A DNA stretch of 64,000 bases from Bigelowiella natans CCMP2755 (Eukaryota; Protista; Cercozoa). The notes below the pieces were generated by a model. It was not told the origin of the DNA and did not search any database. It was given only the letters and a program-made list of their open reading frames with translations. The stretch lies in the NCBI GenBank assembly GCA_000320545.1, contig ADNK01000566.1, positions 1 to 64,000 on the forward strand, written 5' to 3'. The first letter of the stretch is position 1. The number at the start of each line of letters is the position of its first letter. Positions 1-64,000 of this stretch are shown piece by piece. The position numbers and the translations under genes were made by a program.

Positions 1-18
1 ATTTTGAGGCAGTGAAAA

Positions 19-65
<47 letters not shown>

Positions 66-1330
66 TGCGCTTTCTAATTCATGCACGTTTAGACTCCTAA
101 ATTGTCTTTTGCGACCTTGATCTCATCGCCCTCTGGATCTGCTTTAAAGTTAAGCTGGTATACCTATATCATCAACGGGAGTAGATCAATCGATTTTCTC
201 TATCTCAGTAGGCGAACTCATTCGGTTCGGCAATTTTGGCCTCGTCGTGTGGTCTCAGTTGGTACTGCCTCCCTTCATTACGTACAACTTTTTCGCGATT
301 CATGATCTCGCATGCACTTGTTTTCAAATAAACAGCCCCCCTCTATGATATATTCCCTTCCCCTGAGTCCTTCATTCGTATCGGCGTACCCCTTCCTCTG
401 CCATCGCAAATCAGTTTCAGGTGTGGCGTTTCTCTATCCACGTTTATCAGATCAAGTACCTGAAACATGCCCTATATTGAAAGTCGTTTTATCAGGAATG
501 CACCGATATATTTATATGCGACATAAATTGTTAAAAGTCTTACACTAAAATAAAAGGCGATCGATGGCAATAAGATTTTTCTGGAAGGGACGTAAGACAG
601 TCCCAGAGAGTTCAGAGATCCTCAAGAGAGCCTCTGACGAAATCCATGTCGCTCGAAACGGCTGAGTAACGGATGAGGCAGCATCAACCTTCTCAGATCA
701 GATACTGTTTTTTGGTCATATCCTCGATGAAATATTGTACCCCTCGAGCGGCTCCAATTTCGTTCCTTCTTCTCTTCTGGAGCTCCCGAGACAGTTAGAA
801 CATTTTTATACGAAGTTCTTTGGTATTCACTTTGTCCCAGATCGGCTCGGGTGTTCCATTTGTAGAGGGTAGTGCACATGACAAAAGCAAATAGGCGATG
901 GGAGTGGTTTTCTATGATGCGACATACGAAAATTTCATGTCGTCCATCTCTAACTCCGATCAATTCGCTTTAAAAAAACCATCGTCGAAGACTGCCACCC
1001 CAACTTGTAAAGCTCCTGCCAATTCCGCTTCCCCTGTGAGGTACTCACATCAACTCGATTCGTAGCGAGACTGCGGTTCGCTGGGTAGGGGAGAGTTCGA
1101 ATGGTTGGGAGAATTATAATGTGTTGAAGGATCTCAGCTCCAGATAGATTTGCATGGGCACTTTGGCGATCGCATAGAAAAAAGAGCTTCGAATGCCTAA
1201 GATCTCGCTCGACTCCCCCTTTTTAGCCTAGTTTTGGCCGTAACTCAACATATCCGTGCTTGACAAAAATTAGGAAGATTTTCTGTGCGCTATGTTTGGG
1301 GGCACAGTCGATGATTCATCCACCCCGATT

Positions 1331-1605
1331 ATGGAAACATCGTTGTGGAACTTCCTCGTCTCTGAAGGCGCCATCCCCCCGGATAGCGTAGAGGTATGTG
1401 GAAAACGATCTAAGGTTGATGATAAGAGAAGGCTGTAAATACAACTCAACTTCTGGGTTATTTTGAACTTTTTTTACGCAGGGAAAGAAGGACGAAAAGT
1501 GTGTACTTAACAAGATTGGACAGGTACTCCCATGTTGAATAATACGTATGATATGCATGCACGCGCGCACGCACACATACACGCACACAAACACACGCAC
1601 ATTTA

Positions 1606-1665
<60 letters not shown>

Positions 1666-4600
1666 CTATGTCTGTCTCTGTGTGTGTGTGTGTATTAAAG
1701 GCGGCCCTACACAGTGGATTCTCTGTGGGAGTCCTTCTTAAGAAGCTTTGTTCACAGGTCGTATGATGTCCTTTTGGACCAACAAAATTTTGCTAATTAA
1801 TTTATCATGAACATTTTATCAGGCACATGTCGACCCCGGATCTTACGAAGTAGTGGCATCAAATAAGGCCCAAAACCGAGTCCAAAACTGGTAATTGTTT
1901 GAAGTAGTAGACACATTGTCTTTTAAATGTGACACCAAGATCTGGAATGTTCTTAAATTGATTTTTTCCTTCTTTCGTTCATATACTCCTTTGCAGGCAA
2001 TGGGTGTCTGAGGTGACAACTAACAAAAGAAATGATAGAGATGGCGAAATTAAACATGAGAGATGGGAGTGAAAAAGCTCCTACGCGTCTCCTTCCAAAC
2101 TTGCCTCATATTATGTCATTCGACCGCCCCCTCACTTCTCTTTCTTTTCAAAATTGATCAATCAGACTATGTCTAAGCTGTCCAAAGTGGAAGTGCAGCC
2201 GATCGATTCTACCGCTAAAATGCTCGCAGTGTAAGCGCAACCATCCATATTACGACTAGAAACTGCCATTGTCTCTCCTCTCCAGTATTTACATTTATTC
2301 GCACACGCTCACAACACATCAATGAGTGCGTAGAAAATAATTTTAAAATATAATGTATTTCTTGTGTGTGTGCGTGTGTGTGTGTGTGTGTGTGATGTAC
2401 CGTGGCAATTTATGTACGCTGGGTTTTCTGTTGCAGTTCTGGAGACTTTGGAGTTATAAATGCTATCCTTTTCGACTTGAAAGCTGCGATTGGCCCAATG
2501 GCAAGGTTCATAAAGTGATGTATAGATACGCATAGCGGGACAATTTAATGTAACATATATAATTTCTTACATGTGCTAACCGCAGTGCTCCGGTTGTCCG
2601 CTCGGAACAAAATGGTAACCGTCCTACAGCCGTTGCTACGTCAAGGTTTGAAACATGTAAACACTACTAACGCACACGACCTCACGTATCTCAATCTGTT
2701 GTTTCTGCTGCTTGCAGCGACTGCTCGGTAGGTTCCAATCTCCGCCCAGTTCTCCAGCCAATGAGTGCCGTGCGCATTGATAGGTAAATATCTCGCTTTT
2801 TGTGGAAGATAGTCTTCGTGTGTACTTGATGACCTCCCCCCCTCTCTTCCTCACACTGCTTCCCTTCTTAGGATGCGACAGGTTCTCGTCGAGCGTCTGA
2901 AAGCATGTAAGTTCTGTCACGATAGCAACCAACCGACCTACTGGCAACAGAATGAATGAATTGACTACATGTAAGGGTGCCGCATAGCGCTCCTTCCACT
3001 TCCTGGACGGATGAGAGGATATCCTGAAGAGAATATTGTGTTGTATTGTGTTGGTGTTGTGTTGCTGGCTGCGGGTGTGATAGGTGTTGGGGGCGAAGCC
3101 GCTGAGGATCTCGTCCCATCATCTGAGGTAGTGAGCATGGTGGCGCACTTCGCGTTCCTTATAATCCACGATGCACTAGTCCTATTTTCCCGTCTTCTCT
3201 TGATCAAACCACGAACAACATTTGTAGGTGTACCAATCCCAGCCTCTGAACCAAAGCTGCCTGGCGTTGCATCGAGGGTATTTACGAAGCACATTCCTCC
3301 GCATGCATGTTTTAGAGAGAGGAGAGGGACGAGAAAAGTATGTAGGGGGGGGTGATTATTCGATGGAATTACTGTGAACAATATGTATATATACATATAT
3401 ACAATATCGACAGCCTCGTGGTTACCCTGCCGCCTTTTCTTTACTGTCTTTCTCTTTTGTGTAGGCTGATGCACGGATTTGAAAGCACTGAGCTCAAAGG
3501 ATCCTCTTATCAATCGCTTCTGACATGGATGAGCACTCTGATGGACCAGAGGATGAATGGAAGTAAGGCAGCAGCGCATAGTTGAAGTTGTAGTAGCTGT
3601 AGCTAATATAAACATCTAGAAAATAGTGCTGTGATGTGAATCGAGTGAGAGTATAAATAGAAGGAGCATTTGGGTGCGTATTTACATGACAAAGACTTGT
3701 TATAATGAGCCTATACCTCACAAAGCACGCACACACACACACACACACACAAACATATATACAGGTGATTTCACGCATATCGCCTCCGCGGTGAGGCTGA
3801 TAAAAGACGCTGCAGGTGTCAACTACTTTCTGCATCTCTTCGTCTTGGGGCTAAAGTCACACGATAAAGACGTCGTCGTCGCAACTGCAAGGTAAACCTC
3901 TCGCTTGCTTTGTCCCTCTCGGTATCGCAATGACTGTGAGGAATTGGACCGCAGAACTAGCGGCTTTCTTTTCCCATAGCACTTAGATTATCATTAACTC
4001 CAACTGCTGCCTTCATTGCCTCCTTCTCACTGTCTTCTCGTACATTGCTTTCAAGGATTTTATGTTTCGTCTGCGAGCACATCAGCGTAGAGTTGCTGCT
4101 ACCATTGTACATGTGGTTCTACAAGGGCGATCAAGAAGGTATGGGATACACAGAACCACATGAAACCTGAGGAAAACTTTGGGGGGGGTAAGGAAGAGGA
4201 TGAAGGAAAGAAAAGAGAAACTTCTGCGTAAACCTCATTATAGCAACGTAAACACCTCTACTTTTGCGTGAAATATTGTATTGCCAATAATTGCCAGGCG
4301 CAAGGATACTAACTGAGGCGTTTTCGAGGCAGCCTCACCTCCATTCCACTCTATTTCGGGTGCTTAGAGCCACGGCGGGCGAGAAGATAGCACAGGTGAC
4401 CGGTTTATATTGAAGGGGAAGACTGATTTGCGCGCACAGAGAGTTGTATTTATTAATGCCGATCTTGTTGGTATGCACGTACTTACGTGAATAATAAAGG
4501 TGATCACGGAAACTCTTCCATTGGTGATGAAAAGCAAGATAGATTACTTCGCACTCATGGCAGAGATATTACCTTTGGTACGTTCTATGAGAACATGCAG

Positions 4601-6117
4601 CAGTTCTCCCCCTCCCCCCTCTCTACTCTCTTTGTCGTCTCTATATCGTTCTATCTGCTTATTTCAGGATGTCTTACTGTGTGCATGTCATGTAAGTGTT
4701 GTGCGGTAATCGTGGTGTCGATGGTTGTTTTTGTGCTGCATAGATTTCGAAAGAGGAGTTGTCTGAGCGAGGGACCGAACGCATTATTGTGACTTTGCTT
4801 GACGCCGGGCTTAAATACTGCAAGGAAGCAGATAATGGTATTTACGCCATGTGGCGATGCTATTTTTGTCATGGCCTTTGTAGTTGCTGGCCGTTGCACA
4901 GACGGTTCATACATCGAAGAATACCTGCTTCTTTCACTTTCGTTCATTTTAACTCGTATTTTATCAAAAGGCTCGAATTCAAAAGCCATCTCTGCGCTGC
5001 AAATGCTCACGGCTGTATGGGTTCGCTTACAAAAACAACACTTCATAGATAGATCCCATCAAAAACGCTTACATTCGTGCATGCCGCGCAATACTCAGAA
5101 CACAACAAAGTAGTTAGGTGTTGCCCGATATTCACTTCCGCTGGCAGAACACGAAGTTGTTATGTGCTCTGTACCCGATGAGGGGCTAGCAGCAGTTCAG
5201 AAGATATATCTCCCCTCCCCTTCCGTTGCTCGAAGCCTGCGACATGCCCCCCTTTGGAAGACTGCGCTTAGATTCACCAAATATGATCATTCTGTTATGA
5301 AGGTGAGTTTTCCCAGTTTTCTTCCAGCCGGGGGCAAGCTAGCCGATGGAATCTTAGACGCTCTGCGGCACACGTGCAAGGAAGCCCCATCTCAGGTGCG
5401 ATTTCCCACAATCACTTATGCTGAGGAGAGGCGTCTGCAGTCTCACCGAAGCAATGATTGACGACAATAGTACTAGTAGCCATTGATAAAAACAATATGA
5501 ATGATAGATATCATCATCGCTAATGAAGAGGATTGTGACAGGTGAAGCTGGCAAGCTTGTCTTGCTCCTTCGATCTCCTCTACGTGCTGACGAGGGCAAA
5601 GCACAAGTCCGCAGCAACGGTCTTGTACGCTTCATATCGTCTGACATATCTCTGCTTTGTTGCTGTTACTATGCTGCGAATAATCGTGAGCACTCAGCCC
5701 ACTCATATGTGCTTGAAACTATAACTATTAGATTTACAAGTCGTTGGTCTTCTCTTTGATCGAGACACACGTGGGCGTGGTTGAGGGCATGCCTGGCATT
5801 CATGTCGTTCACCAGTTCTTGCAGGCCAATTTGAAAACGGCGCTCCGGAAAATCCCCTCACTTCCTGTGCAAGTAGTTATATATATATATACACATAGAA
5901 CGGTTTCTTCTGCATGTTTTGGGCGTGTATGGCAAAAAGTGGAATCGTGAGTACAGAAACGCACGCTAGCCATAAGGAAAATAAACAAATATACTACTGC
6001 TGCTGCTGCTCAGGTGATGGTTGAACCGTTGATAAAGCAACATGTGTCGCAAGGCTACAATAATCTGGACTTAGACTTCTTCCATTCCATTGCCATTCAT
6101 CCTCGCCTAGGTGCTAA

Positions 6118-6157
<40 letters not shown>

Positions 6158-6169
6158 CATGGAGAGATG

Positions 6170-6226
<57 letters not shown>

Positions 6227-7774
6227 AATTCGGCTGGTGTTCTAAAATTGTTGACACGCACCACGTACCATTATTGTGAACACCGCATAGGAATACGACA
6301 AGCCCTTCTACTGCTGCATTTCGTGGCCAAAGTCGCTATCAACGACATTGTTTACGGGCAGCTTTCGTCAAAACTTGTCTTCTCGCTCCTCGACCGCTTT
6401 CATAATCAACCTGCCGTCCAAAACTACTTGGTGAGAGAGCTAATAGCTTTCGTGTTGTACGGTGTAGATCGTGACCTTCCCCCTCCCCCCGCCCTATCGC
6501 TCCCGAAATCTGCGTCCATCTTCCTTTTTGTGACTAGACTAGATGTGACACTAGGTGCACGTGTTTTGTCATGTGTTAGGTAAAGTACATGCGTGTGGCC
6601 TTCTCCCTGCTCATACGGGCGACAGAGATGCTGGACAATGTCACCAAAGGTACAATGGTACAGTTGTGGATGAATGATTATGAATGCAGTAGCATGCAGT
6701 CTTATACCTATTGGACTTCGAATCCGATTGATTTTACCTTCCCCTAGGCGAAGAGGGAGAAGAGGAAGAGGAAGAAAATGACGAGAAGAATGATAATGCC
6801 AACGCACCAGAACGTCTAAATCTGGTAGTGACTAACTAACGCCAAGGGCGATGTTCGTGTAATATCGATTCAAATAATTGTTTTGATCAACCGTATGCAA
6901 ATGGTGGATATGGTGTATGTAATACACCAGTATGATTACTTAGATTGAGCAACTTTTCCTTCCTGGTGTTGCGCACTCCTCGTTCCTCTTATAGTAGATC
7001 ACTACAACCACTACGCCGTTTTCATTGAATGGTTCATTCCGTGCAATCCATCTTTTAATTTAGGTGATTCAGATGATCGAAAAAGTTTGGAACGCTATGT
7101 GCAGCCAACTGTCCTTCAAGTCACAGGTTGTGTGGTGCTACTGAGATGTAGTAGTAGTAGTATTGGTAGTACGTAGTAGCATAGAGGGCTGCCAACATAT
7201 GTGAGGAGGACAAAATAAGTAGCCGATACAAAATTCACATTCAATCATCCTCACCACTCTTCCTCGCTCCTCTGCCTCCTCAATCTGCCGCCAAAAAGGT
7301 GTCGCCACTCGCACAGTCGGTGATCAAGGATTACAAGGAATTCTTCCCTGACCGAGACGTACCGGAGATTCTCTATAAAATATCGCAGCAAAGGAAGTCC
7401 CCAAAAGCTTACGAACCGGGCGAGAGTGATGGTGTGTTAAGTGTATTCTTCTCATATAGTAGCGTGTATCTCATATGTTTAATTTATCACTGTGCTTGAC
7501 GTCCTGTGTGGTACACTTGCTCAGCTAAGAAGCCACACACCTCACCAGGAAAACACCGCAGGGCTAAATCAGGTTGATCTGTCGTCCCCGTCATCGCCGT
7601 CTCCCCATCGTTTAAACAATAAATCTTGATGTGTTGTACCTCAATAGTAATAGCAGCACATATTGATATGTGCACCGACAGGTGGGGGCAGTAGAAAGGA
7701 TGAAACGTCTCCTAAGGAGAGAAGAGCACGCAGAAAACCTCATACTGCAGGAGAGGACAAAGGCAAGGCCGCAC

Positions 7775-7814
<40 letters not shown>

Positions 7815-8248
7815 GTGTTCATTATAATGTGTTTGTGGTATTAATTGCGGATATTGACACCGGTTATCATCCACATTTCGAAATAACATTCGCCCGTGTT
7901 GACTTCTCTAAGAATCTGCGTAATGACACATTGCTATTATCATTTCTTTACTTTCTCTAGGATATTCTCATAAGCGTGAGTCTGGCTACTCAAAGCAGCA
8001 GGGTAAAACAGGGACTGGTGGGGGGTATGGTGCTCCTGCGAAAAGGCGTTCCTCGAAAACGAACAAGAAAGGTGCCTCCACCACCCCTCACTCTCTGTGT
8101 GCAGAGTGCATGGCGTTTATGTTGACCTCTCTTCATCTCATTCATCAGGAGATCTTATTGCAGTGAAAGCAGGGGAGATCGCTGACGAAAAGGCAGCAAA
8201 GGCCAAACGAGCCAAAATAGAAGCTCGGTAAGTAATTTCTCTCTCTCT

Positions 8249-8321
<73 letters not shown>

Positions 8322-10367
8322 CACGCGCGTACGTATTCTGGTATTTTAGTGTATCTCAAATGGAAATCTTGACGTCAACCCCCGTTCTTATGTATGATCG
8401 GTTGTTTCTCTCCCCTTCCCCCCTTTTCCAGCATGCGAAAGCGGGAGCAAGACAAAGAGAGGGAGCGGAGGGAGAAGGATGAGTTTGAACGGTATATATT
8501 AATAGTGACGTTATAGTGTCAGAAGAAAGATTGTTGGACCGACAAACAAATGAAACATCTTCGTCAAACGACGCGTATCCGCCTACTTGCCATGGGCGTG
8601 CATTCATACTCAGAAGTTTGTGACTGTCTCTAATTCCCTCCCCTTTTATCTCCACATCCCAGGGAGCGGCAGAAGGAGTTGCAGCGGCAGAAGATAGAGA
8701 GACAGACGCGCCGCCGCATCGAGAAACTACGGAAGGAAAGGATGCAGAAACAGGTATGTCGTTCGGCCGATCGTCTTCGTGCGCTGCGAGCAATATCCTA
8801 TTTGTTACATATGTGGTATAATTATTATTCTCAATGTTGTTCCTAAATTAGGCGAATAGGCAGAACGTGCTCGGATCCACCCCCGGAGGTACCCAGCCAA
8901 TAAACATTCGCTCTGATGAGCGCTTTATTCATCACCCGAGAATACTCACAACACATACACACGCACACACCATATTTTTTGTGTGACGTTCTTCCTTTGA
9001 CCCGTATTGGATGCATGCAATGCCAGGGACTCCGTTGATAAGCAATGAAGAGGAGATGTTCGGCGATGTGGACAAGAGGCTATGGGGAGAGTTCCGCGTG
9101 CAGATCAAGCGGTCAGCGCCGATATCATGTTTTAGATGTTTTCGTACGCGCAGCATTCGTAGCGATTCTTCCCCGCTTGCCTCCTTACTTCCTCAACGGA
9201 AATCATGCGTGCGCATATCTCAAAACACAAAACAAAACAAATCAAAAAGACCACAAACTCACATCTCCTCTATTCGGAACGACAACCAACAGATTGGTAC
9301 GCACGTACGCTGGCACACGCCCGGACCCGGTACATGATTGCGCATCTTCTTACTCGCTCCTCCTCCTATATAATAAACCACCTAGGGAGAGGATGCGTGC
9401 TACAGAGAAGTAACGTGAATTTTTTACCGCACACAGGTGGCGAAGAAGACATTCAGCGCAATAAACCAAGCCCACAATACGCTATCGTTGGCAGAGTTTT
9501 TGAAGCTCTGGTCAGATCTCAAGATGTCGCCGCACCAGATCTCACGGTAGTTTGAGATGAAATCTAGCTTTGGCTGCTATCCACGAATCCCCAGCTTCGT
9601 TCCCTTCAATCGAATACACCGAAACGCCAACACATGAAAAAGGCATTCATGACCAATCGTTATTGTTTGTGTGCTGTAGGAGAGAGATAACGCAGATGTA
9701 CCGGACATTGGGTGGCAAGGTTGTTTGCGTATTACTATCTACCTATAACCTTTTCGAGGGATAGAAGCATAACTGAGCTCAGATCGATCTCGGCCGGAGT
9801 TTCCCATTGGTTTTCTTTGCTTTGGAGTTTCACTTTCATCGTTTTAAAGAAGCAGAATGTAAATAACTTTCTTTCATCTAAGTATACCGTCCCCCCCCCC
9901 CCCCCATCCCCCTCTCCACAATGATGCAGGATCAGATCTATGGAGCCAGACAGCTGTGTTCTGGTAGTAGGATAGTTGTGTGTCTCATGATGTTTACATA
10001 TGAATACGGCATACCTATAATTTGCGGTCTTCGATGTGTTGCGAGTCTATTTTCGAATGTAACATGAGTGTGTATTGTGGCAGGAATTCGGATGCTGTCA
10101 CAGCACGACAAGACGAAAGCGGCCTTGTCGAAGGTGCTAGGAAAGGACGCTGGAGAGTCAGATGTTGACGAACGCGTACAGGCCATGATGAAGTATCTCA
10201 AGGATACATGGCACCGATGTAACAAATAAAGCAGCAGCAGCAGCGGCGGCGACACGGATCATGGATGCAAATATAAACACGCATGCCAAAAGATAAACCA
10301 AAATTGAATCGAATTAACCATATTTAGTGTGATTTGCATGGTTTTTGTGTCGCGCGCGTGTGTTTGT

Positions 10368-10415
<48 letters not shown>

Positions 10416-11665
10416 TTGGTGTTTGATATTATTTCTTCACATTCCTCATCATTTCTTTTGTGATTCGCCGTCCCTATCCTCCATATCACTCCAGGTAAGT
10501 ACACCCCGCACAGTCTATGGGACCCCCCGAAAAGACAGTCGAAGCGGTGTGGCAGCATTTCAGGTCTTACTCTTAGAAAAAATCAATCATGAATACCGTC
10601 CGCGACACTGAGAGCAACGAGCGGAAATCTTCTCCGCGCGGCGATCTAACATCTCCCGTGTATGCTTTACGTGCTTGCAGAAGCTGAGATCCAAAAGAAA
10701 ACGCAAGAGCTAAACAAGCTTTTAGGTGGGACACACAGCCGAAGGATTCGTGTTAATATTGATAAGTTGTGTGTGTATGTGTGTATGTGCATGCAATGCG
10801 CGTTTATGGTTCTGATCACCGAACTTCATATACTACTCTACAACTGCGCAGAGGCAAATCCCCAGGCGGAGTTACCAGAGAGCTTCGAGAAAAAGACTGT
10901 CAAGAAGCTCACAAAAACATGGCCAGAGGCCGAGGAAGCTGCGAAAGAGGTAGGTGCAGTAGCAGTGGCTACTCCTCAACAGAATGGCATTTCCAACCGA
11001 TGAGATGTTTACATGTTGTTGTAGTACTTGCTTGAGAAAAAGGACATTCCTTCTGAGATGGGCCATACTGCTGTATAGAGATGTATTCCAATGAACATCG
11101 TCCCTCCCCCCCTCCCACCCCTTTAGGCGTTGGCCGGTTTGCTTAAAAAGCAATTTGAGATGGTATATGATTTCGGCGACCCGCCTGAGGTAGTTTTAAT
11201 GCGGGCCTAGAAGAATATTCTATGCTACTTTACAGTCGTGATTATGTACCAGCGTGGATCACAAACTCTGCAGCAAAGCTTTGCATCAACGACCCACCTC
11301 TTCCCTTCTCCTTTCCCCCCCCCCCCCCCCCTTCCTCACAGCGGGAAACGGAGGTGCTCGAAGCTGTATACACAGGCAAGGGCGACTCGAAGAGAGGTAC
11401 GTCGTTAAATGTTCGCTATCGCAGGAAGTAGGCTCTTATGTCGTCGTGATCCATGTTCTTGAGATAGGCGGATTTTTAACAACTTGTATGGGTGGTTTTT
11501 TGATGCTGGTGTCTATTCGGTGGGGTGCAGACTCAGAACCTGCTCCTACGAAGTCCAAATACGCCCCAAATCGCAGGAGAAAAGAGAGGGGGGTTGGCCA
11601 TGGTGCATTCACATACGGGGGGGTATATTTTTTGGGTTTTTTTTTTTCCCCCCCCCCCCCCCCCC

Positions 11666-11717
<52 letters not shown>

Positions 11718-12964
11718 ATCTCTCTCTTTTGTGTGTGTTCGTGTGTGTGTGTAGAGGAAGAGAGAGAGGAGGGCCGCATAAAGAAATGTATTTGCATCAT
11801 TTTCACTGTATGCATGTGTAGGAAAAACGGAAAAAAGACGAGGAGACCAAGAAAGAGGAGATGAAAAAACTTGAGGAACGCCGAAAAGAGCAGCACAGGT
11901 GTTTCATCAAAAGGAGTACGCACGCGCACTACAAATTCCTTTATACACATGTGCATATATCGTGCGCGCGTGTACCTGTTTGTGGATTTTTCCTCATGTA
12001 TCATGACCGCCCCCACCTCCTCAATTTCATACTACTACTACTACAACTACTGCTTCTACTACTACTTCCTACACAGGAAAATGGCGATAAAGATGGCCCA
12101 AGCTCAGATCAAGAAGAAGCAGAAGAAGGCCCAGAGAGAGAAGGAGCAGCGAGAAAAGGAGGAAGAGGAACAGAAAAAGAAGGAGGAGGAGCAGAAGAAG
12201 CAAGCTGTGATCCGCAAGAAACGCAAGGTATGTTTTAATTACATCACATCGTGCTAAGTGTTGCATCATTTCGGATTGCTATGTAGATACTGAACATTGT
12301 ACAATCGTGCAGCACGAATGCATAGACACACACACACGCACACACTCACGCACACACGCGCGCATGCGGATGGCCAAAAGGGTGTGCACATCACATCATG
12401 AACCGTTGGTGGTTGATCTCATCATCTCCCCATTTGCTATACTCATCACGCTTCCACCTTCTTCTTGCTTTGTTCTTTACGACATCTTGGCCTCTATCCT
12501 GCATCCCTCAGGAAAAGATTAAGAAGTACAAGCAGCAGAAGGCTGAGGAAGAACGGAAGAAGAAAGAACGTGGGTCTAACGATTTGTTACCACACTTTTT
12601 TGTTATATTACGTACCAGGCTGCTACGTCCTGCGCCCGCTCATTGCCCGCAAAAGTACTTTGTACCCTTAATCCCTTTCCGTTGATGTTGCAGAGGAAGA
12701 GAAGATGAAGAAAATAAAGGAGGAGGAACAGAAGAAAAAGATCGCGCTGTATCTGAAGATGAAAAAGGAGAAGGACAAGCTCGAAGCCGCGAAGAAGAAG
12801 GAGATGGAGGCATTGCTGGCCAAACAAAGAGAAGAAGAGGACGCAAAAAAGAAGGAAAAGGAGGCGAGAGAGGTTTGTACAGCAACCCTTTTGCTTCGCT
12901 GCACAACATGTATGAAGCAAATTACAATATGAAAATTTGTATGAATTAGATATGACTATTACTG

Positions 12965-12995
<31 letters not shown>

Positions 12996-13988
12996 CACTA
13001 CTACTACTACACGTGCACACACAGAAAGCGCGGGAGGACAAAAGGAGGAAAGAGGCAAAGGCAAAAGTAGAAATGCGTCGAGTGAAGAAAGAGGAGGAGA
13101 AGAAAGCCGCAGAGCTTGCCAAAAAGAAGAAGCAAGAGGAGGATGCTGCAAAGGAAGCGGTAAATTTTCAGTACATTGTTATCATTCACTCCGTAGCACA
13201 GGCAAGAAGACAGGAAGAAGAACAACAACAACAACAGCGAAATCATATGTGGAATGCCTGTATCAGCTTTGATATGCCAGTAAACTAGTGTATAATTCAT
13301 GGAACACAGGCAAAGGAGAAACGCATGCAGGATCGCCTGGCTCGAAGGGCCAAGAAGGTGAAGAAGCAACTGGAAGAAGGTCTTGACTGACTGTAGCATT
13401 ATTAAGATGGTGTGCATGCAAACGCGAGCTCGAGTTAGACACATGGTTCCTTCTCTTATAATCATATATCTGAACACATACTCCCAATCTGAGTAAGTAC
13501 ACCACTAGGATCTCTCCCAGCACGAATTGCTCACATCCTTCTCTTTCTTTGTTGCTACTACGTGCGTGCATAATATACCGTTGGTTTCTGTCGTAGCTGA
13601 GAAATCACAAGCAGCCAGCAATGCAGATGCAAAAGGGCAGAGTGGTGGCAAAGCAGCCACAAAGGGCAAGAAGGTCAGAGACTTCCTAATCTACATCCGC
13701 ATTCACGTGCACTCGTTGATACTCACGAATTAATATTTTAAAAAATCATTAAAAATTGATACACGACGTATCTGTGGATTAGACTCCGAAGAAGAAGGCT
13801 GACAAAACAAGCCCCATCATTTCACCAAAATCGGGTGCAGAGGCATTATCCGACTTTGCAATGACGGATGACGAAGGACAGGAAAAGGTCGTCCTTCAGG
13901 CAGTACAAGTTGGAGACGAAGGCGGGGGTATTATCATCCGTAGTTCCGTTTGTAGATACACATGTGGCATATTGATCCTTTACAATAC

Positions 13989-14026
<38 letters not shown>

Positions 14027-14457
14027 CCTTGCACAAACACGATTAATGAGTACAACTAGTATGTCCCACCACACAGTAAGATAGTTGTAAGTGGCTCCTA
14101 AATAAGATCTTTATCGGTCGCTATGTAGAAACTCTGGTAAATGCCGATGGCAAAGAGGAAGAATGGAATGTGCAGAAAGAAGAAAAGAAGGGAAAAGGCG
14201 AAGATGGGGCCACAGAGACACCAGCTGCCAAGGAGGAAGCTAAAAAGGATGAAGCTGGAGCGGACAAGGAAGAAGAAGCAAAAAAAGAAGAAGCCGAGAA
14301 AGAAGAAGCTAAGAAAGAAGAAGCTAAGAAAGAAGAAGCTAAGAAGCAAGATGCTGAAAAGGAAGATCAGGCAAAGGCGGGGAAGGAAGAGGACGAAAAA
14401 AAATCTGAAGAAAGTGAAAAGCCAGCACCAGAGGAGAGCGGGGGGAAAGAGAGTTGA
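1331..14457 (+). CDS. Large multi-exon protein: N-terminal calponin-homology-like segment, central helical (ARM/HEAT-like) region, long E/K-rich coiled-coil C-terminus; function unknown. The 5' end is uncertain and it could be two genes.
   Basis: GT-AG exons read METSLWNFLVSEGAIPPDSVE, GFSVGVLLKKLCSQ, AHVDPGSYEVVASNKAQNRVQNW-QWVSE, IDSTAKMLAVSGDFGVINAILFDL (CH-like NW…GD pattern). Middle exons: IYKSLVFSLIETH…LRKIPSLPVQ-VMVEPLIKQHVSQGYNNLDLDFFHSIAIHPRL-GIRQALLLLHFVAKVAINDIVYG. E/K-rich exons at 11.8-14.45 kb end …EESGGKES* at 14457. Confidence 0.6.
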
Positions 14458-14559
14458 TGACTCGAGCCTAGAGTGCAGTCATTAAAAAGGCCCCAGTTTT
14501 TGCGCTTTGTTTTATAGACCAGAGGACATGGAACATTTTGGCATGCGCACGTCATCCCT

Positions 14560-15200
14560 CCTGAATTAGTGGCCAGATATACAGCAGCACCATGCTATGA
14601 TCGAATTAGAACTTGGATATGCATCCAAGTCTGTGTGGAGGTAGTTTTAAACTTAGCCCGCGTGCAGTTCGCGATCGAGAATGCTACCTGATTGCCTGCA
14701 TATGGGCTCAATTTTGAGTGTAAACAACAAAGGAAGTCGGACAGCATACCGAACATGCTAGCATGTTACCAGCGCAAGACATGCTCATAAACACTAAATA
14801 TCATAATTATCACCTAGATGTTATATCCCAAGTCGTGTCCATGTGTAGCTAGATATGCAAGCATGCGCACAACGGCTGGACTACTCATTCGCTAGTTTTA
14901 CGCTACAATAATTAGTTGTGCAATAAGCATGCACAATTATTTGTATGATGCAGATCGTGATGAGCGAGCTTGGTGATAAATTATGTTAAATACAGCATGT
15001 GCTAGCGTGCACAAACTAATACATGCGTTACGTGGTTGCATCATTACAATGACGACTAATATAGATTTTTTAAACTAAATAAATAATACAGATTATAATA
15101 ACCGGATTGTGGTTAGCGCGATGCCTCACTAGATACACAAGGAGCTCCCGGCAGAACAACAGATTACCCCGTCGCTTGACCCACAGCTAGCGCAAAAAAG
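14560..15200. other. Convergent intergenic spacer rich in CATG/TGCA/CTAG/AGCT words
   Basis: Examples: catgctagcatg, gtagctagatatgcaagcatgcgc, cagcatgtgctagcgtgcac. It lies between two stop codons. Confidence 0.55.
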
Positions 15201-15228
15201 CTACAGGGCCGTGGTTTTAGTCCGCCTG

Positions 15229-15960
15229 CTACCTATAGCTCGTCCGACTGGACCCCGCGTACACAACAGCATTACTATCGTAGATTGGACGCTTGGCGTC
15301 TGGATGATCCTCGTCCACCACAGCTGCTAGAAGGTCAGAGTCACGGCTCATCATGGCGCGGTGATGGCCACGGCGGCTTGGGGGGGCGCCGCGGGCTTGA
15401 AGCTCTCCCATCACTAGCCAGCGTGTGCACGCACCTCGTATGCACGGCAAGCATGCTGAGATGAAGTCGAGGAGGAGCTTGCGGCCCTGGTGGTACGCGA
15501 AGAAGCAGAGGCATAGGAATAGCGTGCACAGGTACGACATGAGCAGCACCCAGGAGATCGCGCGGCGGAAGTCCTTCTCGGACGTGACCTCGAGAACGAA
15601 GACGATGCTGCACAACCCAACGCGCAGCGCAAAGAGCGCGTTGAGCAGAATGGCCGTGTGGCCGTGCAGATAAGGCTTCTTCACCAAGATAACCTGCAAG
15701 CACGCAGGCTCGATTACAGCATACCGTTACCGCTACAACAACAACAACTACTACTACTACTACTACTATTACTAGTTTACCAAGAACATCGCCGTCTGCA
15801 AGAGGAGGATGAAGACGAGAGACACCACCGAACGGCTCCGGACGGCACCCACCATAATCCCTGTCAGTATCCGCACACAAATGTCCAACACCGCCACGTA
15901 TCGCTGCTCGAATTTGTACCTATAAACACAAGATATTTGTATATGTATGCATATTTATAA

Positions 15961-16001
<41 letters not shown>

Positions 16002-17688
16002 GTACGACTACACTGCTTCGTGAATGGAAAGAAACAACAAAAATGGCACGGAAGTCTTGCCAAAGCACCCTTATTATTACCATCACTAAGATAAGGTGCA
16101 AAATACGTTATCATCACCATCGTCATCATCGTCATCATTATCATCATTAGCACCATCATTAATAGCTTCATCATTTTCATCACTTACATGCGCCAAAAGT
16201 GCCCCCAAATGGCGTTTGAGCGTCCGTGGAGAAATAGATCTATGTATTCTCGGCGAGAAGGTACCTGGAAAGACGGGTGTATTAACTATAAATGAATCCA
16301 TTTGTCTCTGTATCTTCCTTCTCCTCCTTCTAACATTTGTACGATCTCTCTGCGAACGACTTATCATCATCACCATCACCGCCACCACCACCACCACCAC
16401 CACCACCACCACTAGCACCTTGAGGCACAGCTGCACTAGCAGTCCAGCGTACATGAGGAACACCAACAAAATGAAGAAACTCCTGCAGAAACAACAGTAC
16501 GACGAACTCATATTGAATGTGACAAGACGTTGCTTCAATCGCATGCTCTCATGGCATGCGCGCGCGCGCACACACACATGCACACAAACTCGCACTCACA
16601 ACACGTCGTCGACGCAGTGATAGCGGCAGTGAGTGAATGGTGGTAACATGCAAAAGCATACAAACACATTCTTAACATATATGGTTATTTCAATTATAAT
16701 ATGACCCCGCCGCGCAGCTCCCAGAGCCGAGTTCTAGCGAGTACTTGTACGAGGGATTTGAGTAGCAAAAAGACATGAAATACGTCCCTGAAAGCAGCAT
16801 CATCGTGTAAGTAAGTGTGTTGATGATGATAGAAGGATGGTGACATGGTTGTAGTAGACGAGAGAGGAAAGAGAGAGACGAGAGAGGAAGAAGAAGAAAA
16901 AGAAGAAGAAGAAGAAGAAGAGGAGAGATTTTTCCTTTTACCAAGGGAAAAACACGGGTATAGTGCGGTCAGGAGAATGATTGCCAGTCCCTTGTAAAGC
17001 AGCCACCACCTGGTTGTGAATAGGAGAAAGAGACGCACAGATAGACAGGTAGACACAGAGAGAGAGAGGGAGAGGGAGAGGGAGAGGGAGAGAGAGAGAG
17101 AGAAAATGTTAATAAGATGACTTTGAATACTAAATACGTCGTAAGCAGCAGTGCGAACACGGCCAAGATCCATCGATGTTTTTCGTATTAGATCCCAGTA
17201 TTTAAATGTATTATTATTATCTAATATGTTTCGGAGCGGGGCATATGCATACATATAATACCAGTGTATGTCTGCCTGTGCAGTTCGCATGGTGTTGACG
17301 TACGGCGACAGCACACGATTTAGCCCCCACATTCCTACGATGAAGCCCGTGTAGACGGCCGCGGCGAGGACGAAGTTCATCGCTGCGGACTGGGCAAGAT
17401 AATTAGGGTTTATACGGCTCTCGAATGCCAATCGCTCGATGCCAGTCAGCTCGGCGCTTGCGCATTATTTTCCGGGACCATCAGCAGCATAGCGAGACGA
17501 ATGAAACAAAACAAATCCATAGCATGCAGAGGAATATGATGAGGATGATGATGATGAAGAGGAGGAGGAGGAGGAAGAGGAGGAGGAGGAGGAAGAGGAT
17601 GGCAGCATGAGAGAAAGAATATGTGGTGTGGTAATCGAGGAGATTGATAAAGGAGACAAGGAAGCGGACGACGACAATGCAATGAAAC

Positions 17689-17721
<33 letters not shown>

Positions 17722-18374
17722 ATACTAAAAAATCATCATAGCAAATCAAACATTGTTCTGGTTGTTGTTGATTTTTTTTTCCTTGCCGTAGTTACGTGTT
17801 GGCATTCTCGCTAATCTGCTCAATCCCGACTGTCTCCAATGACAATCCAGTGAAAGCCGACAGTATGTGCACGCCAATAGTCCCAACAATGCCTGATCGT
17901 AGTAGAAGTAGTAGTAGTAAGGAGAGGGCTTGCTTCACAACTACGAGTAGTTCCATAGCTGAGCACTTATGATTATTATTAATATCATCCTCCTCCTCCT
18001 TCTGCTTCTTCTTCTTTTTCTTCTTCTTGTTGTTCTTGTTGTTGTTGTTGGTGTAGCAGCACCTGTTGACCAGCCCAGAATATAGTTGAACCGTAGCTGC
18101 GAATACAAGTTGGAGCTATATAGGAAATCAACCTAATGAAGATGATGATGATGATGATGGTGATGATGGTGGTGATGGTGATGATGGTGGTGATGGTGAT
18201 GAGCGTGTGAGCATTAGCGTGAAATATCTGTGCCGCCCACCCAAACCACACCAGCAGAGAAGGATAGCAAAAAGAGAAGGGGATTTCTATATACAGTATA
18301 TAAGTATATACAAATTCTTCCGCCGGGAGCGCACGTGCGTTCAATATAACTGTGCTGCTCTTAACAGACTTTTA

Positions 18375-18405
<31 letters not shown>

Positions 18406-18460
18406 TACTACTACTAATATTGCTACTACCTCCAATAGCATCACGAAGAATTGCGCGATT

Positions 18461-18532
<72 letters not shown>

Positions 18533-18605
18533 GTAAAATAAATACAACCAAATCTCAAGAATAGTACGAAATAACCAACAACAACAGCAATCCACCAATA
18601 TGCAG

Positions 18606-18702
<97 letters not shown>

Positions 18703-18745
18703 AAACTACCAAGGATGGAGGAGATCATCAGGGCGGCAGATTTTG
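15229..18745 (-). other. FLC/fungal Pkd2-like (PF06011 TRP-like) multipass membrane domain coding region
   Basis: Spliced peptides: ISSILEIAQFFVMLLEVDFLYSSNLYSQLRFNYILGWSTG; TGIERLAFESRINPNYL; RWWLLYKGLAIILLTALYP; IWGHFWRMYKFEQRYVAVLDI; LQTAMFLVILVKKPYLHGHT. These follow the order of remembered FLC-family motifs (FQ…W.xG, GIER+AF, W…KG…P, WG.LY, +PY). Confidence 0.65.
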
Positions 18746-20307
18746 CAGAGTACTGTTTCCTCATTGTCGTGGTGGTGGAGGTGCGAACGATGTTGTGCTG
18801 CTGCTGCTGCTGGTGGTGGTGGTGGCGCTTATACGGATCTTCTAAGTGTCCCACAAAGCGAGCCCTTACCGGACGATGGTCACTAATCGTGCATTCCTCC
18901 ACGCTCTCATAGCCGCATGGAACAAACGCCTTGAGATGGCGGTTTCCAGTGCTGCTTTTTGGAGAAGAAGAGGAGGAGGACGAAGAAGCTGGCGACACCG
19001 TCCCTTCCACCTTTGCATACGATGACGACGATAACCCCGACTGACAACCTCCTATCTCACTCCCTTCCGCATCCTTGTCAGTACGGAGAGAGCGGTGATG
19101 ATGGGGATTGTTTTTGTGTTGCTCACCGTCACCTCGAATGCGGTAGAAGATGCGGTCGGTCCAACCAGGAATTCTGATGATGTTGTAACGGCATATATCA
19201 TCATTATCACCACCATCAATCTTGTAGCTGTGGTATTGTTGTTCGGAGTATTTATCACTACTGGAACTACTAAAACGTTAGATATTGGTGGATATTGGGA
19301 TTTTAAAATGATCGTACGTCGACGACACTACTGATCGATTATAGTAGAGAAGGAGGGCCAAAGACACACACACCACTCATACCTCGCAGTGCTATATTCC
19401 AGTCCTTGTGCTGCCAGCCCTTTAGCAACCATATCGTCGTCGTAAGACAAAGTTTGCCCGCTTGTCATCTGCTCTTCCTTCTTCTCGTCCATCCCCTCTA
19501 AATCTACAACATTATCACCACGACTCCCCTCCCCATTCCCCATTTTATCATCATCATCAATCACAGGTTCCGACGAGCTTTTCTTCTTCATAGGCATCTG
19601 AAGAGCCCGCTTGTAGGTCGGCGCAAATTCAATGCGGCCCGCTTCTCTTAGTCCGCCGTCCGTGAATGCCTCGTTACGCGCACGTGCAATTGTCAGCTGG
19701 TCTTTAGAAAGAAGCTCCGAGAACTTGCGTTGGGAGATGAGTTTCACGGCTCGTGAGAAGGCGGTTTTGGGAAAGTCGAGCCGATAGTTGAGGTCCCCAA
19801 GCCATATCAATAGATCGCCGTCCAGGAGTCCGCAGGCGGAGAAATTTCCATCGAAAAACCACATGTTCCTGTGTGTGGGGGGGGTCGGGGGGTTGGTGGT
19901 CATCAGCAATTTCCTCCTTCATAGGAAGAATGTTATCTCTTCCCCTCAACCCTCTCTATGTTTCTCCCTCGAAAAAAGATATTTAAATTTACCACTTCCT
20001 TTTCTTCTCGCAACCAACACTACCACTACCACGAGCACTCGCTATTTCCACTGCGGCCTCTGCATCATTTATTTATTTATGTATTAATTACTCGAGAATA
20101 TCACGATAATTCCGGTTCCTCTTTGTCACTTTTTCGAGATGAGCTGCAAGGTGGGCATTGACGAACACGAATGTGGCGTCGAAGACGCATAGGCGACATG
20201 CAACCTGTTTCATCATCATAATGATAACAACTTGGATCAGTGGAGAACAGAGATGGATGCTGTCCGAGCTACGTACGTAGGAGAAGACATCGCAATGTAC
20301 ACAAACG

Positions 20308-20346
<39 letters not shown>

Positions 20347-20553
20347 CGCAACACACACCGCGCCCTTGTTTCCGAGCCGGCCAACCCCGACACCTTGATT
20401 TATTGAGGCATTCCACAATGTAAGGCATCATATATTAGACCGTTCTTCTTCAAAACAGAATTTGGGATACAAAAAAAGAACAGTAGCAAGATATTTTCTA
20501 ATCTGGGCCTGGACATATATCGACAGTAGAGATGAGTGAGAAGGCACGTGTGC

Positions 20554-20593
<40 letters not shown>

Positions 20594-20785
20594 CCAAGGT
20601 GGTCAGTTTGGATCTCAGAGACATACGGGAACATATCAGTACGGACATAAACCAGGAGGAGAATGCCTACCAGCTGCTGAATGCATACCTTCATGTACCT
20701 TGATATATTATACGTAATAATAACAACCCCAACCTTAGAAAATGATCACACACCACACACACACACACCTCATACATAATGATAC

Positions 20786-20835
<50 letters not shown>

Positions 20836-21870
20836 GGAAGGGGGGGGGATAGAGAGTGGAAACGCGCCATACATATAAGTGTATGAAAGAGTACAATGGT
20901 CTCATCAGTATCTATAGTAACCCCGGGTTCGTCGCATCACGATTATTGTCATTCCTTCGGTTGAGGATAATCTGCTCAATCAGGTTCTCCCATGGTAACG
21001 CGGCGTGATGCGGTCGAATGGCGACATTCAAGGGATTCAAATCCACTACCTATGCACACAACACACACCAACTTTGGTGAAGAGATCCAGTATTACAACG
21101 TCTGTGTGGAAAATAAGATGTGCTTCATGATAACCACAACAATTATCAACACTTTACAATCTTATTATCAATAACAACTAACACCTCCTGGAGTCGATGA
21201 CATAGATGTCAGGCGGACTTAGCTGTCCCGTTTCGTGTCGAGAGTGACGCAGCGCATCTTCTGCTCCCCCATCGCAAGGGAATCCTGCACCCACATTCCA
21301 GGTGATGGCGCAAATGTCGAATTTCAGTAGAGTGTTTCCGCTCTGCATAGGAGAAAGGACACAATCATTGAATTGGGAATGCAAACACAGCTGCCAGATC
21401 GGAAATTCAGGGCCTTAACACTGCTCGCAAACTTATGCGGCCCCACATGTGCAGATAAAGTAAAAGTACAAACCTGCACTTCACCGGAAGGTGCTTCACC
21501 GTAAGGTGCGACGAAGCGAGAGAGTCTCCTGGTTATCAATGGCTGACGCTTTTCCATTGCAGGTTCAAATTCGTCAGACCGCTGCCAACATATCAAAACC
21601 ACGGTTTCTATTACAACCTTTTCATGAAACAATACTCTATTTTAAGTACCCCCAGATGGCGGCCTTGTACCGTTGAACCCGACGCCTTCCTTTTACCACC
21701 GCTTTGTTTAAAAGCGGCATCAAGTCAGCAGAGGAGGAGAAGAGAGAAAAAACAGAAGAACGATCTACATCCAAACAATCTATTCCCTCCGGTATTTGTC
21801 AATTAAAGGGAGGAGCGACCTGCTTGCTCTTCTCCGTAGCACCGTGACGACGAAGGGGCAGACGGAACCT
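15229..21870 (-). CDS. Putative inositol polyphosphate 5-phosphatase fused to a C-terminal FLC/TRP-like multipass membrane domain (multi-exon; 5' end approximate)
   Basis: 5-phosphatase motifs appear in order: ITWNVG, PDIYVI(GLQE)-VVDL, QLVGILLLVYV, GVGRLGNKGA, FVFVNAHLAAH…RNRNY, WLGDLNYRL, DQL, FAPTYK, PGWTDRI, SDHRPV. The same exon (19270-18710) runs on without a stop and splices in phase into membrane exons ending at the stop at 15229. Confidence 0.7.
18860..21345 (-). other. Inositol polyphosphate 5-phosphatase catalytic domain (IPPc) coding region
   Basis: Signature motifs TWNV, GNKG, NAHLAA, GDLNYR, PxWTDRI and SDHRPV are all present across exons. Confidence 0.93.
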
Positions 21871-22105
21871 GGTTGATGAGAATACAGGAATACCCGAGGC
21901 TGCTCGCTCGGCGAATCGAAGGGACTACGACGTTAATTTGCAGTCGCGACAACATTATCCCTGTGTCGCAAACCTGTAATCCCATGTCGCATGTTATGTC
22001 CGCTAATAACAATAATTATTAGAGCTACAACGTAGATACTAGGTCTAATATTCGGTACAGTAACCCCTACCACCTACGGCGTGCGTGGTGCATCTATAGA
22101 GTCTC

Positions 22106-23786
22106 ATGCAGGCCGGAGAATCATCCTGTATCCCCCTTCTTGGCACCCTCTCCGACGAGGCGGGGGAGAAGAAGATGAAGAAGGGTCTGTTCTTATTGCG
22201 GTCTACGGTGATGTTTGTAATTCTTGCCCTCATCAATTTGGGATTGCTTCTCCTGGCTGCAGCGTACTCCACTTTCGAGGGCCGGTAGATAAGTTTTCGC
22301 CTACCTTAGAATGTAGATGCCTGCCAAACTCACAGAATTATCAAATCAGGCAAGAATTCTTCTCTCTCGCATTGCTGGCTTGGACCTTTGGTCTGAGGCA
22401 TGCAGTTGACGCCGACCACATCGCTGCCATAGATAATGTGACACGCAAGCTTGTCGGCCAGGTTAGAATCCCTTGTTTTAGTCGTGTATACGAATGTAAT
22501 ATCTTCTGGTCATTTTCAAAACTGTTATGGCGTAACAGGGCCAGATTCCCGTTTCAGTTGGACTTATGTTTGGAATTGGTGAGCCAACATTAAATTATAC
22601 TGACTTCATTCTTAGCAGATTTTTTGTTATCAGGGCACTCTTTTATGGTTCTAGTGATATCCTGTATCACAATTGTATCTGCTGCAACACTTCGAGGGAT
22701 GGAGGGTCCTCTCGCCGGTAGCAAATCATTCATTCGATCGTCTTCATAGCACTGAACCACTCTTCTTTCGACTCAGACTTCGGACGGCTTATCGGAACAT
22801 TATTCTCAGCCATTGTCCTGCTAGTGTTGGGAATTCTAAATGTGATATTATTTTTATCACTCCTAATGGAGGACAAAAATGCCCAGCCAGGATCGGGAAA
22901 CAGTAATGGCAGCATGGATGGTGGTTGCTTCACCAGGTGTCTCTCAGGAGCCTTTCGGTTAGTGGATAGCCCTTGGAAGATGTTTTTCTTGGGACTGGTG
23001 TTCAGTTTGAGTTTCGATACCTCTACCGAAGTTGCTCTCCTTGTATTGATCGCGGAAAAGCCGATCGTGAGTGGCAAGACTTCTTCATCTGCCGAGGCAG
23101 CCAAAGGTTTTGGTGATAAATTCAATATCTCATGTACAATATGATACCGATTTTACTATAACGATAGACGTACAGTGGATGATAACTACGAGGTTTCCTT
23201 TAATTATCTCAGAAAATGGCTCTGTAGGCGGATGGCAAGTTGCAATGGCCATGGTCTTGCCGCTCCTTTTTGCTGCTGGAATGACAATAATTGATGCAGC
23301 CGATGGAGTTGGCATGGCCTGGGCCTACGCGTATGGTCAAGAACGCAGCCATCAGCGTCGAATGTACAATCTTATCATCACAGGAGTATCCGCCTTCGTA
23401 GCTTTGGGACTGGGGGTGCTGGAGGTATTGCAGGTCATCGCTGAACGTATGGATTGGCATGGTGGGATTTTCTGGGAAACGGTGGAGTCACTCGACCCAG
23501 GAGCTATGGTAAAAACTGCTGAAGATTGAGGATTGTTTTTACGTTTCAATGTCGCCCTGAAAATCTAAATGATATTGAATATTAGGGTTACGCCGTACTT
23601 GCGATGTTCGGTATTCTGATATTCACTGCTGTAATCTACGAGACCTTTACACACTACTCCGGGGTCCGGAAAACGACACTTGATGAGGAAGTATCACCCA
23701 CCACAGCAGATTACCAGAGCCTCGAAGATCATACCCCCGATGCTATCATTGAATCGTCAGAAAAGAAATATAAAGATCGTGTCTAG
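22106..23786 (+). CDS. High-affinity nickel/cobalt transporter, NiCoT (HoxN/NixA/Nic1) family; about 6 exons
   Basis: Signature LAWTFGLRHAVDADHIAAIDNVTRKL; PVSVGLMFGIGHS; LVFSLSFDTSTEVALL; LPLLFAAGMTIIDAADG; YNLIITGVS. Exon 1 is 22106-22284, exon 2 is 22350-22461, and the stop is at 23786. Confidence 0.93.
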
Positions 23787-23879
23787 AAAAGAAGATAGGG
23801 GGATGCAAAGCAGACGTTATTTGATGCGATCAACCCCGCTAGCCATCATTATAATCTTTAGTTGTCATTCAGCATGATA

Positions 23880-24480
23880 CTATCTATGTGATGAGATGTG
23901 ATGCACAACTAGCTAGCTAGACAACTAAGCATCATGTGCTTCTTCATGAAGCATTATGGCTAGCAGATAGCACTGCAGTCCACAACAGCACAGCTGCATG
24001 CGTGTTGCATGTCGCACCGCACTAGCGCACCGCCACTAGCTGTAGCACATCGATCGATCACGAGCCGCTCCGTCTAGCTAGCCGTGCATGCATGATGACA
24101 CGATGTGTCTGGCTAGCTAGCTAGCTAGCTAGCTAGGTGTGTTGCAGGCACACATGAACAGCTGCCATGACGGCTCTGGATCGGAATGGTCATGCATGGT
24201 AGTGTTTGCTTCTGGCACACCAGCGCTTTGTTCCACCGCGTAGCAAGCTTATAAGCTGTAGATGCGATCGCGTGGCGCATGCAAAGCTAGAAAGGCTTGT
24301 GGCAAGCTAGTGGTGAGCTAAACACAGTGAGAATGCATAAATGTTCATCTCGAATAGCAGCAGTATTTTATTCTAATGAGTATCGCCACATGCACTTGCA
24401 GTTTCTACCGAATTCCCGCTGCTGATTGTGAGATGTAGCATGCATCCTAATGATACATCTGTAGCCCTCAATTGATAAAG
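23880..24480. other. Convergent intergenic spacer rich in GCTAGC/GCATGC words
   Basis: Examples: actagctagctagac, gctagctagctagctagctagctagg, gtgcatgcatgatg. It lies between the 3' ends of the NiCoT gene and psbX. Confidence 0.65.
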
Positions 24481-24536
24481 TCACAACAACTACTCATGTC
24501 GCCACAAAATCGAGCTTCGCCCTATTTATCATCAAC

Positions 24537-25293
24537 TTATTGACGATCAATTTGGTCGAACTTAGCAACAGTGGAGAGAGCTCCGAAGATTCCGAGAACA
24601 ACTCCACCTCCAGCAAGAAGGGAAAGGAAGTAGCGCTTGAGGGAAGGTGTAACCTCAGCAGTCTGCTGCACAAGCTGAGGAGCCTGAGCCTAATAAACGT
24701 CATCAGAATGAGGGAAAACTCAGTTGGATTGTTTCATGTCGACTGTCAAAAAGAGTTCCAGCGCACCTGGAAGTCGTAGTTCTGGTTCATAACATACTCA
24801 CGTGCCATCTGTGGGCGCTGGAATTCCTGAGCTTGGACAGGAGCATTCTGCATACCCATCATGCTAAGACCACCAACCGCAGCAGCCATACCAGCGTTTT
24901 TCTGCCAAATTCATTTCATTAGTTTCTTCTTTAAAGCCGCAAACATTTTCTATGTTTGTGAAAGATTTCGTTTCCATCTCTTAATTCTTCTTCTTTTAGC
25001 CGCTCCATTTTCTTTAATTGTGTGAAAATTTGTTTGCGTTTCTTAATTCAAATATATTTAAGTAGTATTTTTCTGGAAAAGTGCAGAATCCCCATTTTAC
25101 TACACTGAATATCGTCTCGCATGCGTGGTTCGTTTGAACATTCTCTGTCTATTACCGCGAAAGTTGCAGGACGGATCTGGGTCCTAGCACGCACAGGGGC
25201 GCCTAGGGTATTGGTGCGGGTTGCTGCCATAACGAGGCATACAACGAGAACAGCGTTTAGCGCGACAGAAAGGTACAGAGCAACAGACTTCAT
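24537..25293 (-). CDS. psbX: Photosystem II subunit PsbX precursor, nucleus-encoded with secondary-plastid targeting leader
   Basis: Exons 25293-25156, 24901-24767 and 24689-24537 splice to MKSVALYLSVALNAVLVVCLVMAATRTNTLGAPVRARTQIRPATFA-KNAGMAAAVGGLSMMGMQNAPVQAQEFQRPQMAREYVMNQNYDFQ-AQAPQLVQQTAEVTPSLKRYFLSLLAGGGVVLGIFGALSTVAKFDQIDRQ*. TPSLK..FLSL+AGG.V…FD.+.R is the PsbX core. The ORF track misses it. Confidence 0.9.
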
Positions 25294-26333
25294 TGTATAA
25301 GAGGGGGGAGCGTTTGAGGAGTGTAAGTTCGCAGTCGAACCGATTTCAACCATACACCTGCCAAAACACTTGATTATGTAGGAAATATACAATGTAATTT
25401 TAAATAACGACAGAGTATTTTTTATAATGTAGGTAAAATTCTGCGATGTACGTGGGTACGTGATTTCCCTCACAGAAAGCACTTAGTTTGAAATCCTCAC
25501 AAACCCCCGAGCCCAAAGAGCCCAGACTGAACTGCCAGTGACGGAATCCCCTCATTATGTTTATTTTATAGTCCTAATTAATTAGAAAGACAACATATTT
25601 ATTGTGTCTTAGAATTTAAATATTATCCCAACAAAGCGGTCCTTTCAAGGCACAAGAGACGTTCTGCCTCTTGTGAATCGTCTAAGTCATGAAGTGAAAT
25701 TGACTACGTTTTGAACATAAATGCCTGCATTTCAGTCGGAAAAGGAGGAATTCCTTCTGGTATTCAATCTTTTTAATTCTAAAAGAGCTAGGGGGTTTAC
25801 ATGTGAGGATGGGAGCGATTACTGCACAGGAGGCACAAAACCAGTCGAATTATATCAAAAACAGCTTTACATTTGAGTCGCAGCAGATAAAAGTCAAATA
25901 TTTATTTTTCATTTTTGTGAAGGCCAGAATTTCCTTCGGTTCTTAGAAGAAGTCTTGAAGTTCAATGTTCTCAATGACGCTTTGAGAAATGACTTTTCCA
26001 AGATGCCTGCTATTTTCTCTGAGCGTCCCTGAAATGCCAGGAGAGAACTTTGTTTTAGATTTCGTGGGTTCCTGAAGGACGATTGGCAAGAGAGACAAGG
26101 AAGTATGCACTTTTTCGTCTAGATTCGTACCTAAACATTGTGGAAGATGCGACTTCCCTCCATAAAATTTAGACTTTCCTAAAGTCGAGTGTCGCTGTAT
26201 CGATAAAAATTGGAAAGGCAAAAGCTTATTTTTATGTGATCAATATCCTTGTCTTAAAGGTAAATTACAATTGTCCATAATCTGCATCTGCCTCATACAT
26301 CCTGCATATGAATCTTAACTAAATCGGGTCGGA

Positions 26334-28296
26334 ATGGCGCTGGCCACCAGGCATGCACAGGACCCTCTCGAAGATGTTCCGTACGATTTCCGTGATGTTC
26401 CGTCGGCATCATATCAGCTCGACGCCTCGAAATCTCTCAAGATTAGGTCAGCGAAACAATTTTAAGGTTCCAAAGGCAATATGTCTGTGGAAAGAATTCA
26501 GAATGGCGCCTCTACAGCGCACGTGAATTTTGCGGGAAATAGTCCTCACGTCAGCATCGATATTTTTGTACTCCTTGCAAGCTTATATCATTGCACTGTA
26601 AGTACTTTCTTGGAGCGGTTCCAATTTGAAGTGGATAGAATGCATTTCATAATGCCAATCTGAACTTCAAGCACCCGAAAGGGTTTTGAGGAACTGAATA
26701 CCCTAATCCAAATTTAAAACAACTATATCAGCGACAGAGATCAATGGACAAAAATTATGCCAGAGATGTTATTACTCTGTAACGAAGCTGCAGATAGGTC
26801 TTTCGCACGTAAGAGAGGGAAGGTGTGAAATTAACAAACTAGAAATAAAAGAATTTTCTTTTGTTCCACGCTGGTGGGATAATATCGTGAAGTAAGTTAA
26901 ACGGGTTTCTCCTCAGATTTTATCAAGGGTTAGACAGGCTTTGGCTAGTCTAAGTGGATCCTCGGGGTTTAAAGCTATGACTGCTCTCGTTGCCGATTTT
27001 GCGGCAGGAAAAGAAACACCGGGGGGAGTGGACAAGCCGCTATCACTGGAGTAATAATTAGCTTACGAGGAGAGGCCACATGTGTTGAATCGTCCGTATG
27101 CTAATGCCTGTTTCAATTCGTGTTGGGGTTTGTACAATGTCGAAAGTGGTGTAAACGGTGCTTCTTTCTGTCTCTAGGTACATAGCTGATCGAGTTGATC
27201 TTGATGATCCCATTTGGGGGTACGTCGTTCGATCAGGAAAAGAGGTACATACTTACTTATTGTTGCACAAAATAAACGAGAATAACTTAGCCCCCTCCTA
27301 TATGTCATGTCTGAGAAGTGACGGTTACGCTGCGTTGTCAGGGATGGTTGCAAGGATTTATCACCATAACGACGTTCACAACATGGTGAGTCGGTGATAT
27401 CATGCATCGTTGTATGTAATGTTGCTTACAAATTGTTCTACATGGGTGTGGTTAGGCATCGTTGGTTCCGTTGGGACTCGTTCGCACAGGAGGCTGGCGT
27501 CATTGACTATTCTGACAATGGTGATACTACAAGTTCTATGTGCACTCAATTGTATATAATTGGTTCCTCGACGCTCCCCGATGTTTCCAGGCAAAGGCTT
27601 GGACGAAGCCCAGCTGATGGAGAGGGAAAAAATGCTGACCGGGAAAATTGACATCACTGGCGAGTTAGCTCAAGAGCTGAGAGGAGAAATTTTCGATGGA
27701 GATCCTAAAACACAGGTGGTTTTTGGATGAGCTTTTATGGCAGCAATGCCGATACACTGCACACACACACACACACACATACACACATAATGATGTACGG
27801 ATAATACCACCACACATACAAATCGACGATACATCCAACACTCAACACCTGGAGCATAAGGTATGCTGTAGTCACACTCGGACCACCAATTGAAGGGTGT
27901 AATATGGCCTCACATCGCCGAAATTTCTCTATTGGGAGCATTGGGTTGCGGATCAACCCTTGTCGAAGCGGTAGGGAGAATCTCTTTCCACTTTCCCCTA
28001 TAACTCCTCTGCCCCCCCCCCCCCCCCCCCCCCATCTCTGTCTCTCTCCCCTCTCTCTCGCTCTCCCTCTCGCCCTTTATTTCCCTCAAAAGCACGCATT
28101 TGATATGCTTATTCAGTTTTGAATCCATTCATTTCCCCTCAAGGTTATCCATGATCTGGAGCGAAGCAACGAGCACTTGTACGACTACATTGTCCTGCAG
28201 GCGACTAAGGCATCGATCAAATTCTATGAACGGTCTCTCATTTATCACATTCGCACTTTCACATAATGTAGCATAATATGTAGAATATATATATTA

Positions 28297-28340
<44 letters not shown>

Positions 28341-29422
28341 TTAATAGGTGTGTGTGTGTGTGTGTGGTAATGTAATATCTGTATGTATTTAACGGTGATT
28401 TAATTTCCAGCATGGGCTTCGTTCGCGTTGGCGCACTCTGTAGGCATGAACGAACCAACTCCGAAGATGACGACGACAACGATGTGAGAACATGCAACAA
28501 CGCGGAGAGAGGAGGGAGGAGAAGGATGATGAGGGAAGAGGAAAAGATCTGCATGCATAAATATGCTGTCTAAAGATGCTGTCTATTGTTCCATTAATTT
28601 GTTCCAGCTGCCTACGTGTATGCATTGCACATCCTCGTGGACGTTTGGTTTTTGTAAATAGTCTCTGTACCACGCACGCGCACATGACCCCCTCCACACA
28701 CATGATCCTTTCTGTTTCATTGTGTCGTGAAATTACTTTAGGAAGAAGTCGATGCAGCTGCAGCAGCTGCAGATGAGAGCGACGACAACTCTTCCTGCTC
28801 CTCTTCCTCCTCTTCCTCCTCTACCTCTTCCTCCTCTTCCGGTTCCTCCTCCTCATCATCTTCTTATTCAGGTGCTCATCAGCATCGCGACAATGTTGCC
28901 TTGTTGCCTTTTATTTGTTGCTAAATGTGAATCATTTGCATAGCTTGTTGTGGACACAGAATACTCAGGATGAGTAACAAATACTACACAGAGTGAGTGA
29001 TGTAGTTTTCAACACCAGTTGCCTCTCCCATGTCAGCACTCGTAAGATGATAATTTCTCTCAAATTATCAACAGCACCACCTCCACCATCACCACCTCCA
29101 ACCCCCAACATTAAAAGCATCATATCCTACACACAGATGATGCTAGTAGCGATGAGGATGAAGTTGAGAAAGATTGCCGACAAGGAGCGGGGGGCATTGT
29201 GTGTAGCGATCGGAAGAAGCCGCAAAAGAGAAGAGGCCGAAAGAGGAAGAAGAACAAGCAGGCAATTTTGCTGTTTTACTTTCTTTCCTCAATAACGTTA
29301 TCCCCCCCCCGCCGCTAGAATGAAAGGGAAAGCCCATCAGATTCAATTCGACATTGATTTCGTTGCTCTCGCTTTGAGCAGCAAGCACGAGCGTTGCAAC
29401 ATTCTTGTGAATTATAATATGG

Positions 29423-29476
<54 letters not shown>

Positions 29477-31104
29477 AGAGCTCAATTTCTACGTGCTGTT
29501 GCTGTTGCGCCATTCTTTGACATATCCTCACATGGTTTCTTTCCTCTGACCTACATTTTTGAGCCTATTGTTTTTTTAAAACAATATTCATTTTCGGCCA
29601 GGAAGGGAAACCAAAGAGGAATATTAGCAGCTACATGTTATTCTACAAGGTGATTACAATGTCTGCCGTTGGTGGTAAATATCGAGCCGTCGCATTGTGG
29701 TGAAGGAGGACAGAGGACTGAGAGGAAGGCAGAGGGAGAGTTTTTTTTTTACAATGTGACGATGATATGAGGCACGAAATTGTGCGGGCAGCATTGTGCA
29801 CTGAGAAGAAGAGGACTCCATGCTTTTGTGCACACGGAGGACGTCGATGATATCAACATGACACTTCCAACAGGCGACGTTTGCTGAAGAGAAGGCGAAG
29901 CGGCCTGATCTTGCCATAACGCAGATTGCCTCGGTACACCACCCATCCTCACCATCATCGTTACAACAACAACAACAACTACTACTACTACTACTACTGC
30001 TATTTACTGCTGTTAGCACTTCTGCCAACGACAGAAGAATCAGCAGCTGGCAGCAAACTTCTACAGTAGTATACTATGATGATAACCTTTCGAAAACCAG
30101 AGAGTGCGAAATTCACATTTGAACAATCTACTTCTGGTCAATAAACAGTTGGAAACCATGCTCCTACTCCTACTATCTATCCGTGTAGATGTTGTCCAAG
30201 CAGTTGCTGTTGTTATTGTTGTTTTGGTTGTTGTGCACATACCAAGTATCTTCGATTGTTTCCTCTTTTCACATCTCACTCACTTCCCTCTCATTAGCAA
30301 ATCTCCGCGCGGTGGCGCGAGACCGGCGATGAGACGAAAATGAAATTTGCTAAGCTTGCTGAAGTGGATAAGAAGAGGTGTGTGCGTGGGTAGCAGTGAG
30401 AGGGGACGAGGATGCATTCGATGATTTATTAAAGCATATCAATGAGTTTTGCATCATATTCTGTTTTACGCTGGACATGGGTGTATTTCATATTTTTTCC
30501 TTGTTTCCGGCAGATACCTGAAGGAGCTCGAGGAATACAACCTAAAGATAAGGGAAGAGGAGGAGGAGGTTACAAATGCTGTCGAGACTGCTAATAGACT
30601 TCTTACCCCCCCCCCCCTCTCATGACCCATGCAATCTCGCTCAACCAAGAGCTTTCTCTACCGTCTTCTCCTCCTCCTCCTCCGAACTGATTCATTCATC
30701 CGATAATTGACCAGGAGAAGAAGAAGCGAAAACACAAGCACAACAACAACAACAACAACCACAACAACGGGAGCGAGAAGAAGAAGAATTAGAAGAAGAA
30801 GAAGAAGAAGAAGAAACCCGAAAAAGGGCGGTGAAGCGAAAGCGGAATGAGCCTAAGGTGTCTTACAAATTAACACAATTCTTCGTGGGGAAGTGTGGGG
30901 GGGAAGGGGAGAAAGAAAGACACCGCACCATGTGGTGGTATAGTACTGCAATCTCCATGAAGTACATAGGAGGAGGAGCGGTTTCCTAACAACAGCACTT
31001 GTTTGAAAACGTAGGCAAGTCATCGTTGAACATGAATAGTTCAGAGGGCATGATTATGAGGCCTATCACCGCTGTAAATCCTACTACTGCTGGTGATACT
31101 ACTA

Positions 31105-31137
<33 letters not shown>

Positions 31138-31380
31138 GTGATACTACTTGTACCACTCCTATGCGAGCTGGCAGCTCCAGAAGTAGTAGTGCGTACCCGC
31201 CGCTGTCGCCGCCATCGTCGTTGTCGTATGTTCCATTCTCATCACTCGAAGTGAACCAAGTCGTCGCTGTAAAGAACACAGCATTCTATAAGGTACTCGC
31301 ATATGCTGATGAATGTATAGGGCGAAGAGGGTGAGTGGGGTGAAGGAGCGACTTAGAGAACATGCACACGCGCGCACGCA

Positions 31381-31418
<38 letters not shown>

Positions 31419-33954
31419 TTGTGTAACATAATGAATTCGATCGCCACATCTGCTTGCTGCTCAAAATCCACTAGCTGCTACCACTACTAAGAAGGATGTG
31501 CATTATATAGCTTATTAGAGAAGGAGATTATACAAACCCTCTTCACCCATCCGTCTGCTGCTGCTGCTGCATTGTGCTTCAATATTTGAAACAGCCGCCG
31601 CCGATCATAAATTTCTTCTCCTACCTCTTTGTTGTTTGTTGTTCTCGTTGCCATTACTCGTACTCTTCTTATCGTCGTATTCTTTACCGTGCTGCACAGT
31701 CCACGTTTGCAAAGTACCGTCTCTGGGTAGTGAAGTCCCTCACGACCGAGGATGCGGCATATTACGAAGCCCCTCGCCCGATCCGACGGCGAAGAAGCCG
31801 CAAGTCAATGCTATCACAGGCAGCCGCTTCATCGCAGCTATCTTCATCATCATCTGCTGCTGCTGCTGCTACGACGACTAACGCTGCTGCATCTGCTGCA
31901 TCCAAAGCTTCATTGTCCAATGACGGCGACGACGGAGGGGGCAAGATTAATACCGATAATAATAGTAATAATAGTGGGTTTCGTGCCAGTCAGCCTCAAA
32001 CAAAAAGCGACAACCAAGGAGATTCCACAATAGTACCTACTACCACTACTACTACTGCTACTGCCGCTGCTGCCGCCTCGAGTGCCAGAAATGATGCTCT
32101 CTCACTTCTTCCTCCTCCTCCCCCTCTTCCTAGTCTTATCCCTAGTGATAAGAAGAAGCAAGGGAGGACGTGCCGTGTAGTGACTCTCGTGCCTCTGGTC
32201 AAGTTGGACGAGGTCTCCTCCCAGAATTTGACGACTGTTATGACGACGATGGCTGGGGCCACCACGAAAAAGAAGAGGAATACGAAGAAGGACGATGACA
32301 ACAGGAAGAACAAGAAGAAGAAGCAGCAGCCGCAGAGTATCATCAACGGCAACGAGAATGAAAAGAAACAGGAAGATGAGAACGATGTCTACAGATGCGG
32401 CGCTAAAAGCAACAACAAGGTCGACGAGGAAGGAAACTTCAGTCGTAATCGCTGGATGGCGTTGGTAGAAGGTGATATAATGGAGATGAAGATACCGCTA
32501 CTGAGTGCTTGTTGCAGTAGTATTCCAACAACCACCACTAGCACCAGCACGAAACCTGGCGAAGGCGTTAACGATGATGATGATCATGCTGATTCTAACA
32601 CTGGCGATGGTTATGATGGGAAGATGGTGATAGATACGAGTCAGAAGGACGATAAAGAAGAAGATGACGATCATCACGCGGAAGGGGGGGAGGACACGGT
32701 CGGGGCAACACCGGTGTTAAATTCAAGGCAAACAGGGGCGCACGGGAAGAGAGAGGAAGAAGCAGACGACAACGACGGCGACGACAACAATGATGATAAT
32801 CACAACGGCAAGAGGAACGAGACCAAAGACGGGCAGCGGCTGCAAGCAGATGGCGAAAAGTCAGCAGGGGATAGAAGTATGATTAACATGGTGGTAGAAA
32901 GTGAGGATGATGGTGATGGTGAGCAAGACGGCGGGGTCGAGCAAAAGGACAGTAACATTGAGGGGGGGGGAGAGGAAGAGGGGGGGGAGGAGGAAACTGA
33001 GCAAAAGGAGGAAGCATCAGCAGAGGTTGGTGATAATAAGGGGTTGGAGCAAACCACGCCGACACTCACATCGAAGATAGCAAGGGAGAACGATGATGAC
33101 GATGATGATGATGAAAACAGGGAAGAGAATGAGAAGAAGGTCAAGACAAAGCACTACAACCAGTACGGTGATGCTCCTCTCCCTCCGCCCCCTCCCCCTC
33201 CCCCTGCCACTCCCCCGCAACCTGCTGTCGATCGAAGCTCGTGGGCATCAATTGAGAAAAAGCTCAAGGTTATCGCCGTGCCAGCAATTGAGAGAAGAGG
33301 AAGAGGAGGAGGAGAGGCCGGGCGGTGGGAGATAATTATCGACAAACTCACGGGGAAGGAGACGGGAAGAGTCTCTACTAGCTTGGAGTGCCTTCAGTGG
33401 GAGCTCAATGAGGGGGACTTCATGCTGTTCCGTCGGCGCCGAAGCCGAGGTGAGGTGCTGGTTTGATGTGTGATGTGTGATGTGTGATGTGTGTAGACGG
33501 TCGCTTGGGGTTGTAGTAGTAGCAGTAGTAGCTATGGTGTTGTAGTCGCACTATATTGCGTCTTCTAATGTCATGTGGCATACTGAATGATGGAGACTAA
33601 CATACGAATATACTCGGAGGCTAGAAGGATGATGATGAGGAGGAGGAGGAGGATATGATGATGTTCTTCATTATTTTCTATTATCCCGAGGAATGTGTCC
33701 ACCATATCTGATAACTGCCCAATCACCACCCTGTGATTGTCTAACCCTGCTCCCCTCCTCCAGCAGCAGGGGAGAAGAATCAGCTTATGAAAGGGAAGCG
33801 AAAACATATCAAATCGCCGAAAAAGAAGGCCATTCACACGACCCCAATACGGAAGAAGATGGTAAGGCTTCCGAAAAGCCCTCGCCCTCCCCCTAGCGTC
33901 TACAGCTTCTTTCGAGAATGCCTTCAGGGAGCGAGAAATCAAGGTAGTACTCGG

Positions 33955-33987
<33 letters not shown>

Positions 33988-34113
33988 GCAGCAGCAGCCG
34001 CAGAGGAATTCTATTGATAATAATGATATAGTCGCCGCCACATCTTTGTGTCGCGATGATGATCGATGATGCAATACTATCACCATCATTACGATTTCCA
34101 TCGTTGGAATTTG

Positions 34114-34157
<44 letters not shown>

Positions 34158-35549
34158 TCTCCCTCCCTCCCGCTCCCTCTCCTCCCGCCCTCCCTCCCCC
34201 CCTTCGCCATTCGCCGTGTTCATTCTACGACTACAGGAGCGCCCGGAGCTTAGAGACGCGGAGACGGCATTGATAAAGGGACTTGCTCAGGAGGCTTTTC
34301 GACAGCTCTCGGATGAGGCAAAGACACCGTATGATGCAGCAAGACAATATTTGTCATCATAAAACAAACATCCTTTTTCCCTCCTCCTCACGGCACAGGA
34401 AAGATGAGAGCTGTTTCGGTTCCTCGATACACCGACCATAACCGTTTGATGATGATATCATTGGCAAAAACAATAATAACAACAATAGTAACAATAATAA
34501 TATTAATGATTGTGATAGTGGCGGTTATTCATGGTTATGGTGATAACGTGTCTCAGTTACGTCAGTGCGTATGAAATCGCGCAACAAGCGTACAAGATTG
34601 AGCTTGAGGCCTGGAAAGTTGAGAATTCCGAGAAGATAAAGATGCGGAAGGTCCTCCGGAAGGAGCTTCGGCAGGTCACATTCACTACTAGACGGTTAGA
34701 GCATTCTCCTCAGCTTACGTGAAGGATGCTGATAGTGGCATATCATGGTGGCGACCACTGTATATGATCGATCGATCACGGTGTTATGCAATGTGAGACG
34801 AAAAAAAAAAAGCAATAGGTTACGGCCCAAAGAATAATGAATTTAGATATAGAAATAGTAGGCCACATCCACCATCACAGCTGCTGCCGTCGTAGAGCAG
34901 GTGTCGTGATATCACTGGAAGATGACGATTAAGCTGCTGCGCAAAGCAAGAAGCTTCATTGACACTCCATCTTTTCTCACCAGGAAAAAAGACGTCGGGA
35001 GAATATCGGAAAGCCAAAGCGTGCAAAGACTGCCAAACAGTTCTACATCTTCCATTCGCGCCGCGCGTTCCTGGCAAGCTTCCAAGAGGGGAGAAAGACT
35101 AACGGTGAGAGAGGATCAACCGTGGCAGCATCCGCAGCAGCAATAGCAAACGCAGATAATGAGGACGGGGAGGAGACCGTGGCCATCGACTCACCATCAG
35201 GCAGCAACCGTAAAGTGAAAATAGAGGGGCACAAACCAGAGGAGCTCGAAGTTGGGGAAAGCAGCATGGAACAGCTAGAAAGACAGGCAGAACGCCAGCA
35301 GAAACAGCGAGGCCTAGATCGCGAGGGTGGTGATAATGATGATGATGAGGATGATAAGAAGGTGGAGGAGGAGGCCGAGGCCAAAAATGGCAGCAACAGC
35401 AGCAGCAAGCACGTCAAGGACGATACACAGGAACATGATAGCTGCTTTGGAGTGAAGATGGAAGTTGATCGGCAATTTGTGAAGGAGAACACAGAAGAAG
35501 AAGAAAAAGACCAAACCAATAGCGCGAAGAATATCGGCATACATAAGTA

Positions 35550-35590
<41 letters not shown>

Positions 35591-36056
35591 TTCGTGGACT
35601 GATGGGTGTTACCTACGAAATAACAGTCTTTAACGATGATAGTGGCTTGTTGTTGCTATATTATGATATCTCTTTGTGAAGGTTGAAGATAACCACGCTA
35701 AAAATGAAGAAGGAGGAGGGGGAGGAGACGAGCGAAAATCGGTGGTGAAACAAGAAGCTCTGTCTGACAATGATGGCGCCCGAGGAAAGAAGGGGAAAGC
35801 AAACCAAACTAACGAAGCAGGAGAAGGGGAAGAAGAACAAGAACAAGATGATGATGATGGCGATGATGATGATGAAGGCGGTGTGTTACGGCCGGCAACA
35901 ACCCCCGACAGCAAGCTACGTAAAGACATCAACATCAGTGAGCTCAATGCCCGATTTGCAGCTCAATGGGAATCTCTTGGCGAAGATGCGAAGAAACAGT
36001 AAGGAAAAAAAGCAATATCAAACAGAAGTAGGAGGAGTATCAGCATAGAGCAACAG

Positions 36057-36104
<48 letters not shown>

Positions 36105-36918
36105 CGGGAAGGCCTAAAAGAGACAGGAGCCAAACATAAATCCATATGATATGACGATGACAATTTCGAGAGAATTCTTCAATATTATCTTTCATACTCT
36201 CTCCTCGTTGCGGTTAAATATACATAGATACCGGTCTATGGAAGAGAAGGACGCTGCTCGATTCTCCAGCGAAATGAAGCTTTGGGAGGAACGCCACCCG
36301 CGCAAACCAAAGAGGCCAAACTCAGCTTACTTCCTCTTCTCCATGGAGGTCAACAAAAGGCTTAAGGAGAGAGAGGAGGGGCCGAAGCTCTCATTCAAGG
36401 AGATCTCACGCCACGTTTCTGAGGAATGGGGAAAGCTTTCTAAGGAGGCCAAAGAACCGTATGTGGGTATGAGAGATAAGGTACAGTATCACAAAGACTG
36501 GAGGGAGGAAGAGGGGGAAGAAGAAGAAGAAGAAGAAGAAAGCATGAAACGCTAATAGAACAGATTTAATTGATCACCATCATTACCATTATCATCATCA
36601 TCATCATCTTCATCACCATGTATTGATGGCCTCTTGCCATTCTCGCACACCGTTGGTTGCAGGAATCGCTCAGATATAAGGAAGAGCTGCGGGTCTACAA
36701 AGAGAAGATGGCAAAGCTCAAGCAGATGCAAGAGGAGGAGGAAGAGGAGGAGGAGAAGGAGGAGGAAGTACTACAGAGGAAGCAAGGAAGGAATGAGGAA
36801 GAAGAGGACGGGTACACACTAACCACACATTAAGCACACACAACCTCAATGTATACACCTCACGAATAACACAAATCGCGGTTGGATTTATGGATTATTT
36901 GTCTTTGGCTGCTCGACA

Positions 36919-36954
<36 letters not shown>

Positions 36955-37702
36955 ACAGTGCTATTCTATACAACTTGTTCCTCTCTCTCCTTCTCTCTAT
37001 GTTTGTGTGTGTCTGTAATGTTCGTGTTTTGGGGGTCCTCCCTCCTTGCTGTTTCTATCTCGTACGTATAATAATAATAATGATAATAATAATAATAATT
37101 CATCTGTCCGTGATATGACCAGCGTACAGAAGAAGAAGAAGAAGAAGAAGGAGAAGAAGAAGAAGAGGAAGAAGAAAGGACAGCAGAAGCTGAAGAAGCG
37201 TAATAAAAATGAAACTAAAGCGGCGAAGAAACCGACAGGGAGCACGAGTAGCACTCACAGTGTCGAAGATAACAACGAAGATGACCAAAAGGGCTGCAAT
37301 AGCGTGCTAACGACGCCATCGAGAATGAGGATGGGCAAGTTGAACAACAAGCGTCGCTCTCCCCACAACATCCATAGGAGGGGGGGGGGGAGGAAACACC
37401 TCGAAAAGAAAAAGGGACAGAATCTGCTTGAAAAATGGCTGGCCTCTGGAAGGGGGAAGAAGGGGATAAAGAGTAGTAGTAGCAGCAGCAGCAGCAGCTC
37501 CTATGGCAGACGTCGCAACAACGTTGATGTTGATGATAATATTATGGAAGAAGAAGAGGAGGAGGAGGAGGAGAAGGTTACTGTTTCAGATGCTGCCGGT
37601 GTAGTAGCGGGGGCAACTATGGAAGAGGTGGTTTTCTTTATCATAATCATTGGTTTTGCGGTTGAACGGTGATGGGATCTGTTGGTCATCATCATCATTA
37701 TT

Positions 37703-37734
<32 letters not shown>

Positions 37735-38245
37735 TGCACCTGGTATGCTTATTGTTTTCTCTATCATTACCATTGCACTTGTTCTTATTTACAGCAACAA
37801 AGAAGTAGAAACTGGAAGGCGGATTGGGGGCCACGTACTCGACAAAATGTTTGACAACATAGTGAGTGGTTTTCGCTCGATCTCTCTCTCTTTCTCTCTC
37901 TCTCTCGCGCCCTCCCTCCCTCTCTCCCTTCCCCCCCCCCTTCTCTTCTCTGAGCATCCAATCAAACACCGACACACCGCGCGTGTACACGTAATTTATC
38001 CATCGTCGTCATCATCATCCCCCTTCTTCTTCTTCTTCTTCTTCTTCTTCTTCTTCTTTGTTCTTTCTTCTTAGAAACTTTCCGGAATTAGCTCAAAGTA
38101 CCGTTGGTACCTCGCTACTCCTAAGGACACGCCCTCAACCATTGCGCGACGGTAGACTACGACAATAACGACAACGACGACGACGATGACAACATACTTT
38201 GGTGGTTACGATGGTGCTTGCGATGCCGTAGATTCCTCTTTTTTG

Positions 38246-38282
<37 letters not shown>

Positions 38283-38585
38283 GCGACTGGTGGAACCAGC
38301 ATCATCAAATTGACGAATAGGAAGGCCAACACACGGCACTACCAGTGATTTCTCTCTATTTTAAACTCACCGACATAGTTTTCATTCAGCTTATGTTTAT
38401 GTCCGCTGTCCCCTCCCCCCTCCCCCTCCCCTGATCTTCCGCGATTCGTATTATTATTCCGTTGATTAGATTTGGGATCCGTGTTTCGGATCTTATCTTC
38501 TTCAACGATCGTCTGCACCCCGGTCTCAAGCCAAAATCAAGACTCTACGGGGGCACAAAGATAAGGTACCTAGCAACAACTGAGA

Positions 38586-38638
<53 letters not shown>

Positions 38639-39637
38639 AAGGAGCATAGGTACAGTATCCTTCCCCCTTACTCTCCTCTCTGATCGTATGCTCCCTCCTC
38701 TCCTTCTCTCTTCCTTCTTTCGAATGCTATTACCTGTAACAACAAAGGATTCCCCTCATCGTCGGCAGCCAATTAAATCCGCGCAGCAACAAGGACAAGA
38801 ACAAGAACACTAAGAAGAAAAAGAAGACCGCTGGCGATGATAATGATAATGATAATAATAATAATGATGATCATGAGAATGACGGAAAGAGTGGCGAAGA
38901 TAGAGCTGCTGGCAACGAACAGGTTGCGGTAAACAACATCATCAACACCAACAACAACGTGTTATCATAGCGCAGTTGAGAAGGAATATGTGTGACTAGC
39001 ATGCAATATAGCACCCCTTTTTTTTTCCCCTTCCCCCCCCCCCCCCCCCTTTCTCCCCCTCTCCATACCTTAGAAAACGAGTGGAGAAAACCCGCGGTCC
39101 TCTCATTATCCGCGCTAAGGAGAACGAGCCCATAGCGAAGTGATAAGGAGGAGGGGGAGGAGGAGGAATATAAAAGGGAAGGGTGGGGGGGGGGGGGGGG
39201 GCTGCCGTAGTGAGTGGAGAGGAATTTAAGGCTCGGAGCACTATCGTTAACAGTGTTATTAAGGGCTATATCCGGGCACCCCCTCTGTTTCTTATATTAG
39301 TGCTCCCAACATCCTTATTCGTGAGCAGCGAGATCTACTTGTATTATCTAACTGGAATGTGTACTTCTGCGAAGGCAACGACATGACGAATCACGCGTAT
39401 TTCTGACCCCTCCTCCTCCTCCTCCTCCTCCTTCTCCTCTTTCTATTGCTATCGACAGGATCGCGAAGAAGCTGGAGGTAAAATCGGAGCTAATGCTGAA
39501 ACTGAATCAATCTTGGTAGGTTAATATTGTCACGCATAGAAGCTAGAGAAAGTAGGGCGGAGAGGGGGGAGGGGGGGGGAGTAAACAGTAGGAAATATCA
39601 TTGATACAATGACAAGCGTTGTCCCTCTTACTTGTAC

Positions 39638-39672
<35 letters not shown>

Positions 39673-40692
39673 TTATGACGACGGTGATGGTGATGGTGAT
39701 GTTGTCAGTGAAAGGTGCTGATGAATGAATGATCACATCGTTGTTGTTGTTGTTCTTGTTATTGTTGTTGCTGTTCTGTTGTTGCTGTTGTTCCTGTTTT
39801 TTATTATCTCCATTTATTAGGTACGACAACATCTCCCCCCACTCGAAGCTGATGAAGGTCTCGTCTGTGCACCGTCGATAGCGTCGTCGTCGTCGTCGTC
39901 TTTCACACGAATAAACTCTCTCCCACCGCACCGTCACTCGTCTATGCTCCGGAAAGAAATCATCGTCGTAGTGTCCCCTTCCTCACTAAAATCGAATGTT
40001 GGAACTAGTAAAAACTATCTTGCTTCTACCCATTATATACACCAATTTTCTGCCTAGCCGATTGCCTCCCCCCCCCGCCGCCTTACCCCGCATACCAAAT
40101 GTGTATTATATGCTATGTTTGATGGTGCACAGGGTACAGTCTTGCGTGTCCCTGAGCAGGATGCTTCAGACGTCTCTGATGCCGACGACGATTTCCCGCA
40201 TCTTTTAGCTAACGGAAAGGTATGTTTCGCTGCTGCTCCTGCTGCTGCTGCTGCTGCTTCTTCTTCGGAGTATTGAACTGAGTAAAAATGAAAGAATGGA
40301 GCCCTGAATCATCATCATCATCATCATCATCATCATAATCATCGTCATCGTCATCATCAAATACCGTGTCCAGGAATTGGACGAGGAGTTGTTCACCGAA
40401 AAAAGCTGCTACCGGTAGTTAGATGTTTTTATCAGAGTATAATTAAATGCATGCTGAGTTGTTAAAAATCGAGCGGTGTTGTTGAGGTTATCATCCGCAA
40501 AGAACGACATCTATTCTGTTCTGTTCTGCGGGAGCAGCGCCATCATTATCATGACTTCACTATCATTAGAAAACAAACATGATGAGCAGTAGCAGCAGCA
40601 GCAGCAGCATTGTTGGTGCTACCGACACGACAGCAATACGATGATGAGATGGTAGAAATGATAGCAGCAACAACCTAACAACGATCACCAAC

Positions 40693-40737
<45 letters not shown>

Positions 40738-41656
40738 CACTGGGCATTCAAAACTGATAGACTGGAGCACACGGAACCCTCTTACATGATGGTGAGAAGG
40801 GTCATCCGCAAGCATGCCACCACCTCGACAAAGACTGCTCACCGTAAGCCGCGGAGAAGGGGCGGGGAGGGGCTGCTGACGTCGCGGCTGCATAGCTGCC
40901 TCGTGACTCACATCCGCAGACCGAAGCAAACGCGCGACACCTTTGATTGCAGGACGTTTAAGGTGTATAGGCTAGACTAGCCTCTCTGTGTGAGTGGAGA
41001 ACACATCTTACAGTAGTAGTGGTAGTAGTCGTGCGGTGATGGTGGTGGTGGTGGTGGTGGTGGTAGTAAGGATGGCAAGACTAGAGGAGATGACGACGGG
41101 CTTCAGAAAGAGCGACGATAGTGTAGCAGCAGCAGCATCATGCGTGTTCTCACCACCACCACCACCACCACTAATTATCTCCTCCTCATCTCTTCTATCG
41201 TCGTCGTCGCATCATGTCACAGCGGATCCCTCGAGTGGTGACGCCGCCCCCCTCCCCGCGCCTCACGAAAAGGGCAGTGCGTAGCAGTAGCCGCAGAAAT
41301 AGGAGCGGTGAGGGGACAACTACAAATCGCAGCCGCCGAAGATACGCTGACGAGGGGAAGGGGGGGGGAGGGAGAAATGACACTGTTCCTGCCCTCGTTG
41401 TACGCAAGCACGTTAGAATTAAACTGGACTCCAAAATCATCGCGCCTCCAGACGAAAACCGGACGGTAAATGGTCGAATCAACCCCCCCCGTGCTTCTTG
41501 CCCGTTCTTCTTCTTCTTCCTCTTCTTCCATTTTGTGCTCCGCCTGATCCTCATTACTTCATCTCTCTTCATCAGCCATATTCGTTCCTATAAACTACGA
41601 TTTCCTCCTCACCTCCTCCTCCTCCTCCTCCCCCTCCTCACATGATGATGGAGAAA

Positions 41657-41701
<45 letters not shown>

Positions 41702-41813
41702 TTGCTCCCAAGGTGGCGGGTCCAATGGAAGCGCTGGTTGCAGGCCAAGGTATTTTTTAGTAGCGTGGGAGTAGTTGAAAGAGTATTTGTTCGACTACTA
41801 GCAGTAGGAGTTA

Positions 41814-41846
<33 letters not shown>

Positions 41847-42037
41847 CAGTAGTAGTAGTAAGCTTCCAAACGACGTATATCCAAGGGCTACGAACATCTC
41901 TATACTCTCGTCACTTTGTCAGGACATTCGTCTCGCAAGCGCAAGTCGTCGTCGTTGTCCAGGAAGCGTCGTAGAGTTATAAAGTCGGAAGGAACCACAT
42001 GCAAATGACACGACACCCACACTAGCAACAATATATA

Positions 42038-42088
<51 letters not shown>

Positions 42089-43390
42089 AAGAGAGAAAAC
42101 GAATTATAACTCTGCCACCATTTCTCTGCTTCGTAGCAGTAATCGTTCATAAACGTGCACACATAAAAATAGCTCGATTTCTCCTCCTCCCTCCTCCTCC
42201 TCCCTCCTCCTCCTCCTCCTCCTCCTCTCTATGTCTGTTCTCTGACCGTTTTGTGGTCAGTCCTCTTGCTTTCTCCTTTTCCCTACTGTGACGGATCTAC
42301 CACTACAACTACTACTACTACGAATAATGATATTAAATACGTGGGTGGTGGGTGTTGTTGGACGGGTTGTCGTCGTCGTCTTCTTCGTCTTCTTCTTCTT
42401 CTTCTTCTTGTTGTAAAGTGTGCGGTTCTCGGATCGATTCTTACAGGTTAGTGCCGGTTGTAGCTAGCAAGTAATAAGGACGGCTGCTGCTGCTGCTGCT
42501 GCTTTCATGCTGCTGTAACTTGAATACTCCTCTCCCGCCCCTAGATAGATACACACATCATAACCCTGTACGTACTGCAACCGCATGTCCGTGACCTGAG
42601 TAAGCACCGCTGTCGTCGGTTTATGAGTAGTCTGCATATTTATTTTTAAAAATCGCTGAGTTGTTCGTTTAATGGGTGGCTACGGCAACAAGCAGCAGCA
42701 GCGGCAGAGCAGTGATAGCAGTGACAGTAAAGATGATGCAATCACACCAAGTGGCTGACTGACTGACCGATGCGGTTTTGTTTTAATACGACGGTGTCTA
42801 GGCAAGCGTGTTGCGACGACCCCTAGAAAGACGGGGAGAACGTCAAGATCCAACGCTGCTGCTGAGAGGAAGAGGGAGACTCTTACCAACACAGCCCGAC
42901 AACGACCCTGCAATAGAACAGGGGGAGGCGGGAGGAAGAAGAGGCAGCAGGAGGTTCAGCAGTAGCAGCAATGGTGAGCGAGATGGTACAGCACTAACCG
43001 GTGGTAGCATCAATGGTGGGTGTCCCAGCAGGACGATGACAACGGAAGAAGCTGGGGAATACAGCAACAAGAGGAGGAGGAGGAAGGAGTCAGGCAGCAG
43101 CAGCATCAACAACACTTTCAGTACCAGCAGAGAACCGCCATCGTCTTCGCGTCTTACTTCTTCGCCATTATCGATGCTGATGATGAGGGAAGGAGGAGAC
43201 GCCACCACAGTAGCAGCAGCAGCATCAGCAGCAGAGACTGGGGTGGCAAAGACTTTAGAAGGGGGTGGGGGTATTGCCGCTGCATCATCATCGTCTGATG
43301 GTGGCAGCATCGCCATCACGAATCCTCCAGAGCTATTTGACAAGGTAATGGAGTGGTTGTTATTCCGACTAATTGTAGCAGCAAAGCGTG

Positions 43391-43434
<44 letters not shown>

Positions 43435-43951
43435 GTGCGTATGTGCGTGTGTGTGTGCGCGTGTTAATTACTCCTTCCTACTACTACTACTACTACTTAC
43501 TATTGTTGCTACGTATTTACCACGCATTCGTTGGCTTCCTTGCTGCAGGTGGTGCGGGTGCTGGATGCCGAACACGAGTACGTTAGTAGTAGAGTAGCAG
43601 CAGGATATATATTATCATCATCAATCCACGCAGAGAACAGCGAGAGAGGAGGGCCAGAGAGAAAAGGGAGAAGGGTAGGGGAAAGAGAAAAGTCCAAAGA
43701 AGAGGGTGGGGGGGGGGGGGGGGGGGCCAAAAATGATAGGAGACCTCAGTGTCGATGTGGTGTTGATTTGTAACGTTCTCCTCCTCTTCTTCCACCCTTC
43801 TCTTCTGTCGCTGCTGCCGGTCTTAAAAGATACTACTTCGTCCTGACCTACATACCAGATCTAAGGTAGTAGTAGTAGTAGTAGTAGTAGTAGAAGAAGA
43901 AGTAGTAGTAGGATTTATCACTGCTGCTCCACGGGAGAAGAAGAACAACTA

Positions 43952-43995
<44 letters not shown>

Positions 43996-44188
43996 TACGA
44001 AATCACAACCACATGGGGTTGGATCGGCCATGCTGTACATTAACATATGCACTATCCGAGCGCACGCACGCAAAACACAGACACGCGTATACGCTCATAA
44101 GGTGGTGCCGCGTCTGCCCAATGATGAAAAGCGGTTGCTTCGATGACGGCAAGGTGGTGTGGGAATGTGTGGCATGCGAAGAGGATCT

Positions 44189-44226
<38 letters not shown>

Positions 44227-45109
44227 CGTGTAAGGGAGAGGTATAGACAGAGAGGTATAGAAAGAGAGGTTTAGGGAGATGGAAGAGGAAGAAAGAGAGA
44301 TTCCGGGTTGGTTTAGTTTTTGTAGCCTGCTTTCAAGAGACATAATATTGACGACGACGAAGCTGTGTATTATTTATGATCGGTCGTGTTGATATTGTTA
44401 TTGTTGTTGTTGTTATAGTTGCTGTTATTTATGTAATTCTTATCTATTTCTAACCAGGTTCGTTGGGTATTGATGCCGGAGGGGACAGGTAGTGATGACG
44501 AAGTAGAAATAGCAGCTGCACATACACCCTTACATCACTATTATCACCCACCACCACCACCATCACCTATCATTTATCGGGCATGCATGTCACTCCCTCC
44601 CTCCCTCCATTCGTCGGAATATATGCAATAATAATGTGTCTCGAAGAAAGAGTCAGAGAGAGCAAACTCCGGGGATTTGTGCGACTTGGCTGATAGTATT
44701 GGTGCTCGTGTGGCTATTATGATAGGGCGAGAGCTGGATGTCACCTCCGCGCGATGCCAACCTGTACACGCTGTGCCGAAGGTGCTGTTCCTGATATGCA
44801 TGCATGCTATTCCTGACATGCGGGCATGCCTCGACGATGATACACAATGTTGTGAATCTACACATCCATCGCACTTTTTCGTCTTCTCATATATAATATA
44901 TATAGTACATATAACACGGGCATTGATGAGGCCTTCCTCTGTGTTTCGAAGCGAGTGACTTAATCAGTTGATGTGTCGGTCGTTATGTTATAAAGAGGCA
45001 AGCTGAAGATGCTGATCAGGAGGAATGGTCCATCCAAGATAGTTCCTCTACTGGTGGTGATAATAACGCACGTGATCTCGAGAAGAAGCGGGAAACTATG
45101 GGAATGTAG
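26334..45109 (+). CDS. Very large multi-exon chromatin-type protein: GNAT acetyltransferase-like domain, about 4 HMG boxes, 2 LysM-like domains and a conserved-looking C-terminal module, with long low-complexity linkers
   Basis: GNAT region: KPLSLEYIADRVDLDDPIWGYVVR-GWLQGFITITTFTTW…RWFRWDS; GVIWPHIAEISLLGALGCGSTLVE-YDYIVLQATKASIKFYERMGFVRVGA. HMG: KPKRNISSYMLFY…AEVDKKRYLKELEEY; KPKRPNSAYFLFSME…SFKEISRHVSEEWGKLSKEAKEPY. LysM: YLATPKDTPSTIARRFGIRVSDLIFFN…GTKIRIP. C-terminus: YFVLTYIPDLRWCRVCPM…RWVLMPE…ELDVTSARC…DADQEEWSI…GM* (45109). Confidence 0.7.
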
Positions 45110-45379
45110 CGATATTAGGCCTTCCAGCATTGCGTGCACTTGAAATACCGACGCAAATTGATAATTATTTATCCGATAAAGCGGTATTAAAAAATAGGTG
45201 CGGAATTCTGATAATATGTAAGCATCTTTCTCTGTCGATCGAATTGTGAAATCGCAAGAATCTTGCAAGTCGGCTGATTGGGGTGCGAGAAAGTGTTGCT
45301 ACAATTGTGAAGCATCGCAGTGCCATTCTTCTTTGTTTTCATGTAGGTAGCTGCCAGAGATGACCCGCGTTCCATCAAC

Positions 45380-46060
45380 CATATCGAGATTACATGTAGC
45401 GTGTGCTGTCGCGCGCGTCTAATGACGTACTTACAAATGTGCATGCATAACGTACAAGTTTGCTTTTGTTCAATCGTAATCAAGACCCACCAGCCGCCAA
45501 ATCCAAGTAAAATGGTTTACCTGGCCCAAAGGAAGACAAGCATGCGCATGCATGGTCTCTGGCCAATGACACGCTTGTGCAGTGCGTGGCCACAGTGAAT
45601 TGAACACTATGACTAGCGCAACACGGCACGCCACGAAAAGTTGCGCTGTTTTGCTAGGCATGGATGCGCTAACAATGCGATGCATGGCGGCGCGCATATG
45701 GAATTGCCTGAATCGTAGCCGCTGTGTAGCACAAACAATCATCACAAGCATTACACCGGCCGGCGCTGCGCAAGCTAGTGCAAATGACTAGATGAGTGCA
45801 TGAATATGCATATGGCCGCTGCATAAATTCTAATGCTATGTTGCCTCCATGCACACGCGTGACAAGTAAGCTTATGCTTTGCACATTTGTGTCAGTTTGT
45901 GTGGCCCATCGGCACAGGGTACATGCCTCGAATTTTAGCCACTCTTTTGAATGTCATTGTGCATATCACATGCACTTGTTGCAAATTGAGGAGGAAGTGA
46001 GTCAGACAAACTCATCGCTTCACCAATGATGAACTATAGCATCTACGACATGATGGTCCA
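45380..46060. other. Convergent intergenic spacer rich in CATG/TGCA words
   Basis: Examples: gtgcatgcata, catgcgcatgcatgg, gatgcatggcggcgcgcatatg. It lies between the 3' ends of the GNAT-HMG and polycystin-like genes. Confidence 0.55.
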
Positions 46061-46078
46061 TACTTGTGAATCCCAAAA

Positions 46079-49000
46079 TTAACATTCAATTGAACTGCTT
46101 CCAGGCTCTTCTGCAACGCTACTACTACACGAGCTTTCATCAAAATCATCAATTTCACTGGTCGTGATTCCCAAAAATTTGTGCATGAGTGCAGTCGATT
46201 TTTTCCGACGCATCAGATCCGAATTTTTGGCCTGTCCTACACGCCAGTATTGCTTCGATTGTCGTTCTATTTCGCTTTCCGACAGCCATGAGAACTCGGA
46301 CTCGACCACAGAATTATCGTCCTTCTCTTTCTTCGGAAGACAAGCGAACTCGATCTCGAACTCGGTGTACATGCGATGCGCACGTTGTAAATTGTATTCT
46401 AGATGTCTGTCGTTGAACACAGGCTCTCCTTCTACTTTAAACACGCGCCAACCAACTTCCAATCCAAATTCGTCTGCCTGTGTCTTCTCCTCCACATTGG
46501 AGATGCGGCACGATCTGTACTCGAATCCGATGTCGATTCCACTTGTAAAACGCACCCGCCGAAACTTCGTGCCATTTTTCTGGGAGTATTTGGTGGCCAC
46601 TAGCCCTTTCCACTTCTCTAAGTTGCGCGCCTTGGCCGCAAATGCCTTTTCTTGCTTCTCCGATTTCATGAAGTACTGCATCCCGCATAGTGGCACAAGA
46701 AGCGCTGCTTCTAACACGACTATGGAGAAAAATCTCGAGCAAGCATCCGCTCCAAAGAGAAATATGGTGTCTTTGACCCAGTTGTAGTGCTTGTCCCTGA
46801 GTGACCAAGCTAAGTTGAGAAGGATGAAGCAGCACCCGAGGGAGATGACTGTGCAAGCTGCTATTGCAAACGTATCACGCCTCCACCAACGATACGTTTC
46901 AGGACTTCCCGTATGCTCCCGGAAGACGTTTTCTGTGCTAAAGCATTTCTTCTCCCTTTGCTCATCCTTGCTCTCGTCCTTACCTCTCGAGGTAATGGTG
47001 AGAAAGGTAGTGCTTGATCGAGCGAGTTCTGGACCATCCTCGCCCAGGCTCGGCAAGAGCAGCGCGCTCCCGGTCATGGAAAGCGACATGTTTGCAGATC
47101 GCTTTAATCGGCGGTGACTCTTTTTGGTCTCCAAGGTTATTATCCTTTCATTGTTGGACTTGTTGACATGCTTGAGGTCTTCCTGTACCGTGCCTGGGAG
47201 CTGGCAACGTGGCACCTCGTTGCCTGATACGTCCTTGGGTTTCTTATCCGTAGAAGTTAGTACTACGTCCTTCAGTCTCACACCTGGTTTTTTATCCTTC
47301 AGCCGATACGTTCTCCCGTTTTCCTTTGCACTAGCAGCCTCCTGCCCTGCGATCTGCCCTGCAATCATCGGCACTGCTGGGAAGATTTTTTGTTCCACAT
47401 CTCTATTTTTGGCCTCGTCACCACCGTCATCATCGTCGTCACCATCATCATTGGCGTCCCCTCCGCCATCATCATTATCGTCCCCTTCTTCAGCCATAAC
47501 AACGTTCTCGTCCTCACCCGAATCCATTTGTAAATCGCCACCCTCTTCTGCTTGTATCTGCATCTCGCCCATAACCAGCATGAGTAAACAGAAGATCCAA
47601 CTCATCCAGCCTGCTCCGTAGGAGGAGAGCATGTTGCGTGGAACACGAAAGGATAGAGGCACGGGTCGATTTAAAACTGTAAGAAGGATCATAGGCACGG
47701 GAAAAGACATGATCATGGAGATGAGCGACATAGACGTGTCAGCACTCAAGAACGGCCCAAGCTCTGCCTGTTTCTCAAGCAAAAGCGCAAGCACTGTCAT
47801 TCCATTGAGGAGTAGCACAAGTAAAATCATAGTTCTCTTTGCAGAGGACAAATAGTCCCCGTTGTGTCGAGCTACTATGGACGTCCACGTATGCTTGCGA
47901 GACACCGCCCATTTGACGCTCTCTTCATAACTGTTCCATGAACGTGCCTGCGCAAGTCGGAGATCGCTCATGTAGTTATATTTGCGCCAGAACTCAGCAG
48001 CTGCCATGTCTCCATGATCTTCGTACACCTTCCAGTCCCGTTGAAGTGCGACGAAAAATGTGAGAGCAAAGAAAGTGATGAAGACGAGGAGAAACAGCGT
48101 AAGAGGGTTTGCGAAAGAATAGACCTCCGGATTGTCGACGCTATCTTCATCTACCGTGTTAATATCTACGCTGAAGCTTGTCAGATGGTGCGACAGGCAC
48201 ACTAAACTTCCATGAAACGGATGCGTGTCGTTGGTGAAGTTTCCGAAGGCGACCCCCTCAGAGTCCCAACTCCGATGTTCGTTTGACCAGAATTGGCATG
48301 CAGCGTCATAGCTCTTCCCCCCTCCCTTCTCTCTCTCTTTCTGGTCTTCGAGCGTTAGTGGGAATTGTATGAGAAAAGGTTGCTGCGTGTGCTCCACGTG
48401 AACAGGGTCGCCATTCTGGGCAAGCTCAATTGTGAGTTGCATGTCCACAGGAATCACGCTCTTTTGATCGTCGCTTTGCTGACCCGCATCATCATTAGGG
48501 TAAGGGCGGGAACCCATCCACACTATTTTCATGCCCACATCATCAGGCGACCCATCACCGGGAAGTGGGGAAAACCAGGCTGGGTGACATAGTCACAGAG
48601 AAGGACGAATTAGACGAAGATGATGTCGCTTGTGCATCCCCGCTTCCTAACTCGACTTCGATCACACTTCCAGGCGCATCGGTGGTAGTTTTTCTCTGTG
48701 CGGCGAGCACGGCGGCGGGGGTGTGTACTTCAGCTGGTGCTTCTCCCACGCTGACTGTGGCTAATAAGGCTTCTGTTATATTAACTAAGAGCCTTTCCGC
48801 TTTCGCTGCCACTTCGATGCGTTCCTCCGAGTTAACGAGAGTTTTTCTCCTCGTTGTGCGCGATGCTGTTGTATTCTTCGTGTCGCTGACCGACTGTGCA
48901 ATACTACCAATAGTCGATGTGGCGAGCCTAATTGCGTTATCGCTGAGAGAATCCGTAGAATTGCTGAGCAACGTCGTGGCCATTTGTAAGACTACCGAGC

Positions 49001-52000
49001 GGGTTTTACTCGAAATTACATCGGGTTTGCCTACAGGGAATGCCGATACCTTTTCCATAAGCTCCAGTGGTACCTCTATGGCATCATCTCCTGTCAATCC
49101 TGCAGTGGCTCCTGCCAATCCTTTCACAGAGCTAATCAGATCCTCGCGTGCCTTGGCTGCGGACCGCTCGGGGGAGCTCCCCGATTCGATTTCGTTCTCC
49201 GAAGGTGTCGCAGAGTCCACAATCGCTCGGAAATAAAGTGCAACATTGATGAAGTCTCCTGTCTGTTTGGCCATCTCTACTTCTTCCATCATGGAGGAGA
49301 TGTCGACCTCAACGTTGCCCTGCACTTGAAATGTGAGAAGAGATTGATTGCTGAAGACCGTCACCGCACCGAGAGCATCGCGGATTAACGCGCGCACCTG
49401 GACAGTCCGCTTCGAATTCGGCTTAGCAAAGAGCAGGGTAGAGTAGGTAGATGATGCCTGATATTTATTCAGATCGAAGAATTCCATGGCGCCGTTATTG
49501 CTCGCTGCCACATCTGCTTCCTGAAACTTGAAGGAAAGAGGCAAGTCCTCGTCAGCCCAATCCACACAACGGAGGCGGAACTGTGTGCGCATGCTAACGC
49601 CTTCTCTCGGCCCATTCGGACCACACAGGCCCAATGTTGGCCCTTCGTTGACTGATAACATAATTTCAGCCTTACCGTGGGTCATCATACCCCCCTGGAG
49701 CTTCTCTGATACTTGGAGCCTGATTACATAGCTCTCTCCTCCATGTAGCACATGCGGTCTCAGAACCAGATGGGATGCATTTGCGGAGGGAGAGAGGAGG
49801 AATTTAGAGGAGGGAGAGAGTAGATTCTGGGCTTCGTGACTCGGAATGCTCCAAAAGAAGGAGTCTTGCATCTCGTTGGCGACACCACTACGAAGTTCTG
49901 CAGAAGTGACGTTGCCGTACAAAGTTATCTTCGCGTCAGGGTTCACCCGATAACCTCCACCTTTCGCTAGGGACGAGGATGAGACAGGATGAGAGCGGAG
50001 ATAGATGGATATGCGGGGAACTGGAACTTCGCTCACACTGAAGGAATAAGAGAAGTCGGATACCTCATTTCCATGCTCATATTATTAAAAGGTAATTCTG
50101 ATTTGCGATAAAAGTCACTAAACTGAAGGCTTTAAGATTTTTCAGACAGCAACGCAGGCATGCACATAGTCAAAAATGTCGAAAAATATACCGAATTATT
50201 TGAGTCGCTATCGCGGATCTGTTGAGTCCATTATTTGTTGCGTTGAGACTGGCAGCAATCGTTTCGAGAGGCGTGGAGGTGACGGTCAAGACGACGATGT
50301 ACTCTCCAGCTGGCAATATATTCGAGCTCACACGCATTATTGGCGAGCTTGATATCATGCTTACGTTTTGAAATGATGACGATAAAAGAGGGAAACGTTC
50401 GCGAATATGCCAGTGGAAGGTCTGAATGGGAATGTGGGTTCCAACGTCCTTCGATCCCGAGCCATCAAGTGTAAGTGAGGATGCGGAGGAAGACGGGAGA
50501 AATACCTCCATGAAACGCTCCCCATGTCCAATTTGCGCGAACAGCGGCTCATCTAAAACTTCAACGATTAAAGTAGTATTTACTTCTCCAATCATTTGAC
50601 CGTTCAAGATAGATTTGACACGGAGCTTTAGCGCATACGTCCCTCCCATTTTAAAGAAATGCTTAGGAATTTCAAGATACGCAACGTTTGGGTTTGGGAG
50701 GGTAAGTGCTGCCGTCTCTTCTAGAACATGACGGTATTGCTCCGCAAAATTATCCAAATCTGGAGAACTTCTACCTAGTAATGACCATTGGACCTTGTTG
50801 TATCCCCTAGCCCCACACGGAGCGGAATATTTAGCACGAAGAATATGCCCCTCTGAAGTCCTCATCCTCAGGGGATTAGGACAGGGCAGCACCACTTCTG
50901 GCAGCTCAACAGTAACCCTTGTCATGTACAGCACGCCAACATCAGTTTGGTTCAACCAGTTGGTAACGGTGGCCGTGAAACGGTGCTGTCCGGTAGTTAA
51001 GTTGGTAGGAAGAAGCGACAGTCGATAGTCTTTCTTCCCGGAAACATAGTTTGCCAATTGGGGAGTTGGCCCTTGATAGCTCCACCGTATATCCAGGGGA
51101 ATGCCGTAGCCCCCTGTAGAAGATGATGCATCAACTGATGCATCGTCACACAGGCCGACGGTCTGCAATCCCATCACTACAGCTCGGGGTTTGGCCACAC
51201 TCAATGGAGGTTTCAGGAGTTGAGTAGACGCTGGATTTGAATTAGTACCTGTATTGGCCTCACCTAAAACTCCACCTTTGAACCCCACTATATCCCCAAC
51301 GCGAAGGGAAAACCCAGACCCGAGCAGCAAATGAAGCGTGCGCCCGCCATCTTGCCAGAGGCACGTAGGATCTCTGCCAATTTTGGCCAGGGTCTCAGTT
51401 GTAAGAAGATCCTCGCATAGTAGCCGGGGAGCATTGGTAGCTAGATTCAACCGCAGAATTACGTATGTTACGGAATCTGATAGCCTTGCCTCCTCAAGGG
51501 CCTAAGACATAGCAGCCACCAAGCGTGAGAAGGAACGAGACTACCAAAAACTACAAACCGAATTTCTTCATGTATACTAAGGATCTCGAAATTCTTTTAG
51601 TTTCACCGATCATCGAGGGTGCAAATATGCATGTGCGAGTGAACGCGCAGAGAGATGAGAGAAGGAGAACGGGGGGGGAGGGGGGGAGGTAGTATCTAGT
51701 ATTAGTAGAGAAATGTACCAGTGGTTGGAGAGTTGGGCTTGTCGTTGAGGGTGATATGGTAGGACTATTCGTCGGAGAGACAGAAGGCAATAGAGTTGCG
51801 GGGGATGCAGACGGCATTAGAGTTACCGGGACTTTAGTCGTCGGTGAAGACGATGGCGATTCTGTTGGGCTTAATGAGGGAGATATGGTCGTTGGTGAAA
51901 GTGACGGAGATTCTGTTGGGCTTAATGAGGGAGATACAGTTGATGGCGAGAAGGATGTACTTGGGGTGAACGTTGGCGCCAGGGTGGGGGACGTAGTAGT

Positions 52001-55000
52001 TAGCTTACAGATACGATAACCCCTTTTCCCGGGGCCCACTTCGAGATTGTAGTGCATGTTTCCATTCCCATCACCTCCATGCCAACTGCCGTAGCCCTCG
52101 TGACAGTAAGGCCAGTGATCGGCCTTCGAATATGAATTATAACGTGTCTTTACTTGGAAGTGTTTTTTTAGGTATTGAAAGGCCATTCCAAAGCATTCTT
52201 GGATCGAAGTCACAACGGAATAGCCGCTTGGACAGTCAGCACTCTCCGAAGATGTTTGGATGTACTGAGAAAAATACATAAGGGGATTTTGGGGAAGACT
52301 CAATTTAAAAAAGATGCAGACGAGTGAAGAAATAGAAAGCCATTCTGATATTTGTTGTATAAAAGGAAGCTCATTCTAAAAAGCAAATACTAGGAATCGA
52401 GAAGAAATGAAATTATGGATGGATTTTATATCTTGAATAACCGGTTGTTGGGGAGGGGCGATCGTTGGATTTTTTGTCACCGCCATCGTCGCTAGTTTAC
52501 AGATTCGGTAGCCCCTCTTCCCTCCGCTATTCGCCAGATCGCTAAAATATATATTTCCATTGCCAGCTGTACCCCCATACCCTTCATAACAATATGGCCA
52601 GTGGTTTTCGTCCGGGCTTATCCCTGTCCATCTCTGGTTCACATGGCCTTCAAGTTTCAGGTATTCGAATGCCTTCCCGTAGCACTCCTCAAAACTTGTC
52701 ACAACCACGTAGCCTGATGGACAATCGCTGCTTTCGTGTTGGGTTTGCACATAGAGCTGGAGATAACATCCGTCCCGAAGGGGCATCAATTATGGATAGG
52801 ATAGAAAGAATAATTAAATGATGCAAGAGATAAAAATAATTCTGAGTTGTCTCTCAGCTTTAATTCCCTTATTAGTAAAGAACAAAATGATTCAATAGAA
52901 ATATGTTGGTTTGCAGCTGTACAAGACTAAGAATGAGTCCGTGGGACGATAATTTAGGGGGGTAGATGGGGGAGGGGGAGGGGGGAGGAGACTGCTATCT
53001 GAGCTTGTCGGAAAAAAAGAAGTCTGTAGCTTTAACTAGTGAATATCGATTATCTCAGCGATGCTACATTTATTTGTCTCGGCAACTCATACCTTGGTCT
53101 GCACTGTGGGAAGAGAAGTCGGTGATGTAGTCATTGTTGGTGCAGAGGTTCGTAACGAGGTCTGATCACAGTAGTAAGTAAGTTAGGAATGAAAGGAGGC
53201 CATTGCCTAAAACGAAAGACAATAAGATTTACCTCCGCACAATAGTCGCCCTGAGTCCCCTTTCCATACAGGAACTGGACCTCGTCGTCCCGCAGTGCGC
53301 GGCGGTAGATGCTCAGCGCATGAATTGCACCCGAAAGTTTGGAGTGACTGGAATCTTGCGACCATCCAAGGTAGTTACTTGTTACCAGTTGTCGGCTGAT
53401 CTTCGGAACACCGCAAGAACGCTTAGCAGCCAGCTTGCCGTTGATATAGATCATTTGCACAGAAGCGTGCTCCCTGTAAATGTACAATGTGGCAAAATGG
53501 AAGACCTCGCCCGGGTATATGTACTGTGGCGCTGGTAATAATCCCCCTGCAGAACCTGTCGCCGAAGCAGCTGAGTGGCTGAAGCCCACATGTGGGTAGC
53601 CTTTAACTTGACCAAAGAAAAAGTTGGTGGAAGAACCAACTCCGAAATCAAAAATCCTCTGCCAAGTTTTACCAGAAAATTGGTCGAAGCGAGCCCATCC
53701 AGTGATCGTGAAATCCTCCCCCCCCAGTTCCACACTGGCGAGCGAGGCGAACCCGAATCCGTAGAATTGAAGGCCGGTACCAATTTGACAGGTAAGCCCA
53801 TGCAGTGTTGCATCCATACTACCATATTTATCTGTCAACGTACAATTCTTAAAGCAAATGTGGTTTGAAGGTAGAGAACTATGACCCAGTCCCAGGCCTG
53901 ATATATTATATAGTGAAGACGATGAACTTTTAATAATTGAAAGTCTTGTTGAACTCTAGAGCTTTAAAAATAGCAACAGGCAATTATGATTAAAAAAAAA
54001 AAACGAATGAAGATTTTAGAATGAATTGGTATATACATCGCCATCACGCTATTATTTTATCCGCGTCAGGAGCAGAATGGTGGTTTATTTACACCTTGCC
54101 TACTCATGCTATTTCACAATTTTCAAATATCTCCTCTACACCTGTTGGCGATTTCGTAGCAATTCTTGAAGTATCTGGTTGTCCTGCTGGCAATTGCTGG
54201 CATCGAAAGTAGGCTTCCGCCCCAGGTTGTGAATCTGGCGACAGGTCTGTGCCTCGGTAGCAAGTGAAACAACCACCATATGCGTCTCTGCTGAATGCTA
54301 TGCAAAGTGGGTCGCCAGAGCAAACATCTGCGCACTCCTGAGCACTGTTGGTATTCTTCATCATTTGGCATCCAGTGAAAATACCACTATGGCTTAAATT
54401 GTAGCCGGAAACCTTTGTGCCGTCGCACGGCACAATGGTTGGAGCAGCGGTAGGTGATATCGGCGCCTGGGTTCCTGTGATCTTTGAAATATTAAACACC
54501 AACATATCGGCAACAATACTAATGTTAATATGCTCAGAGAAATGACCCATGCAGCTTATCCATGTCTTCCCTTGAGTTTCCCTCCTATTTCTCATCACCC
54601 CGAGCATACATCATACGTAAAATGGCACTAACTACCTCAGCACATCGGTCGTGGTAGCCTTCCCCCCTTCTATACAACTGTTGAATCTCATCAGAAGACA
54701 GAATGCGATCGTAAATACTGAATGCATGGATGGTTCCCTGAAAGTTTGAGGCACCAGGAATTGTAGACTTGCCGAAAAAATGATGGGCTCGCTTGAGACG
54801 AGAGATTGGCATATTACCACAGCTGTTAACCATCACTAAGGTTCCATCAATATACATGCGTGCTTCTGCACTCCCAGAGTACTCCCAAGTGACTGCGAAG
54901 TGGAAGATAACGTTGTCCAATAAAGACGCTTCGCCACTTGTGACATATGAGTCAAAGTGCAGATGCTTGCTCAATATTTTCACTGATCTCTTAGAATCAT

Positions 55001-55430
55001 CCTGGGTCAGCGTCAAATACCGTTGTGGATCACTGTATTCTGAATAACCGAAGTCGAAGATCCTTTGGTCCTTACCCGAAAATGAAGAAAAACTTGCCCA
55101 GCCAACAAATGTTAAATCTGTGCCGCCTAGGGGGACTGACTTGGCTTCCGCATACTTTGGCGTGCCGTCGAAGCTTAGCCCGCTTCCATTAGTGCATGTG
55201 AGACCTCCATGTAGCATTGTCACATGCATTTCTCCATACTTGTCATTTAATTGACATTTATCGAAGCAGAGGTGGTGAATTGGCCTCGAATGGGAGAAAC
55301 CTAAATATTTTTCGAACATTTATACATTTCTGAAGAGAACAGGGGAACACCTCGTAGTGGATATATGACCTGGCATCAGCAGCACGGTTAGAAAGAACAC
55401 TGAAAACTGCTGGCCGCCCATCTTCATCAT
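46079..55430 (-). CDS. Polycystin-1/REJ-like receptor: signal peptide, 2 LamG/ConA-like domains, PAN/apple-like domain, 2 Cys-rich repeats, S/T/P mucin stalk, REJ, GAIN/GPS, about 5-6 TM, C-terminal PDZ-like domain; contains one +1 frameshift near 48560
   Basis: Signal peptide MMKMGGQQFSVFFLTVLLMPG-FSHS (ATG 55430). LamG motif WQRIFDFG…FHFA…YING…G.IH..SIY.R.L..DE+Q. REJ-like VNEGPTLGLC…F.L.C.DWADEDLPLSFKF…IRDALGA. GPS CQFW…WDSEG…CLSHHLTSFSV followed by TM1. PKD-like HTWTSI…SAKR. Confidence 0.85.
51725..52000 (-). repeat. Coding S/T/P 'SPT/SPS' mucin-like repeats, including a near-exact duplicated unit
   Basis: The protein reads SPSLSPTESPSLSPTTISPSLSPTESPSSSPTT. The DNA gattctgttgggcttaatgaggga/gg occurs twice, at about 51858 and 51909. 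Confidence 0.85.
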
Positions 55431-56098
55431 CTTGGCGGTAGGTCCAAGGATGGGGGTCAAACCGCAAATGGATTCTGGGTAGATCTAATCCAGAAATTGC
55501 AGGCACAAAAGTGCGTAAATCGCTTTAGATCGTCTAGTAATCAATTAAATTGGGAGTTACGAAATAACGTTATGCGCTTTATCACCGTAGTCAATGACAC
55601 GAGATTTTCCCCGATTTTTGACACATTTTTGGGCTCGATTTTGAAAACGCCCTATCAGTTGGTTTGAGAGTCCAATTGAACGCCTTAACTACAGCAGCAA
55701 TAACTTTAAGAATAGTGGTTTAGATAGTTCCATTAAGCGATAGTGCCATAACATTATTGAATCGGATTCTGTGGTCAACTACAGCTTGTAGCTTGTTCGC
55801 GAATTTTAATTAATTAATAATTAATTATATAATTAGTTGCGCTCTTGGCAATTATGTTGGAAGTTGCATGTCTGTGTGGCGGAATCTTTGTTGTAGATCT
55901 ACGATCTTGATCTAGATCTTTACTGTACTCCTGGAATTTCGTAAATGTCCATTGCCCCTTCAAAACGACATGGCCGTATATTTGCGACATGGTAAATGCA
56001 TTGTCGCTTGTAAAAAAAGGATCGCATACATGATAATGCGAAATGCGATTCGCTCGCAGTGAAAAGCCGACATTCCGAAGCCGATAAACAGAAACCCA

Positions 56099-57760
56099 AT
56101 GCCAGGGCGACGGCGGCGAAGAAAGAAGAATGGTTCCAAGACCACTGAGTCTCAGCAAAAGGGAGCCATACGAGGGAATGCACCGCGCGTAACATTGGAT
56201 GAGTCGAAAGTATATGAAGTCGCAATTGTTGGGGCCGGGCCATGCTCCCTTGCATGCGCCAGCGCATTGTTAGAGTCGACTGTTCAGTCGTCCCTTCAAT
56301 ATGACCACACAGCAAAGAATCGAAAAGGTAAGCTGAAATCACCGCTTCGGAAGGAAGATATCTGTATAATCGATGCGAGTGGCGAATCGTGGATGGCACG
56401 TTGGAAAAGTCAATTTACGATGTTGAAGGTGCCGAGGTTAAGAAGCATTATGACCCACCATCCTGACTCCTTTAGCGAGGATTCACTCATCGAGTACGCT
56501 ATATTAAAGAAAAATTTCTCAAATCTAGAAAGTTGCGGTGAAGCAATAAATGGTCTATTTAAAGAAGGCTCTTCTCGACGTCTTAGGAGGAATGCCAAGC
56601 GTACAGTCAGCCGTATTCGTCCTGTAAACAATGCAACACGATACCGATTCATTCGCCCTTCTACTTCGTTGTACAACGACTTTTGTGATAGTATTGTAGA
56701 TAAGCTTCAACTAGAAAATATGGTTATAAAGGGAACTGTCACAGACGTGCAAACGTGCTGCAAAGACAATGATAACGAAGAGACAACCGACGTTTCGGAG
56801 GACTCAAAGACTATTCTGAGAGTTACCTTGAAAAGTGGAGCAAGCGTTCTTGCAAGAAGCGTGGTATTAGCAGTGGGAAATACGTGTATACCCCGAATCC
56901 CTCTTTGGGCTAGACCATGCAGAAACTCAGCAGATGCTGCTGTTCATTGTGTGAATACGGGGAAGATCCAACCATCGGCGGCTGGGCTTTGCGAGCACAC
57001 ATGGGAAATCGCTCCTAAGGGCATGAAGTACATCTCGAATAAGGTACGAGGGAGGCGCGTTCTTGTGGTAGGGGGCGGTCTCACCGCGGTACAATCTTCA
57101 CAAATGTGTGCAAACGCTGGTGCGAGGCGTGTGGTTATGATGTCGCGTAGAACTATTGCGCAACGTGATTTTGACGTCCCCGTCTCATGGTTTGGCGCCA
57201 CAAGCAACGCAGAAATGTGCGCGTTTTGGCAGACAGAAGACGCTGAGACTCGGTATTCTATCGTCAAATCGGTGAGGGGCAAGCCTACAGTTCCGAATAT
57301 TGTCTGGAGAGAGTTTGTTTCCGACATTGAGACGAAAAGATGTATTCATCTGATGGAGGGATTCCATGTGACGGAGGCCAGTTGGAACGCATCGGCAAAG
57401 TGCTGGAATGTGGTGCATCAGGAAAGCCCTAGCTCAGATGGTCCGTCTGTTGAGGAGGCCAAATCGAGAACTATGGAATTCGACTACATCCTTCTGGCCA
57501 CGGGGGCAGTCATGTCTGCGAAGGAACATCCCCTCTTGGGGAAAATTTACGCACACTCAAAACCAGAGGGCGATGTGAATGGTTTCCCCGTTCTAAGTGA
57601 AGAGCTTCGCTGGAATGAAACCGACATGCAGAATCTTTTTGTTACTGGAGGGTATGCAGCGCTGCAGCTTGGGCCAGTGGCTGCCACACTAGCAGGAGCT
57701 CGCAAGGGGGCCCTGATCCTTCGTGATGCCATATTTAGCCAGATTAAGCGTTCTAAGTAG
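56099..57760 (+). CDS. Intronless FAD/NAD(P)-dependent oxidoreductase (flavin monooxygenase / N-hydroxylase-like fold), 553 aa
   Basis: FAD-binding VAIVGAGPCSL; LRSIMTHHPD; VVLAVG; NAD(P)-binding VLVVGGGLTAVQ; ILLATG; C-terminal LFVTGGYAALQLGPVAATLAGAR. Confidence 0.85.
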   Translation: MPGRRRRRKKNGSKTTESQQKGAIRGNAPRVTLDESKVYEVAIVGAGPCSLACASALLESTVQSSLQYDHTAKNRKGKLKSPLRKEDICIIDASGESWMARWKSQFTMLKVPRLRSIMTHHPDSFSEDSLIEYAILKKNFSNLESCGEAINGLFKEGSSRRLRRNAKRTVSRIRPVNNATRYRFIRPSTSLYNDFCDSIVDKLQLENMVIKGTVTDVQTCCKDNDNEETTDVSEDSKTILRVTLKSGASVLARSVVLAVGNTCIPRIPLWARPCRNSADAAVHCVNTGKIQPSAAGLCEHTWEIAPKGMKYISNKVRGRRVLVVGGGLTAVQSSQMCANAGARRVVMMSRRTIAQRDFDVPVSWFGATSNAEMCAFWQTEDAETRYSIVKSVRGKPTVPNIVWREFVSDIETKRCIHLMEGFHVTEASWNASAKCWNVVHQESPSSDGPSVEEAKSRTMEFDYILLATGAVMSAKEHPLLGKIYAHSKPEGDVNGFPVLSEELRWNETDMQNLFVTGGYAALQLGPVAATLAGARKGALILRDAIFSQIKRSK

Positions 57761-57859
57761 CATTTAGTTGATGAATTCACTGCAACATCAAAGACATAAT
57801 CATTGCGATTACACTCTTTGCTATGGCTCAAAAAGATCAAATAGATGAATGACTAACTC

Positions 57860-59210
57860 TACAGCAGTGAAGCACTGTACGGCAAGTGCTATCATTCATG
57901 CATACTCGACAAATTCCATCATTCTGTAGACTGTATGTTGGTTGCCTGCAATGCAATGATACACACGTACCTTATTATTGTATCATTTATATGTGTCATA
58001 TTATTTTTGCTGTTTTCATGATTTGGCTACTCACTTATACATGGCGACTACGCGATTGCACCTGCTACATAACAATGCATGACAGCCCTGCAGGCACTTG
58101 CAAATGTGGCTGGATTGAGCAGGCTGTGTAAGCTACATGCTACGGCTAGGTACATCTAGCTATGTGCTACTAGACTAGCTAGTAAAATGTGCAATGTCTA
58201 CATGCAATAAGTGACTAATAAATAATGCAGGGCCTGTGCGTGACTAGGTGGCCCGCACACAACACAATGTGCAGCGGTTCACCGTACCATGCGACGGCAA
58301 GCAGCATTATCAAGCTGCCATACCTGCTTTTGCCAGCATGCTAGCATGCAGCACACAATTGCACAACACGACCGACCGCTGTAGCCGCCGCTTTGCATAG
58401 CTACATTAGGATGACGCGCTGCCATGCGCGCTGTTCGGCATGCGCGAATTAGAGAACATGCTTTCGCATGCATGAAACACATTACATGTCGATGGACAAA
58501 CATACGTGCACAGCATCATACAAGCGCTGTGCGGCCCGCTAAATTGCACGGCTACAATTAGGATGATGCAACCATTGAAATGTAGAGAAAAGATTTACGA
58601 TGTATGATCAATGCAAAACATCCGTCTCTGCATACGATGTAGCTACATTAGGATGACCATTGAAAAAATTTGAACATTTCATCACATCCGTCTCACATCT
58701 GTCTCATATCATCATGATGACAATGAAAATATACAATTATTTCATTGCATCCGATCCGTCTGCTCATACCTGCCGCATGAGATAACATGCATGATCGGAG
58801 GCAACTAAGCAGACATAGCTTAATCGCTGTAACCACAGCTTTGCACAGCTACATTATATTAGGATGACAATAATTGAAAAAGTGTAAGTATTTCATAACA
58901 CCCGTATCATGCCTGCCGCATGCATGGCACAACATAAGTTCTGTAGCCGCTGCCTTACATAGCTACACTAGGATGACCTTTGAAAAGATCTAACCATTTC
59001 ATTATATACATCCGTCTCATACCTGCCGCATGCATAAATGTTAAGTAATGGGTGTATGTATCAGGTATGTGTGACACAACCATATATTTCTGCGTCTCTG
59101 TAGCTATTGGACTGAGCATAACTAAAGCGCTCTGGCCGCTGCTATGCAACGCTACGTTAGGGTGAGGATTGAAAATTTTAATAATTCATTACATCTGTCG
59201 CATAGCTATT
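57860..59210. other. Convergent intergenic spacer rich in CATG/TGCA/CTAG words (includes the repeat array)
   Basis: Examples: ctactagactagctagt, cagcatgctagcatgcagc, gcatgcatg. It lies between the 3' ends of the oxidoreductase and EEP genes. Confidence 0.6.
58385..59205. repeat. Degenerate tandem array of about 7 units (about 70-190 bp spacing)
   Basis: Core GCTACA(T)TAGGATGA(CC)ATTGAAAA…TTTCAT…CATCCGTCTCATACCTGCCGCATG recurs near 58400, 58551, 58642, 58715 (partial), 58848, 58962 and 59151. Confidence 0.8.
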
Positions 59211-59358
59211 GACTTCTTTGGTAGTTCCATATACACAATTTCATGAAATTATTCATTGTACGTATAAAGATTTATTTCTCATTTCTCATTTTTATGCCTA
59301 TGCGATGGCGGATCAGTTCATTAAATTTATGTATATCCCACATTCATTTTGCCAGTAC

Positions 59359-62300
59359 CTAAGCAATCGCCTCCTTAAACTTTTCCGTTATGACCTGATC
59401 CAGCCTCTCACTAAGTGTAACACGAATAAGATCGTGGTCTGAGACCTTCTTCATCCCTCTTCGGTAGTTGCTCTTCAGGGCCGTTGGAAGAGGTAGCACT
59501 TGCTGTTGAATGACGGCTCTGCTTCTATCTAAAGATTGGTTGTAGCTGCAAAAATCATAGCCTTCGCCGCCGGAGGACGTAATCATTCCTGAAGGAATTG
59601 GAATTTTGTTCAAAAGTATATTAGGGTAAGGAAAAACATATTTCCATGAATAATACATTTATATGTATATGCACCTATTTATATTATCTCTTAAAACAGT
59701 AGAGCTGATGACACTAAATGCGTGACTAAATGCGTGAATATCCCAAAGTGACACGCTCGTATTAAGAATTCGTGTTGGCAATGAAGCTGTCGTGTCACCG
59801 ACCTTCTCTCCCAGTGACCCCCCAGTCGCTCGGAGGGCTCGGGCGGTGGTTCCAATCGCCAACAACAAGGTGCGGGGCCGCAAGCTTATTCTCTCCGGCG
59901 ATCGTGAAAGGCAATTTCCCTTTGTTGCCCACCGCCGCAATGAGCGCACTCTGGTAATGTTTGAAAAAACCATTTGACTGAGCCACCTGCTGACGTGCCT
60001 TGGTCTTTGGGGGCATATGGACGCTGGTGAGAGCGATCCTGCGCAAGTTTGTGCTCTGAAAGCGGTTGTCGGCGATTACGACAGTGAGCGGAGGATAGTC
60101 CATCTTTGTGTAACTGTCGCTCAGCTGGTCGAATCGCAACGTCCCGTCGGCCTCGCAGTGCACGTCATCATCCTCAAAAACGCAGATCACGTGATGCTCT
60201 GCGTTGTGGTCGTTTCCAGGACAGTGGTAGAAGCTAAGATATTACCAGCATTACGCTCTATGATGGTGATTAGAATGATGATGATGATGATGATGATGAT
60301 GATCGTGTTCTTTACTACTCAGGATAGCTAGCACAAATCAACATAAAGAAACACCGTGAGGGCAAAAGGTAGACAGGGGCAAAATACAGAGTAAGCTGTC
60401 AACACAAATACACACATTCATGCACACCTATACTGGCCCTTCTCGAACCGTAGAACACGAGGGGAGCGTCTCAGCTTCTTAGCTGCGAAAATCTCCCTAG
60501 CAGCCTTCTTGCCCAGCTCGTTGATTCCGTCAACAAATGCCTTCACGACATCCAGACTACCGTGGTTCACCTCCTGGAATACGAGTGCATCTGGGGCTTC
60601 TTCGGCCAGGTCTGCTTGGATGTTGCACTTTGCCGACTCCAACTTGCGCTCCTTCGTGCGCTTAAGCCATGTCGCGTGATGGAGATTCCAAGAAATTATC
60701 ATGAATTTGTGCGGCTGTAGAAAGCTGGAAGCCCTGCTATGTTTAGAAGTGGTAGTGACGTCGACTATTTGCGGGCCAAGGGCTTTATGCTTCTGGTCCC
60801 GCTTTTTACTTGTCGAGCCTGTGCACTTTCCAGGCTTCGCGAAGATTTAGCCAGCACGTATTATATAACCAAAAATTACACTCAATGGAGAACGTTGAGA
60901 GCAATCAGAAAGCTTTCAGCTATTTTGAGATGTGAAGGAAAAGAGAGAGAGGGGGGGGGGGAGGGGGGGGAGGGAACGAGGAAAACACTGAAGGGAAACA
61001 AACCAAAGAGACGGCTAGGGAATCACCTTATGTTTCTCCTCTTTCTCCCTTTTCTCGTCTTTATCGACATCAGTGCTCTCTATAATATTTTCCTCCTCCT
61101 CCAGCATGTTCATTTCTAACCGTACTAACAGGTTAATAGCCTCTTTCCTTAGACGAGGACATTTTCTCGGCGGGTGGGTAGATGTAGGCAGCATCATCTT
61201 GCCGTCCAGCATACTGTACTTGCCGATCTTGGCGCGAAGTTCCGCCATTTTTTGCTTCTGGTATGTTTCCATTAGACTTAGTATCTGTACGAGTTCGGCT
61301 TTGAGAACACGCCGCCGGTGTTTGAGAATCGAGAATCCTTTCGATTCCAACACGTCGATGAGTTCGTTCCTTTTCAGCTTGTCATAATCTCCTTTCGCTT
61401 CTTTCTCCTTCTTATCAGTTATGTCATCGCTGTCGTCGCCTTTGATTTTCCCTTTACTTTCTTTTTTGCTCTTGATGTCGTGCAGGATGCATTGGTCTAC
61501 CAGGTCTTTCTTCAGCCCGGTAGTGGAACCACCTAAATCAATGGTCAGCAATGATGATTATAATTATGTGACAGGGAGAGGGGGGGGGGGAGGGGGGGGA
61601 TTGTCAATCTGTTTCTAAGATGTGCAGTGACAGAGAAATAGCATAAAAGCAGTACAGCTTTGAACAAATGATATCCGTGATTCTTGTGTAGTTCGTAACC
61701 TTGAGAGCGGATCCGGCTTTTCAGTTCGTTACAATTCATGGCAAGGTATCTGTCAAATTGAACCAGCCTTTCGATATAATCTTTCTTCCTTGTAAGGCCC
61801 TGTTAGTGTAAATGTGATAGATGCTCAAAAATGGAAGCTGGCATGAATCATAACAATTCATCTCCAATAACACATACGCTTCTTCTTCTTCTTCCCATAT
61901 AATTGGATTAATTAGTTGCCTCTCACTTGCTTTGTTCGCTCTCACCTTTGCCAAAATTGCTCTTTTGGATATTTCCTCCTTTAACTTTTGAACCGTCAAT
62001 CCGTCATATATGCAGGCCTTGCTTCTCTCTATTTGCAACGGTTTGCCACTGTCGCCCTCAGACGCCTTCTCCTTTTTCTTCTTCTTTTTCTTAACTTCTC
62101 CAGCACTGCTTTTAGGCTTAGACTTTGAACTACTTTTGTTTTGTGGTTGCCCCGTTTCTGCTTTCACCTTCTTATCTGCGTCGGACTTCCTCCCTTGAGT
62201 GTCACTAGAATTCTTAGAAGTGCTGGAACTCTGCTTCGATTTTTTCTTGGTCTCATATTTATTTGCTTTCTTTGAGGCGTCGTGATCCTGAGAAGGTATA

Positions 62301-62713
62301 GTCTTCTTCCCGCTGCGACCATGCTGGAGCAGGAAGTTAATCAAATCAATCCTTTTTCTGCTCTTAAATGTTGATCCTAAGGATTGTAGGAGGAAGCTAA
62401 GGACCCCGAAATATCAAATATAGTGATGGACATGAACGACCTATCTTTGTTATTTTTTCACGAAGCTCTTGTAATTTCTGGTTCTGGAGGGCTTCGTATT
62501 CATTTATGACACATATGTAGCTGTTCTTCGATGTGAGACCCTTTTGTTATAGAATGATAGACAGGGTGTAACTTCAACTATGTACACATGAGAGAGAGGG
62601 GTATGGACCTTGACTTTGATCTCGCGTTTCTCGACCTCCTCTTTCAACTGCTTAAGCGTCATTTCACCAACGTTGGGAGTTTTATCAGCAGAAGTTTTCG
62701 AACGTGGAGGCAT
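59359..62713 (-). CDS. Multi-exon protein with several SAP-like DNA-binding motifs and a C-terminal endonuclease/exonuclease/phosphatase (DNase I-like) domain
   Basis: SAP-like: MTLKQLKEEVEKREIK, YDGLTVQKLKEEISKRAI, MNCNELKSRIRSQG, YDKLKRNELIDVLESKG…KAELVQIL. EEP motifs: IISWNL, DALVFQEV, SVHMPP, VVGDWN, YDF, VSDHDLI. Confidence 0.75.
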
Positions 62714-63229
62714 ATTTCAAACACCCTCCCCTCGAGCTCGGGGGGGTGTATCCTAGAGGGTGATTGTGCCGCTAAGCCATATAAGGTTTGGGGTTATTGT
62801 CGCTACAAAGGGCCTGTGAAATAAGATAATTTTTAGCCCGTTAAACATCCTACAGGATTTGATATTATGAGAACGATGAACTTCTCCTTCTTCGACAAAT
62901 GTTCAGTCTCACGCTGGGCAATATTTAGCTCCGCCGATATCCTACTCGGAGAGAAAAGGCGATGAATGGTCGCTCCAGCTACAAAGGAGCGGTTTTTGTA
63001 GGTTTCATTTATTTGTTTCTTTTTGTTCCTATTAAACATGAAAACATTTGATTTGGGTTCTGCGACATGGATAATGACAAGTTTTTATTTAGAAGCAGTT
63101 CTAATTTAGATAAATTTGCGAAAGGCAACAGCCGCCTGTCGTCAGAAGAACAATTCCAATTCAGATTCTAGTCAGTCAGGAGGGACCGACCACCTACCTG
63201 TCGGTATCGCAACGGGGGGGAGTCGAAGG

Positions 63230-64000
63230 ATGAAGTCGACACCCATCGCACGTGCTGTCTATTTGCCTAGCAAGGAGGATCAACAAACAAAAGGCTTGGG
63301 AACGTGGATCGTTGGTTCGAATCTCATATGCAATATTTTTTCCTTAAAAGCGCATCCCTCCGACGAAACGCTGATTTCGAATTTTGCATATTCAAACTAT
63401 AACCACAGCTTCAACCAGCGGCGTTTTCATACGCGCACAACCGTTAACCGAAGCCACAGACAAGGGAATATTGAAGCATAGAGATGAGATAATCGGATTG
63501 AAGATTCAGGGACGGTGGATTCAGCACGCAAAAGGCTGGTCACTTCTAAAGAAAGAAGATGGAACAGTTCTCATTGGGGTAGGGCAGAATACTTCATGGA
63601 CTATCATCTATTTTCAATCTAGGAAAGATGAATAAGACACAATTTCGCCGCCTTCGTTGGTTGTGTGCGGGTTTGATGTGAGACAACTGTGTTGTTGTCA
63701 TCCTTGCAGGAAAAGTGGGTCGTTACCGCTAAGCAAGGTCTGCGCGTCCGTGATTCCCCTAAGGACGAGAATAAACAGATTGGCATTTTGGTATATGAAG
63801 AAAGGCTTGCGCAGCTAAAACGGCAGGGTGATTGGTTGGAGCATGAAAAGGGATGGTCGCGCATTGTCAGCGTGGAAGGTGTCCCGCTTCTCGCTTTGGT
63901 TTCGTCAGGGGGAAAAAAGGATGATCAAAAGAAAGGAAAGGAGGGAAAATCTACAGGTGACCTGTATTAAAACCTTTTAAAAAATTATGTTGGTTTAATA
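63230..64000 (+). CDS. Protein with tandem bacterial-type SH3 (SH3b)-like repeats; partial, continues past window end
   Basis: Two similar exon-encoded units: WIVASTSGVFIRAQPLTEATDKGILKHRDEIIGLKIQGRWIQHAKGWS and WVVTAKQGLRVRDSPKDENKQIGILVYEERLAQLKRQGDWLEHEKGWS (L.VR..P…G.W+…GW pattern). Confidence 0.65.

What the first reader, a model, noticed from the sequence alone, without database searches (positions are those of the whole stretch)
15229..21345. Inositol 5-phosphatase fused in frame to an FLC/TRP-like membrane domain: a candidate phosphoinositide 'chanzyme'
Seen in sequence: the exon carrying PGWTDRI and SDHRPV (19270-18710) continues without a stop through HHHHQQQQQ…MRKQYSAKSAALMISSIL. 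It then joins, by phase-compatible GT-AG junctions, exons 18461-18430 (EIAQFFVMLLE), 18132-18063 (VDFLYSSNLYSQLRFNYILGWSTG), 17892-17796 and 17456 onward (AELTGIERLAFESRINPNYL…). Later exons give WWLLYKGLAIILL…YP, WGHFWRMYK…Y and VKKPY. No intergenic-type DNA separates the two halves. Established knowledge: fungal FLC/Pkd2 proteins normally have a signal peptide, a luminal ML-like domain and TM1 before the FQ…W.xG segment. Inference: here that N-terminal part seems replaced by the phosphatase, which would place the enzyme on the cytosolic face next to PI(4,5)P2/IP3. That resembles voltage-sensing phosphatases or TRPM chanzymes but with a different domain pair. I do not recall this architecture being described.
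Basis: partly seen in the sequence, partly recalled or inferred. Interest (0 to 1): 0.88.

Follow-up and report, generated by a model that had tools for sequence, protein, structure and literature searches.

The report
Inositol 5-phosphatase fused to FLC/Pkd2-type membrane domain
In the alga Bigelowiella natans one 18-exon gene encodes a lipid-signal phosphatase joined to the membrane part of a fungal-type "TRP-like" putative calcium channel; the pairing recurs in a second gene copy and in related organisms, I found no description of it, and it hints that these two protein families work together.

Summary
On the minus strand, 18 GT-AG exons (21557-15229) give one 954-aa protein. It has an N-terminal inositol polyphosphate 5-phosphatase with no signal peptide and all catalytic motifs, nearest OCRL/INPP5B. 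A roughly 40-residue linker follows, then about 8 membrane helices that pass Pfam's cut-off for PF06011 (fungal FLC/Pkd2 "TRP"), then a Cys-rich tail.

The last catalytic motif, the linker and the start of helix 1 lie in one exon (19173-18710). A transcript contig confirms every later junction at 100% identity.

No single RNA contig spans both halves. All assemblies break at a 36-nt CAC/CAG stretch (18830-18795) that another expressed gene shares.

The fusion is independently shown elsewhere:
- A B. natans paralog (JGI model 82716) has SDHRPV, linker, helix 1 and the next loop in one genomic exon.
- Transcript contigs from two other samples carry the same continuous reading frame.

- The junction exon starts at 19173, not 19270.
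- The coding sequence starts at 21557.
- The assembly has an indel cluster in exon 2 that RNA contigs lack.

Channel activity and enzyme-channel coupling are untested. No paper describing this architecture was found. I rate it a new variant of a known kind.

The parts
21474..21557 (-). Exon 1: start codon (21557) and the first 28 codons. The N-terminus is hydrophilic and basic, with no signal peptide. The 5'UTR runs on beyond 21569.
   Evidence: RNA joint 21474->21342 in three runs; translation; GT donor.
21185..21342 (-). Exon 2: WNVG and GLQE catalytic motifs. The assembly carries a cluster of indels here (21195-21266, plus one missing base near 21195) that break the frame. The RNA contigs are intact.
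   Evidence: Tables 4, 5 and 5c; reconstruction.
20922..21049 (-). Exon 3 (VVDLNPLNVAIRP...)
   Evidence: RNA joints; GT-AG.
20595..20698 (-). Exon 4 (YMKVCIQQLVGILLLVYV...)
   Evidence: Weak PF22669 match; RNA joint at 20698. The 3' border is set by GT-AG and by homology to P0002.
20359..20393 (-). Exon 5 (GRLGNKGA motif)
   Evidence: GT-AG and collinearity with P0002. The joint itself is not among the rows listed.
20092..20204 (-). Exon 6 (VNAHLAAH catalytic His motif)
   Evidence: PF22669 at 25.4 bits; RNA contig piece 20095-20204.
19383..19868 (-). Exon 7 (GDLNYRL, FAPTYK; an acidic low-complexity insert)
   Evidence: PF22669 at 52.6 bits; best PDB match is OCRL-1, E 7.9e-10; RNA contig piece.
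18710..19173 (-). Exon 8, the junction exon. It holds RIPGWTDRIFY, a Ser-rich insert, SDHRPV, the His/Gln/Thr linker, and the start of membrane helix 1 (SAALMISSIL).
   Evidence: RNA joint 19383->19173; L016 covers 18830-18710 and splices to 18461; open frame.
18795..18830 (-). A 36-nt CAC/CAG low-complexity stretch, shared almost exactly with a PPR gene on contig C484. Every RNA assembly breaks or goes chimeric at this point.
18430..18461 (-). Exon 9 (EIAQFFVMLLE; the rest of helix 1)
   Evidence: L016 at 100% identity; GT-AG.
18063..18132 (-). Exon 10 (NYILGWSTG loop)
   Evidence: L016; the loose end of the Logan contig at 17895 matches this exon.
17796..17892 (-). Exon 11
   Evidence: L016; RNA joint 17796<-17456.
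17262..17456 (-). Exon 12 (GIERLAFES...NPNYL, helix 2)
16942..17009 (-). Exon 13 (helix 3)
16706..16787 (-). Exon 14 (outer loop with two invariant Cys)
16419..16482 (-). Exon 15 (helix 4)
16188..16264 (-). Exon 16 (basic inner loop with the invariant WGHFWR)
15781..15919 (-). Exon 17 (helices 5 and 6)
15229..15693 (-). Exon 18 coding part (helices 7 and 8, YHQGRK, the Cys cluster, the tail, and the stop codon at 15231-15229)
15046..15228 (-). 3'UTR as far as transcript contig L016 reaches

Best explanation
One gene makes one polytopic membrane protein of about 954 residues.

Its N-terminal 475 or so residues are a catalytically complete type-II-like (OCRL/INPP5B/synaptojanin-like) inositol polyphosphate 5-phosphatase, which faces the cytosol. 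A short linker ties it to helix 1 of an approximately 8-helix FLC/Pkd2-type domain (Pfam PF06011). That domain has lost the signal peptide, the outer lipid-binding (ML-like) domain and probably the first helix of its fungal relatives. A Cys-rich tail also faces the cytosol.

Most likely mechanism: the membrane domain fixes the phosphatase at the inner face of one particular membrane. There it removes the 5-phosphate of PI(4,5)P2 (perhaps also PIP3 or InsP3) in the immediate surroundings of the FLC/Pkd2-type domain. Lipid turnover and whatever that domain senses or conducts (Ca2+ or membrane stretch in fungi) would then be tied together.

Status of each step:
- Shown: gene structure, transcription of all exons, domain identities, and conservation of the fusion in a paralog and in two other samples.
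- Inferred: topology, substrate, and any coupling.
For: - Gene structure: 18 GT-AG exons, with the frame open across both halves.
- Junction: the junction exon holds SDHRPV, the linker and the start of helix 1.
- Contig ends: the phosphatase contigs appear to end 32-35 letters beyond 18833 (these letters were not displayed). Membrane-half contigs (Logan's, by length arithmetic) and L016 (by alignment) begin at 18821-18830, both inside a 36-nt stretch shared with another gene.
- Depth: the 5' membrane contig and the phosphatase contig have similar depth (56.8 vs 60.7 in X1; 85.1 vs 67.4 in X3), rising toward the 3' end.
- Paralog: the model aligns to P0002 in one collinear stretch over 882 columns covering both domains. 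In the paralog the junction is inside a single genomic exon.
- Other samples: L017 and L021 show the same continuous reading frame.
- Phosphatase identity: PF22669 matches exon by exon and scores 217 bits in the paralog. All catalytic motifs are present. The nearest solved structures are OCRL-1 and INPP5B.
- Membrane-domain identity: PF06011 scores above its cut-off and the nearest Atlas clusters carry PF06011.
- Topology hints: 8 hydrophobic helices; a basic inner loop (5-7 Lys/Arg); two invariant Cys in a putative outer loop; a Cys cluster after the last helix.
Against: - No single read or contig was seen crossing 18795-18830 at this locus.
- The assembly's exon 2 is frameshifted. That would make this a pseudogene if the DNA rather than the RNA were right.
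- The paralog itself does not reach any PF06011 score.
- The AlphaFold model of the membrane half is unusable (pLDDT 42.7), so no fold-level check was possible.
- The positive-inside bias is only modest.
- One extra weakly hydrophobic segment (model residues 560-578), absent from the paralog, would flip the tail to the outside if it spans the membrane.
- The biochemical role of PF06011 proteins (channel, flavin or heme carrier, lipid homeostasis) is itself unsettled.
Confidence: 0.7

Rival explanations
1. Anchor only. The fusion is real, but the FLC/Pkd2-type domain neither conducts nor senses anything. It is just a multi-helix anchor or sorting device that holds a constitutive 5-phosphatase in one compartment (for example ER, plasma membrane or periplastidal membranes).
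For: - No pore or gating feature could be tested, because there was no usable model and no PDB relative.
- The N-terminal outer domain that fungal studies find essential is missing (bioRxiv 10.1101/2022.08.11.503631).
- PF06011 proteins have been assigned several non-channel roles (PMC9600462).
Against: - A single helix would be enough for anchoring. Instead about 350 residues of membrane domain are conserved across two paralogs and other samples, with invariant loop motifs (WGHFWR, YHQGRK, a Cys pair).
- Fission-yeast Pkd2 is reported as Ca2+-permeable and stretch-activated after reconstitution (PMC9727806, abstract).
Confidence: 0.3
2. Two products from one locus. The phosphatase mRNA ends, or a second promoter fires, inside exon 8. 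The membrane protein would then be made on its own from the MRKQY ATG (about 18775), and the continuous reading frame would be incidental.
For: - There is an in-frame Met 17 codons (18775 against 18724) before helix 1.
- All assemblies break at 18795-18830.
- The 3'-most membrane contigs are 1.4-1.9 times deeper than the phosphatase contig.
Against: - The break point coincides with a 36-nt stretch shared with another expressed gene, which forces a de Bruijn assembler to stop or to make a chimera such as L016.
- L016, and apparently the Logan membrane contigs (by length arithmetic), extend upstream of the ATG into the linker.
- The membrane contig nearest the junction has about the same depth as the phosphatase contig.
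- The paralog and L017/L021 have no Met in the linker and have uninterrupted frames.
- The phosphatase frame has no stop before 18558, and no poly(A)-type end was reported (table 6).
Confidence: 0.08
3. Artefact or pseudogene. Either the assembly joined two genes wrongly, or the gene is dead because exon 2 is frameshifted.
For: The genome-only model hits a stop at codon 82. The assembly differs from RNA by six small differences within about 75 nt.
Against: - RNA contigs from three studies carry an intact exon 2 and are expressed at depths of 60-150.
- The rest of the locus matches RNA at 99.9-100%.
- The same architecture exists at a second locus and in other samples.
Confidence: 0.03

Closest known systems
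Fungal FLC/Pkd2 'TRP-like' proteins (Pfam PF06011: S. cerevisiae Flc1-3, S. pombe Pkd2/Trp663/Trp1322, C. neoformans Flc1)
   Same: The membrane half passes the PF06011 gathering score over profile positions 120-396. It has multiple helices followed by a cytosol-type tail.
   Different: - No signal peptide and no ML-like/TRP_N outer domain.
- About 8 helices rather than the 9 reported.
- A 475-residue cytosolic enzyme takes the place of the outer domain.
- The host is a rhizarian alga, not a fungus.
Type II inositol polyphosphate 5-phosphatases (OCRL-1, INPP5B, synaptojanin, yeast Inp51-53)
   Same: The catalytic fold family is PF22669. All catalytic motifs are present, and the best PDB matches are 4cmn and 3mtc.
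   Different: - No ASH/RhoGAP, Sac1 or SKICH partner domains.
- Two long low-complexity inserts.
- Covalently tied to a polytopic membrane domain, whereas the known enzymes are peripheral proteins recruited by adaptors.
Oomycete/Nannochloropsis GPCR-INPP 'bigrams' (PMC5784254, PMC6033456)
   Same: A polytopic membrane domain and an inositol polyphosphate phosphatase in one polypeptide, in a protist. The function is untested in both cases.
   Different: - There the 7-helix GPCR is N-terminal and the phosphatase C-terminal. Here the phosphatase is N-terminal and the membrane domain is FLC/Pkd2-type.
- There is no sequence relation between the membrane parts.
Voltage-sensing phosphatases (Ci-VSP) and TRPM2/6/7 'chanzymes' (from general knowledge)
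   Same: The idea is the same: a sensor or channel module joined covalently to an enzyme acting on a signalling molecule. For VSP that molecule is a phosphoinositide.
   Different: - VSP has a 4-helix voltage sensor plus a PTEN-type phosphatase.
- TRPM chanzymes have a 6-helix TRP pore plus a kinase or NUDT9 domain.
- None of these domains is present here, so the resemblance is functional analogy only.

Membership tests
Inositol polyphosphate 5-phosphatase (PF22669 Exo_endo_phos2 / IPPc) | Profile match above the curated cut-off (27 bits) | tested here: met
   Exon 7 alone scores 52.6 bits. Exons 6 and 8 score 25-26 bits each. The paralog P0002 scores 217.5 bits. The joined model was not submitted to this tool.
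Inositol polyphosphate 5-phosphatase (PF22669 Exo_endo_phos2 / IPPc) | Catalytic motifs WNVG, GLQE, GNKGA, N-x-H, GDLNYR, P-x-W-x-DRI, SDHRPV | tested here: met
   All were found in order at model residues 43, 79, 167, 187, 233, 374 and 468. GLQE is intact only in the RNA version of exon 2.
Inositol polyphosphate 5-phosphatase (PF22669 Exo_endo_phos2 / IPPc) | 5-phosphatase activity on PI(4,5)P2, PIP3 or InsP3 | not testable with these tools
   Needs an enzyme assay.
FLC/Pkd2 'TRP' family (PF06011) | Profile match above the curated cut-off (28.5 bits) | tested here: met
   39.8 bits, E 3.4e-10, for the natural transcript translation L016:658-2064, which is identical to the window's exons. 42.9 bits for the 87%-identical P0001. 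The single exons give nothing, and the paralog P0002 gives no hit.
FLC/Pkd2 'TRP' family (PF06011) | N-terminal signal peptide plus outer ML-like/TRP_N lipid-binding domain (typical of the family, but absent from fungal subgroup B per PMC9600462) | tested here: not met
   There is no PF14558 or PF02221 hit in any piece. The N-terminus is a cytosolic-type phosphatase.
FLC/Pkd2 'TRP' family (PF06011) | Nine membrane helices with a cytosolic C-tail (AlphaFold-based description of S. pombe Pkd2) | tested here: inconclusive
   Hydropathy gives 8 strong segments, plus one weak one in this copy only. The AlphaFold model was too poor to count helices.
Canonical 6-helix TRP/polycystin channels (PF00520, PF08016) | Match to the ion-transport or PKD-channel profiles, or to solved TRP/PKD2 structures | tested here: not met
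   Only PF06011 is reported by Pfam at E<=1. A profile search of the PDB finds no membrane-protein hit.
Chanzyme (channel plus enzyme in one chain) | Demonstrated ion conduction by the membrane part | not testable with these tools
   Needs electrophysiology or flux assays.

The most novel reading that the evidence does not exclude
The protein is a true phosphoinositide 'chanzyme' or sensor-enzyme. A stretch- or Ca2+-responsive Pkd2/FLC-type channel would gate its own covalently attached PI(4,5)P2 5-phosphatase, or be shut off by it. That would be a mechanical or osmotic counterpart of the voltage-sensing phosphatase. As a Rosetta-stone fusion it would also reveal that fungal FLC/Pkd2 proteins work with synaptojanin-type 5-phosphatases.
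Probability: 0.25. Interest if true: 0.85.

Novelty: new variant of a known kind. Interest (0 to 1): 0.62.

Why it matters
PF06011 proteins (yeast Flc1-3, fission-yeast Pkd2) are essential or important in fungi, including pathogens. Their molecular job is still disputed.

A conserved natural fusion to a PI(4,5)P2-type 5-phosphatase is a 'Rosetta stone' clue that this family acts together with phosphoinositide turnover. It fits two separate fungal observations:
- Eisosomes recruit the 5-phosphatase Inp51 (PMC4161514).
- Tail-less Pkd2 clusters in eisosomes (bioRxiv 10.1101/2022.08.11.503631).

The fusion also adds a new domain pair to the short list of membrane sensor or channel modules joined covalently to lipid-signalling enzymes (VSP, GPCR-PIPK/INPP, TRPM chanzymes). 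It gives a compact, testable construct for asking whether an FLC-type domain can control an enzyme.

Tried and rejected
- Pfam on single membrane-half exons gave no hits; the pieces are too short.
- Pfam on helix 1 plus the first loop alone, from three homologs, gave no hits. The mapping of helix 1 to fungal helix 2 therefore stays an inference.
- A six-frame PF06011 search of the own genome found nothing, and the controls were silent too, so it is uninformative.
- Word-based protein searches found only P0001, P0002, P0005 and P0006. The one exhaustive representative search used only the last exon and found 4 proteins. The taxonomic range beyond these is therefore unknown.
- AlphaFold2 on the membrane half with a 4-sequence alignment gave pLDDT 42.7. 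I judged it unusable and ran no fold search.
- A PDB profile search gave no hit for the membrane half.
- The Atlas search with the paralog returned only ordinary 5-phosphatase clusters and no large cluster with both domains.
- I considered the loose contig ends at 17916, 18988 and 16311 as alternative 5' exons. I rejected this for 17916 and 18988: they are partial low-complexity matches of transcripts from contig C2867. The 16311 end was judged the same by eye, without a search.
- I considered the PPR-TRP protein P0005 as a different real fusion. I rejected it as an assembly chimera through a shared 36-nt stretch; its front half maps to contig C484.
- I rejected the pseudogene reading of the exon-2 frameshift because the RNA contigs are intact.
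- Raw-read run X21 laid only 4 reads and gave no information.
- Joined step: the spliced 954-aa model was assembled only inside local scripts from window coordinates and L016. It was not typed or sent to any database, family or folding tool.


Full report
**Organism and locus**

Earlier notes of this scan name the genome as Bigelowiella natans. I confirmed this in part. A protein labelled jgi/Bigna1/82716 and EukProt Bigelowiella_natans (P0002) maps at 100% identity, in most of its exons, to contig C608 of the window's own assembly.

The finding lies on the minus strand. Its upstream neighbour, on the other strand from about 22081, is a NicO nickel-transporter gene. The locus is therefore bounded there.

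**Gene structure**

Six-frame reading, RNA contigs laid on 15570-21569 and a spliced transcript contig (L016) give 18 exons. All have GT-AG borders:

| Exon | Coordinates | Exon | Coordinates |
|---|---|---|---|
| 1 | 21557-21474 | 10 | 18132-18063 |
| 2 | 21342-21185 | 11 | 17892-17796 |
| 3 | 21049-20922 | 12 | 17456-17262 |
| 4 | 20698-20595 | 13 | 17009-16942 |
| 5 | 20393-20359 | 14 | 16787-16706 |
| 6 | 20204-20092 | 15 | 16482-16419 |
| 7 | 19868-19383 | 16 | 16264-16188 |
| 8 | 19173-18710 | 17 | 15919-15781 |
| 9 | 18461-18430 | 18 | 15693-15229 |

The 3'UTR reaches about 15046.

From exon 3 to the stop codon, the genome-only spliced sequence is a single open frame of 872 codons covering both halves. 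With the RNA version of exon 2, the protein has 954 residues.

Two corrections apply to the phosphatase half:
- The junction exon starts at 19173, not 19270, because 19382-19174 is an intron.

**Exon 2 discrepancy**

In 21195-21266, the RNA contigs of three runs from three studies differ from the assembly by four one-base insertions and one deletion. At the exon's 3' end they differ by one more base and one substitution (tables 4, 5 and 5c).

As assembled, the DNA reads ...VIDSRRC-stop. The RNA reads ...VIGLQEVVDLN, which is the canonical 5-phosphatase motif. Everything else in about 4 kb of exons matches at 99.9-100%. I take this as a local assembly error, or less likely another allele. It is not a dead gene.

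**Is it one transcript?**

The junction exon (19173-18710) holds, in one frame:
- RIPGWTDRIFY;
- a Ser-rich insert;
- SDHRPV;
- a His/Gln/Thr-rich linker;
- the first ten residues of membrane helix 1.

Phosphatase contigs run from beyond 21569 down to 18833, plus 32-35 further letters (table 8). Those extra letters were not displayed.

Membrane-half contigs carry 213-214 letters upstream of 17895. The first 30 of these match exon 10. By arithmetic (67+32+115), they end near 18824.

L016, a JGI transcript contig, is identical to the window from 18830 through all the splices to 15046.

So both sets of contigs end inside 18830-18795. That stretch is a CAC/CAG run which occurs almost identically in a PPR gene on contig C484. 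L016 is in fact a chimera of that PPR transcript and this one, joined exactly there. A k-mer assembler has to break or mis-join at such a node, so the break says nothing about the RNA.

Depths agree with one mRNA showing 3' bias:

| Run | Phosphatase contig | Next membrane contig | 3' end |
|---|---|---|---|
| X1 | 60.7 | 56.8 | 94.2 |
| X3 | 67.4 | 85.1 | 125.1 |

This step is therefore strong inference, not observation.

**Independent proof of the architecture**

The only other membrane-half locus in the genome lies on C608. It is JGI model 82716 (P0002, 856 aa). Its residues 376-497 are encoded by one uninterrupted genomic exon (C608 9730-10095). That exon contains SDHRPV (residue 423), a 22-residue linker with no Met, helix 1 (AQFFVMLLE at 465) and the NYILGWSTG loop (489).

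My model aligns to P0002 in one collinear stretch of 882 columns at 37% identity, across both domains.

Two transcript contigs from other JGI/MMETSP samples also carry a single reading frame. It runs from phosphatase motifs through SDHRPV, linker, helix 1 and the following loop. The rest of the membrane domain sits downstream, after retained introns (L017 3180 nt and L021 1848 nt).

The fusion therefore predates the duplication and is conserved in at least two further organisms. From their similarity, and from the MMETSP source of one of them, I assume they are chlorarachniophytes, but that is not shown.

**Phosphatase half**

- PF22669 matches exon by exon: 52.6 bits for exon 7, and 25-26 bits for exons 6 and 8.
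- All catalytic motifs are present and in order.
- The best solved relatives are OCRL-1 (4cmn), INPP5B (3mtc) and synaptojanin.
- The FAPTYK and R-IPGW positions are kept. From my memory of the INPP5B structural work, these contact the 4-phosphate. I therefore expect 4,5-phosphorylated substrates; this is inference.
- There is no signal peptide, so the domain should be cytosolic.

**Membrane half**

- The natural translation L016:658-2064, which is identical to the window's exons, scores 39.8 bits (E 3.4e-10, cut-off 28.5) on PF06011 'TRP' over profile positions 120-396 of 426.
- The 87%-identical environmental relative P0001 scores 42.9 bits.
- A language-model feature search places P0001 next to PF06011 clusters from oomycetes, ciliates and ascomycetes, with a top score of 0.95.
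- No TRP_N/ML-like hit exists anywhere in the protein.
- Hydropathy gives 8 strong helices, plus one weak segment in this copy that the paralog lacks.
- Fission-yeast Pkd2 is described as signal peptide, outer lipid-binding domain, nine helices and a cytosolic tail (bioRxiv 10.1101/2022.08.11.503631).
- Supporting hints, all modest: a basic loop between helices 4 and 5 with the invariant WGHFWR; two invariant Cys in the helix 3-4 loop; a Cys cluster after the last helix.
- Helix 1 plus its loop gives no Pfam match alone, the AlphaFold model was unusable, and there is no PDB relative. The fold-level picture is therefore untested.

**Mechanism**

My best reading is a 5-phosphatase permanently tethered, by a linker of 20-40 residues, to the cytosolic mouth of an FLC/Pkd2-type domain. 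It would deplete PI(4,5)P2 locally.

Fungal Pkd2 is reported to be Ca2+-permeable and stretch-activated (PMC9727806, abstract), and many channels need PI(4,5)P2. A feedback or sensor-effector arrangement is therefore plausible but unproven.

The sober rival is that the membrane domain is only an anchor. The two-product and artefact readings are unlikely, for the reasons given above.

**Comparison with known systems and novelty**

Both domains are known families. The protein meets the profile tests for each, but it lacks the N-terminal module typical of fungal FLC proteins. It is not a canonical 6-helix TRP channel.

Functional analogues:
- oomycete and Nannochloropsis GPCR-INPP bigrams, which have the opposite domain order and a different membrane domain (PMC5784254, PMC6033456);
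- voltage-sensing phosphatases;
- TRPM chanzymes.

Full-text searches for PF06011, for 5-phosphatase with chlorarachniophyte, and for 5-phosphatase, TRP, chanzyme and fusion found no description of this pairing. The paralog sits in public databases only as an unnamed JGI gene model, and the precomputed Pfam domains list only PF22669 for it. I rate it a new variant of a known kind.

**Method note**

The joined 954-aa sequence was built only inside local scripts and was not sent to any search or folding tool.

Noticed in passing
window 21185-21270 (minus strand, exon 2): A cluster of small differences between the assembly and the RNA contigs of three studies: four 1-base insertions, one deletion, one further missing base and one substitution. 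It breaks the reading frame in the DNA as assembled. The rest of the gene matches RNA almost perfectly. It is probably a local assembly error, and it may explain why I found no public gene model for this locus.
   Followed up: partly
window 18795-18830; G000:C484 about 18119-18256 (L015 1507-1601): A 36-nt CAC/CAG coding stretch is shared almost exactly between this gene and an unrelated PPR-repeat gene on another contig. It produced a chimeric public transcript contig and protein (L016/P0005, 'PPR+TRP'). Domain architectures taken from such assemblies can be false.
   Followed up: yes
window 22081-22593 (+ strand): The neighbouring gene, on the opposite strand and head to head with this one, has a NicO high-affinity nickel-transporter match (PF03824, 50 bits).
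   Followed up: partly
window 15700-21200, introns: Nearly every intron of this gene is filled with long microsatellites: (CT)n, (GT)n, (AT)n, (CAT)n, (TAC)n, (GGT)n. Several of them keep an open reading frame by chance, and they also caused spurious partial read matches from other loci (17916, 18988, 16311).
   Followed up: partly
window 20998: All three RNA runs read G where the + strand of the assembly has A. This could be a strain or allele difference, or an assembly error. No DNA run was checked.
   Followed up: no
L017 1925-2012 and about 2780-2870; L021 about 1018-1183: The related organisms' transcript contigs keep short retained introns inside the membrane domain. L021 also seems to skip about 170 codons (helices 2-6). 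These look like unprocessed or alternatively spliced forms.
   Followed up: no
G000:C608 about 11900-12000 vs P0003: The MMETSP transcript-derived C-terminus of the paralog (P0003) differs from the fgenesh model's C-terminus (P0002) after '...TRWIAQG'. The public model's last exon is probably wrong.
   Followed up: no
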